From Haliotis cracherodii (lineage: Eukaryota), in NCBI RefSeq assembly GCF_022045235.1, contig NW_027266275.1, positions 73,036,001 to 73,100,000 of the forward strand: a stretch of DNA of 64,000 nucleotides, written 5' to 3'. Position 1 is the stretch's first letter. Each line of letters opens with the position of its first letter. Positions 1-64,000 of this stretch are shown here, in pieces. Made by a program: the position numbers and the translations under genes. The notes under the pieces were generated by a model that worked only from the letters and a program-made list of their open reading frames with translations, ran no database searches and was not told the DNA's origin.

Positions 1-62
1 ATTCCAGAATGTTCTTTTTATCAGTTTTAAATTTTTTAATCAAGAATACATCAAAATATGTT

Positions 63-290
63 TACAGGTAGGCTGGAAAGCCGTATATATACAGCTATAG
101 TGAGATTATAATGGTTACAGCTGTTATATGTTTGCTGTATATATACAGATATACATGTAGTGATATTGCCATGGTTACAGGTACGCTGGAAAGCCGTATA
201 TATACAGCTATAGTGAGATTATGATGGTTACAGCTGTTATATGTTTGCTGTATATATACAAATATAGTGAGATTGCCATGGTTACAGCTT
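63..290. repeat. Tandem duplication, ~113-bp unit x2
   Basis: tacaggta.gctggaaagccgtatatatacag... starts at 63 and 176. Confidence 0.85.
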
Positions 291-1194
291 GTAATGGTTG
301 CTGCATAGAAACAACAAAGTATCATGCTAACACCAAAGCATAACAAATTGATGTCCAGGAATAAATGTCCTGTTACATTGTGAGTATTTATGGTGGACAT
401 TAATACAGGTTAAGATACTGACAAAAAGATATCATCTCAAGCACCAAGATTTTCTATCTTAGATCGACATTAAGTGAACAGAAAAACAAGAAGCACAGGC
501 TTTTGACATGGCATTTTGTGTGTATCTTAAAGATTATGAATGATTATTTGGCATGGTAGTGTATGCTTGGCACCAATATTTCACATCTACCACTCTTTTA
601 TGTCTAAACTTAGTACTTGTATTGTTTTCAATTAGATAGTATTTGGGTATGAGAAGCTAGAATTGAAGCAATGGCCAAGATTCTCTCCTCAAGGCTGCAA
701 CACACTGTAATACCACCAGTGGCAGGTCCAGGGTGCTGATATTGTGTACTCTATGCCAAAGTCATCAAGTGAAACACCTTAGTTGACACCATCCCCGATT
801 ATCAAGTGCCTTATACATAAGTTCTATTACGATAAATATCCTGGACCAATTCACCACCACAGCGTATTTGAGAGTCTGGGTCAAATGACAACATGAAAAA
901 CAGATCTCAAATTATTGCAGTGTCCTTTCTTGGTTGACGCAAGCTGCCATATCACCCGGACTCCCCATGTCTCGTATTCCACCAGGAACCTAAAGCATGA
1001 GCTACCTCTAGGAAAACCTTTCACAAGCCAAATTATTTGAATTTTGAGAAGAGGCATTGTGATTGGTTATTCTTTTCAAGCTTATATGTGAGAGAAATTC
1101 TGTGCAAAGTTAGCGACAAGAACCCCAATATGGTGGTGTCACCTCTGAAACGAAGCTATGGTGTTCATTAAGTCCAGAGTGTTTATCCATGTTG

Positions 1195-1474
1195 GACCGC
1201 CTCCGTGGTCTAGTGGTAGAGTGGTAGATGGTACTTGTTGTTACCCTGTCTGGCGGTCGGCATTTAGGGGCTAAAACAAGGACTGGTCGGCTCGGAGTCA
1301 GTATACTGTGTCTGAGTGGGGTATTCATGTTAAACTGTGACATGGTATCTCAGTGACCTAGCACTATAAATCGGCATCAGTCCGGACTAGCACAAGCAGC
1401 CACACAAACACATACACGTTGCTATATAAGTGCATTAATCTTGGACCCAATTTAACCCCAATTTCACCTCACCT
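1195..1474 (+). mobile_element. V-SINE (RUDI-like, family B) with internal deletion of the B-box region
   Basis: V-core-like ggtcggctcggagtcagtatactgtgtctgagtgggg...cagtgacctagcactataaa; (CACCT)n tail; matches copies at 16482 and 26576. Confidence 0.85.
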
Positions 1475-2396
1475 TATCGACGTGGAATGGAGACACACTG
1501 GACAATTGAGGATGGGCTGACACATAAGAAACTGACACTGCTTCCTAATCCCCTGGCAGCATACACCCGCGTACCCCATGACACATCAAACTGAGGACTT
1601 ATGTACAGTTAAATAGCATGTCTCAGAATCCTTATCTAAAGTTGAGTATTATAATACAAACAATAACAGTTAACTGAAAAGTCCTGTTCACACTGCAAAC
1701 AGATTCCAGATGTGGACAACATGGTGATAAATTACCCTGAAGAACTGAAGGCAGCCAATACACTGTCAGTCAAATACATTAAGGCGATGGAGCATTTAAA
1801 CAGCTCATGTCCTTTGAAAAAAAGGAAAGGTTGATTGTACAAAATACTGTTAAAAGGACTTGTTCACCACGACTTAAACTCGACAAAACAATATATAGGT
1901 AAAAACAGACTTCTTTCTCTTTTTGTTTTGGCCAAACTGACATAATGATTTGTTTGATTATAACATACAATCTTGTATACAAGTTTAAGTACAGACACTT
2001 CATGTTTCAAAATGTTTCAATGGCTTGTATATATACATGGTGTAAAAATAGTCATGTATTCATCCAGATTCTACAAGAAAATATTGATACAAACAACTGT
2101 ATATAAAATGTCTGATTAACGCTGAAATCCTCACCTCAGAATTAATCAGATCAATATATTAACATTTCTCATCCAGGTAAAAATTAATAAATTCTCTAAC
2201 AACCATAAGAATGTAGTGTTGGAAATTAAGCGTGGTCCAGGGCTCCTGAGGTTTGCTGCTGTAGTATTTGAATCGAGGTACCTTCAAATCATCCCCCCTT
2301 ATCTTTAAGGCTATGGAAAGAACCCATTGACTCCCAAGCTTAATTTCGAACACTGAGAATGCATCACTGAGACGCCAGCTTATGGAGGGAGACAGG

Positions 2397-2501
2397 TCAC
2401 AGGTCCTCACGGCCAGCTTCAACAGGCTCAGGTATACGTAGATTGCGTCCTGGTTTCACCTTGAAGCTCTGCATCTCCGGATCAAATTCCAAATCCGACT
2501 C
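2397..2501 (-). CDS. Exon 5 (terminal; ends REDL-stop)
   Basis: Acceptor ttgtgttgtcag; ESDLEFDPEMQSFKVKPGRNLRIPEPVEAGREDL followed by TGA. Confidence 0.88.
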   Translation of the reverse strand, partial: ESDLEFDPEMQSFKVKPGRNLRIPEPVEAGREDL

Positions 2502-5500
2502 CTGACAACACAACAGTCACAAAATTAGTAAACTGATAATTTACATCAATGATCACACAAGTTGATCAAAATGTTTCCATCATTGTTTGACCAAGGTTTG
2601 GTCACTAACATGTTTTCCTTGATCAAAGGGTGTGGGATGACAAGGGCGCTCAAATACTTTGACTTTTAACACTTACTACATATTTAGCTATCCATGAAAC
2701 AATCTTAAACTACTTGCAAACACAGTAGAAGCCCATTAACCACCATCACCTGAAAGTTCCCAATACATTGAAATACCAGTTCACAGAGATTAGTGCCATG
2801 CCATGATCTACATGAGATCCAATAGTAACCAGTCTTTCGATTGTACATGTAAAACCTAGCACTGAATGACATAACAATGTTTCACAATAACATCAAAGAT
2901 GACCTTGACATAATTATTAATAAAACGCCAGCAACATTTGGTAGAATGTGTAAAATTTAAAGCTATACCTGTAGAAGTTACCATGCCTCAGAGTGAGTGA
3001 GTGAGTATGTTTTTCTGCCGCTTTGAGCAATATTCCAGCAATATCACAACAGGGGACACCAGAAATTGGCCTTACACATTGTACCCATGATGAGAATCGA
3101 ACCTGGGTCTTCGGCATGACGAGCGAACACTTTAACCCCTAGGCTACCCGACCGTCCACCATGACGCAGAAACTACCAATGATATAACCAAGTTCCATAC
3201 AAGTCTGAATACTAACATTAACCAATGACTTCCTTTGACCTCAACCTTCTCAAAGCAGGGCCTCCTACCACAGAAGGTGTACACAAAGTTTAATGACAAA
3301 CACATGAACACTTAACAGAGAATTGTAGCAATCTTGTGAGCATAACCTTTCATGTGGAATAAGTCCATTTTGGAAAATGTCAGTAACCTTGGCACCATAT
3401 TCAAGAGAAGATGATTAAACCAACACTAACCAGATGTTTGGGAAATCTTTTTTTGCCGGCAACGCCAACGCATGCCATGGAGAGGTCGATGCAAACTTGC
3501 TGCGACAGGTCGAGGTAGGTCGCCATGTAGGTGCGGCTGTAGTGGCCGACCAGGAGAGGCTCCAGGATGTCTTGATGCGTATCTGGAAGTCAACAGAGGG
3601 ACAACTGATCACATCCAACAGGTGTTACTGTAACCACATAACACATCTGATAGTTGTAACATTGGCATGATTACATGTCAAAGAGGTAGTTTGTGGATAA
3701 AGTTCCATGTAATACATAAAACATTCAACAGATTTAATTCTCATTTATGATATCATTTAGGGCTGGGACGGGTAACTCGGGTACCCGGGTCGGGTGGGTC
3801 CTGAGTAGGACCTTGGTACCCAAAGGACTACCCGAACCCGTTGTTTGTCACGTGATATATATTGTTTGATGACTAAAAATATCTAAAACTCTATGATTAC
3901 ACTATAAGTCCCTTATAAATATCCCATTTCTTTCTGACAATGCACCCATTCCTTCTGACTTTTATATGTTTGAATAAAGATAAAACTTCATACATTAAAC
4001 TTCAGGGTATGCATGAGCGGATCGTCTTACACGTGTATCTGAAATCATTTTGACAGGGCTAAGGTCAAACGTTTCCAAATCGGACAGTTTGTACCTATCT
4101 CTAAGTATCTACAGCGGGTACCCGGGTAGGGTCGGATAATAGGGTGGTGGGTACCCGGGTAGTAAATTTGGACCTGTCCCAGCCCTAATATCATTTGTAA
4201 AGCATTATAATTAAAAAAGATGATCACCATTTTATACCGAGGTTCGAGGCTGGTTTGGGTAGCCTAGAAGGATGTGTTCGCTCATCACACAGAAGGCCTG
4301 GCTTTGAACCCTTAAAAGGGTACAATGTGTAAACCCCATTTCTGGTGTCCCTCTCCATTTCTGGTGTCCCTCTCCGTAATATTTCTAAAAGTCTGCAAAG
4401 CTTGATAGAATGGTACATGTTATGTATTGTGAAATTCTCACCAGTTAAAAATTTGCAGGCCTTCAACAGACTGTCAGCAGAAACTTCCGCCCCACTGAAG
4501 TGATTCTTGTCACAAACAGCCTCAATGGCTTCAGCCACTTGAATGTCCAGTGTGTCGGATTCCGATCGGACTTTCAACAGATTGTCCAAAGCTGTCAAAC
4601 AAAATATCAGATAGATCACATTCATACTTCTGTTACAGCGATAAAGTATCGGTTAAAAAAATATTCAAATGAATGTGCAGGATGGTCATTCTACCAGTCA
4701 GTGATTGCCAATGTGGTATTAGATCTTTGGGATAAAATATTGTGAATTGTCATAAAATGATCAAAAACATATCTATACAATGTTCATGATGTACAAAAGT
4801 AATTCCTGGTTATTTATAATGATATAGTTTAGCTATTGACATGTTTCATAAAGAAGATGTGTTACCTTTCACTGTGTATTCACACCCTATACAGTAAATG
4901 TCTGAAACAAAAAGTAGAGAATTATACCAGAGTAAATAAACCATTTCCTTAATCATAAGAAATCTTAAAACCAGAGTCCATTTATCACTCCAACTATATC
5001 ATAAGCATGTGTTTATGAATCACAATCAAATAGTGATACCAGGTGTTCATGAAAGGTTACTGGTAGGCATATCCTCAGTGGCACCCATTACAAACAAATG
5101 CAAAGGCAAGTCAATTGTTCACAAAAATATAGATTGGGTCACATGGTACATGTCAAAATAGGAAATTGCATCGGATAAGTTTCACCGATGCATCAAATTT
5201 GGAGGGAGTGGGTGAGTATGGTTTTACGCCGCTTTTGGCAATATTCCAGCAATATCACGGGGGGGGGGGGGGGGACACCAGAAATAAGCTTTACACATTG
5301 TGTGCATGTCCGGAAAGGAACCCGGGTCTTCGGGATGAAGAGCGAACGCTTAAACCATTAGGCTACCCGACCGCCCCAATCAAATTAGGAAATGTCTTCC
5401 ACATGTGTACCATAGTTTAAAAAAAGTTTTGCTAAGGTCTTGAATGTTTTAACCCAAGTTAAAAAACTTATAAGTAACAAGTCATATGATATGCTCTTTG

Positions 5501-6332
5501 AAATCATGTGAGAAAGAGTATGATCAATAGCTAGTACTTCAAAAGTTGTGAAATGTACATCAAAGGCTGCTGGAATATTGCTCAACATAAAGGAAAAGTT
5601 GACTATTGGAAAGTTGAAGTCAACCCTCTTGTCATACAGTCTTGTGTAAAAAATTTTTCACTCTGAGCATAGATCTGAATATGAAACAGGTGAGGTGGTT
5701 TTACTGGTCTCGTTTATTTCTAGCTCAGGTGGGTAAATCAGTTCAAGCAAACTGGCTATTTGAATTCTCTTGTTTTGATTTTGCCAAGCAGAGATTCTGA
5801 CTCATATATGTGTATGCATGCAAAAAGAGATTAGCAAGGAGGGGGCACAATCGGTGCCCTTGGAATGCCTACTTCTTTCCTAAATGTCCTATCCCCACAT
5901 TTCACATAGATATTATCTGTGAGGAAGTCAAGCATTTAACATATTAATTTCTCAGTAAACATCAGATGACATTTGCTTTGAATTTTGACAATTTGTCCTG
6001 AAAAAAGTATGTTTAATAAATCTGTTTATACTTGTAGCCAGGGGTTAAGATTTGTAGATTAATCGAGGCAGGGGTTACGGGCGGAAGTTTTAGCTACACA
6101 CATAGCATATACGATCATGTTCACTGAAGCGTGTCGACTATCGAATTCTACACATATAGTGAATGATCCTGTACGGATATCAAAACGAAGTCCCCCTCCT
6201 GCAAATAGCACCCCAGTTGGCACCTTTAGGAATGTCCTTTGGCACAGATATCTCTTTGGCACCATGCGAGACACCTGACATGCATGTCACAATGAAGACA
6301 ATCCATACAGAACTAGAAAATGCCATTTTCAT
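2397..6332 (-). CDS. Spliced gene (5 coding exons: 6224-6332, 4866-4901, 4442-4591, 3431-3582, 2397-2501) encoding a ~183-aa ER-resident saposin-B-type protein (Canopy/MZB1-like architecture)
   Basis: All four introns are GT-AG and phases (1,1,1,0) join into one ORF: MKMAFSSSVWIVFIVTCMSGVSHGAKEISVPKDIPKDIYCIGCEYTVKALDNLLKVRSESDTLDIQVAEAIEAVCDKNHFSGAEVSADSLLKACKFLTDTHQDILEPLLVGHYSRTYMATYLDLSQQVCIDLSMACVGVAGKKRFPKHLESDLEFDPEMQSFKVKPGRNLRIPEPVEAGREDL*. Hydrophobic signal peptide, six mature-region Cys in saposin-like spacing, KDEL-type C-terminus. Confidence 0.9.
2990..3157 (-). mobile_element. SINE family A (intron 4 of the saposin-type gene)
   Basis: Matches other family A copies; (GAGT)n tail; degenerate TSD accatgcctcaga / accatgacgcaga. 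Confidence 0.9.
3431..3582 (-). CDS. Exon 4 of the saposin-type gene
   Basis: Acceptor ttgacttccag, donor CTG|GTTAGT; GC-rich third positions; encodes ...QVCIDLSMAC... Confidence 0.9.
3758..4187. mobile_element. hAT-type MITE in intron 3
   Basis: 12-bp TIR TAGGGCTGGGAC / GTCCCAGCCCTA, perfect 8-bp TSD ATATCATT (3750-3757, 4188-4195), subterminal GGGTACCCGGGT repeats. Confidence 0.93.
4250..4385 (+). mobile_element. Degenerate SINE family A fragment
   Basis: gggtagcctag...gttcgctcatcac...gggtacaatgtgtaaaccccatttctggtgtcc, with a small internal duplication. Confidence 0.75.
4442..4591 (-). CDS. Exon 3 of the saposin-type gene
   Basis: Acceptor ttttgtttgacag, donor ACTG|GTGAGA; lies within ORF 4224..4625. 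Confidence 0.9.
4866..4901 (-). CDS. Exon 2 (36-bp micro-exon, DIYCIGCEYTVK)
   Basis: Acceptor tctctactttttgtttcag, donor AAAG|GTAACA; supplies the CxxC pair needed for the saposin pattern. Confidence 0.88.
5204..5377 (-). mobile_element. SINE family A (intron 1)
   Basis: Full-length copy; TSD atcaaatttgga / atcaaattagga; internal poly-G run. Confidence 0.9.
5430..6010 (-). pseudogene. Penelope-like retroelement reverse-transcriptase fragment (intron 1)
   Basis: Frameshifted motifs FLTDNIYV, VGIP.GTDCAP.LANLFL, YPPELEINET, LYDKRVDFNFPIVNF.F..SNIP. Confidence 0.8.
6224..6332 (-). CDS. Exon 1 of the saposin-type gene (signal peptide)
   Basis: ATG AAA ATG GCA start (ATGs at 6332 and 6326), hydrophobic stretch VWIVFIVTCM, phase-1 donor AAAG|GTGCCA (weak consensus). 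Confidence 0.8.
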
Positions 6333-6339
6333 CGAATAA

Positions 6340-6425
6340 CTTGATTAGCAGGTTGAAGCGTCTCTTCGCCGGAAGTGTTGTCAGGTGCGCTAAGGGAGGT
6401 AACTGGAAGGTAACTGCAAGTCGCT
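6340..6425 (-). promoter_or_regulatory. Probable TATA-less promoter of the saposin-type gene
   Basis: ETS/GABP-type CCGGAAGT at 6369-6376, about 40 bp upstream of the ATG; local CpG enrichment; repeated GGTAACTG motif at about 6398-6416. Confidence 0.5.
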
Positions 6426-7764
6426 AGAAATAATTGATCCGTGTTAGGAAAAAGGGACTGTTTGTGGTATTATGGTTAGGGTGTTAGTTTGTTAATCGTG
6501 TCGCGTAACGAACGAATGAAGAAAGACATAGAATCTATATGACGTTCGCTGAAGGAAATTCATTGACCGCGCAACCATCGTTCTACAAAATAGTCCAGTC
6601 CAATTACGTATAAGGTGCAATCATTTTTAGATATATTATTGATGCTTCCTTCTCCTAAAATATATCATAAGATGCCATTTTACTATGTATTCCCTATTTT
6701 ATAATATCGTGTAATATACAAGTATATATGAATATCATACCATATCTAATGATATCACAAATACGATTTTGAAACGTAATTATATTATTTTGAAGATATT
6801 AAATATATGTATTGGTGATATCAATTATTCATTTCTTGATATCACTACATCGATTTATTAATGTCTAAATAAAAATATGATTTTTTATTTAAAAAAAAAT
6901 GAATTTATTATATTCAAGAAACGACTTATTGACATCATCATGTAGGGAATAGATGGTAAAACAGCGCCTCACATGCAACACACTCCAAACGACCAGATCG
7001 ACTGAAGCGGACATAAAATATCCCACTATATGTTGATACAGCAGAGAGCAGCTGGCGTGTGACTTCATCACGGCTAAACTACCATATGAAAACGCGTAGA
7101 TGTAGACGTGCAAATACCAGAACACACTACAAGAGGGACTAAGCTTGAGCTAATCAGTAAATCAGTTTAAATCAGGTCATTCAAACACCACTTTATTTGT
7201 CTGCTTACACAGGTTTATTGTCTTGATCACCTTGCAATAAATGACTACTCTAATTACAGAAACAATGTCTCAGTTCCACATAAGAAGCTAATAACAACGG
7301 CTAGACCTAGACAGGGCAGTAGACCCTGAAACATTGAAAGTGTTTCTAAGATTACAAGTTACATTAAACGTTTGGGATATACTCTTCTCTCCGCCACTAC
7401 TTACTGCTAGGCGTCACTGATCGCGCACCACGCCCACCGCTTGAGATATGCCAGTTTGACTGACGGTATCAAAAACCAATCTGCCCCACCCTCGCAACAA
7501 TAGAATGGCAGGTAGGCTGAAAACTGATAGGAAGTAAATCATTACAGGTGTATACCCGACACCCGCTGTCTCCATGATCGGACTATAGGTGGCGCTCGAA
7601 CACCCGGGGTGTCAACTCTATATCTACATATACATCTAGTAGAGCTTTATGGCTGTCCCGTCTCTTCTGCTTTAGTACTAGCATGTTAAGTAGACCCCGT
7701 GCAGGTATTTACCAGCTCTTGATATGTGACATTTATTGAACTCTAGATCTAGTTTATTGCTCAA

Positions 7765-10700
7765 TTCTACACACATTATGATACTATTTACCCCACTACA
7801 TTCGTCATCAGTCGCCCTTTTCCCTAACCTTCTTTCAACGGTTTGTCCTGGGATGATTCGGGTGGCTACGAATGTTTTGAGACAGTGTCGTCAGTGACAT
7901 ACTACTGACAACACTGAAATGTCCCCCTTCGGGACATTCACCAGACATAGAAGTGAGTCCTGGATTGCAGATAGAGTTAGTTTTATGTTGTCGGTATGGG
8001 TGATTCTTGGCAAATTTGGACGACCTAAAACGGTAACCACCTGATATTGTACTTGTCATCCACTCAAGGTATCCACTATGCATGGCCTGTTACTTAACTA
8101 ACCTTGTATTACAGTTGACAAGCGACGGCACGGGGACATGCAATGAATCGGATGGTCAGATAAAGAAGTAAACGGCAGCTATTCTGATCTGCAAATCGCA
8201 TGTCAGCTATTCTGATCTGCAAAAGATCTGTTAAAGAAGTAAACGGCAGCTATTCTGATCTGCAAATCGCATTGTCAGATAAAGAAGTTAACGGCAGCTA
8301 TTCTGATCTGCAAATCGCATGGTCAGTTAAAGAAGTAAACGGCAGCTATTCTGATCTGCAAATCGCATGGTCAGTTAAAGAAGTAAACGGCAGCTATTCT
8401 GATCTGCAAATCGCATGGTCAGTTAAAGAAGTAAACGGCAGCTATTCTGATCTGCAAATAGCATGGTCAGATAAAGACGTAAACGGCAGCTATTCTAAAA
8501 CTGTAAATAGCATGGCAAGGTTAAAGAAGTAAACGGCAGCTATTCTGATCTGCAAATCGCATGGCAGCTATTCTGATCTGCAAAAGATCTGTTAAAGAAG
8601 TAAACGGCAGCTATTCTGATCTGCAAATCGCATTGTCAGATAAAAAAGTAAACGGCAGCTATTCTGATCTGCAAATAGCATGGTCAGTTAAAGAAGTAAA
8701 CGGCAGCTATTCTTATCTGCAAATAGCATGGTCAGTTAAAGAAGTAAACGGCAGCTATTCTAAAACTGCAAACAGCATGGTCAGATAAAGAAGTAAACGG
8801 CAGCTATTCTGATCTGCAAATAGCATGGCTAGTTAAAGAAGTAAACGGCAGCTATTCTGATCTGCAAACAGCATGGTCAGATAAAGAAGTAAACGGCAGC
8901 TATTCTGAATTGCAAATCGCATCAGACAAGTTAGGAACAGGCAGTTAGTATGATCGGCAAATAGCATGGTCATTTAAAGACGTAAACGGCAGCTATTCTG
9001 ATCTGCAAATAGCATGGTCAGATAAAGAAGTAAACGGCAGCTATTCTGATCTGCAAATCGCATCAGACAAGTTAGGAACAGGCAGTTAGTATGTTCTTCA
9101 AAGCGCATGGTTAGACAATCAAGGAACCAGCAGCTGTTCTGATCTGCAAATCGCATGAGACAAGTTAGGAATAGGCAGTTAGTATGATCTTCAAAGCGCA
9201 TGGTTAGACAATAAAGGAACCAGCAGCTGTTCTGATCTGCAAATCGCATCAGACAAGTTAGGAACAGGCAGTTAGTATGATCTTCAAAGCACATGGTTAG
9301 ACAATCAAGGAACCAGCAACTGTTCTGATCTTCAAATCGCATCAGACAAGTTAGGAACAGGCAGCTAGTATGATCTTCAAAGCGCATGGTTAGACAATCA
9401 AGGAACTAGCAGCTGTTCTGATCTTCAAATCGCATCAGACAAGTTAGGAACAGGCAGTTAGTATGATCTTCTACACACATTATGATACTATTTACCCCAC
9501 TACATTCGTCATCAGTCGCCCTTTTCCCTAACCTTCTTTCAACGGTTTGTCCTGGGATGATTCGGGTGGCTACGAATGTTTTGAGACAGTGTCGTTAGTG
9601 CCATACTGCTGACAACACTGAAATGTCCCCCTTCGGGACATTCACCAGACATAGAAGTGAGTCCTGGATTGCAGATAGAGTTAGTTTTATGTTGTCGGTA
9701 TGGGTGATTCTTGGTAAATTTGGACGACCTAAAACGGTAACCACCTGATATTGTATTTGTCATCCACTCAAGGTATCCACTATGCATGGCCTGTTACTTA
9801 ACTAACCTTGTATTACAGTTGACAAGCGACGGCACGGGGACATGCAATGAATCGGATGGTCAGATAAAGAAGTAAACGGCAGCTATTCTGATCTGCAAAT
9901 CGCATGTCAGCTATTCTGATCTGCAAAAGATCTGTTAAAGAAGTAAACGGCAGCTATTCTGATCTGCAAATCGCATTGTCAGTTAAAGAAGTAAACGGCA
10001 GGTATTCTGATCTGCAAATCGCATGGTCAGTTAAAGAAGTAAACGGCAGCTATTCTGATCTGCAAATCGCATGGTCAGTTAAAGAAGTAAACGGCAGCTA
10101 TTCTGATGTGCAAATCGCATGGTCAGATAAAGAAGTAAACGGCAGCTATTCTGATCTGCAAATCGCATGGCAGCTATTCTGATCTGCAAAAGATCTGTTA
10201 AAGAAGTAAACGGCAGCTATTCTGATCTGCAAATCGCATGGCAGCTATTCTGATCTGCAAAAGATCTGTTAAAGAAGTAAACGGCAGCTATTCTGATCTG
10301 CAAATCGCATGGCAGCTATTCTGATCTGCAAAAGATCTGTTAAAGAAGTAAACGGCAGCTATTCTGATCTGCAAATCGCATTGTCAGTTAAATAAGTAAA
10401 CGGCAGGTATTCTGATCTGCAAATAGCATGGTCAATTAAAGAAGTAAACGGCAGGTATTCTGATCTACAAATAGCATGGTCAGTTAAAGAAGTAAACGGC
10501 AGCTATTCTGATCTGCAAATAGCATGGTCAGTTAAAGAAGTAAACGGCAGCTAATCTGATCTGCAAATCGCATGGTCAGTTAAAGAAGTAAACGGCAGCT
10601 ATTCTGATCTGCAAACAGCATGGTCAGATAGAGAAGTAAACGGCAGCTATTCTGATCTGCAAATCGCATCAGACAAGTTAGGAACAGGCAGTTAGTATGA

Positions 10701-10960
10701 TCTTCAAAGCGCATGGTTAGACAATCAAGGAACTAGCAGCTGTTCTGATCTTCAAATCGCATCAGACAAGTTAGGAACAGGCAGTTAGTATGATCTTCAA
10801 AGCGCATGGTTAGACAATCAAGGAACCAGCAGCTGTCCTGATCTTCAAATCGCATTAGACAAGTTAGGAACAGGCAGCTAGTATGATCTTCAAAGCGCAT
10901 GGTTAGACAATCAAGGAACCAGCAGCTGTTCTGACTTGCAAAGCGCATCAGACAAACAAG
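7765..10960. repeat. 1704-bp tandem duplication, each copy ~390 bp unique sequence plus 48-bp and 93-bp minisatellites
   Basis: Copy 2 starts at 9469; duplicate ORFs 7835/9539 and 8200/9904 are offset by 1704; TTC microhomology at the junction. Confidence 0.93.
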
Positions 10961-12048
10961 GGAACATTGGCCTTTGCTGCCCAGAATGCTTATCGTAAGG
11001 CAAACCAAGGTATCCCTGACCTATACACACACAACGTATTCGGGGTCTATTCTGCACTGCACCCACCAAGGGGAGGCAACTCTGGCATCTGGCGACAAAT
11101 CTGTCTGCCATCCTCGCGGGAGGTTCTGACAATACCCTTTGTCGTTGAGGACAGTCTAAAGCAGTGGGACTGACTGCTATTTCTCTGCTTGAGTCAACAG
11201 CTTACCGTGGTGGGGTCCTGTCAGGTAAACTCAACCTACCCTCTAGCAAACTGTAACATAAGAGAATGTTTACTGTAGATGCCTTCAGCAGATTTGTCTC
11301 TGATCATGGGGATTAGCAGTCTTCACGCCGTAAAGAGAATCCGAAAGGCAAAGAGGCCTTAGATGGCGGGCAAGTTAATCGGTGTAAATGTGGACGGTGG
11401 GATTCGGCTTAGAGTCTGGAAGACTCATGTAGATTCGAGTTTGTACACAGCGCCAGGTCGGAGGTGGCTTGACTGGCTGTGTATCGCGCGTCGGAGACAC
11501 CCACAACGGCGACATGAGACGCCTGCAGCACGCCCGTGTGGTCATCTGCCGCCACTGTGCCGCTACCGTCACTTCCACCCCTCAGTACATGACTGTCTCC
11601 ACACGCAGGGCACGTCCGAAAAACACCACAAGACCCCCGGGCGTCGGAGCCTATAGAAATACAACCTACGTATACAAACATCTCTACACAAGGTGCGAAA
11701 ATAACGATATTCTCAGTGTTCTTCTGCCTGGGGTCTGGGTGTCACCAGTACAGTTGTCTAGTAGGCCTCTAAAGTAAATGATCTGGCACCCAAGTTATGT
11801 ACATAACGTGAGCATGGAGCGCGTGCTGTTGGATGTAGCAATGTGTATTCCTCACAGCAAGGCTTAAAGCCGACAAAGGGTCATATTTTAAAGACAGAAC
11901 ACAATCCTCCTTGTTTGTTGTGCTGATCAGGTCAAACATGTCCGTCCTTCCAGTTGGTCTTATGCTGCAGAAACTTGTTATAACGTAACCCAATAACACG
12001 GGATGGAGTGAGACTGAACGTGAGAAACAATACCACAGAGGCAGGAAG

Positions 12049-12210
12049 AGTGAGTGAGTGAGTTTGGTTTTACGCCGCTTTTAGCAACATTCCTGCAATA
12101 TCACAGGAGGGGGGGGGGGGGGGGGGCAGAAATGGGCTTCACACATTGTACCCATGTCGGGGATCGAACTCGGCATGACGAGCGAACGCTTTAACCACTA
12201 GGCTACCCCA
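12049..12210 (-). mobile_element. SINE family A
   Basis: (GAGT)n tail, family A body, internal poly-G run. Confidence 0.9.
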
Positions 12211-12284
12211 ATGCCCAAGAGACAGGAAGAACTGGCACCACAGGGAATAAAACACATGAGAAGTACATTGCTCACCAGTAGTCT

Positions 12285-12470
12285 GGGGCGGTCGCGTGGC
12301 CTAGTGGTTAAAGCGTTCGCTCGTCACGCCGAAGACCTGGGTTCGATTCCCGACATGGGTACAATGTGTGAAGCCCATTTCTGGTGTCCCCCGCCGTGAT
12401 ATTGCTGGAGTACTGCTAAAAGCGGCGTAAAACCATACTCACTCACTCACTCACTCACTCACTCACTCAC
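12285..12470 (+). mobile_element. SINE family A, young full-length copy
   Basis: Intact A box (TGGCCTAGTGG) and B box (GGTTCGATTCCC), long (CACT)n tail, 14-bp TSD CTCACCAGTAGTCT at 12271-12284 and 12466-12479. Confidence 0.95.
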
Positions 12471-13189
12471 CAGTAGTCTATCCCCATACCTTGAGGTGTT
12501 GGATTGAATCATTTAGTGCTTCTACGCATGCCCCTTGTTTTGACAGGAAGTTGAAGATTATAACCTCTATTATCACCAACTGCAACACATCACCTCGCGT
12601 GCTTCCATGACGTAGGAGAGAGGCGGACTGAGTCACGCTATCTCCCTGTCCGCCCGCATGTACAGCCAATATTTACATCATAACTAACAAACGAGAAATT
12701 ATGTATTACCTGCAGCGAATTAAGTGTTATAAACCCAGCATCATTAACGAGCTACCGACTTGAGTTGGCCCCAAGACTAGACCTACAACCTTCATTAACC
12801 GCGAGAGTACATATGTTGTTCCCGTTATACGATACAGACCTTTTCGAGTTTCTTTCTTTTGATTGTTTTTGCAGGAAGATGACAGAACAGAAGCCTCGAG
12901 TTAAGGAGTCACTGAAAGCAACTGATTAACATTAGCGTCACGCTTGGTTAGCCACGCCATATTGACCACCGATTGAAAACTAGTTAATATCTGTGTCAAT
13001 AAGTTTGTCTACAGACTCTCACTGTCTATTGGGTCTATTGTTTTCACTAGTGGTTGCATGGTCTTTATCACATCGTCTATTGTATCTGTGCTTAGTCTCC
13101 GCTCTCCTCTAATGGTATTGGTATAACATTCTACACTCTCGTCTATTAATATAGGTGTTCATATTGTACACTCTCGATTGATCCTTTGC

Positions 13190-14160
13190 GATACAGACCA
13201 CATATTCTACCCTCACCTATAGTGGCACAGACCACATATTCTGCCATCTCACCTATAGTGACACAGACCACATATTCTACCCTCACCTATAGAAACACAG
13301 ACCACATATTCTGCTATCTCACCTATAGTGACACAGGCCACATATTCTGCCTTCTCACCTATAGTGACACAGACCACATATTCTACCCTCACCTATAGTG
13401 GCACAGACCACATATTCTGCTATCTCACCTATAGTGACACAGACCACATATTCTACCCTCACCTATAGTGGCACAGACCACATATTCTGCTATCTCACCT
13501 ATAGTGACACAGACCACATATTCTGCCATCTCACCTATAGTGACACAGACCACATATTCTACCCTCACCTATAGTGGCACAGACCACATATTCTGCTATC
13601 TCACCTATAGTGACACAGGCCACATATTCTGCCTTCTCACCTATAGTGACACAGACCACATATTCTACCCTCACCTATAGTGGCACAGACCACATATTCT
13701 GCCATCTCACCTATAGTGACACAGACCACATATTCTGCCATCTCACCTATAGTGACACAGGCCACATATTCTGCCATCTCACCTATAGTGACACAGACCA
13801 CATATTCTGCCATCTCACCTATATTGACACAGACCACATATTCTACCCTCACCTATAGTGACACAGACCACATATTCTGCTATCTCACCTAAAGTGACAC
13901 AGACTACACATTCTGCCACCTCACCTATAGTGGCACAGACCACATATTCTGCCATCTCACCTATAGTGACACAGACCACATATTCTACCCTCACCTATAG
14001 TGGCACAGACCACATATTCTGCTATCTCACCTATAGTGACACAGACCACATATTCTACGCTCACCTATAGTGACACAGACCACATATTCTACGCTCACCT
14101 ATAGTGACACAGATCACATATTCTACGCTCACCTATAGTGACACAGACCACATATTCTAT
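13190..14160. repeat. Minisatellite, 34/36-bp unit (ctcacctatagtgacacagaccacatattctgccat)
   Basis: Direct inspection; more than 25 units. Confidence 0.95.
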
Positions 14161-14705
14161 TCTTGTGATAAAGTTCACATATTCTACCTACCTATTCCAT
14201 TGATCGGAGTCGGGCCCACCTCGTCTACCTAGAAAAACGAACTCCCGTTTTGAATGGGGCGGGATTAAGGTTTAGCCGAGCCGGCAGCTCTGTTTGATGT
14301 TGCGCGAGTCTTATATAATTACATGTATCTACATATCTATTATGTATATATCCGGTGATATCTAGAGTACAGACGCATTATGTAGAATCTCACAAAATCA
14401 CCAACCTCTGTCTACAGTGTAACATGTCGGCGACTGGGCGGCGTTGGGAACGGGGTGAGCACGGCATTCCTGGGGAGGACGACTACCGCGGTACTCCGCG
14501 ATGTCAGAACACAGACTTCGCGGCGTCCTGTGGTGTCAACAGACAAAATACATCAAAGAATCGAACTGAATTTCAAATAATAGGTATCCGATGGCGGTGA
14601 CTTTGTGATGTGTCATGTCCTCAAGGTAACGCCGTACTCCCTCACACATTCCCCTCTGGTATACGGGTGGGTGCTATCGTTCTTAAGGTACATTTAGTTG
14701 TAGTG

Positions 14706-15052
14706 GAAAAACCTGATATATAACACATGTGCTGTACGATAAATGGTAAAACCTGATGTATAACACGTGGTTGTACGATAAAAGGTAAAACCTGATGTAT
14801 AACACGTGGTTGTACGATATATGGTAAAACCTGATGTATAACACGTGTGTTGTACGATAAATGGTAAAACCTGATGTATAACACATGTGCTGTACGATAA
14901 AAGGTAAAACCTGATGTATAACACGTGGTTGTACGATAAATCGTAAAACCTGATGCATAACACGTGGTTGTACGATAAATGGTAAAACCTGATGTATAAC
15001 ACGTGGTTGTACGATATATGGTAAAACCTTATGTATAACACGTGGTTGTACG
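14706..15052. repeat. Minisatellite, 39/40-bp unit (aaaacctgatgtataacacgtggttgtacgataaatggt)
   Basis: About 9 units; many carry the E-box CACGTG. Confidence 0.95.
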
Positions 15053-15072
15053 GTTAGTGTTAAAACCCTTAA

Positions 15073-15790
15073 CCACTACCAGTACGACCCTCGTGTACGC
15101 CACCCTCTTCCACTACCAGCACAACCCTCGTACACGCCTCGCTCTTCCACTACCAGTACAACACTCGTACACGCCTCGCTCTTCCACTGCCAGTACAACC
15201 CTCGTACACGCCTCGCTCTTCCACTGCCAGTACAACCCTCGTACACGCCTCGCTCTTCCACTGCCAGTACAACACTCGTATACGCCACCCTCTTCCACTG
15301 CCAGTACAACCCTCGTGTACGCCACCCTCTTCCACTACCAGTACAACCGTCGTGTACCCAACCCTCTTCCACTACCAGTACAACCCTCGTGTACACCACC
15401 ATCTACCACTACCAGTACAACACTCGTGTATGCAACTCTCTTCCACTACCAGTACAACCCTCGTGTACGCCTCGCTCTTCCACTGCCAGTACAACCCTCG
15501 TATACGCCACCCTCTTCCACTACCAGTACAACCCTCTGTACGCTACCCTCTTCCCCTACCGGTACAACCCTCTGTACGCTACCCTCTACCACTACCCGTA
15601 CAGTCCTTCTGCATGCTATCCCATCCTCCACCTCTTCCCTCTACCCGTACAAATCTCCTGCAAGCTGACCTCTTCCACTACCAGTACATCTCTTGTGTAC
15701 GCCACCCTCTTCCACTACCCGTACAAACCTTCTGATTGCTACCCCACCTTCAACCACTTCCCGTACAAACCTCCTGCATGCTACCCCATT
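15073..15790. repeat. Minisatellite, 37-bp unit (ccactaccagtacaaccctcgtacacgcctcgctctt)
   Basis: Units decay toward the 3' end. Confidence 0.95.
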
Positions 15791-16294
15791 AAACACAGGC
15801 GCAATTATTGAGTCAAGATCACTGAGTTATTGAGTCCCTGCAGTGAGCAGAAAAGGAGACGAGGTGAGAGGTGTGAAATTTATAATCTTACAAGCTGTGT
15901 GGCGGCGCCATCTGCCACCGACTGTGAAAAGCGAGCAATAGGAGCGAGAAGTGCTTACAGCGTTATACAAATTAAAACATGATTTACTGACAGTCGCCCG
16001 AGAAGGATTATCCCTTCCACCTGTGGGGTAGATGTTGCCTTCTTCAGATAGCTGTAGTGTGTGAGTCGGCCTTGCGACATCCACGGGGATCACACACTGT
16101 CAACACAAACCAGAAATGAATTACAAACCCTAAGTTTACGGCCCATATTCCACCACAGATATGTCAGTACTCTGAACTTCCAAATATCCCCAATAGACTT
16201 GCACAAGTCTCTAAGGCAATTATTAGTTTAAATCATAAGTTCTAGATTATGTAAATAATAAGAACAAGGTGTCCTTATAATAGTCTGTACTGTC

Positions 16295-16378
16295 CATTAT
16301 CTAGACTTGCCTATTACGAGGATAAAATACTACACATACATGGACATTTCTTTCAGTACGGCAAGGCTAGATCATCGA
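16295..16378 (+). repeat. Unclassified dispersed repeat, second copy at about 35308-35395
   Basis: Shared ttatctagacttgcctatta...catggac...ttcagtac...gcaaggctaga. Confidence 0.7.
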
Positions 16379-16481
16379 CACAATATGGTGAATATTATAG
16401 ATATTGTTATAGATATGTTACTTATAAACAACGTATGAATGCATGAGTCCAGTGGATGAAAGCGTTCAGGACTTGGTTAAA

Positions 16482-16836
16482 CTGAGCTGAGCTGAAATGG
16501 GGTTTAACGTCGCGTCCAAGATTATTGCACTTATATAGCGACGTGCATGTACGTTTGTGTGTTTGTGTGGCTGCTTGTACTAGTCCGGACTGATGCCGAT
16601 TTAAAGTGCTAGCTCACTGAGATACCATGCCGCAGTTTAACATGAATACCCCACTCAGACACAGTATACTGACTCCGAGCCGACCAGTCCTTGTTTTAGC
16701 CTCTTAATGCCGAGCGCAGACAGGGTAACAACAAGTACCATCTTTTAACGTCTTTTGGTATGACGCGGCCGGGGATCGAACCCCTGACCTTCCGCTCTCC
16801 GGGCGGACGCTCTACCACTAGACCACGGAGGCGGTC
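16482..16836 (-). mobile_element. V-SINE (family B), full length
   Basis: tRNA-like head with A/B boxes, V-core, pentamer tail. Confidence 0.9.
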
Positions 16837-17165
16837 TGTCTACAATAACACGTTTTGAAAGCTTTACTGATGCCTTGAACGCTGTAACCCTGATCAAACA
16901 ACCTATGAGCAATAATGAAATGGAGCTCTTTCAAATCTTGGTAGAAAGAGCATGCTCGATTGTATCTCAAAAGTTGTGAAATGTAGACACCAAAGGCTTG
17001 AGCTGCGGGAATATTGCTCCACATAAAGGGAAAGTTAACAATTGGGAAGTTGAAGTCATCCCTCTTGTCATCTTGTCTTGTGGAGAGTGTTTTGTGATTT
17101 TGAATCTTTATGCATGGATCTAAATAACATATAGATGAGGCGGTCTTACTGGTCTCTTGTATTGA
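16837..17165 (-). pseudogene. Penelope-like retroelement RT/thumb fragment
   Basis: DKRDDFNFPIVNFPFMWSNIPAAQAFGVYISQLLRYNRACSFYQD...LFDQGY; abuts a V-SINE. Confidence 0.85.
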
Positions 17166-17404
17166 AACAATGGCGCAGGACTGAGGGTAGGAAACTCGAG
17201 CCTGTCACGTTATCTCTTGGCCAGTTGATCGAACCACGAAGATATACACATGTGCGATATATTGGCAGTCACAGGTCAGCAGGGTATATAACAAGGCGTC
17301 CTAATACTGAACACCACAGTGGCTCAGTACACATAGGTTCATTGAAGATATAGTAGGACAAATACAGGGCTGTAAACTCGTTTGTCGATTGTGGCTATCT
17401 GTAA

Positions 17405-17760
17405 CCCCCATGTGGTACACCCAGCAGACCACTTGGGACCAGGGCTACCCCGAATCCCCACGTGGTACGCCCAGCATAGACTACTTTGGACCAAGGCTAC
17501 CCGGAATCCACACGTGGTACGACCAGCATAGACTCCTTGGGACCAGGACTACCCGGAATCCACACGTGGTACGATGAGCATAGACTACTTGGGACCAGGG
17601 CTACCCGGAATCCACACGTGGTACGATGAGCATAGACTACTTGGGACCAGGACTACCCGGAATCCACACGTGGTACGCCCAGCATAGACTACTTGGGACC
17701 AGGGCTACCCGGCATGCACACGTGGCACCTCTAGGTGCTGGGGACCAAGGTTACCCGAAT
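17405..17760. repeat. Minisatellite, 52-bp unit
   Basis: cgtggtac recurs at 17461, 17513, 17565... Confidence 0.93.
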
Positions 17761-19499
17761 GTCAATGTGTATCATTCGTAGATTATCGCGTGGAGATTTT
17801 TCAGCGGGGAGCGTATGGGTATTGCAGTGAGAAGGAAGACTGTGGTTGGAACGGGTGAATTGATGGTAAGGTGAGCATGCGCAATGGACAACTGGGCTAT
17901 TGATATTCAGCAGCCATTGTGATCACCCGATTCACTATTTCAATCGAAAGACAATCAGACCAGATTTTCAACGGGTGTTAAAAGATGGGATTGGATACGA
18001 ATGGGTTATTAACAAATTGCCACACGCAGACACATTCTGACAGGAGATTTAACGAGAATTGGGTCGACCATGAGTTCTGTGTAATATTATCATTATGAAA
18101 CACGTTTTCTTTGAGGTATCCAGAATGCGAATACCCTTAAGACAGTCGGGTATTATTTTGTATACATGCTTGCCTCTATTCAAACAAACCGACAAACGAT
18201 CAAGGCGATAGCACGTGTCTTTGTTTTAGTGTTGCGACCTGCCGTGGGGTGAACGCGGCGCGTGCCGTACCGGTGCCGTACAACTGAGGGAGGGTGCCGT
18301 AAAGCTGAGGGAGGGAGGGTCCCCGACAGGGGCAAGTGTTGAGCCGTGGTGGCATAGGAAGATAAGCAGCGTCTGATTTGCTAATTGTGAAGGTAAACGC
18401 TCATTAGAAGTTGCATTACGCTGGTGTTCGCAGCGTGAACTTGCTTAAGAAGAGCAAGTGTGGTGGAGAAGTGGATGCTGGCAAACGTGCAAAGAATTCT
18501 GGAAATTTGGCGGCGACTTTAATGGGGCAGAAATGATGGCGGCATGCTTAAAAACTGTTGTGATGAGACGGGTCTCGACGGGCCGTGTTTTCCTCGATGG
18601 AACAACATCTTCACACGGTTAAAGGTGGCAATGAGAGGGTCGAAGAGGGCTGATTAATCGGAGCTCGTGACGCCGTTGTAGTAGGAATGGCGACGTTTCG
18701 GAGCCGACGTGGCGGGGACGACTTGGAGAAGATGGGGAGATGCCATCGGGGGAAGCGTTTACTCTGCCCCCTCCCCCGCCTGACTGGTATACCGTCCTGG
18801 GAAGTCTCCGAGGGGTAAGGGTGGGAAGGGCGTCTGTCTCCCGTGGGTCGGCCTCGTTACGTGCACAGTGGCGACACCTAGCGAACACGGCACGCGTTGG
18901 CGGCACAGAGCCTCTCCAGTGCATCCTCACACCTCTCCTAATGCTTGTGGTATTGTGGCAATCAACCCTTTGAAACTGACACTAGCAGGCTGGGGTACAA
19001 AGAACGCTTCTTCTAGGTGGTCGAGTCCGGGGCTACAGGAGGACCTTGGGAGGCAGGATGGCGAGGAGGGGCTTGGGGGCAGAGGGAGTGGGTCATGGGT
19101 GCCTCATCAGGATGACGACGTGGGAAGAGGTCCAAATACTTGCTGCAGATGAGAGGGAAGGGGGAAAGAAAGTCTCAGGTCTGGCGCCATGTGGGATGAG
19201 GGAGAACCATCAATTAATACTGACTGGTGGGGTGTGAAATGCTAGTGCCATGTATAAAAAGGGCGGGAAGATGACAGTTTACTTAAATTGATTGAGGAAA
19301 GGCATACCGTGCAGGCAGTCTTGTGTGTTGTGAAGGGCACCTGTTGGACAATCTGTCACACCGGCCTCTGACTCGCACCTGTTGTCACAGGTAAGACTTC
19401 CCATTTATTGCACGTGTACAAATACATCACCAGGTTCCATACCTGACAGGCAGAGTACCGTCACTGTGAACTCAAACCCAAACCACGCTAATGCTGTAA

Positions 19500-22400
19500 C
19501 CAACTCACTGTCGCCATTGACATAACCACGTTGCTGACACCATTGACATAAACACACACTGTCACCATTGACATAACCAACTCACTGTCATCCCTCACAT
19601 AGCCACAAACTGTCATCACTGACAAAACCACACATTGTCAACACTGACAGAACCACTCACTGTCATCACTGATACAATTATACCACTGTCATCACTGACA
19701 CAACCACACACTGTCATCACTGACATAACCACTCTCATCACTGACATAACCACACACTGTCATCACTGACAAAACCCCACACTGTCACCACTGACACAAT
19801 TATACCACTGTCATCACTGACACAACCACACACTGTCATCACTGACATAACCACTCTCATCACTGACATAACCACACACTGTCATCACTGACATAACCAC
19901 TCTCATCACTGACATAACCACACACTGTCATCACTGACATAACCACACACTGTCATCACTGACACAACCACACACTGTCATCACTAACACAATTATACCA
20001 CTGTCATCACTGACACAACCACCACTGTATTGCACGTGTACAAATACGTCACCAGGTTCCATACCTGACAGGCAGACTACCGTCACTGTGAACTCAAACC
20101 CAAACCACGCTAATGCTGACATAGCCACACATTGTCAACACTGACAGAACCACTCACTGTCATCACTTACACAATTATACCACTGTCATCACTGACACAA
20201 CCACACACTGTCATCACTGACATAGCCACACATTGTCAACACTGACAGAACCACTCACTGTCATCACTTACACAATTATACCACTGTCATCACTGACACA
20301 ACCACACACTGTCATCACTAACATAACCACACTCTCATCACTGACATAACCACACACGGTCATTACTAAAACAACCACTCACTGTCATCACTGACATAAC
20401 CACACTCTCATCACTGACAGAACCACTCACTGCCATCACTGACACAATTATACCACTGTCACCACTGACATAACCACACTCTCATCACTGACACAACCAC
20501 ACACTGTCATCACTGACATAACCACACTCCCATCACTGACATAACCACACACGGTCATTACTAAAACAACCACACACTGTCATCACTGACACAACCACAC
20601 ACTGTCATCACTGACACAACCACCCACTGTCATCACTGACACAACCACACACTGTCATCACTGACTCAATTATACCACTGTCATCACTGACACAACCACA
20701 CACTGTCATCACTGACATAACGACACTATGTCATCACTGACTCAAGTATACCACCGTCATCACAGATAAAGCCACACACTGTCATCACTGACATAACGAC
20801 ACTATGTCATCACTGACACAACCACAAACTGTCATCACTAAAACAACCACATACTGTCATCACTGACATAATTATACCACTGTCATCACTGACATAATAA
20901 TACAGTGTGTGGTTGTATCGGTGATGACAGATTGTCGTTGCATCAATGATGACAGTGGTACAATTATGTCAGTGATGACAGTGTGTGGTTTTATCGGTGA
21001 TGACAGTTTGTCGTTGCATCAGTGATGACAGTGGTATTATTATGTCAGTGATGACTGTGTGGTAGTGTCAGTAATAAAAGTAGTATAATTATGTCAGTGA
21101 TGACAGGGTGTGGTTGTGTCAGTGATGATAGTGTGTGGTTGTGTCAGTGATGACAACCAGACACTGTCATCACTGACACAACTACACCCTGTCATCACTG
21201 ACACAACTACACCCTTGTTGGACGATCTGTCACACCGGCCTCTGACTCGCACCTGTTGTCACAGGTAAGACTTCCCATTTATTGCACGTGTACAAATACA
21301 TCACCAGGTTCCATACCTGACAGGCAGAGTACCGTCACTGTGAACTCAAACCCAAACCACGCTAATGCTGTAACCAACTCACTGTCGCCACGTTGCTGAC
21401 ACCATTGACATAAACACACACTGTCACCATTGACATAACCAACTCACTGTCGCCATTGACATAACCACGTTGCTGACACCATTGACATAAACACACACTG
21501 TCACCATTGACATAACCAACTCACTGTCATCCCTCACATAGCCACAAACTGTCATCACTGACAAAACCACACATTGTCAACACTGACAGAACCACTCACT
21601 GTCATCACTGACACAATTATACCACTGTCATCACTGACACAACCACACACTGTCATCACTGACATAACCACTCTCATCACTGACATAACCACACACTGTC
21701 ATCACTGACAAAACCCCACACTGTCATCACTGACAAAACCCCACACTGTCAGCAATGACACAACCACACAATGTCATCACTGACACAACCACACACTGTC
21801 ATCATTGACATAGCCACACACTGTCAGCAATGACATAGCCACAATTTGTCATCACTTACATAATTATACCACTGTCATCACTGACACAACCACACATTGT
21901 CAACACTGACAGAACCACTCCCTGTCATCACTTACACAATTATACCACTGTCATCACTGACACAACCACACACTGTCATCACTGACATAACCACACTCTC
22001 ATCACTGACATATCCACACACGGTCATTACTAAAACAACCACTCACTGTCATCACTGACACAACCCACACAATGTCATCACTGACACAATTATACCACTG
22101 TCATCACTGACACAACCACACACTGTCATCACTGACACAACCACACACTGTCATCATTGACATAACCACACACTGTCATCACTGACACAACCACACACTG
22201 TCATCACTGACATAACCACACACTGTCATCACTGACTCAATTAAACCACTGTCATCACTCACACAACCACACATTGTAAACACTTACAGAACCACACACT
22301 GTCATCACTGACACAATTATACCACTGTCATCACAGACATAACCACACACTGCCATCACTAAAACAACCACACACTGTCATCACTGACAAAACCCCACAC

Positions 22401-25400
22401 TGTCATCACTGACACAATTATACCACTGTCATCACAGACATAACCACACACTGCCATCACTAAAACAACCACACACTGTCATCACTGACAAAACCCCACA
22501 CTGTCATCACTGACACAATTATACCACTGTCATCACAGACATAACCACACACTGTCATCACTAAAACAACCACACACTGTCATCACTGACAAAACCCCAC
22601 ACTGTCATCACTGACACAATTATACCACTGTCATCACTGACACAACCACACACTGTCATCACTAAAACAACCACACACTGTCATCACAGACATAACCACA
22701 CACTGCCATCACTAAAACAACCACACACTGTCATCACTCACACAACCACATACTGTCATCACTGACACAATTATACCACTGTCATCACTGACATAACCAC
22801 ACTCTCATCACTAACACATCCACACACTGTCATCACTGACATAGTCACACACTGTCATCACTGACACAATTATACCACTGTCATCACTGACATAACCACA
22901 CTCTCATCACTAACACATCCATACACTGTCATCACTGACACAACCACACACTGCCATTACTGACACAACCACACACTGTCATTACTGACACAACCACACA
23001 CTGTCATTACTGACATAGTCACACACTGTCATCACTGACACAACCACACACTGTCATCACTGACATAACGACACTATGTCATCACTGACTCAAGTATACC
23101 ACCGTCATCACAGATAAAGCCACACACTGTCATCACTGACATAACGACACTATGTCATCACTGACACAACCACAAGCTGTCATCACTAAATCAACCACAT
23201 ACTGTCATCACTGATACAACCACACACTGTCATCACTGCCACAACCACACAATGTCATCACTGACTCAATTATACCACTGTCATCACTGACACAACCACA
23301 CACTGTCATCACTGACTCAATTATACCACTGTCATCACTGACACAACGACACACTGTCATCACTGACACAACCACTCACTGTCATCACTGACATAACCAC
23401 ACACTGTCATCACTGACTCAATTATACCACTGTCATCACTGACACAACCACACACTGTCATCACTGACACAACCACACACTGTCATCACTGACATAACCA
23501 CACACTGTCATCACTGACTCAATTAAACCACTGTCATCACTCACACAACCACACATTGTCAACACTTACAGAACCACACACTGTCATCACTGACACAATT
23601 ATACCACTGTCATCACTGACATAACCACACTCTCATCACTAACACATCCACACACTGTCATCACTGACACAACCACACAGTGTCATCACTGACACAACCA
23701 CACACTGTCATTACTGACACAACCACACACTGTCATTACTGACATAGTCACACACTGTCATCACTGACACAACCACACACTGTCATCACTGACATAACGA
23801 CACTGTGTCATCACTGACTCAAGTATACCACCGTCATCACAGATAAAGCCACACACTGTCATCACTGACATAACGACACTATGTCATCACTGACACAACC
23901 ACAAACTGTCATCACTAAAACAACCACATACTGTCATCACTGATACAACCACACACTGTCATCACTGACATAACCACACTCTCATCACTGACATAACCAC
24001 ACACGGTCATTACTTAAACAACCACTCACTATCATCACTGACACAACCACACACTGTCATCACTGACACAACGACACACTGTCATCACTGACACAACCAC
24101 AAACTGTCATCACTAAAACAACCACATACTGTCATCACTGACATAATTATACCACTGTCATCACTGACATAATAATACAGTGTGTGGTTTAATCGGTGAT
24201 GACAGATTGTCGTTGCATCAGTGATGACAGTGGTACAATTATGTCAGTGATGACAGTGTGTGGTTTTATCGGTGATGACAGTTTGTCGTTGCATCAGTGA
24301 TGACAGTGGTATTATTATGTCAGTGATGACTGTGTGGTAGTGTCAGTAATTACAGTAGTATAATTATGTCAGTGATGACAGGGTGTGGTTGTGTCAGTGA
24401 TGAAAGTGGTATAATTATGTCAGTGATGACAACCAGACACTGTCATCACTGACACAACTACACACTGCCATCACTGACATAATTATACCACTGTCAACTC
24501 TGATGACAGTCATCTGACACAGACACACACTGACATAATTATAGCCCTGTCGTCACTGACACAACCACTCAATGTTAACACTGACATAATTATAGCCCTG
24601 TCACCACTGACACAACCACACACTGTCATCACTGACATAACTACACACTGTCACCACTGACACAACCACACACTGTCATCACTGACACAACGACACACTG
24701 TCACCACTGACACAACCACACACTGTCATAACTGACACAACGACACACTGTCATCACTGACACAACCACTCAATGTTAACACTGACATAATTATAGCCCT
24801 GTCACCACTGACACAACCACACACTGTCATCACTGACATAACTACACACTGTCACCACTGACACAACCACACACTGTCATCACTGACACAACGACACACT
24901 GTCATCACTGACACAACCACACACTGTCATAACTGACACAACGACACACTGTCATCACTGACACAACCACTCAATGTTAACACTGACATAATTATAGCCC
25001 TGTCACCACTGACACAACCACACACTGTCATAACTGACACAACGACACACTGTCACCACTGACACAACCACACACTGTCATCACTGACACAACCACACAC
25101 TGTCATCACTGACATAACTACACACTGTCATAACTGACTTAATTATAGCACTGTCAACTCTGATGACAGTCATCTGACACAGACACACTGACATAATTAT
25201 AGCCCTGTCGTCACTGACACAACCACTCAATGTTAACACTGACATAATTATAGCCCTGTCACCACTGACACAACCACACACTGTCACCACTGACATAACT
25301 ACACACTGTCACCACTGACACAACGACACACTGTCATCACTGACACAACTACACACTGTCATCACTGACACAACCACACACTGTCATCAATGACACAACT

Positions 25401-25440
25401 ACACACTGTCATAACTGACTTAATTATAGCACTGTCCGCT
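19500..25440. repeat. Large ~25-bp minisatellite (cactgtcatcactgacacaaccaca) with internal inversions and captured flank
   Basis: About 5.9 kb; inverted blocks at ~20902-21155 and ~24178-24431; the 19341-19500 flank reappears at ~21216 and partly at ~20030. Confidence 0.95.
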
Positions 25441-26575
25441 GACAACCACACACTAACAACACAACTTTCAGAGTGATGAACAGCACATTAAGTAAGGTGG
25501 GGGCAAATTGGGGTTGTGAAGGGGAAAATTGAAATAGGCAAGGAGGTACGTAAGTGTCACTTCCTCCTGCACGACCGTCCATGTTGCTCTGTTTCTCACC
25601 TGTAAATCTCGTTTGTCTGGAGCCAGATCTCGTGCTGAGCGCGAGTACAACAGAGCTATAATTACATCGCTTCCGCTGATCTCCGTGTATTGCGAGTGCT
25701 AGCAGAACGTTCTGATAAGCTTTGCCTACACACACCTTGGCACGGGCGGGTTGAAAACTGCCAATTACACACGATGCAACCTGTAAGTGTCTCGTGTAAT
25801 TGCTCAGATCGGAAATGGACTTCATTTATGAGACAAATGACTATCCGGGTAATACCGCTCTACCAGTAGTAAAAGTGGTAAGGCACAGAATAAACGTCGA
25901 TACGTTGATTTACTGGTATTTATGTTGTTTTTCCTATCTTTATTTATTTATTTATTTATTTATTGTTTATTTATTTATTTATTTATCCATCTCATGTTTA
26001 TGTATACACTATCTTTTTCAAAACAGTTCTGCGACAAGGTCTGTTGACTCTAAGACTGAGTATATTAATTAGTTGCGAGCGTGGTGCCACGGCGGGAGTT
26101 TGGTGTTCCCCGGCATGGCGGGAACTGGCAGCAGGTGGGCGTGAGGCTCGGCGGCGTGCCAAGCTATCTGCAGTGGCGACTCCATGTCGTCGGTCTGAGA
26201 CAACATGGCAGCCAAGTGAACGACAGGAAAGAAGACTTTTACCGGAGAACCTCTCGCCATCATGTGCGTGTGTTTTTGTTGAGACTAGTCATAACATAAT
26301 TAGTTTGTTTTGATCGAATGAGCGTTCGTCAGTGTGGGGGAATGTGTCTCCAAGTGCCACGTCAGCATGGGGTCCTTCCGACGTGATACATCTCTATACT
26401 GTAGTTGGTCGACTTGTCAGTACTCCCATTGATCTGACCGCTAGAATACCTCCAGACCCCTGGGCCAGGTCTGGACCCCGCGTTGTTATACGGATACAGT
26501 GTGTGTAGAACTGCCACATACAACAGAACCCAGCCGACTTGAAAAAGAAAATAGTGTCATACGTATAGGTGTCAT

Positions 26576-27008
26576 AGGTGAGGTGAAATTTGGCTTAACG
26601 TCGCGTCCAAGATTATTGCACTTATATAGCGACGTACATGCACGTGTGTGTGTGTGTGGCTGCTTGTACTAGTCCGGACTGATGCCAATTTATAGTGCTA
26701 GCTCACTGAGATACCATGCCGCAGTTTAACATGAATACCCCACTCAGACACAGTATACTGACTCCGAGCCGACAAGTCCTTGTTTTAGCCCTTTAATGCC
26801 GAGCGCCAGAACATGAATACCGCACTCAGACACAGTATACTGACTCCGTGCCGACCAGTCCTTGTTTTAGCCCTTTAATGCCGAGCGCCAGACAGGGTAA
26901 CAACAAGTACCATCTTTTAACGTCTTTTGGTATGACGCGGCCGGGGGTCGAACCCCGGACCTTCCGCTCTCCGGGCGGACGCTCTACCGCTAGACCACGG
27001 AGGCGGTC
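26576..27008 (-). mobile_element. V-SINE (family B) with an 82-bp internal tandem duplication
   Basis: Full-length copy; 26728-26809 is repeated at 26810-26891. Confidence 0.9.
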
Positions 27009-27065
27009 GTATCATACCTGAACGGATCACACGTGGCATACATACCTGACAGAATGATGCTGTTA

Positions 27066-27290
27066 TGAGTGAGTGATTTGGTATTTACGCCGCTTGGTAT
27101 TTTATTTATATCACGGCGTGATGTGTAAGGAAAACTCGAAGTGATGCAGGCCTTTGATGTTTACAACTTTGTATAAACTCCATGAGAAAAGACGTGGTGC
27201 CGAGATCCCCGAAACATATTCTTAGCGAATCTGGGATTCGAACCCACGACCACAGTGTTTTAAGCACAGCGAATTTGCCCCTCTTGTATC
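27066..27290 (-). mobile_element. Old tRNA-derived SINE (family D)
   Basis: B box GGTTCGAATCCC on the minus strand, (CACT) tail; shares catcactt..g.tttcct and gccgtgat blocks with 62830-62980. Confidence 0.6.
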
Positions 27291-27494
27291 AGAGCAAGCC
27301 ACTAACAGATTGGATATTTACTTAAATCATTCGCTTCAGGCCACAACGCGCTGTTGAGGACGATACTCTGTCTAATACCTACTGTGTCTGTGACCATATA
27401 TTTTTCAGAGGTATCTGCGTTACCAGGGCACCACTCGGTATTGGATAATCGCTTATGAGGTTAGCTACTGGGTATTGGACAATAAAACCGGCGA

Positions 27495-29675
27495 CTTGAT
27501 ATAGCATAATATTCACTTCCTGACTGGGTTGATATAGGCTATTCACTGCTGACTATGTTGATATAGCATATTCACTATAGACTGGGTTGAGATAGGCTAT
27601 TCACTGCTGTCTTTGTTGATATAGCATATTCACTATAGACTGGGCTGATATAGGCTATTCACTGCTGACTGTGTTGACATAGCATATTCACTTTCTGACT
27701 GGGTCCATATAGGCTATTCACTGCTGACTGTGTTGATATAGGCTATTCACTACCGACTTGGTTGATATAGGCTATTCACTGCTGACTGTGTTGACATAGC
27801 ATATTCCCTTTCTGACTGTGTTGTATATAGGCTATTCACTGCTGACTATGTTGACATAGCATATTCACTATCTGACTGGGTTGAAATAGGCTATTCACTG
27901 CTGACTGTGTTGATAAAGGCTATTCACTACTGGCTGGGTTCATATAGGCTATTCACTGCTGACTGTGTTGACATAGCATATTCACTACTGACTGGGTTCA
28001 TATAGGCTATTCACTGCTGTCTGTGTTGATATAGCATATTAACTACTGACTGGGTTGATATAGGCTACATTGCTGACTGTGTTGATGTAGCATATTCAAT
28101 ACTGACTGGGTTGAAATAGGCGTTTCACTGCTGACTGGGTTGAAATAGGCTATTAACTGCTCACTGTGTTGAAATAGGATATTCACTACTGACTGGATTG
28201 ATATATGCTATTCACTGCTGACTGTGTTGATCTAGGCTATTCACTGCTGACTGTGTTGATATAGGCTATTCACTACTGACTGGGTTGAAATAGGCTATTC
28301 ACTGCTGACTGTGTTGACATAGCATATTCACTACTGACTGGGTTCATATAGGCTATTCACTGCTGTCTGTGTTGATATAGCATATTAACTACTGACTGGG
28401 TTGATATAGGCTACATTGCTGACTGTGTTGATGTAGCATATTCAATACTGACTGGGTTGAAATAGGCGTTTCAATGCTGACTGGGTTGAAATAGGCTATT
28501 AACTGCTCACTGTGTTGAAATAGGATATTCACTACAGACTGGATTGATATATGCTATTCACTGCTGACTGTGTTGATCTAGGCTATTCACTGCTGACTGT
28601 GTTGATATAGGCTATTCACTACTGACTGGGTTGAAATAGGCTATTCACTACTGGCTGGGTTCATATAGGCTATTCACTGCTGACTGTGTTGATATAGCAT
28701 ATTAACTACTGACTGGGTTGATATAGGCTACATTGCTGACTGTGTTGATGTAGCATATTCACTACTGACTGGGTTGAAATAGGCGTTTCACTGCTGACTG
28801 GGTTGAAATAGGCTATTAACTGCTCACTGTGTTGAAATAGCATATTCACTACAGACTGGATTGATATATGCTATTCACTGCTGACTGTGTTGATATAGGC
28901 TATTCACAACTGACTGGGTTGAAATAGGCTATTCACTGCTGAATGTGTTGACATAGCATAATCACTTTCTGACTGGGTCCATATAGGCTATTCACTGCTG
29001 ACTGTGTTGATATAGCATATTCACTACTGACTGGGTTGATATAGGCTATTCACTACTGACTGGGTTGAAATAGGCTATTCACTGCTGAATGTGTTGACAT
29101 AGCATAATCACTTTCTGACTGGGTCCATATAGGCTATTCACTGCTGACTGTGTTGATATAGCATATTCACTACTGACTGGGTTGATATAGGCTATTCACT
29201 GCTGACTGTGTTGATAAAGCATATTCACTTTCTTACTGGTTTGAAATAGGCTATTCACTGCTGACTTTGTTGATATAGCATATTCACTTTCTGACTGTGT
29301 TGATATAGGCTACATTACTGACTGTGTTGATGTAGCATATTCTATACTTACTGGGTTGAAATAGGCGTTTCACTGCTGACTGGGTTGAAATAGGCTATTA
29401 ACTGCTCACTGTGTTGATAAAGCATATTCACTACTGACTGGATTGATAAATGCTATTTACTGCTGACTGTGTTGATCTAGGCTATTCACTACTGACTGTG
29501 TTGATATAGGTTATTCACTACTGACTGGGTTGAAATAGGCTATTCACTGCTGACTGTCTTGACATAGCATATTCACTTTCTGACTGGGTCTATATAGGCT
29601 ATTCACTGCTGACTGTGTTGATCTAGGCTATTCACTACTGACTGTGTTGATATAAGATATTCACTGCTGACTGTG
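27495..29675. repeat. Minisatellite, 29-bp unit with 58-bp dimer tendency (gttgatataggctattcactgctgactgt)
   Basis: Alternating ggctattc / gcatattc variants. Confidence 0.95.
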
Positions 29676-29689
29676 AATTAATAACCTGA

Positions 29690-30510
29690 CTGTGCTACAA
29701 CTTGAATACCGAGGATGTTCACAGAGGGAAGCCACAGTCATGTTGTACAGCCATGGCGACAACAGACGTGTGCAATGTGCATCGTCCTAGTGGAACAACA
29801 CACCTTTAGCCTTAAGATTATCATGCAGTTGTCTAAACAGATAAGTATAATATTAACCATTAACGGTCTGACCTTTTCAGAGGTAGTCCGATAGTAGGAT
29901 TCCTTTTGAATCCCAGAAAACCGAAGCCATCACCTTGCCGCTGATGGAACAGACTTCTTTGTCGTCGGAGATGTCAGAAGTTTCCAGTGCTTTGACTGCT
30001 GTCTAGTTTGTGGCTGGTCGTGATGTGAACCTAAGACTCACCTATGGTTACAAATCTCTCAACGAAATCAGCTGGGTCCGCTTCAAAACGACGTCAATTC
30101 TCACGAGAGATGATGAACCTGGAGCGTTTCTGATCAGGAGTCAGAAGCCTTGGAACCCAGGGTACTGAAATCCTTGTCACGCTCAGTCAATTCCTCGGAA
30201 TCTCTCATGAGATGTCAACTGTATTGGCTATGTGACGCTTGGTGAGTCGTCAATCCTCTATAACCATATCATATATTGTATCAACAAATTCCTGAGTAGT
30301 GGCAGTTGAAGTTCTTTAGCGGTACAGTTGAAGGTCTTCCTCATCTTGGAACATCTTCGAGGTTCCCTCTTCCCCTCTTGAACTCCGCTGCCCACCTCCT
30401 AGCTGTGGAATCATCCCCTACTGTTGAAACCATATTCACAGGGACGGCTGTTGGAGTTGACCTTTTCAGTTGGAGATACCTGATGACAGCGCGGTAGCCA
30501 ATTGTACACA
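29690..30510 (-). pseudogene. Decayed mariner (DD34D-type) transposase
   Basis: YRAVIRYLQLK...VSTVGDD...RRWAAEFKRGR.NLED.P (HTH), WVPRLLTPDQK, GKVMASVFWD, GVLFH*DDA and HPRYS (YSPDLAP remnant); many stops and frameshifts. Confidence 0.9.
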
Positions 30511-31884
30511 ACAAAGAATACCTAGTCACTTGGCCTCCTCCCGAGGCAAGAGTGTTAATTGACATTAATGGTCCAGTTTCACCCTTGCCGAACTAGGCTC
30601 TAATTCGTAGCACCACCAGTGGCTATTACGAGTTATGTCCCTTCTATGCCTCTCCTATGCACCAATCAGATTCCACCCCTCGTATCACTTGCATTTGCTT
30701 CAAACAAAATGTCGGCGCCCAGTCCAGACGATCTGATCGACAATCAAGATCTATATCGTGATAAAATGGATCTTACATCGCGAAATGCATCAAATCACAT
30801 GTGCACCTTGAATAAAAACATAAAAAGATTTGGAAAATATCTGTTGACACCGAGTTGGCGGTGCACATGCTTTGCAAATCCTGCAATCGACCGAAATCTG
30901 CATGACAGTTTACGAACAGGATTTCGATTTCATTGCGCGATTTTGATTGGACTGTGCATATACTCGTAAGTCCAGCCAAAATCTCCATAATACCAGCCTA
31001 TAGTCAGTTAGCTCTCTTGCCTCGGGAAGTTAGTCTTTTGGACGCCTGCAAAAATATGCTGCCGGCTGTATATACTCTTCAAACGCAGCCTGTTATCATG
31101 GGAAGTATTGTTTAGTACTTTATACAAAAAAAATGCTCACCATACATCTTTTGTAGTTCGTCACCGTCGTGACTTATATACTGCTACAGCTTTTAACTCT
31201 CTCTGACTGACCAACGTTGAAATTCACCACCCTCCCACCCCGCCCCTCACACAAGACCAGACTCTCAATCATTACCTGCCCCCGGGCCCATATACCTTCT
31301 TATACCTACCCCCCACACGCGTTAGCTCGGGGCACGAGTTTGTCAGGAGTCAAATGGGACAAATGAGTGACAGCCTCATCACTATCATCAACTATCGTCG
31401 TTAGCATTACAAGCTGGTAATAGACACAGTCTCTATCCGGGGAACATGACCGGAGACAGGTGCCCGTTAAGATCATCATAAAACTCCCCTGCTCGTCCCT
31501 CTTCTGAACAGGTTATAGTCACTGTTCCTTAAACAACAAAGATGCCCCCTGTCATTTGATCCGTCAGTTGTGGAGTGATCAAAGTGTGCTGCTGTAATGT
31601 GGCTGCCCCACTGCGGGATCGCGGCAGACTTCCAGTCAGACATACTCCGTTGTGTATTCAGGAAAAAAACCCACTTTGAACAGATTGGAGTTCGAACCGA
31701 TTCGTGATATCCGGGTACCTAATATGATCTCACGAGTGACTTAGTAACGGCTAGGGTGATAGTGGACATTGTATTTGAGTTACGCGGTTTGCTAACTAAC
31801 TTGGTAGAGACGATAGGAGCTGTGGTATTCCTGAATATATTCTCATTGGGAGAAGGTGGCGATGTTACAGGGTAGATGTAAGAC

Positions 31885-33020
31885 GATGTGGTGAGGTGAG
31901 GGGTGGCATGTGGTGAGGTGAGGGGTTGCGATGTGGCGAGGTGAGGGATGGCATGTGGTGAGGTGAGGGATGGCATGTGGTGAGGTGAGGGATGGCATGT
32001 GGTGAGGTGAGGGGTGGCATGTGGTGAGGTGAGGAGTGGCACGTGGTGAGGTGAGGGGTGGCATGTGGTGAGGTGAGGGGTGGCATGTGGTGAGGTGATG
32101 GTTGGCACGTGGTGAGGTGAGGGGTGGCAATGTGGTGAGGTGAGGGGTGGCACGTGGTGAGGTGAGGGGTGGCATGTGGTGAGGTGAGGGGTGGTATGTG
32201 GTGAGGTGAGGGGTGGCATGTGGTGAGGAGGGGTGGTATGTGGTGAGGTGAGGGATGGCATGTGGTGAGGTGAGGGGTGGTATGTGGTGAGGTGAGGGGT
32301 GGCATGTGGTGAGGTGAGGGGTGGCATGTGGTGAGGTGAGGGGTGGCGATGAGGTGAGGTGAGGTGTGGCGATGTGAAGAGGTAAGGTGGCATGTGGTGA
32401 GGTGAGGGGTGGCATGTGGTGAGGTGAGGTGTTGCGATGTGGTGAGGCGAGGGGAGACGATGTGGTGAGGTGAGGGGTGGCTTGTGGTGAGGTGAGGGGT
32501 GGCGATGTGGTAAGGTGAGGGGTTGCGATGTGGTGAGGTGAGGTATGGCATGTGGTGAGGTGAGGGGTGGCATGTGGTGAGTTGAGGGGTGGCACGTGGT
32601 GAGGTGAGGGGTGGCATGTGGTGAGTTGAGGGGTGGCATGTGGTGAGGGGTGGCATGTGGTGAGGTGAGGGCTGTCTTGTGGTGAGGTGAGGGGTGGCAT
32701 GTGGTGAGGTGAGGGGTGGCATGTGGTGGGGTGAGGGGTTGGCAGGTGGTGAGGTGAGGGGTTGGCAGGTGGTGAGGTGAGGGGTGGCATGTGGTGAGGT
32801 GAGGGGTGGCATGTGGTGAGGTGAGGGGTGGCATGTGGTGAGGTGAGGGGTGGCATGTGGTGAGGTGAGGGGTGGCATGTGGTGAGGTGAGGGGTGGCAT
32901 GTGGTGAGGTGAGGGGTGACATGTGGTGAGGTGAGGGGTGGCATGTGGTGAGGTGAGGTGTGACATGTGGTGAGGTGAGGGTGGCATGTGGTGAGGTGAG
33001 GGGTGGCATGTGGTGAGGCG
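31885..33020. repeat. G-rich minisatellite, 22-bp unit (tggcatgtggtgaggtgagggg)
   Basis: Direct inspection; explains three overlapping minus-strand ORFs. Confidence 0.95.
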
Positions 33021-33494
33021 AAGGATGACGCTGTGGTGGGGTGACGGGTGGTGATGTGACAGGGTACATGGAAGAGGATTTGGTGGTGTGCAGTTGTACA
33101 CCCTCGTCAATAAAATAACGTATCCTTTTCACCATCACGATGTGTTATGTTTGTGTGTCATCCCTGCTGGTCCGTGTTATACGTGCAGCTCCTACACGCC
33201 ATGGGGAGGTTTAAGGGACACTGACAGGGATGACGAAATATGTTGAATGATTGGCAAATGATAAACCAGACTAAAATATATCTTATGAACCCAGGTGGTA
33301 AAAACGGGACAAGGATTTTACGAGAGCATGTTTCGACTTGAGATTAAAGGCTCGAACCCTTCCCCTAATCGTTAAACCCTTTATTAACCACACAACACAG
33401 AATAGTTCTTCATGTGGATATGGTATAGAGTATGTGTGGTGAAAGGTTTCGTAAATACAGAATTATATCCACGAGTCAGCGAACAGGGACAGAA

Positions 33495-35070
33495 AGTCCA
33501 CTTCAAAGCCATCCCAAGTTCACTTCAAGTCCATCCCAAGTTCACTTCAAGTCCATCCCAAGTTCACTCCAAGTCCATCCCAAGTTCACTTCAAGTCCAT
33601 CCCAAGTTCACTCCAAGTCCATCCCAAGTTCACTTCAAGTCCATCCCAAGTTCACTCCAAGTCCATACCAAGTTCACTTCAAGTCCATCCCAAGTTCACT
33701 CCAAGTCCATCCCAAGTTCACTTCAAGTCCATACCAAGTTCACTTCAAGTCCATCCCAAGTTCACTTCAAGTCCATCCCAAGTTCACTCCAAGTCCATCC
33801 CAAGTTCACTTCAAGTCCATACCAAGTTCACTTCAAGTCCATCCCAAGTTCACTTCAAGTCCATCCCAAGTTCACTTCAAGTCCATCCCAAGTTCACTCC
33901 AAGTCCATCCCAAGTTCACTTCAAGTCCATCCCAAGTTCACTCCAAGTCCATCCCAAGTTCACTTCAAGTCCATCCCAAGTTCACTCCAAGTCCATACCA
34001 AGTTCACTTCAAGTCTATCCCAAGTTCACTCCAAGTCCATACCAAGTTCACTCCAAGTCCATCCCAAGTTCACTTCAAGTCCATCCCAAGTTCACTCCAA
34101 GTCCATCCCAAGTTCACTTCAAGTCCATCCCAAGTTCACTTCAAGTCCATCCCAAGTTCACTTCAAGTCCATCCCAAGTTCACTCCAAGTCCATCCCAAG
34201 TTCACTTCAAGTCCATCCCAAGTTCACTTCAAGTCCATCCCAAGTTCACTTCAAGTCCATCCCAAGTTCACTTCAAGTCCATCCCAAGTTCACTTCAAGT
34301 CCATCCCAAGTTCACTTCAAGTCCATCTCAAGTTCACTTCAAGTCCATCTCAAGTTCACTTCAAGACCATCCCAAGTTCACTTCAAGACCATCCCAAGTT
34401 TACTTCAAGTCCATCCCAAGTTCACTTCAAGTCCATCCCAAGTTCACTTCAAGTCCATCCCAAGTTCACTTCAAGTCCATCCCAAGTTCACTTCAAGACC
34501 ATCCCAAGTTCACCCAAGTCCATCCCAAGTTCACTTCAAGTCTATCCCAAGTTCACTCCAAGTCCATCCCAAGTTCACTTCAAGTCCATCCCAAGTTCAC
34601 TCCAAGTCCATACCAAGTTCACTTCAAGTCTATCCCAAGTTCACTCCAAGTCCATACCAAGTTCATTCCAAGTCCATCCCAAGTTCACTTCAAGTCCATC
34701 CCAAGTTCACTCCAAGTCCATCCCAAGTTCACTTCAAGTCCATCCCAAGTTCACTTCAAGTCCATCCCAAATCCACTTCAAGTCCATACCAAGTTCACTT
34801 CAAGTCCATCCCAAGTTCACTTCAAGTCCATCCCAAGTTCACTTCAAGTCCATCCCAAGTTCACTTCAAGTCCATCCCAAGTTCACTTCAAGACCATCCC
34901 AAGTTCACTTCAAGACCATCCCAAGTTCACTTCAAGTCCATCCCAAGTTCACTTCAAGTCCATCCCAAGTTCACTTCAAGTCCATCCCAAGTTCACTTCA
35001 AGACCATCCCAAGTTCACTTCAAGACCATCCCAAGTTCACTTCAAGTCCATCCCAAGTTCACTTCAAGCC
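33495..35070. repeat. Minisatellite, 22-bp unit of two 11-bp halves (caagtccatcc caagttcactt)
   Basis: Highly homogeneous; about 70 units. Confidence 0.96.
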
Positions 35071-35693
35071 CATGTTGTCCTCCACCCGTCTTGTTCAGTG
35101 GTAACTACAATACAGACAAATCTGGTCACCCTGCTGTCGTCACTTTGTAGAGAATGGTAAATGACAGATCTAGCAACTGAGAGTATACAACGACACTTAG
35201 ACTTACACAAGTGTATAACACGTTTAATATTAAATATTAAACTCATAATTTCTGGATGATATAAATAATAATGATAAGTTGTCTATAAAAGACTGGCGTC
35301 CTACCGCTTATCTAGACTTGCCTATTATATGGATAGAATTGCTATACATCCATGGACGTATTATTCAGTACAGCCTTGGAGCAAGGCTAGACATCACTGG
35401 TGGTGTGGAGAGTAAAACATTGAACTACTGGTACAAGAGTGGATATAGGATCTTAGAAAATGGGGGTGAATAGTGTTTTTGAAAAGGGGCGGTGAACATG
35501 ACATACTAAATAACAAACACATAATTAGGTAATCAATATGTATCTGTTAGCCAAAACGGTCATTTATTTATAGTTTTGTTGTAGAAAACATGTCTCCAAA
35601 TGATTTAGCTTGATCGGTTATCAACATTATTAGTATGCTTGAAAAGGGCGTGGAGCCCTTCATCTGGATATCGTATGAGGTAGTTGCTTGTAC

Positions 35694-35961
35694 TGTTTGT
35701 TTGTTTGTTGTTTAACGCAGCACTCATAAATATTCCAGCCATATGACGGCGGTCTGTAAATAATTGACTCCTGACCAGACAATCCAGTGATTGATATCAT
35801 GACCACCGATCCACGCAATTGGGATACGATAACATGCATCAACCAAGTGCGGGAGCTTGACCACCTGATCCCGTTAGTCGCCTCGTACGACAAGCACAGT
35901 CGCCTGTTACGGCAAGCATGGGTTGCTGAAGACCTATTCTACCCCGGAATCTTCACGGGTC
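35694..35961 (-). mobile_element. SINE family C (Meta/MESC-core-like)
   Basis: Core tgcttgtcgtacgaggcgactaa on the minus strand, (AAAC)n tail, degenerate TSD ttgcttgtactg / ttgctcgaactg. Confidence 0.85.
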
Positions 35962-37319
35962 CTTGCTCGAACTGAACAGACACAATAGCTGTTGATAATG
36001 AAGAAAGCTTGGACAATCACACACAATATTCTTACTCAGCAAAACAAGGATCTAACTGACATTCGTTTGCCGGTTTGTCTTTGCCAGACTCAACACGGGC
36101 CCAACTGTACTGCATCGAACAACAGCGTAAGTTAAGCCTATTTCCAAAGAAATGAGAGGACAGTTAAGCCACGCTGCCATTCAGTTAATATGCCAACTCC
36201 GTTTCACGGAATGAACAACATATTTTTGTATGTTTGTTTGTTAATGTAACACGTCAGTAAAATATTCAATTTGGTTGTTCCTGATTGAAGTGACACTACT
36301 GTAAAAGCTTGGTGGGGTGAGCTGATGACACGACCTGGCGCCGAGGGGGCGTCCTCCTCCCCAACCCGCCACACAACGCCGACGACATTACCCGTGTTAA
36401 TACGGTCAGCTGAGCGGAAGGATCAAAGCGTGCAATGAGACGTGACGATATGGATGTAAACACGGTGACGGAAACAATCCCTGTCTGTCAGTCGAGGAAA
36501 TCACTGCACCTTATATGGCTGCCGGGAAAGCTGAAGGCAGATTTCTTAATTGGTTTATTCAAGTACTCGTCTAATGTCATGCCATACCATTTCCCCTTCA
36601 TCTTTTTCTCATCAATAATAGTCAAGGGACATTCATGTATAGCATGAATCGACTGTCGCCCGACACACTAAGCTGACCCTGGGTCCCCTGAGAGCCAAGT
36701 ATCCGCATTTAAATTCATTTTGAAAAGGCGTACAGCTTGCAAGTCAGCTTTTAAAAAAATAAAATTATTGTTTGTTTCAAACAGTGACATTTATTGTGTA
36801 ACAAAGTATTCAAAGACAATATGTGTTAGTCTGTGTGGTAATACTATGTCCTCAAAACTATATTTTGTCCTTTGATAACATAACCGGAGTATCTTTACTC
36901 TTGGCGACTGGGATAGTAACGTCTGTTGGGAAGACGTGGACATTTTGCAGCGTTGTTCGCGCTGTTGCTGTCGTGAAGGAGTGGTTGTCGTGAGTACAAC
37001 GACAGCAACGCTATGCCCAGACGACTGCGGAATCTCGACTACAAGTCGCTGTAACAAAGCCAGTCAACATTACGGGTGTCTGATTACCACTGCAACCCGA
37101 GAAAATCTTGATTAAAAGCAGCAGGTGCCCCTCCCCCTCCCAGGCGGTGATCCTAGCGGCAAAGCGAGACCACAACCCTGTGAGGTGCCACCCAGACTCG
37201 GCTCTAATCCCGGGATCACTGTCACCAGCGTCCAGCCAGGTTCCGCCGGGTTCATCGGCGTCTACTGTAACGACTGAGAGGAGTGCGCAGTCGCTAGATA
37301 CGCCCAGTGTTTGTGGAGA

Positions 37320-38945
37320 TGGGAATATACTAGACACTGAAGTCAAGGAGACGGGAGATATGGGATGGGATATTAGCCACTCAATTCATGAAGATTGGGA
37401 TATACTAGACGTTGAATTCTTGAAGATTGGGGATATATTAGACGTTGAATTCTTGAAGATTGGGGATATATTAGACGCTCAAGTGGGAAGAGACGAGAGA
37501 TAAACTCGACACTTAAGTCGGGAGAAACGAGCGATAAACTAGACGCTCAAGAGGGAAGAAACGAGAGATCAACTAGGCGCTCAAGTCTGGGAGACGATAT
37601 ATCAACTCGAAGCTCAAGTCGGAAGAAACGAGAGATAAACTCGACGCTCAAGTGGGAAGAAACGAGAGATAAACTCGGCGCTCAAGTCGGAAAAGACGAT
37701 ATATCAACTCGACGCTCAAGAGAGAAGAAACGAGAGACCAACTAGACGCTCAAGAGGGAAGAAACGAGCGATAAACTAGACGCTCAAGTTGGAAGAAACG
37801 AGCGATAAAGAAGACGCTCAAGAGGGAAGAAACGAGAAACCAACTAGACGCTCAAGAGAGAAGAAACGGGAGATCAACTAGACGCTCAAGTGGGAAGAAA
37901 CGGGAGATCAACTAGACGCTCAAGTCGGAAGAAACGAGCGATAAACTAAACGCTCAAGAGGGAAGAAACGAGAGATCAACTAGGCGCTCAAGTCGGGGAG
38001 ACGATATATCAACTAGACGCTCAAGTGGGACTGAGTGAGTGAGTGAGTTTGGTTTTACGCCGCCTTTAGCAATATTCCAGCAATATCACGGCGGGGGACA
38101 CCAGAAATGGGCTTCACACATTGTACCCATGTCGGGATTCGAACCCGGGTCTTCGGCGTGACGAGCGAACGCTTTAACCACTAGGCTACCCGACCGCCCC
38201 CGCCTAAGTGGGAAGAAACGAGAGATAAACTAGACGTTCAAGAGGGAAGAAACGCGAGATCAGCTCGACACTTAAGTCGGAAGAGACGAGAGACCAACTA
38301 AACGCTCAAGTCAGAAGAGACTAGAGACCAGCTAGACGCTCAAGTCGGAGGAGACGAGAGATCAACTAGATGCTCAAGTCAGAAAGGACGAGAGATCAAA
38401 TAGATGCTCAAGTCGGAAGAAACGAGAGATCAACTCGACACTTAAGTCGGAAGAGACGAGAGACCAATTCGACGCTGAAGTCGGAACAGACGAGAGATCA
38501 ACTAGATGCTCAAGTCGGAAGAGACTAGAGATCAACTAGATGCTCAAGTCGGAAGAAACGAGAGATCAACTAGATGCTCAAGTCGGAACAGACGAAAGAC
38601 CAACTTGGCGCTCAAGTCGAAGAGACGAGAGATCAATTAGACGCTCACGTCGGAACAGACGAGAGATCAACTAGATGCTCAAGTCGAAGAGACGAGAGAT
38701 CAACTAGACGCTCACGTCGGAACAGACGAGAGATCAACTAGATGCTCAAGTCGGAAGAGACGAGAGATCAACTAGATGCTCAAGTCGAAGAGACGAGAGA
38801 TCAACTAGACGCTCACGTCGGAACAGACGAGAGATCAACTAGACGCTCACGTCAGAACAGACGAGAGATCAACTAGACGCTCACGTCGGAACAGACGAGA
38901 GATCAACTAGATGGTCAAGTTGGAAGAGACGAGAGACCAACTCTC
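37320..38945. repeat. Minisatellite, 33-34-bp unit (gacgctcaagtcggaagaaacgagagatcaacta)
   Basis: Diverged 33-bp units at the 5' end; interrupted by a SINE. Confidence 0.93.
38032..38200 (-). mobile_element. SINE family A inserted inside the 34-bp minisatellite
   Basis: Near-consensus copy with repeat units on both sides. Confidence 0.93.
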
Positions 38946-40239
38946 GAAGTCGAAGGAGAGGCTTTTTCAAAAGGAAGTAAACTCAGGGTTTTCAAAAAGG
39001 TGGGGAGAATAGCATATTCGAACCTCATCCTTGTATAGAGTTCATGGCTAACAGAATGTGGGTCGGCTTGTTAGAGAGGGTAAACCAGCTCATTGTGTCA
39101 TTGTTCACTCAGAGATAATGATCATGCCATCAGCCACTGGTCTGTTTGGTCCAAATAACACTGCGGCGTAAAACAACATCTCGCTCCTGTCGTTGAATGC
39201 AGTACTCCGCTTCACAATAGAGGAAGCCGGCGCAATGGCTGGGATGTTGTAGATTAGCGAGCCTTGAACACTGATGGGCGACAGGGTTGTATTGGGATTA
39301 CCAGGTCAACATGGCGACACCTCGAGGTGTTGCGTGCCGGGCTGTAAACAGTGAAGACTAATTAATGACTGACAGCAGGCTTACCTGACGCCACAGAGAC
39401 AAGGGAACATGGCAGAACGCAAAGCTCCACAGACGACCAACTTACCTGCCAGTACCGACCCTCCACGCCAGGCCCCGCGGTATCACGTTCAGCAAACACA
39501 CAGATCCCCCCTCTGCGTGACGCCAGGCGGAATGGGGTTCTGGGGGTGCTGGTGGTGGGTTTGGGTAGGGTGGGGGTGTAGGAGCTGGTGGTAAGGGTAG
39601 GGGTGGAGCGGTAAGCTGGAAAGAGGGTGTCCTAAGACTTGGAAAGTATTGAAAATGTTCATTGCAAAATGTCATAGAACCGTCCATAGGATTGTTTTGT
39701 TTATTTTTACATCCAAAACAACATGAGAACAATTGATTTTTTTCGGGAACATGTTATTTTTATATATAAAGTATCTTGCTTGTCTCATTCCATTCAGAAG
39801 TTGGAACCCTGTTCGAATATTTGATTTGTTAGATCATATTATATTCATTTCATAAATATTCTTCCTCTGGATAATTGCGTCTTATACACGTTCTGAAGTT
39901 GTACTGCTCTTGTTGCTGTCATGCTCACATACGGAAACGTACAACTTCTGGTTTATTGCATATAGCGACGTTTCCATGTAGTTTTTTACACACGTTTTGA
40001 TTCTCACGCATCGAAGCGTCGCTATATGCAATAAACCAGACGTTGTTATCCATGAAGTTGTACGTTTTCTTACTAATTCACCAACTTCTAGAATGCCAAT
40101 CAAACAGCCATGCTCACATGTTAAGACAGGGTTCAAATGCCATGATAAAGCTAGGACTAGTGTACTTCCTCCTTGCGGTAGGTGAAGTGCGACTGTCACT
40201 AGCTACAATAATGTCAGCCAGTGGGCCCCAATGGTGTGA

Positions 40240-41820
40240 CTGTTCTCAGACTGTCGTGTTCGAGACAACCATGGATTGAGTGCCCTTCTGTTCCCAGACT
40301 GTCGTGTTGTAGACGCCCACGGACTGTGCCCCTTTCTGTTTCCAGACCGTCGTGTTCGAGACAACCATGGGTTGTGTGCCCATCTGTTCCAAGACTGTCT
40401 TGTTCGAGAAAACTACGGATTGTGTCCCCCTCTGTTCTCAGACTGTCGTGTTCGAGACAACCATGGATTGAGTGCCCTTCTGTTCCCAGACCGCCGTGTT
40501 CGAGAGAACCATGGATTATGTGCCCTTCTGTTCCAAGACTGTCCTGTTCGAGACAACCATGGATTGTGTGCCCTTCTGCTCTAAGACTGTCGTGTTCGAG
40601 ACAACCATGGACTGAGTGCCCTTCTGTTCCCAGACCGTCGTGTTCGAGACAACCATGGATTGTGTGCCCTTCTGTTCTCAGACTGTGCTGTTCGAGACAA
40701 CCATGGATTGTGTGCCCTTCTGTTCTCAGACTGTCGTGCTCGAGACAACCATGGATTGAGTGCCCTTCTGTTCCCATACTGTCCTGTTCGAGGCAAGCAT
40801 GGATTGTGTGCCCTTCTGTTCCCGATCTGTCGTGTTCTAGACGCCCACGGACTGTTCCCCTTCTGTACCCAGACCGTCGTGTTCGAGACAACCATGGATT
40901 GTGCGCCCTTCTGTTCCAAGATTGTAGCGTTCGTGACAACCATGGATTGCGTGCCCCCTTATTAGATTGTCATGTCCCTGTCAACCATGGATTGCGCCCC
41001 CTTCTGTTCCAAGATTGTCGTGTTCGAGACAACCATCGACTGAGTGCCCTTCTGTTCCCAGACAGTCGTGTTCGAGACAACCATGGACTGAGTGCCCTTC
41101 TGTTCCCAGACAGTCGTGTTCGATACACCCATGGATTGTGTGCCCCTCTGTTCTCAGACTGTCCTGTTCGAGACAACCATGGATTGTGTGCCCTTCTGTT
41201 TTCAGACTGTCGTGTTCGAGACAACCATGGATTGAGTGCCCTTCTGTTTCCATACTGTCCTATTCGAGGCAAGCATGGATTGTGTGCCCTTCTGTTCCCG
41301 ATCTGTCGTGTTCGAGACAACCATGGATTGTGCGCCCTTCTGTTCCAAGATTGTAGCGTTCGTGACAACCATGGATTGCGTGCCCCCTTATTAGATTGTC
41401 ATGTCCCTGTCAACCATGGATTGCGCCCCCTTCTGTTCCAAGATTGTCGTGTTCGAGACAACCATGGACTGAGTGCCCTTCTGTTCCCAGACAGTCGTGT
41501 TCGATACACCCATGGATGATGAGCCCTTCTGTTCCCAAAGCGTCGGGTTCGAGACAACCATAAACTGTGCCCCCTTCTGTTCTCAGTCTATCGTGTCCCT
41601 GTCAACCATGGATTGTTCTCCCTTCTGTTCCCAGATTGACATGTCCCCGTCAACCATGGATCGTGCCCCTTTCTGTTCCCAGATTGTCATGCCCATGTTT
41701 ACCATGGATTGTGCCCCCTTCTGTTCTCAGTCTATCGTGTTCGTGTCAACCATGGATTGTGCCCCCTTGTTCCCAGATTGTCATGTCTATGTTAACCATG
41801 GATTGTGCTCCCTTCTGTTA
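40240..41820. repeat. Minisatellite, 48-bp unit (gttcgagacaaccatggattgtgtgcccttctgttcccagactgtcgt)
   Basis: About 33 units; includes a higher-order duplicated block. Confidence 0.95.
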
Positions 41821-42746
41821 CCAGTGGTTTACGCCAATTTTCTTTCACCGATCCGACGGCGTTCTTTTCTCTTACGGGTAGACTTACGCGGTTTCTTGGA
41901 TCGCCCCACCCCCAGTTCATGAACAGGATTGACCCCAAAGCTTCTTGATGAAGTAGTTTCTCATTTTACCTCTTTTTATTTCCGGGGAGCGCCATATTGT
42001 CTCCTATTGTCTGTAAGGAGTATTGCAGCGTAATCTTTAAAGCTTGGTGGCTGTACTGCGACCCTTATCAAATGATTACGGGATTTCTACCCGGCCGCTA
42101 GCGTACACAGGACGTATGGAGGAAGGCGAGGTGGTGGAGGGGGCATCTTGGTCTTCTCACACTGGGTGCTTTACGGCAAACGACATACGGAGGGGAATTT
42201 GTCTAAATCTTGAGGTTGTCGGCATCTTGAAGTTGACGGAGTCTGGAGGTCGGGATGTCAGGATGTTGGAATTTGGAGGTTTTCAGAGTCGAGAGGTGCT
42301 CGGAGTCGGGAGGCTTTGATAGCCATGTGGTTGTTAAGTGGGGTTGTGGGAGGTTGATGGTTGTCGGGGTGCGTCGTTGAGTGATCTAAGCTATCGTCTT
42401 CGCGTGAGGAATCGCGTGCTAGAATGTGTGTACAATCAACAAATCGTCATAAGCCAATATTCGCCCTTTTAATCTCCCCAAAATAAACATTTCCAGGTAA
42501 GCTTTACTCTCTTCACCTGTTTGACCTCCAGCACCCGACGGTCTCTGCAGATGGCAGAGTGTTTTCAGTGAACACACGGGAAGTGACAAATGAATGTTTA
42601 TAACAAACACTACACGTGTGGGATGGACTACAGGGAACCTGTCGGGGATGATTTACTCGTTACCAGGTTAGGGCGGGTTGTACTTATAGTTGTGTAGATA
42701 CATCTTAGTTCTAAGTCTTTGGTTTTGTTTGGTTTTTGGTTTTGGC

Positions 42747-42912
42747 GTGAGTGTTAGTCAGTGTTGTTTTACGCCGTTTTAAGCAATATTCCAGCAATAT
42801 CACGGCGGGGGACACCAGAAATTGCCCTCACGCATTGTACCCATGTCGGGAATCGAACTCGGATCTTCGGTGTGACGAGCGAACGCTTTAACCACTAGGT
42901 TACACGACCTCC
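42747..42912 (-). mobile_element. SINE family A
   Basis: Family A body and tRNA-like head, followed by poly-C/(CA)n. Confidence 0.88.
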
Positions 42913-42925
42913 TCACCCCCCCCCC

Positions 42926-42956
<31 letters not shown>

Positions 42957-43009
42957 ACCCTTCCTCTCTCACACCCCACCCCCACCCTCCTTTTTTTCTT
43001 TATATTTTA

Positions 43010-43305
43010 TGTAAAAGTACTGCTACGACAGTCGCAAGTCTATGTTAACGTATGGGAGTTACGATTACGCTACGACAGTCCGGGTTAAAGTATGGTAGTT
43101 GCGGTCACCTTAGCGCTAAGTCACTCGTGAGTTTGTGTTGAAGTTTGAGAGTTACGATCATTTCAGTGCTAAGATCTCACTGTGGCCATTCCCAGTGTCC
43201 CGTGTCATAACGCGGTCGTAGCGCTATGTCTGTCGTAAGTCTGTGTAATACATAGCGGTTACGACATTCGTAGCGCTATGACCCCTTTGTGAATCGGGAC
43301 CCGGT
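43010..43305. mobile_element. Degenerate MITE-like element with internal (c/t)tacga repeats
   Basis: Recurrent gctacgac / gttacgat / tagcgcta motifs ending in ttgtgaatcgggaccc. Confidence 0.4.
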
Positions 43306-43357
43306 AGCTCATGCTTTTATTAAGCGCTGTCTAGTGAAGTCGGGCTGTCATCTCAGT

Positions 43358-44075
43358 GACTTTGTTGGTATGTTGCCAGCATATATGTACATGTAATGGC
43401 TGTTGAATGCCTTGTTATTTTATTTAAAAAATATAACTTGACTTTGTTGGTATCGTGTCATCGAGTCCGGTTGCGTGGATCGTTGCTCATGTCATCAGTC
43501 ATTAGTCTATCTGGTCCAGGTTCCGTTATTTACTCGGAAAAGGGGCTGGCTAACCTAGCCAGCATATATGTACATGTAATGGCTGTTGAATGCCTTGTTA
43601 TTTTATTTAAAAAATATAACTTGACTTTGTTGGTATCGTGTCATCGTGTCCGGTTGCGTGGATCGTTGCTCATGCCATCAGTCATTAGTTTATCTGGTCC
43701 AGGTTCCGTTATTTACTCGGAAAAGGGGCTGGCTAACCTAGCCAGCATATATGTACATGTAATGGCTGTTGAATGCCTTGTTATTTTATTTAAAAAATAT
43801 AACTTGACTTTGTTGGTATCGTGTCATCGTGTCCGGTTGCGTGGATCGTTGCTCATGCCATCAGTCATTAGTTTATCTGGCCCAGCTTCCGTTATTTACT
43901 CGGAAAAGGGGCTGGCTAACCTAGCCAGCATATATGTACATGTAATGGCTATTGAATGCCTTGTTATTTTATTTAAAAAATATAACTTGACTTTGTTGGT
44001 ATCGTGTCCGGTTGCGTGGATCGTTGCTCATGTCATCAGTCATTAGTTTATCTGGTCCAGGATCCGTTATTTACA
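43358..44075. repeat. 183-bp tandem repeat (~3.7 copies): chimera of a SINE C fragment and a segment from 44545-44639
   Basis: gccagcatatatgtacatg at 43375, 43558, 43741 and 43924. Confidence 0.92.
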
Positions 44076-45499
44076 GTCACATACAGGCCGCCTGTCTGCC
44101 GGTCTCAGTGGCGCAACTAGGTTAATTTTAAGTGCGAGCACTTGTCTGGGTGAAAAACTATAGCAACTAATACTAACTATCGTTATACAAAAGGTACTAG
44201 TAGACTACTAATCCGCTATTAGTTTGTCATAAATCAACATAGGAATGTAATGATGATCTAATATAGCCTTTCAATCTTCGTTGACAGCCAATATTAAGGT
44301 TCTACCACACTAAATCAGAACCAGTTGTGACTGAGCCGTTTTCGTGGAAAGCAGGTCGAGAGATATCTGGAGGCTGTGATTGGATGATATTGAGTAACAT
44401 TTCTATGTTTTTAAATTAACATTCATCCAGTAATTAAAACTGAAAATGTTTTTCAATATTTTTAACAAGATAACTTGAGCACAGATATTTTCAAGTAGGT
44501 GACATTTGGTGCGGAACTGGAGTTGGTGTGTGTTCAGCTTCCTGTACTCGGAAAAGGATCTGGCTAACCTAGCCAGCATATATGTACATGTAATGGCTGT
44601 TGAATGCCTTGTTATTTTATTTAAAAAATATAACTTGACAATAAAAGTCTATGGGAAAACATTTGGTTGTGTGTAACATTAACAACTGCCCCTTGGCACC
44701 AAAGGGACATCACTCTCACAACTTATAAACCATTTACCACTAAAATCCTAAAGTGCGTAAATATTCCGATTTTTTAAGTTAGACAATAAATATCATGTTC
44801 GACCGTGTAGAGTTAATAATCTACTTCATAGACGGTAAATTGATGTTTACTTATTGTTTAAAACAAATTGTATTTTTTTATGTGTAAGCAATTGTTTTCC
44901 TGCTACTCAAGTCTAGAATAATTTGGCAGGTTCAGATTGCCTCGGCTCTTGGACCTTAAATTAAGGATTGTTCCGGGCTCCATTTTAATTTTACTTTATA
45001 TTTTGTAGATTTATATTTTTTATTTTTTTTAATTACTTGTGTCTGATGGTATGTTAGTTTATTTCTGATGGTATGTTAGTCTAGGTTTGACGGTATGTTA
45101 GCGATGAAGCGAGACATGCGACACATGAACTATCGTCCATTATCACGAATGTTTGGGTTCCGTTCGTCTACATATACAGTTACACACACACAGCTACGCC
45201 TGGTTCCATCGAATGTGCTTTCCCCATGATGCACCACGACATAAACCGGAAAAAGAACCTGACCTTTCTAACCCAAGGTGACCGCCTTCTACCATGGCGT
45301 AGTTGCGAGCGCGTAGCTCGATATGGAAGCGACACCGGCGCGCTCTGATAACAAACGTGCTCAGCTAATTATTTGACATATGAACTTGATTTTCCATACA
45401 TATTGTTTCAGTCCCGGCCTGTTGTTGGCAGTGGTAACATACCTGTGCAATCGTTTATGTTGCATTCCCTCCCACACTAAGTCTACACCACCATTTGTA

Positions 45500-45670
45500 C
45501 ACAGCGCCCTCTACCGGCGGGTGGTGGTGTGGGGTCCGACTGGACAACTGGTTGGTACACCTCGTACTTCTCATCTCACTAATGATGCTAAGTACCGGCA
45601 ACAAAGGAGCGCCCTCTCTTTCATCTACGTCTGACAAACACCCAACACCGACGCCCTCTAGTGGCGAACT
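45500..45670 (-). promoter_or_regulatory. Cluster of same-orientation CTCF-like motifs
   Basis: CAGCGCCCTCTACCGG (45502), GAGCGCCCTCTC (45607, partial) and GACGCCCTCTAGTGG (~45650) versus consensus GCGCCCYCTAGTGG. Confidence 0.55.
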
Positions 45671-45874
45671 ACGAACTACGTGATCTTCTGCAGTTCCCCC
45701 ATGCGGCTACACGCTTGTCCAATAGGCATCACATTTACACAAATTCACACAAATCTTGTTGCTGTTCGTGTTCATATCAATGTGAAAGATTGGAAACGTA
45801 AGACCACAGGCAATATGCTTACATGCCCTATCTGTCACTTTCACTCCATCATTTGGTATGATACAGGAAGCCTT

Positions 45875-47945
45875 CACACCCTCAAGCTCACTGTGCCCCC
45901 ACCCCTGCACTCACACACCCTCACCCCTGACCGTGTCCTCACCCCCATACCCTCACCCCTGACCGTGCCCCCACAACCGCAACCCGCACACCCGTACCCC
46001 TGACCCCATAACCGCACCCCGCACACCCTTGCCCCTGACCGTGCCCCCACAACCAACAACCCGCACACCCTCACCTCTGACCGTGCCCCCACAACCGCAC
46101 CCCGCACCCCGCTCACCCTCATCCATGACCGTGTCCTCACCCCCATACCCTCACCCCTGACCGTGCCCCCACAACCGCACCCCGCACACCCTCATCCCTG
46201 AACGTGCCCCCACAACCGCACCCCGCTCACCTTCATCCATGACCGTGTCCTCACCCCGCACACCCTTACCCCTGACCGTGCCCCCACATCCCGCACCCTG
46301 CACCCCCTCACCCCTTACCGTGCCCCCACAACCGCACCCCGCACACCCTCATCCATGACTGTGTTCTCACCCCCACACCCTTACCCCTGACCGTGCCCCC
46401 ACAACCGCAACCCGCACACCCTCACCCCTGACCCCACAACCGCACCCCGCACACCCTCGCCCCTGACCGTACCCCCACAACCGCAACCCGCACACCCTCA
46501 CCCCTGACCGTGCCCCCACAACCGCACCCCGCACCCCGCTCACCCTCATCCATGACGTGTCCTCACCCCCATACCCTCACCCCTGACCGTGCCCCCACAA
46601 CTGCAACCCGCATACCCTCACCCCTGACCGTTCCCCCTCAACCGCACCCTGCTCACCCTCATCCATGACGGTGTCCTCACCCCGCACACCCTTACCCCTG
46701 ACCGTGCCCCCACAACCGCACCCGCACACCCTTACCCCTGACCGTGCCCCCACATCCCGCACCCCGCATCCCCTCACCCCTTACCGTGCCCCCACAACCG
46801 CACCCCGCACACCCTTACCCCTGACCGTGCCCCCACAACCGCAACCCGCACACCCTCACCCTGACCCCACAACCGCACCCCGCACACCCTCACCCCTGAC
46901 CGTACCCCCACAACCGCACCCCGCACACCCTCACCCCTGACTGTGCCCCCACAACCGCACCCTGCTCACCCTCATCCATGACCGTGTCCTCACCCCGCAC
47001 CCCCTTACCCCTGACCGTGCCCCCACAACCGCACACCCCCACACCCGCACGCCCACAACAACAGCCTCTCCAAATACAAACGCGGTCGAAGATAACCACA
47101 AGAACACTGACTTAGCAACAAGTCATCGCCGTATTAACCAAACTCACCCCTTACCGTGCCCCCACAACCGCACCCCGCACACCCTTATCCCTGACCGTGC
47201 CCCCACAACCGCACCCTTACCCCTGACCGTGCCCCCACAACCGCACCCCGCACACCCTTACCCCTAACCGTGACCCCACATTCCGCACCCCGCACACCCT
47301 TACCCCTGACCGTGCCCCCACATCCCGCACACCCCCACACCCGCACGCCCACAACAACAGCCTCTCCAAATCAAACGCGGTCGAAGATAACCACAAGAAC
47401 ATTGACTTAGCAACAAGTCATCGCCGTATTAACCAAACTCACCCCTTACCATGCCCCCACAACCGCACCCCGCACACCCTTATCCCTGACCGTGCCCCCA
47501 CAACCGCACCCTTACCCCTGACCGTGCCCCCACATCCCGCACCCCGTACACCCTCACCCCTGACCGTGCCCCCACAACCGCACGCCGCACACCCTTACAC
47601 CTGACCGTGCCCCCACAACCGCACCCTTACCCCTGACCGTGCCCCCCCCCCCCCCCCCCCCCCCCCAACCGCACCCCGCACACACTTACCCCTGACCGTG
47701 CCCCCACAACCGCACCCCGCACACCCTTACCCCTAACCGTGACCCCACGTTCCGCACCCCGCACACCCTCATCCATGACCGTGTCCTCACCCCGCACACC
47801 CTTACCCCTGACCGTGCCCCCACATCCCGCACACCCCCACACCCGCACGCCCACAACAACAGCCTCTCCAAATTCAAACGCGGTCGAAGATAACCACAAG
47901 AACACTGACTTAGCAACAAGTCATCGCCGTATTAACCAAACTGTC
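45875..47945. repeat. C-rich ~41-bp minisatellite with three embedded copies of a ~100-bp flank segment
   Basis: Unit cacccctgaccgtgcccccacaaccgcaccccgcacaccct; spacer at ~47041, ~47337 and ~47838. Confidence 0.93.
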
Positions 47946-48404
47946 ATACTTAAATAAGCCAATGTCGAGTAGCGGGTTGTTGTAAAACACATATCCTCAT
48001 TTGTCATGCCTCTCTGCCGGGGGGTTGCTGGGGGGTTGCCAGGGGTTGAGTTGGGTCGAGGGTGACACCCAGGGGGTCCTACTGACGGAGACATCTACAT
48101 TCCTTAAATAGGTACAGCATGTGGTATAGACATGGCCCCTTTATAGCGTGGTATAAGTCACGTTAACAATGGTGAAGAATCTCTTGTTTGAGGCTAGATG
48201 ACACTCCACAAATATGTAGATTTCTGTTGTTATGAAATGTATGCGAATGATGTGAGACGGCTGGAGGACAAGTATCGTGGCAGGGTACCTGTCATTCTAG
48301 ACTTATGAAAACAATCGCACCTCATAAACTCCTGTCACGTGTACCTGTGTCAGAGCGTAACGTGTTTACAAACAGATAAGTCTTGTTCTTATTTGAAGAT
48401 ACCA

Positions 48405-50056
48405 AAAGCGTACACCCCGTCCACGTATAGATGACAGATGACATACACCCCGTCTACCTGTAGATGACAGATCACATACACCCCGTATACCTGTAGATGG
48501 CAGATCACATACACTTCGTGTACCTGTAGATCACATACACTCCGTCTACCTGTAGATGACAGATCACATTCACTCCGTCTACCTGTAGATGACAGATCAC
48601 ATTCACTCCGTCTACCTGTAGATGACAGATCACATTCACTCCGTCTACCTGTAGATGACAGATCACATTCACTCCGTCTACCTGTAGATGACAGATCACA
48701 TTCACTCCGTCTACCTGTAGATGACAGATCACATACACCCCGTATACCTGTAGATGGCAGATCACATACACTTCGTGTACCTGTAGATCACATACACTTC
48801 GTCTACCTGTAGATGACAGATCACATTCACTCCGTCTACCTGTAGATGACAGATCACATTCACTCCGTCTACCTGTAGATGACAGATCACATTCACCCCG
48901 TCTACCTGTAGATCACATACATCCCGTCTACCTGTAGATGACAGATCACATACACTCCGTCTACCTGTAGATGACAGATCACATACACTCCGTCTACCTG
49001 TAGATGAAAGATCACATACACTCCGTCTACCTGTAGATGAAAGATCACATACACTCTGTCTACCTGTAGATTACAGATAACATACGCCCCGTCTACCTGT
49101 AGATGACAGATCACATACACCCCGTCTACCTGTAGATGACAGATCACATACACTCCGTCTACCTGTAGATGACAGATCACATACACCCCGTCTACCTGTA
49201 GATGACAGATCACATACATCCCTTAAACCTGTAGATGACAGATCAGATACAACCCGTCTACCTGTAGATGACAGATGACATACATCCAGTCTACCTGTAA
49301 ATGACAGATCACATACACCCCGTCTACCTGTAGATGACAGATCACATACATCCCTTAAACCTGTAGATGACAGATCACATACACTCTGTCTACCTGTAGA
49401 TGACAGATCACATACACCCCGTCTACCTGTAGATGACAGATCACATACACTCCGTCTACCTGTAGATGACAGATCACATACACCCTGTCTACCTGTAGAT
49501 GACAGATCACATACATCCCGTCTACCTGTAGATGGCAGATCACATACACCCCGTCTACCTGTAGATGACAGATCACATACACCCCGTCTACCTGTAGATG
49601 ACAGATCACATACACTCCGTCTACCTGTAGATGACAGATCACATACACTTCGCCTACCTGTAGATGACAGATCACATACACCCCGTCTACCTGTAGATGA
49701 CAGATCACATACACTCCGTCTACCTGTAGATGACAGATCACATACACTCTGTCTACCTGTAGATGACAGATCACATACATCCCGTCTACCTGTAGATGAC
49801 AGATCACATACACCCCGTCTACCTGTAGATGACAGATCACATACACCCCGTCTACCTGTAGATGACAGATCACATACACTTCGCCTACCTGTAGATGACA
49901 GATCACATACACCCTGTCTACCTGTAGATGACAGATCACATACACTTCGCCTACCTGTAGATGACAGATCACATACACCCCGTCTACCTGTATATGACAG
50001 ATCACATACATCCCATCTACCTGTAGATGACAGATCACATACACCTCGTCTACCTA
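48405..50056. repeat. Minisatellite, 33-bp unit (tctacctgtagatgacagatcacatacaccccg)
   Basis: About 50 units. Confidence 0.96.
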
Positions 50057-51445
50057 TAGCACTGATATAGGTGTGACATTGGTGTAGGGAAGATGGCAGT
50101 GATATAGGTGTGACATGGGTGTAGGGAAGATAGCAGTGATAAAGGTGTGACATGGGTGTAGGGAAGATAGCAGTGATATAGGTGTGACATGGGTGTAGGG
50201 AAGATGGCAGTGATATAGGCGTGACATGGGTGTAGGAAAGATAGCAGTGATATAGGTGTGACATGGGTGTAGGGAAGATGGCAGTGATATAGGTGTGACA
50301 TGGTTGTAGGGAAGATGGCAGTGATATAGGCGTGACATGGGTGTAGGGAAGATAGGAGTGATATAGGTGTGACATGGGTGTCGGGAAAATGGCAGTGATA
50401 TAGGTGTGACATGGGTGTAGGGAAGATGGCAGTGATACATGTGTGACATGGGTGTAGGGAAGATAGGAGTGATATAGGTGTGACATGGGTGTCGGGAAAA
50501 TGGCAGTGATATAGGTGTGACATGGGTGTCGGGAAGATGGCAGTGATACATGTGTGACATGGGTGTAGGGAAGACAGCAGTGATATAGGTGTGACATGGG
50601 TGTAGCGAAGATAGGAGTGATATAGGTGTGACATGGGTGTAGGGAAGATGGCAGTGATAAAGGTGTGACATGGGTGTAGGGAAGATAGGAGTGATATAGG
50701 TGTGACATGGGTGTAGGGAAGACAGCAGTGATATAGGTGTGACATGGGTGTAGGGAAGATAGGAGTGATATAGGTGTGACATGGATGTCGGGAAGATGGC
50801 AGTGATATAGGCGTGACATGGGTGTAGGGAAGATGGCAGTGATATAGGCGTGACATTGGTGTCGGGAAGATGGCAGTGATAAAGGTGTGACATGGGTGTA
50901 GGGAAGATAGCAGTGATATAGGTGTGACATGGGTGTAGGGAAGATAGCAGTGATACATGTGTGACATGGATGTAGGGAAGATAGCAGTAATATAGGTGTG
51001 ACATGGGTGTAGGGAAGATGGCAGTGATATAGGTGTGACATTGGTGTCGGGAAGATAGCAGTGATACATGTGTGACATGGGTGTAGGGAAGATAGCAGTG
51101 ATACATGTGTGACATGGGTGTAGGGAAGATAGCAGTGAGAAAGGTGTGACATGGGTGTAGGGAAGATAGGAGTGATATAGGTGTGACATGGGTGTAGGGA
51201 AGATAGCAGTGATACATGTGTGACATGGGTGTCGGGAAGATAGCAGTGATAAAGGTGTGACATGGGTGTCGGGAAGATAGCAGTGATGCATGTGTGACAT
51301 GGGAGTCGGGAAGATGGCACTGATAAAGGTGTGACATGGGTGTCGGGAAGATAGCAGTGATATAGGTGTGACATGGGTGTAGGGAAGAGAGCAATGATAC
51401 ATGTGTGACAAATAAAGGGAAGATAGCAAGTATACGTGAGTGACA
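50057..51445. repeat. Minisatellite, 37-bp unit (gtgatataggtgtgacatgggtgtagggaagatagca)
   Basis: About 37 units; directly abuts the 33-bp array. Confidence 0.96.
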
Positions 51446-51559
51446 TGATTGTGTGTTTAAAATGAAAGAAAATGCGACATATTTATGATACAGGCAGCGT
51501 GTGCATCAGAAAGTACTCAACCGATCTGTGTGCTGGCTGTCGGAGAGAGAGGAGTACGA

Positions 51560-52260
51560 TTTGTGAAGACGGCCCAGCAGCCCGCCCGTCACGTGCAGAC
51601 AGTCAGCCCAGTGACCGATGAAGCGTCAGGGAATCGAGCTGACCGCAGACTGGCGACGATCTGGTGGGGGGCTCATTACACCGTAAAGTAAACTGTATTT
51701 GTCGCAAATCTAATCACACAAGATTAACCTCCAATATAATTTGACCGCAAGAATCATTAAAAGTGTGAAAAGCCGCGCCATATAGCCCAAGGCAATGTAT
51801 GACAGCCCACTGCCCGCTGTCCGAGGGGGTAGTCTCCTGCCCCGCCCCCCTCCGACTGTGGTCCGCCCGTCCCAGACTCTGCGTCGACGCTTCACAAAAA
51901 GATCGTCTACTCTCAGCGTACCGTCCCTACTCCTGCGGGCCAAGCAATGAGATAGGTAGAGTCGCTACGGCAGAGACAACGCACTAGCTGTGGTGATGAG
52001 AGCGGCGAGAGGAAATCTGTACTGAACGCTGTTATCTCTGTACCGTGTACCTGTACGCTGTCTTCTCTCCCTGTACGCTGCTCATACCTGGCCGCTAGGT
52101 GTGACGTGCATCCCATCGGACGCTGCTGAAGATGTGAGGGAGTCGGGGATGCCAATGTAGACGGCATCTCTCTGCACCGTCCGTCACACTGGACATAACA
52201 CCCGGACTTATGCGCTGGACAATCGCGTGCGGCTAGCCCTCAATCACACACGGTTCGTAT
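51560..52260 (+). promoter_or_regulatory. CpG-rich island upstream of noggin (enhancer or alternative promoter)
   Basis: Unique CpG-rich sequence; GC boxes (CCCGCCCCC at about 51841, CCGCCC at about 51864); TAATC, GATTAA and CATTAA homeodomain-type motifs at 51710-51760. Confidence 0.4.
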
Positions 52261-52859
52261 GCATTCTAGTTTTCAATTAGGTTAAAATTTGTAAATAGTT
52301 TATTAACTAAAATATTTTTTTCAATTTCCCTAGTTGTGTAATGAGGACTGTGATTCCATCTTCATCTGGTATATCATATATCTTCCGGATAACATGGATC
52401 AATGTTCGGCTGATGAAGAGGGTATATCCATCCCATCCATTTCTGCTAGATGGCATTTCTCGATTCCGCCAAATATTTTCCAACTGTCCGTGTGATGTTT
52501 AATAGAAAAAATAACACTTTTTGTCCCTACTTTGTATTAAAACGTTAACGACATGAAGGACCTCCCTCAATCTGTATGGGACAATAGCTGGCATGAGGGG
52601 GTCAATCATTTCCAATTTGTGTTTGTCACTAGAGCTACTTGTTTTCTTTACGTCATTGCCTGGGATTGTAGCATTTTGTTTACCAGGTGTTAATTATCGC
52701 GTGCATTGTGTGAAGAGAGTGTTGTTTTCTCTCCATGTGTGTACCACTCTCCCCAGGTGTGCAACACTCAAGGGCTTACTCTCCCCCTCTCCGGCGTCAC
52801 AACACCCCCTGACGCCGACACCGCTCGCTATACAAGCCTCGCTTGTCACCATCCTCACA

Positions 52860-52995
52860 GCAGGGATTGGGTGTCTCGCTAATTAGGGCGTTAATTAGAA
52901 CTGTTAATTGTTGACACCTCTGTGAAATGACGTCACTTAACCCCAGCCCCTCGCTCACCCTGGTCAGTCTTCCCCGTCCGGACACAGGTGAGACA
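52860..52995 (+). promoter_or_regulatory. Candidate noggin core promoter plus ~22-nt non-coding exon 1
   Basis: ATTGG (reverse CCAAT) 52866-52870; TAATTA at 52880 and 52892; TTAATTG at 52904; palindromic CRE TGACGTCA 52928-52935; initiator-like TCAGTC 52964-52969; donor CAG|GTGAGA at 52987/52988. Confidence 0.55.
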
Positions 52996-54942
52996 CCCTC
53001 GGTTTATGCTTGAGAACTTTTCACATGTCAATTCTTTTACTTCTGAAATGATTACCATTGATGTTCTCCGATAGCTGTACCCTACCTATGTCGTAGTATG
53101 CAGCGCCTCTCAGAAACTGTTTAAATAAGATCTACTAAATCAACGCCGATGCTCCATTTCCGCATTTAGTAATACATGATTATTGTCGAAGACGTTTAAA
53201 TTAATATAAATCTATAATATTGTAGAACTGTATTTTACAACGATACGTAGAGAATTTAACCGCCAAAGCCGTGTTGTTGGGTTCCACGTAATATTTAATA
53301 AAAATGTATATGTTAAAAGTATGTTATAAAAGGAGACGTGACTTCTCAGATGCTCACAACTTATTCAAGCTTTCATCGCTGTGGCTTATCTCTATTCATC
53401 CCGTAAAAAACAAGACTGTAGTTATTTTCTCTGTAGTATTTAGGAGCCACGTGTAATTTGTCCGTGAATCTAGTCTACGCATCACCCGGCGCCGACTGGC
53501 CCACGGCGCTGTTTATAGATACACGCAGGCATTGTTTTCTCTTACCGTGCCCAATATAAGTGTAGTGGAGGGCTGTGGCTCGGAGTCGTAATGCGCTTCA
53601 GGAAGTAACGCGACTCTATCCCCAACAACCGAAACTATTACACAACAGACGCAGACTGAGTGATATTTATACACTAGTATTTAGTATGTGACGTTGATTG
53701 TGTTGCACGCCCTCATGTTGTATTGTATTTCCAACATATCCCGAGTATGTTTCTGCGGCATGTTGTTCAGATTCCGGTGGTTATACTTGCAATGTCGGTA
53801 ATCGATATGATAAATGTCTGCATATTATGGAAACCGGTTTGAGAATGCTCTTTGATGTATGGACACGGGTTGTACAGAGTTTGGAAGTTCGTGTTTTAGT
53901 GATAGTCTGGGGAATTACGTTGTATCAAAGATTTTCTCGCAGAAAGTTCCAATGAGCCGATTTTAAATGTCTTTCTTCATTTTGGTAGTACATTTGTTAA
54001 GCATAAGAGTACTGAATGATGTCAAGGGTCAGACATGTAGTGCATTGGTACTTGTCACGACCCTGTCACTAGTGACTGTCCCCGATTGCCTCCAACCCCT
54101 TATTATAGATTACCAGCCCCCATTTTGCATTAAACTACACGGGGACCCTTGTCGCCCACAGCACGACAGAAGGGTGCACAGGCGGCGGCATATGACGCCC
54201 TGTAGTACTGGTTTAAACCGCGGGGTCCGACCTCTAAGGCACATGCACAACATATACTCACGTAAGTAATTTTTACCACGTGCAACTGTACATACGGCTG
54301 TATATGGTATAATTTATATGTATAGTGTATTATGCGTTCACAAGAAAATTAGGTGTGTTAATAAGGTATTTTAATAGTGTAAAGAACACATATTCATCAG
54401 TCCGTCGACTTACAACATGAAAAGGTTGTTTTCCAATGAAAGTCGAATGAGAAGAGATTTACCTTACAGAAATCTTCGCATGAAACTACATGTGGTTGAT
54501 TTCATCTATACACACTTGTTTGACTCCTTGAAACCAAAAGAAAACACCGCCCGCCCTGCTCCGAATGTCGTTTTGATGTATACTGAATAGCGTCAACTTC
54601 AGAATACAGAACTGTTGACAATTTTGTTTGGTATTTGCAAACAGTTATATAAGTAATACAATCCTTTTAACGTTCACATTACAACGTGTACATACAGTGC
54701 AAATTTGCATCTGCTACAGACATGATGCAAATTTGCTCCTGGTGTAAAAATACACACCTGAGTAAACGCGTTCACATGACAGGTATTCTCGCGTATGTAT
54801 ATTTACACACGTATGGAAATATACACACATGTAAAGAGGTGTATATGAACGGGGTATTAAGTCTCATAACAAGGATCCGCGGGGTTTGGGTTCGAATCCA
54901 GGGTCACAACAGTTTCTCCGCATTAGGTATGCGCTAGTGCTG

Positions 54943-55116
54943 CAGTAAACTTCGTTTATAACGAACACGCTTATAACGAACTTCCGGATATAACGAACTG
55001 TTTCTTGGTCCCGTCCATTTTGTGGATAGATGTTGTACATATGTTTATAACGAACTACGGTTGTAACGAATTAAAAGTAGTGGTCCCATTGAAGTCGTTA
55101 TAACCGTAGTTTACTG
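54943..55116 (+). mobile_element. Tc1/mariner (pogo/Tigger-like) MITE in the putative noggin intron
   Basis: TIR CAGTAAAC / GTTTACTG, TA at the right end, internal TATAACGAA repeats. Confidence 0.85.
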
Positions 55117-55328
55117 TAATGGTTTCAAAGGGTAGTGTTAAACGCGCGACTCAAACATTCTATATTTTTACATGGACCACAAATATACACGTGAAATATG
55201 AACTGTTGAGCGAATCATTCTTTAAGTTATCCTTTTTATGTTATATAACCAACCACGGTTCATCGTGTTCATAATACGTACCACCTGTAGTTATGATAGT
55301 AACCGTGTACGACTCTTGTTTCAGATAG

Positions 55329-55497
55329 AGGGCGGTTGGGTAGTCTAGTAGTTAAAGCGTTCGCTCGTCGCGCCGAACACCCGGGTTCGATACCCACATG
55401 TGTACAATGGGTGAAGCCCATTTCTGGTGTCCTCCGCTGTGATATTAATGGAATATTGCTATAAGCGGCGTAAAACCATACTCATTCACTCACTCAC
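55329..55497 (+). mobile_element. tRNA-derived SINE family A at the putative noggin splice acceptor
   Basis: A/B-box head (TAGTCTAGTAG...GGTTCGATACCC), (CACT)n tail, perfect 12-bp TSD TGTTTCAGATAG at 55317-55328 and 55498-55509. Confidence 0.93.
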
Positions 55498-55522
55498 TGT
55501 TTCAGATAGCAAGACGCGAAGG

Positions 55523-56248
55523 ATGATGTCTCCCCCTCCAAGCTTGCTGGTACTGATGCTTTTCTGGCTGCTTCCCCACACGCGAGGAACGCAGGTCTAC
55601 TTTAAGCTTCTGAAGGCGGAGGACCCCCAGACTGACAATTCCCTGTACCCCCGGGACGGCACCCGACCTCTCCCCTCCGACCGCCTGCCTATTGAAGGCA
55701 TTGTGGAGACGCGAGACAAATACTACGATCCCCGCCCCGAGGAGGTTAACAGGAAGAAACTGATGGCGCTTCTAGGCAGTGACTACGATAGAGAGTTTAT
55801 GTCCGTTAAATCACCACGAAGGAAGAACGGGACTCTAGAGTATAAGTTTCATAAAGGACGCCCCGTTGGAAAGAAACCAGGATTCCTAAGGTTAATTCAG
55901 ACGATGCAGTTGCAAGATGGGCCAACGTTAAAGTTGAAAGTGAGTAAGAAGGATAGAAGGAAGTTCCAGAAGTTTTTATGGAGTTACTCTTATTGCCCCG
56001 TGAAGTACGTGTGGAGGGACCTTGGGGGGAGGTTCTGGCCCCGCTGGATCAGGGACGGTCTGTGCTCCACCCAGAGGTCGTGCTCCCTCCCCCCGGGGAT
56101 GGTGTGTAAACCCAGCAAATCCACCACCAAAACAATTCTCAGGTGGCACTGCCGGAAGTGGCAAAGGCGCGATGCATGCCGGTGGATTAAGATCCGCTAT
56201 CCTGTAATTACAGCTTGTGCGTGTTCCTGTCAGACGGAGGGAGAATGA
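55523..56248 (+). CDS. nog: Noggin (secreted BMP antagonist), 241 aa, single coding exon
   Basis: Signal peptide MMSPPPSLLVLMLFWLLPHTRG; clip motif RPLPSDRLP..I.E..D..YDP; LLGSDYD..FMS; basic heparin-binding region; cystine-knot motifs CPVKYVWRDLGGRFWPRWI, SCSLPPGMVCKP, ILRWHC, C.WI...YPVITAC.CSC (nine Cys). Confidence 0.97.
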   Translation: MMSPPPSLLVLMLFWLLPHTRGTQVYFKLLKAEDPQTDNSLYPRDGTRPLPSDRLPIEGIVETRDKYYDPRPEEVNRKKLMALLGSDYDREFMSVKSPRRKNGTLEYKFHKGRPVGKKPGFLRLIQTMQLQDGPTLKLKVSKKDRRKFQKFLWSYSYCPVKYVWRDLGGRFWPRWIRDGLCSTQRSCSLPPGMVCKPSKSTTKTILRWHCRKWQRRDACRWIKIRYPVITACACSCQTEGE

Positions 56249-57009
56249 GGAGCTAGTCAGGAGTGTTTGTGCAGTAAACCCAGAGTGCTACTTCGTGACG
56301 CAGTGCCTGCGTCACCGTGACGCCGGTGTAAATCGTTGAGGTAGTTGACAGCTCGCACGGATCCGAACCAGACCGGGGCGAGATTGAGCTGACACTTCTT
56401 GCTAGTGCTATGTGTAAGAGTTGACGGGTTTGTTAGGCCCCACCCTCCCCACCCCTGTGTAGCGCCTCGCCCGAGTCCTGGACAACCGTGTACAACTGCG
56501 GAGATAGTGAGAGTGGATTTCTGTGCCCACAGAATAAGGGCTAGTCACTCCGGTGATCGAGATCACTGCCGTGGCGGGACAAATGCTAATGACATTTCTC
56601 ACAAAGGTAGACAATTACTGTGAATGAAGAATCAAAGTGGCTTCCCACCAGTGTTGACGACAGAGTGTCTAGCCTACTAAATTGACTGTAATCGGCCGAC
56701 TAGCCCATTGTATGTGTGTACGGGCTTGATACATGATAGGGGGACTTGAGCGCCCATGCTCTGACCGACGGGCCGTGACGATCGGGGCGGGGTTTACTGT
56801 AAAGCTTGACGCAGTAAGCCGACTGCTCATGTAAACAACCTTGTGATTGGTCCGTGTTGTGCGCACTTGCGAGTTGACATGTTGAGTGACAGATGTATGG
56901 AGGGATATCTCAAGTTGTTGAAGCGCTCGTACAATCTGACGATTTAGGATTTGTTTTGCTCAGAAAGATAGTACGAGGTCAGCTGCAAATGGAAATGATG
57001 TCCAGGTCA

Positions 57010-57150
57010 CATTTTGTTATTTATATTTATAGATTCATTGTTATGAACGAACACTTCGTTAATCTTTAATGGATATCAATCTGTACATATGTTATTTGTA
57101 AATTTGACATGTGTATAATATCAATGTGATTAAATTATTGATTAAACATG
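57010..57150 (+). terminator. Candidate 3' end region of the noggin mRNA
   Basis: AU-rich ATTTA motifs at about 57019-57030 and two ATTAAA variant poly(A) signals at about 57129 and 57141. Confidence 0.35.
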
Positions 57151-57224
57151 CACTGAGATACGCTTTTGAAATTATATGGTATAGACTGCTTGTCGGGACG
57201 GATTCTACGCTAATGTCGAGTAAA

Positions 57225-57380
57225 CTATGCCTTTTGAAGGGCGACTTAATGGATCCATGGTCATACTCGGTGACTCGCTTGATTGCGTGTCAGCGTTCCC
57301 CATCGGCGCGCCACGTTGCTCATGATATCAACCACTGGTTTGTCTGGTCCAGTCTCGATTTACAGGCTTTATTTACAGGA
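57225..57380 (+). mobile_element. Old SINE family C fragment
   Basis: gggcgacttaatggatc...gttgctcatgatatcaaccactggtttgtctggtccagtctcgatttacag. Confidence 0.65.
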
Positions 57381-57612
57381 TAAACAACACACAAGATTGT
57401 TACCTACTATGAAGACATGCTTCTCGGACACCCCTCCTTTTGGGTTATGTATCACTGGTATACAACATACACCGTTTCATTGTCCTCTTCGGCAGCTCGC
57501 CGATACATGACAGATCAAGGTGAACAAGCCTTCACAAGTTACAGCATTAGACAGAACACGAGTTCACGTTATAGTTATGTTTGGTTAAGTCTAAAGGCCA
57601 CAGACCTAAGTA

Positions 57613-57788
57613 CAGTAAACTATGTTTATAACGAACACGCTTATAACGAACTGACGAATATAACGAACCTTTTTTTCGACCCGACCATTTGCTGTATATA
57701 TGCGGTATATATATGCTTATAACGAAATACGGTTATAACGAACTATAATGAGTGGTCCCTTTGAGTTCGTTATAATCATAGTTTGTTA
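57613..57788 (+). mobile_element. Same Tc1/mariner-type MITE downstream of noggin
   Basis: TA|CAGTAAAC start, TATAACGAA repeats, degenerate right TIR; colinear with 54943-55116. Confidence 0.85.
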
Positions 57789-58229
57789 TAAGCATACATG
57801 TATATATGTACTTATATTATATTCAAAGTGGTGATACAATAACACAAAGTAATAAGTGCATTTAAAGTACAATTAGCATTATAATAATGAAACGTAAAGA
57901 TAGGGTATCTTAAAATTTAACATTTATATGACAAAACAAATGTTACAGCCAATGTCTTCAGTCAATTTGTGGACCTACTGCTACCAGTAGAATCAGTCAG
58001 TCTGTCGTATATATCAATGAACATTTCAGGCATTTTCTGTGTCTAAATGATATTTTTGGCATTTAATCGGCACTGAATTTAAATCAATCATTGGCAATAA
58101 CACACTGTTCATACACAATGATAGGAAATGCACAGACGCACGGAAACTAGTGTATGAAGCGCCCGTAAAATATGTACACCTATACCCTTGACTTGCATCC
58201 GATCTGTCGACGCTCTTTCTGGAGATGTA

Positions 58230-58410
58230 ACCGCCTTCGTGGTCTAGTGGATAGAGCGCCTGTCAGAGAACGGAAGGTTCGGGGTTCGATCCCCTGATCA
58301 CATCATACCAAGAGACGTATAAGATGGTACTTGTTGTTACCCCTCCTGGCGCTCGGTATTAAGGGGGCAACACAAGGACAACCACAAACAGACACATACA
58401 CATGCATATG
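58230..58410 (+). mobile_element. V-SINE (family B), internally deleted
   Basis: Head ccgccttcgtggtctagtgg...ggttcgatcccc...gatggtacttgttgttacc; core missing. Confidence 0.8.
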
Positions 58411-58544
58411 AGTTTAATCCCGTCTCCCTATGGCCGTGAAGACATATGTGTCCGCGTTGTTACTAACAATATGGCATAAAATACATATTATATACTTGGA
58501 AGTGCCGGACTAGGACTACCGAGCCACACACATGGTGACGTAGT

Positions 58545-60530
58545 GTAGTGATGCTGACACCGAGTCCATTGTAACGCCGAACACCACGCTGACACCCGAC
58601 TCCATTGTAACGCCGAACACCACGCTGACACCCGACTCCATTGTAACACCGAACACCACGCTGCCACCCGACTCCATTGTAACACCGAACACCACGCTGC
58701 CACCCGACTCCACTGTAACACCGAACACCACGCTCCCACCCGACTCCATTGTAACACCGAACACCACGCTGCCACCGGCTCCACTGTAACACTGAACACC
58801 ACGCTGACACCCGGCTCCACTGTAACACTGAACACCACGCTGCCACCCGACTCCATTGTAACACCGAACACCACGCTGCCACCGGCTCCACTGTAACACC
58901 GAACACCACGCTGCCACCCGACTCCACTGTAACACTGAACACCACGCTGACACCCGACTCCATTGTAACACTGAACAGCATGCTGACACCCGACTCCACT
59001 GTAACACTGAACACCACGCTGACACCCGACTCCATTGTAACACCGAACACCACGCTGACACCCGACTCCACTGTAACACTGAACACCACGCTGACACCCG
59101 ACTCCATTGTAACACTGAACACCACGCTGACACCCGACTCCACTGTAACACTGAACACCACGCTGACACCCGACTCCATTGTAACACCGAACACCACGCT
59201 GACACCCGACTCCACTGTAACACTGAACACCACGCTGACACCCGACTCCATTGTAACACCGAACACCACGCTGACACCCGACTCTATTGTAACATCGAAC
59301 ACCACGCTGCCACCCGACTCCACTATAACACTGAACACCACGCTGACACCCGACTCCATTGTAACACTGAACAGCATGCTGCCACCCGACTCCACTGTAA
59401 CATCGAACACCACGCTGACACCCGACTCCACTGTAACACTGAACACCACGCTGACACCGGCTCCATTGTAACACCGAACACCACGCTGCCACCCGACTCC
59501 ACTGTAACACTGAACACCACGCTGACACCCGACTCCATTGTAACACCGAACACCACGCTGACACCGGCTCCACTGTAACACTGAACACCACGCTGACACC
59601 CGACTCCATTGTAACACTGAACACCACGCTGACACCGGCTCCACTATAACACTGAACACCACGCTGACACCGGCTCCACTGTAACACTGAACACCACGCT
59701 GACACCCGACTCCATTGTAACACTGAACACCACGCTGCCACCCGACTCCATTGTAACGCCGAACACCACGCTGACACCCGACTCCACTGTAACACTGAAC
59801 ACCACGCTGACACCCGACTCCATTGTAACACCGAACACCACGCTGCCACCCGACTCTATTGTAACATCGAACACCACGCTGCCACCCGACTCCACTGTAA
59901 CACTGAACACCACGCTGACACCCGACTCCATTGTAACACCGAACACCACGCTGACACCCGACTCCACTGTAACACTGAACACCACGCTGACACCCGACTC
60001 CATTGTAACACCGAACACCACGCTGACACCCGACTCCACTGTAACACCGAACACCACGCTGCCACCGGCTCCATTGTAACACCGAACACCATGCCGACAC
60101 CCGACTCCATTGTAACACCGAACACCACGCTGACACCCGACTCCACTGTAACACTGAACACCACGCTGCCACCGGTTCCACTGTAACACCGAACACCACG
60201 CTGACACCCGACTCCATTGTAACACCGAACACCACGCTGACACCGACTCCACTGTAACACTGAACACCACGCTGACACCCGACTCCATTGTAACACCGAA
60301 CACCATGCCGACACTCGGCTCCATTGAACATCGAACACCATGTTCCATTTTAACACTCGGCTCCATTTTAACATTGAACACCATGACACCGGCTCAATTG
60401 TAGCATCGAACACCATGGCACCCGGCTCCATTTTAACACCAAACACCATGCTAACACCGGCTCCATTGTAACACCGAACACCATGCTAACACCGGCTCCA
60501 TTGTAACACCGAACAGCATGCTGACACCAC
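58545..60530. repeat. Minisatellite, 35/36-bp unit (caccacgctgacacccgactccattgtaacaccgaa)
   Basis: About 55 units, decaying at the 3' end. Confidence 0.96.
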
Positions 60531-60758
60531 TAGACTATCCCACCGGCCCCCGAAGTTTGGTGAGCCAACTAAGAGTGGAAACCAGTTTACATACAGCCAG
60601 AGGTTCCACAAAGTCCCCATACGGTAGTGAGTGTCATACAGTACATTACATTACAGGAGGATTATGCTCCACGACCCATCCCCAGTAGTCAGTGCCATGT
60701 GGCCATGTCTTTGCGTGATCGGTAACATCATACACATTAAGTTCGCAGACAAATTCAT

Positions 60759-60912
60759 TTTGTTTGTTTGTTTGTAGTTTAACACCGCACTCAGCAATAT
60801 TCCAGCTACATGACGGCGGTCGGTAAATAATCGAACCTGGACCAGGCAATCCAGTGATTGACGTCATGACCATCGATCCACACAATTAGGATACGATGAC
60901 ATGCATCAACCG
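60759..60912 (-). mobile_element. SINE family C, 5'-truncated
   Basis: Matches 35694-35845; (TTTG)n tail. Confidence 0.85.
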
Positions 60913-61419
60913 AGGAATCTCCACCTCTCACCCTCCCGGGGTTGTATCTGTAGGCCCGAGGGTGAGAAATAGACAAAGCATGTCACAACGGGGGCTCCTT
61001 GACTGCGTGGCTGCCCATGCATGTGGTCGGGGGATGGAGGTACCGGGTGGTACATGCCACCCATCTTTGCGTTGGATTAGCGTAATCTGCGGGTATTTTG
61101 TGAAGTGTTCAGCTTTTTCCCGTTATCTACAGCGTTATTACCAGGTCCATTTTCTAAACTACTTCCACTACTAAACTTAATCCTGACACTTGGTACATTT
61201 GTCCAGATGTTGGTGAGTATATATGGTGATGATGTGTGTGCTGCTTGGGTCGAAACAAAGTGCATAGCGTGGGGACAGTGGCACCATTCGTCACCACTCG
61301 TGTCATTCCGGGACTAATTGGCGAATAGTGCCGATCTACCCGTTCATATACCTTTACATCTAATGTGTTACATCTATGCAGGTGTATGAAGTAATATGAT
61401 ATAGGATGTGTGTTTGATA

Positions 61420-62465
61420 GGTGAGGATGGTGGGGGTAGTGGGTGGGGGGTAGATAGGCGAGGATGGTGGGGGTAGTGGCTTGTGCGGCTGATGGGTGGG
61501 GGTAGATGTGTGAGGATGGTGGGGGTAGTGGGTGGGGGTAGATGGGTGAGGATGGTGGGGGTGATGGGTTGGGGGTAGATGGGTGAGGATGGTGGGGGTA
61601 CTGGGTGGGGGGTAGATGGGTGAGGATGGTGGGGGTAGTGGGTGGGGGTAGATGTGTGAGGATGGTGGGGGTAGTGGGTGGGGGTAGATGGGTGAGGATG
61701 GTGGGGGTAGTGGGTGGGGGTAGATGGGTGAGGATGGTGGGGGTGATGGGTTGGGGGTAGATGGGTGAGGATGGTGGGGGTGATGGGTGGGGGGTAGATT
61801 GGTGAGGATGGTGGGGTTGATGGGTGAGGATGGTGGGGTTGATGGGTGGAGGGTAGATGGGTGAGGATGGTGGGGATGATGGGTGGGTGGGGTAGATGGG
61901 TGAAGATGGTGGGGGTGATGGGGGGGGGGGGTAGATGGGTGAGGATGGTGGGGTTGATGGGGGGGGGGGGGTAGATGGGTGAGGATGGTGGGGTTGAGGG
62001 TAGATGGGTGAGGATGGTGGGGGTGATAGGGGGGGATAGATGGGTGAGGATGGTGGGGTTGAGGGTAGATGGGTGAGGATGGTGGGGGTGATAGGGGGGG
62101 ATAGATGGGTGAGGATGGTGGGGGTGATAGGGGGGGATAGATGGGTGAGGATGGTGGGGGTGATGGGGGGGTAGATGGGTGAGGATGGTGGGGTTGAGGG
62201 TAGATGGGTGAGGATGGTGGGGGTGATAGGGGGGATAGATAGGTGAGGATGGTGGGGGTGATAGGGGGGGATAGATAGGTGAGGATGGTGGGGGTGATGG
62301 GTGGGGGGTAGATGGGTGAGGATGGTGGGGGTGATGGGGGGGTAGATGGGTGAGGATGGTGGGGATGATGGGTGGAGGGTAGATGGGTGAGGATGGTGGG
62401 GATGATGGGTGGGGTGATGGGTGGGGGGTAGATGGGTGAGGATGGTGGGGGTAGTGGGTGGAGGA
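61420..62465. repeat. G-rich minisatellite (gtagatgggtgaggatggtgggggtgatgggtgggg), G-quadruplex-prone
   Basis: Dense G3-G5 runs with short loops; almost no C on the + strand. Confidence 0.93.
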
Positions 62466-62829
62466 AACCATTGCCCGGGTAGGCAGGTGTGCTCGTGAGT
62501 GAGTAATGGGGCGGTGGTTGAGTAAAGGCAGGGAGCATGAGAGAGTTGGTCCATGATGAGTAGGATGAGTGTATGGGTGAGCGACTGGGTGGTGAGTGAG
62601 TCAGTACGCGGCTGGGGTGTTTGGCTGTAGTCCCCATGACCTACAATGTGTGACAGAGCCTGGACCGACTATACCTCTTAGTGTACACTACATAGTGATC
62701 TCACACTACAGCATATTATTGCCACTGTATCTGACCGCAAATCCACCTTTCAGCGCCTGTAAGAATCTCATGGCAGGGGACAGTCGTCTCATGCACCCCT
62801 CTTCGATGTGTAGAGATGTGTCCCTTACT

Positions 62830-62980
62830 ACCGTGAGTTCGAATCCCGGTTCGACCTCATGTTTCTAGGGTTTTCAGCACAATATCCGTCTTCTTTGGTT
62901 ACGTCTGAGAACTACATCACTTTGGGCTTTCCTCTCACAAGTTGAAAAGCCGTGATTTAACTGAATGAATGAATGAATGA
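62830..62980 (+). mobile_element. Old tRNA-derived SINE (family D)
   Basis: B box GAGTTCGAATCCC, (TGAA)n tail, similarity to 27066-27290. Confidence 0.55.
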
Positions 62981-63481
62981 TAGAGGATAGAGACTGATAC
63001 ATGGCTCAGGTGTGGTGTAATATATCTACATAATGAAGAAGAAATATTGTAGAGGTTGTTTTTTTAGACGCCGCGAGGTGAACTCCGGCGACAGGCACGA
63101 TATCGGATCTACATCTCCCCATCCATTCATCACCGGCGACAGTGACGGCATATCTCGCAGCGGCTGTCTGTATCGGGGTGCCGGGGTACACGGGGTGAGG
63201 AGCAGCAAGATGGCGGGAACGGATGGGAGGCGTCCATTGTTTTCCTATCGCTACATGTGTATTCTGAACACGCCAGTGGGAATACAACTCAATGGGAAAA
63301 CGTAGATGTTGATATCAGTTCATAATAGTTAAGTTTCAATCTACAAATAGCACCCAACATTCGTCCATGTATATATATATATCTACAACACATTAAATGG
63401 GTGCAGAACGGGGTGGGTGGGTTAAAGTGTGCATTTTGATCTGCGGGTGGAAACGAGTGGCCGAAGGGGTGGGGTTAAGTA

Positions 63482-63724
63482 GAGTGAGTGAGTGAGTGAG
63501 TGAGTGGGTGTGTGGGTGAGTGGGTGAGTGAGTGAGTTAAGTGAGTGAGTGAGTGAGTGAGTGAGTATGGTTTTACGCCGCTTTTAGCAATATTCCAGCA
63601 ATACCACAGCGGATGGGGGATTGAAGTGCGGGGTGCACCAGAAATGGGCTTCACACATTGTACCCATGTTCCATGTGGGGCACTGAACCGGGCCCTCGGC
63701 GTGACGAGCGAACGCTTTAACCAC
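63482..63724 (-). mobile_element. SINE family A with expanded (GAGT)n tail
   Basis: About 85-bp GAGT microsatellite followed by the family A body. Confidence 0.88.
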
Positions 63725-63774
63725 GTTGAGAGGTGGGGACGGAGGTAGGAGGTAATCCCGGGGGTCGGGTGGAA

Positions 63775-64000
63775 CAGTGTTTATATCAACTGTTAGTGTT
63801 GAATGTGTATAATAGGTCGGTGTTGAATATGTAAAATAGGTCAGTGTTGAATGTGTATAATAGGTCGGTGTTAAATATGTACTAAAGGTCAGTGTTAAAT
63901 GTGTACTATAGGTCGGTGTTGAATGTGTACTGTAGGTCGGTGTTGAATGTGTACTATAGGTCAGTGTTAAATGTGTACTATAGGTCGGTGTTGAATGTGT
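63775..64000. repeat. Minisatellite, 24-bp unit (taggtcggtgttgaatgtgtacta), runs off the window
   Basis: Direct inspection. Confidence 0.9.

What the first reader, a model, noticed from the sequence alone, without database searches (positions are those of the whole stretch)
55300..55530. SINE insertion duplicates the putative noggin 3' splice site: a possible splice/translation switch on a BMP antagonist
Seen: a full SINE (55329-55497) lies 25 bp upstream of the noggin ATG. Its perfect 12-bp TSD, TGTTTCAGATAG, contains a TTTCAG acceptor, so the acceptor is present twice (AG at 55323-24 and 55504-05). The upstream copy keeps the native TAAC branch-like motif and pyrimidine tract. The downstream copy is preceded by the SINE (CACT)n tail, whose CTCAT/CTCAC fits the yUnAy branch consensus. 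Inference: the upstream site would put 181 extra nt in the 5' UTR, including a 14-codon uORF (ATG 55398, MCTMGEAHFWCPPL, stop 55440-42) and an in-frame ATG at 55448 that adds 25 aa (MEYCYKRRKTILIHSLTVSDSKTRR) before the signal peptide. The downstream site would restore the ancestral mRNA. Isoform choice or presence/absence polymorphism could therefore tune Noggin dose or secretion.
Basis: partly seen in the sequence, partly recalled or inferred. Interest (0 to 1): 0.85.

Follow-up and report, generated by a model that had tools for sequence, protein, structure and literature searches.

The report
SINE on abalone noggin splice acceptor
An old short jumping element landed exactly on the intron/exon border just before the start of an abalone noggin gene and copied the splice acceptor, so the gene now has twin acceptors; which one the cell uses could not be tested, and insertions of this kind are already known from other animals.

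Summary
A 169-bp tRNA-headed SINE (55329-55497) has a perfect 12-bp target-site duplication, TGTTTCAGATAG (55317-28 and 55498-509). It lies 25 bp before the ATG of a clear noggin gene (Pfam Noggin, 1e-68).

New here: the TTTCAG is a real acceptor. The NCBI model "noggin-2-like isoform X1" of Haliotis rufescens starts with 20 residues that window 52927-52986 encodes exactly. These are followed by G|GTGAGA, and G + AT(55506-07) gives the D found in that protein.

That exon carries its own ATG:
- With the downstream acceptor, the ATG is in frame with noggin (267 aa).
- With the upstream acceptor, the 181 extra nt shift the frame.

The copy is old (K2P 0.095 from the family majority). It is probably fixed and shared with H. 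rufescens, so polymorphism is unlikely.

Acceptor choice, and so the proposed "switch", is untested.

The closest known case is the merle SINE in dog PMEL. I file this as a new member of a known kind, of modest interest.

The parts
52927..52987 (+). 3' part of noggin exon 1. It holds an ATG at 52927, 20 codons and a final G. The true 5' end (TSS) is unknown; the surrounding 52760-52987 is 56% G+C.
   Evidence: Encodes MTSLNPSPSLTLVSLPRPDT, 100% identical to the N-terminus of H. rufescens noggin-2-like isoform X1. Single copy in the genome. G+C.
52988..52993 (+). 5' splice donor GTGAGA of intron 1
   Evidence: Sequence ACAG|GTGAGA. The phase (1 nt carried over) matches the D codon G+AT of the H. 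rufescens protein.
52988..55505 (+). Intron 1 if the downstream acceptor is used (2518 nt, SINE inside). It ends at 55324 (2337 nt) if the upstream acceptor is used.
   Evidence: Inferred from the donor and from the exon1-exon2 junction of P0054. G+C is 40%, against 53-56% in the exons.
55298..55316 (+). Native branch-point-like AGTAAC (A at 55302, 22 nt before the AG) and a moderate pyrimidine tract for the upstream acceptor
   Evidence: Read from the sequence. The nearest upstream AG is at 55298, so the AG-free zone is 55300-55322. No function was tested.
55317..55328 (+). TSD copy 1, TGTTTCAG|ATAG: the upstream twin acceptor (AG 55323-24)
   Evidence: Exact 12-mer found twice in the window, 0 expected.
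55329..55497 (+). tRNA-headed SINE in sense orientation. Head about 55333-55403, (CACT)n-type tail about 55478-55497. It has 15 substitutions and 1 indel against the family majority.
   Evidence: Copy number and identity. Alignment of 41 copies with TSDs and tails. K2P 0.095. Near-consensus copies match Rfam tRNA at 24-28 bits, against a threshold of 29.
55398..55442 (+). 14-codon uORF inside the SINE, present only in a SINE-containing leader. Its second ATG (55407) has A at -3 and G at +4.
55448..55450 (+). ATG in frame with noggin, created by changes private to this copy (55447 G>A, 55448 C>A against the majority). Its context is weak (T at -3).
55462..55464 (+). TAA that would end the exon-1 ORF if the upstream acceptor were used (66 codons in all)
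   Evidence: Translation of 55327-55530. The 181-nt insertion shifts the frame by one.
55498..55509 (+). TSD copy 2, TGTTTCAG|ATAG: the downstream twin acceptor (AG 55504-05). It is preceded by the CUCAC/CUCAU-rich SINE tail.
   Evidence: Exon 2 read from 55506 reproduces the DSKTR(R/S)MM junction of P0054.
55523..56248 (+). Noggin coding sequence (241 aa plus stop), all within exon 2
   Evidence: PF05806 at 1.1e-68. In the same 90%-identity cluster as NCBI noggin-2-like proteins of H. rubra, H. asinina and H. rufescens; the window's own 241-aa sequence is itself on record from NCBI/UniRef. Cystine-knot cysteines are invariant.
57129..57146 (+). Candidate poly(A) signals (AATAAA/ATTAAA-type hexamers at 57129 and 57141), where G+C falls
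   Evidence: Pattern scan and composition profile. Not verified.

Best explanation
**Gene structure.** The abalone noggin gene has two exons. Exon 1 is short and ends at 52987. It is followed by an intron of about 2.3-2.5 kb. Exon 2 holds the whole coding sequence.

**The insertion.** A tRNA-derived SINE retrotransposed, in sense orientation, exactly onto the intron 1/exon 2 border. The staggered target cut duplicated 12 bp that include the acceptor TTTCAG.
- The copy next to the exon got a new upstream context from the SINE's (CACT)n tail. This tail is pyrimidine-rich and full of CUCAC/CUCAU branch-like motifs, so a complete acceptor was rebuilt beside the exon.
- The upstream copy keeps the native branch site and pyrimidine tract.

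**Most likely present state (inferred, not shown).** Splicing mainly uses the downstream acceptor. The SINE then behaves as intron sequence and the ancestral mRNA is made. That mRNA includes an exon-1 ATG in frame with noggin. The upstream twin gives at most a minor isoform. In that isoform the 181 extra nt shift the exon-1 ORF into a 66-codon uORF and add a further uORF, so noggin would be poorly translated.

**Age.** The insertion is old and probably fixed. In effect it is tolerated and near neutral.
For: Shown:
- The TSD and SINE are real.
- The ORF is noggin.
- Exon 1 and its GT donor sit at 52927-52993, in the phase required by the H. rufescens isoform X1 protein.
- The reading-frame consequences of each acceptor are as stated.
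- The copy differs from the family majority at 15 of 169 sites plus 1 indel (K2P 0.095). The youngest copies are at 0.012-0.03.

Inferred:
- The black-abalone and red-abalone proteins differ at only 1 of 241 residues, and at 1 of 26 leader residues. The split is therefore much younger than a 9.5% diverged SINE, and the SINE is probably also present in H. rufescens.
- If so, isoform X1, which joins exon 1 straight to ATAGCAAG, shows that the downstream acceptor works with the SINE present.
- The downstream site has the better pyrimidine tract: 12 of 16 pyrimidines at -5 to -20, against 10 of 16 upstream. It also has branch-like A's 13-21 nt upstream (AG map).
- The SINE's B box has decayed and a new ATG has arisen in it. 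Both fit neutral drift of intron sequence.
- A SINE-containing leader is not unusually structured (z +1.58).
Against: - No RNA evidence from this species was obtainable.
- The upstream acceptor keeps every native signal: AGTAAC 22 nt upstream, the same last 8 intron nt and the same first 4 exon nt. It is also transcribed first, so it could compete well.
- NCBI lists only a 241-aa protein for this genome, not the 267-aa form expected from exon 1 plus the downstream acceptor. That fits transcripts without the exon-1 ATG, or transcripts that contain the SINE.
- H. rufescens has two further transcripts that encode the 241-aa form. Their structure is unknown, and one could be the SINE-containing isoform.
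- The SINE's presence in H. rufescens is inferred only from divergence levels.
- Both TSD copies are still perfect. The chance of that is about 0.10 if all 9.5% divergence arose after insertion. This could hint at constraint on both copies.
Confidence: 0.5

Rival explanations
1. True alternative 3' splice-site pair. Both twin acceptors are used at appreciable levels. One mRNA class has the ancestral leader. The other carries 181 nt of SINE, in which a 66-codon exon-1 uORF and a 14-codon uORF damp noggin translation. Isoform choice then tunes Noggin dose.
For: - Both sites have a full set of signals of similar strength.
- The frame shift and the uORFs are real.
- H. rufescens has three annotated transcripts giving two protein forms, so leader heterogeneity exists at this locus.
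- Both TSD copies are intact despite about 9.5% divergence of the SINE.
Against: - No junction data.
- Alternative leaders in H. rufescens can equally come from other start sites or from another donor.
- Nothing indicates regulation.
- The intact TSD is only weakly unexpected (p about 0.1).
Confidence: 0.3
2. The upstream acceptor dominates. The SINE is then a constitutive part of the 5' UTR, and Noggin is made by leaky scanning or reinitiation at 55523, possibly partly from ATG 55448.
For: - The upstream site keeps the whole native intron context and is transcribed first.
- The annotated protein of this genome is 241 aa, not 267 aa.
Against: - If the SINE is shared with H. rufescens, isoform X1 shows the downstream site in use.
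- A strongly uORF-laden leader on a dosage-sensitive BMP antagonist would probably have been selected against over the time needed for 9.5% divergence (inference).
- With the SINE in the mRNA, an annotation pipeline would probably have called the 266-aa ORF from 55448 (inference).
Confidence: 0.1
3. In this species most noggin transcripts start inside intron 1, close to exon 2 (for example downstream of the TATATAA at about 55243). Neither acceptor would then matter, and the SINE would be plain 5' UTR or promoter-proximal DNA.
For: - A TATA-like motif lies about 75 bp upstream of the insertion site.
- Vertebrate noggin genes are single-exon (established knowledge).
- The annotated protein here is 241 aa.
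Against: - The exon-1/exon-2 junction is modelled in the sister species. Its donor, acceptor and phase are all conserved here.
- The region just upstream of the SINE has intron-like G+C (35-41%).
- The noggin-like paralogue also has an acceptor-like TTGCAG 9 nt before its ATG.
Confidence: 0.07

Closest known systems
Merle SINE (SINEC_Cf) at the intron 10/exon 11 border of dog PMEL/SILV (review PMC7349775, read)
   Same: A SINE inserted exactly at an intron/exon border. Its TSD (15 bp there, 12 bp here) contains the original splice acceptor. SINE sequence supplies the pyrimidine tract. The outcome depends on competition between the original acceptor and an upstream one.
   Different: - The merle SINE is antisense. 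Its poly(T) is the new pyrimidine tract, and the competitor is a cryptic site inside the SINE. Here the SINE is in sense orientation with a (CACT)n tail, and the competitor is the duplicated native acceptor itself.
- Merle changes the coding sequence and has a proven phenotype that depends on tail length. Here only the 5' leader would change, and no effect has been shown.
- Merle is a recent polymorphism. This copy is old.
Intronic SINE or Alu insertions near splice sites that cause mis-splicing (for example canine FAM161A, PMC3976383, listed), and Alu exonisation in 5' UTRs (established knowledge)
   Same: A retroposon close to a 3' splice site can shift splice-site choice or become part of the mRNA, adding uORFs.
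   Different: Those cases are usually exon skipping or cryptic-site activation with disease effects. Here the exact native acceptor is duplicated, and the gene seems to have tolerated the insertion for a long time.
Published abalone and mollusc SINE families: MESC/MetaSINE (HalSINE1, Hdi) and LP-SINEs (PMC4758252, PMC4824008)
   Same: Short, TSD-flanked, abundant gastropod retroposons. Tandem-repeat tails imply mobilisation by a partner LINE. The MESC/MetaSINE members also have a tRNA-derived head.
   Different: - Haliotis MESC SINEs are reported to end in (CACCT)n and to hold a (CA)n microsatellite. This family ends in (ACTC)n/(CACT)n and shows no (CA)n.
- LP-SINEs have a LINE-derived head, not a tRNA head.
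- I did not test for the Meta/MESC central domain, so the family assignment is open.
Noggin (PF05806), secreted cystine-knot BMP antagonist
   Same: Full-length Pfam match, conserved cysteines, hydrophobic N-terminal leader. In the same 90%-identity cluster as annotated Haliotis noggin-2-like proteins.
   Different: Vertebrate noggin genes are intronless (established knowledge). The abalone gene has a 5' exon whose ATG can extend the protein by 26 aa.

Membership tests
Noggin (Pfam PF05806) | Significant full-length match to the Noggin profile | tested here: met
   E 1.1e-68, 231.6 bits (cut-off 24.1), profile positions 22-211 of 211.
Noggin (Pfam PF05806) | Conserved C-terminal cystine-knot cysteines | tested here: met
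   C158, C181, C187, C195, C210, C219, C232, C234 and C236 are invariant in an alignment with 9 noggins from molluscs, a brachiopod and a fish.
Noggin (Pfam PF05806) | N-terminal secretion signal | not tested
   A hydrophobic stretch, SLLVLMLFWLL, follows the MMSPPP start. No signal-peptide predictor was available.
tRNA-derived SINE | Short (<500 bp), non-coding, high copy number | tested here: met
   169 bp. 6208 first-look candidates; all 40 scored were near full length. Eight more copies or fragments lie in the window.
tRNA-derived SINE | tRNA-like head with Pol III A and B boxes | tested here: inconclusive
   Near-consensus copies match Rfam tRNA RF00005 over the whole model at 24.3-28.4 bits, just under the gathering score of 29. 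ARAGORN calls no tRNA. The B-box-like GGTTCGATTCCCG is visible in the family but mutated in this copy.
tRNA-derived SINE | Copies flanked by variable target-site duplications, with a simple-repeat 3' tail | tested here: met
   Different TSDs of about 8-14 bp are visible around many copies, with (ACTC)n tails of variable length. This copy has a 12-bp perfect TSD.
Splice-acceptor-duplicating retroposon insertion (merle type) | Insertion exactly at an intron/exon border, with a TSD that contains the authentic acceptor AG | tested here: met
   The exon1-exon2 junction is deduced from the H. rufescens isoform X1 protein and from the donor G|GTGAGA at 52987|52988. It places the acceptor at CAG|AT inside the TSD.
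Splice-acceptor-duplicating retroposon insertion (merle type) | Demonstrated change of splice-site use or of the mRNA | not testable with these tools
Splice-acceptor-duplicating retroposon insertion (merle type) | Antisense SINE whose poly(T) acts as the pyrimidine tract | tested here: not met
   The SINE is in sense orientation. Its tail is (CACT)n, not poly(A)/poly(T). The resemblance is in logic, not in detail.
Haliotis MESC/MetaSINE (Hdi, HalSINE1) | Tail (CACCT)n, internal (CA)n microsatellite, Meta/MESC central domain | tested here: inconclusive
   The tail here is (ACTC)n and there is no (CA)n, unlike the published description. The central domain was not compared because no reference sequence was available.

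The most novel reading that the evidence does not exclude
The twin acceptors form a working, possibly stage-regulated alternative 3' splice-site pair born from a single SINE insertion.
- The downstream site gives an mRNA in which the exon-1 ATG reads straight into Noggin.
- The upstream site adds 181 nt. These shift that ATG into a 66-codon uORF and add a second uORF, giving a translationally damped mRNA.

A retroposon would thus have given a BMP antagonist a new post-transcriptional dose control in North Pacific abalones.
Probability: 0.15. Interest if true: 0.6.

Novelty: new member of a known kind. Interest (0 to 1): 0.35.

Why it matters
Noggin sets BMP signalling levels in development, so any change to its leader could alter dose. 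This locus is a clean natural case in which one retroposon insertion duplicated an authentic acceptor and also supplied a replacement branch site and pyrimidine tract. That may explain why an insertion at such a sensitive spot survived.

If both acceptors are used, it would be an invertebrate example of a SINE creating an alternative, uORF-bearing leader on a developmental regulator. If only the downstream one is used, it is a neat but neutral 'self-healing' insertion.

The corrected gene model (5' exon, in-frame upstream ATG) is useful for annotating the noggin gene of this abalone. The assembly's size and scaffold count match black abalone, an endangered species.

Tried and rejected
3. An exact pattern scan of JGI metagenome contigs for the acceptor-to-ATG stretch found nothing. 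This was expected for an animal locus and says nothing.
4. ARAGORN finds no tRNA in this copy or in eight near-consensus copies. Only Rfam's tRNA model gives near-threshold matches.
5. An Rfam scan of 54800-56000 gave only a chance-level snoRNA match (E 0.84). Rejected.
6. I tested whether a SINE-containing leader is unusually structured. It is not (z +1.58, 195 of 200 shuffles fold at least as well).
7. The idea that 'TLVS' in the H. rufescens extension came from unspliced read-through of the region just upstream of the acceptor was rejected. The whole 20-aa extension maps to 52927-52986.
8. Earlier findings of the scan hold nothing on this locus beyond the finding itself.
9. Literature searches found no paper on abalone noggin structure or on this insertion, and no numerical black/red abalone divergence.
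10. I did not build a species-specific splice-site model because no intron set was available. The site comparison is qualitative.
11. Following the operators' rule, the joined (spliced) 267-aa and SINE-containing models were not searched or looked up. Exons were translated separately by reference.

Full report
**What is in the sequence**

- The 12-mer TGTTTCAGATAG occurs exactly twice in the 64-kb window, at 55317-55328 and 55498-55509. None was expected in 100 dinucleotide-preserving shuffles.
- The 169 bp between the two copies (55329-55497) is a member of a very abundant repeat. The genome search found 6208 first-look candidates. All 40 that were scored are near full length at 91-93% identity.
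- An alignment of 41 copies shows a common 5' end (G/A)GGGCGGT..., an (ACTC)n/(CACT)n tail of variable length, and different short target-site duplications around individual copies.
- Near-consensus copies match Rfam's tRNA model over its whole length at 24-28 bits, just under the gathering score of 29. ARAGORN calls no tRNA.
- This is therefore a tRNA-headed SINE moved by a LINE that recognises a tandem-repeat tail.
- The ORF 55523-56248 is noggin: PF05806 at E 1.1e-68, with all cystine-knot cysteines conserved.

**Which genome**

- The 241-aa protein is on record from NCBI/UniRef and sits in a 90%-identity cluster with 'noggin-2-like' proteins of Haliotis rubra, H. asinina and H. rufescens.
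- The assembly has 80 sequences and 1.18 Gb. This matches the H. cracherodii (black abalone) row of a published table of abalone assemblies (PMC11393055).

**The key new result: the acceptor is real, and there is an upstream exon**

- H. rufescens has a 267-aa isoform X1 (P0054) whose first 26 residues, MTSLNPSPSLTLVSLPRPDT-DSKTRS, precede the MMSP start of the 241-aa form.
- A tblastn of that N-terminus against the window finds the first 20 residues, 100% identical, at 52927-52986.
- The DNA there reads ...CCG GAC ACA G|GTGAGA. This is a consensus donor with one base carried over.
- That G plus AT at 55506-07 makes GAT = D, followed by SKTRR MMSPPP. This is exactly the junction in the H. rufescens protein.
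- Donor, acceptor and phase are all canonical at once. Intron 1 therefore runs from 52988 to the CAG inside the TSD.
- Further support:
  - Exon 1 is single copy in the genome.
  - Exon 1 is G+C-rich (56%), against 40% for the intron.
  - A noggin-like paralogue 20 kb downstream has an acceptor-like TTGCAG 9 nt before its ATG.

**Consequences of each acceptor**

These were translated exon by exon by reference.
- Exon 1 carries an ATG at 52927 (G at -3). It has an in-frame stop upstream and no other ATG back to 52735.
- Downstream acceptor (exon 2 from 55506): this ATG is in frame with noggin and would give a 267-aa protein like isoform X1.
- Upstream acceptor (exon 2 from 55325): 181 nt are added, which shifts the frame by one.
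  - The exon-1 ORF then reads D-RGRLGS...DINGILL and stops at 55462-64. This is a 66-codon uORF ending 58 nt before the noggin ATG.
  - It overlaps the in-frame ATG at 55448. That ATG also has a poor context (T at -3).
  - The 14-codon uORF is real, and its second ATG (55407) has a strong context.
- A SINE-containing leader would thus be a poor template for Noggin. It is not unusually structured (z +1.58).

**Age of the insertion**

- Against the family majority, this copy has 15 substitutions (9 transitions, 6 transversions, only 2 at CpG) and one deletion. This gives K2P 0.095.
- The youngest copies are at 0.012-0.03.
- Nine bystander copies found by chance in the window and in locus flanks range from 0.024 to 0.136, with a median of about 0.095.
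- No genomic copy is closer than 93% to this one, so most differences are private and probably arose after insertion.
- ATG 55448 itself comes from two such changes, and the B box is damaged.
- The black-abalone and red-abalone proteins differ at 1 of 241 residues, and at 1 of 26 leader residues. H. rubra and H. asinina differ at 13-14 residues.
- I infer, at about 75%, that the insertion predates the black/red split. It would then be fixed, and presence/absence polymorphism is unlikely.
- If the SINE is present in H. rufescens, isoform X1 shows the downstream acceptor working with the SINE in place.

**Strength of the two sites (qualitative)**

The two sites share the last 8 intron bases and the first 4 exon bases.

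| Feature | Upstream acceptor | Downstream acceptor |
|---|---|---|
| Branch-like motif | AGTAAC, A at 55302, 22 nt before the AG | CUCAU/CUCAC, A's 13-21 nt before the AG |
| AG-free zone | 23 nt | 38 nt |
| Pyrimidines at -5 to -20 | 10 of 16 | 12 of 16 |

Both look competent, so sequence alone cannot decide between them.

**What could not be done**

- No tool reached another abalone genome.
Afterwards I used a 29-nt pattern from 55501-55529 in one metagenome scan (blank), and the noggin protein in a search of the window's own genome.

**Verdict**

- The structural half of the interpretation, that a real acceptor was duplicated by the TSD, is supported and extended by the discovery of exon 1.
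- The functional half, a splice/translation switch or a polymorphism that tunes dose, is untested. Its details needed correction.
- My odds:

| Reading | Odds |
|---|---|
| Downstream acceptor predominates; the SINE tail and TSD rebuilt the acceptor, so the insertion is tolerated as intron | about 0.5 |
| Both acceptors used appreciably | about 0.3 |
| Upstream acceptor dominant | about 0.1 |
| Transcripts starting inside the intron | under 0.1 |

- The closest known case is the merle SINE in dog PMEL. Its 15-bp TSD also contains the original acceptor, and SINE sequence there also competes for splicing (PMC7349775). It differs in orientation, tail type, age and proven effect.
- This is a new member of a known kind, worth a quick look in RNA-seq and in sister genomes, but not a new principle.

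Noticed in passing
window 52927-52987: The exon-1 ATG is in frame with noggin when exon 1 is joined to 55506. It adds 26 aa before the signal peptide, as in H. rufescens isoform X1. Whether this extended pre-protein is made and secreted is unknown.
   Followed up: partly
window 52957-52968: A second donor-like site, CTG|GTCAGT, lies inside exon 1 (exon would end at 52962). Joined to 55506 it would put the exon-1 ORF out of frame, with its stop TGA at 55524-26 overlapping the ATGATG start of noggin. This is a possible basis for 241-aa-coding transcript variants. Read from the sequence only.
   Followed up: no
window 52880-52912: Three TAATTA/TAATTG homeodomain-type motifs lie within 30 bp, just upstream of the exon-1 ATG, in the G+C-rich exon-1/promoter region.
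   Followed up: no
L034 1324-2136 (-) = G000:C12:73112088-73112900, about 20 kb beyond the noggin gene and outside the window: A second, divergent noggin-like gene (38% identity over the cystine-knot half; 260 aa from the first ATG, MRMND) lies on the opposite strand, tail to tail with this one. It has TTGCAG 9 nt before its ATG.
   Followed up: partly
window 8100-51300 and 58400-60300: The region upstream of the gene is packed with long minisatellite arrays (periods 11/22, 25, 29, 33, 34, 36, 37 and 48 bp; for example 33349-34000+, 48396-49770+, 49945-51317+). Another array lies downstream of the gene.
   Followed up: no
window 12286-12454 (+), 38032-38199 (-), 2991-3157 (-), 42747-42912 (-), 5202-5376 (-), 12048-12216 (-), 63549-63724 (-): Seven more copies of the same SINE family lie in the window. 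Six were dated and range from K2P 0.024 to 0.136 from the family majority; the 63549-63724 copy starts at SINE position 20 and was not dated. The family has been active over a long period.
   Followed up: partly
window 54950-55110: A cluster of repeated ATAACGAA(C/T) motifs (about eight within 160 bp) lies in intron 1. It is probably part of another repeat element.
   Followed up: no
loci L004, L014, L016, L017 (SINE flanks): Several other copies of this SINE also have TSDs ending in ...TTTCAG, ...GTTTCA, ...GAGCAG or ...CTCCAG. This could be chance, or a target preference that favours acceptor-like sequence.
   Followed up: no
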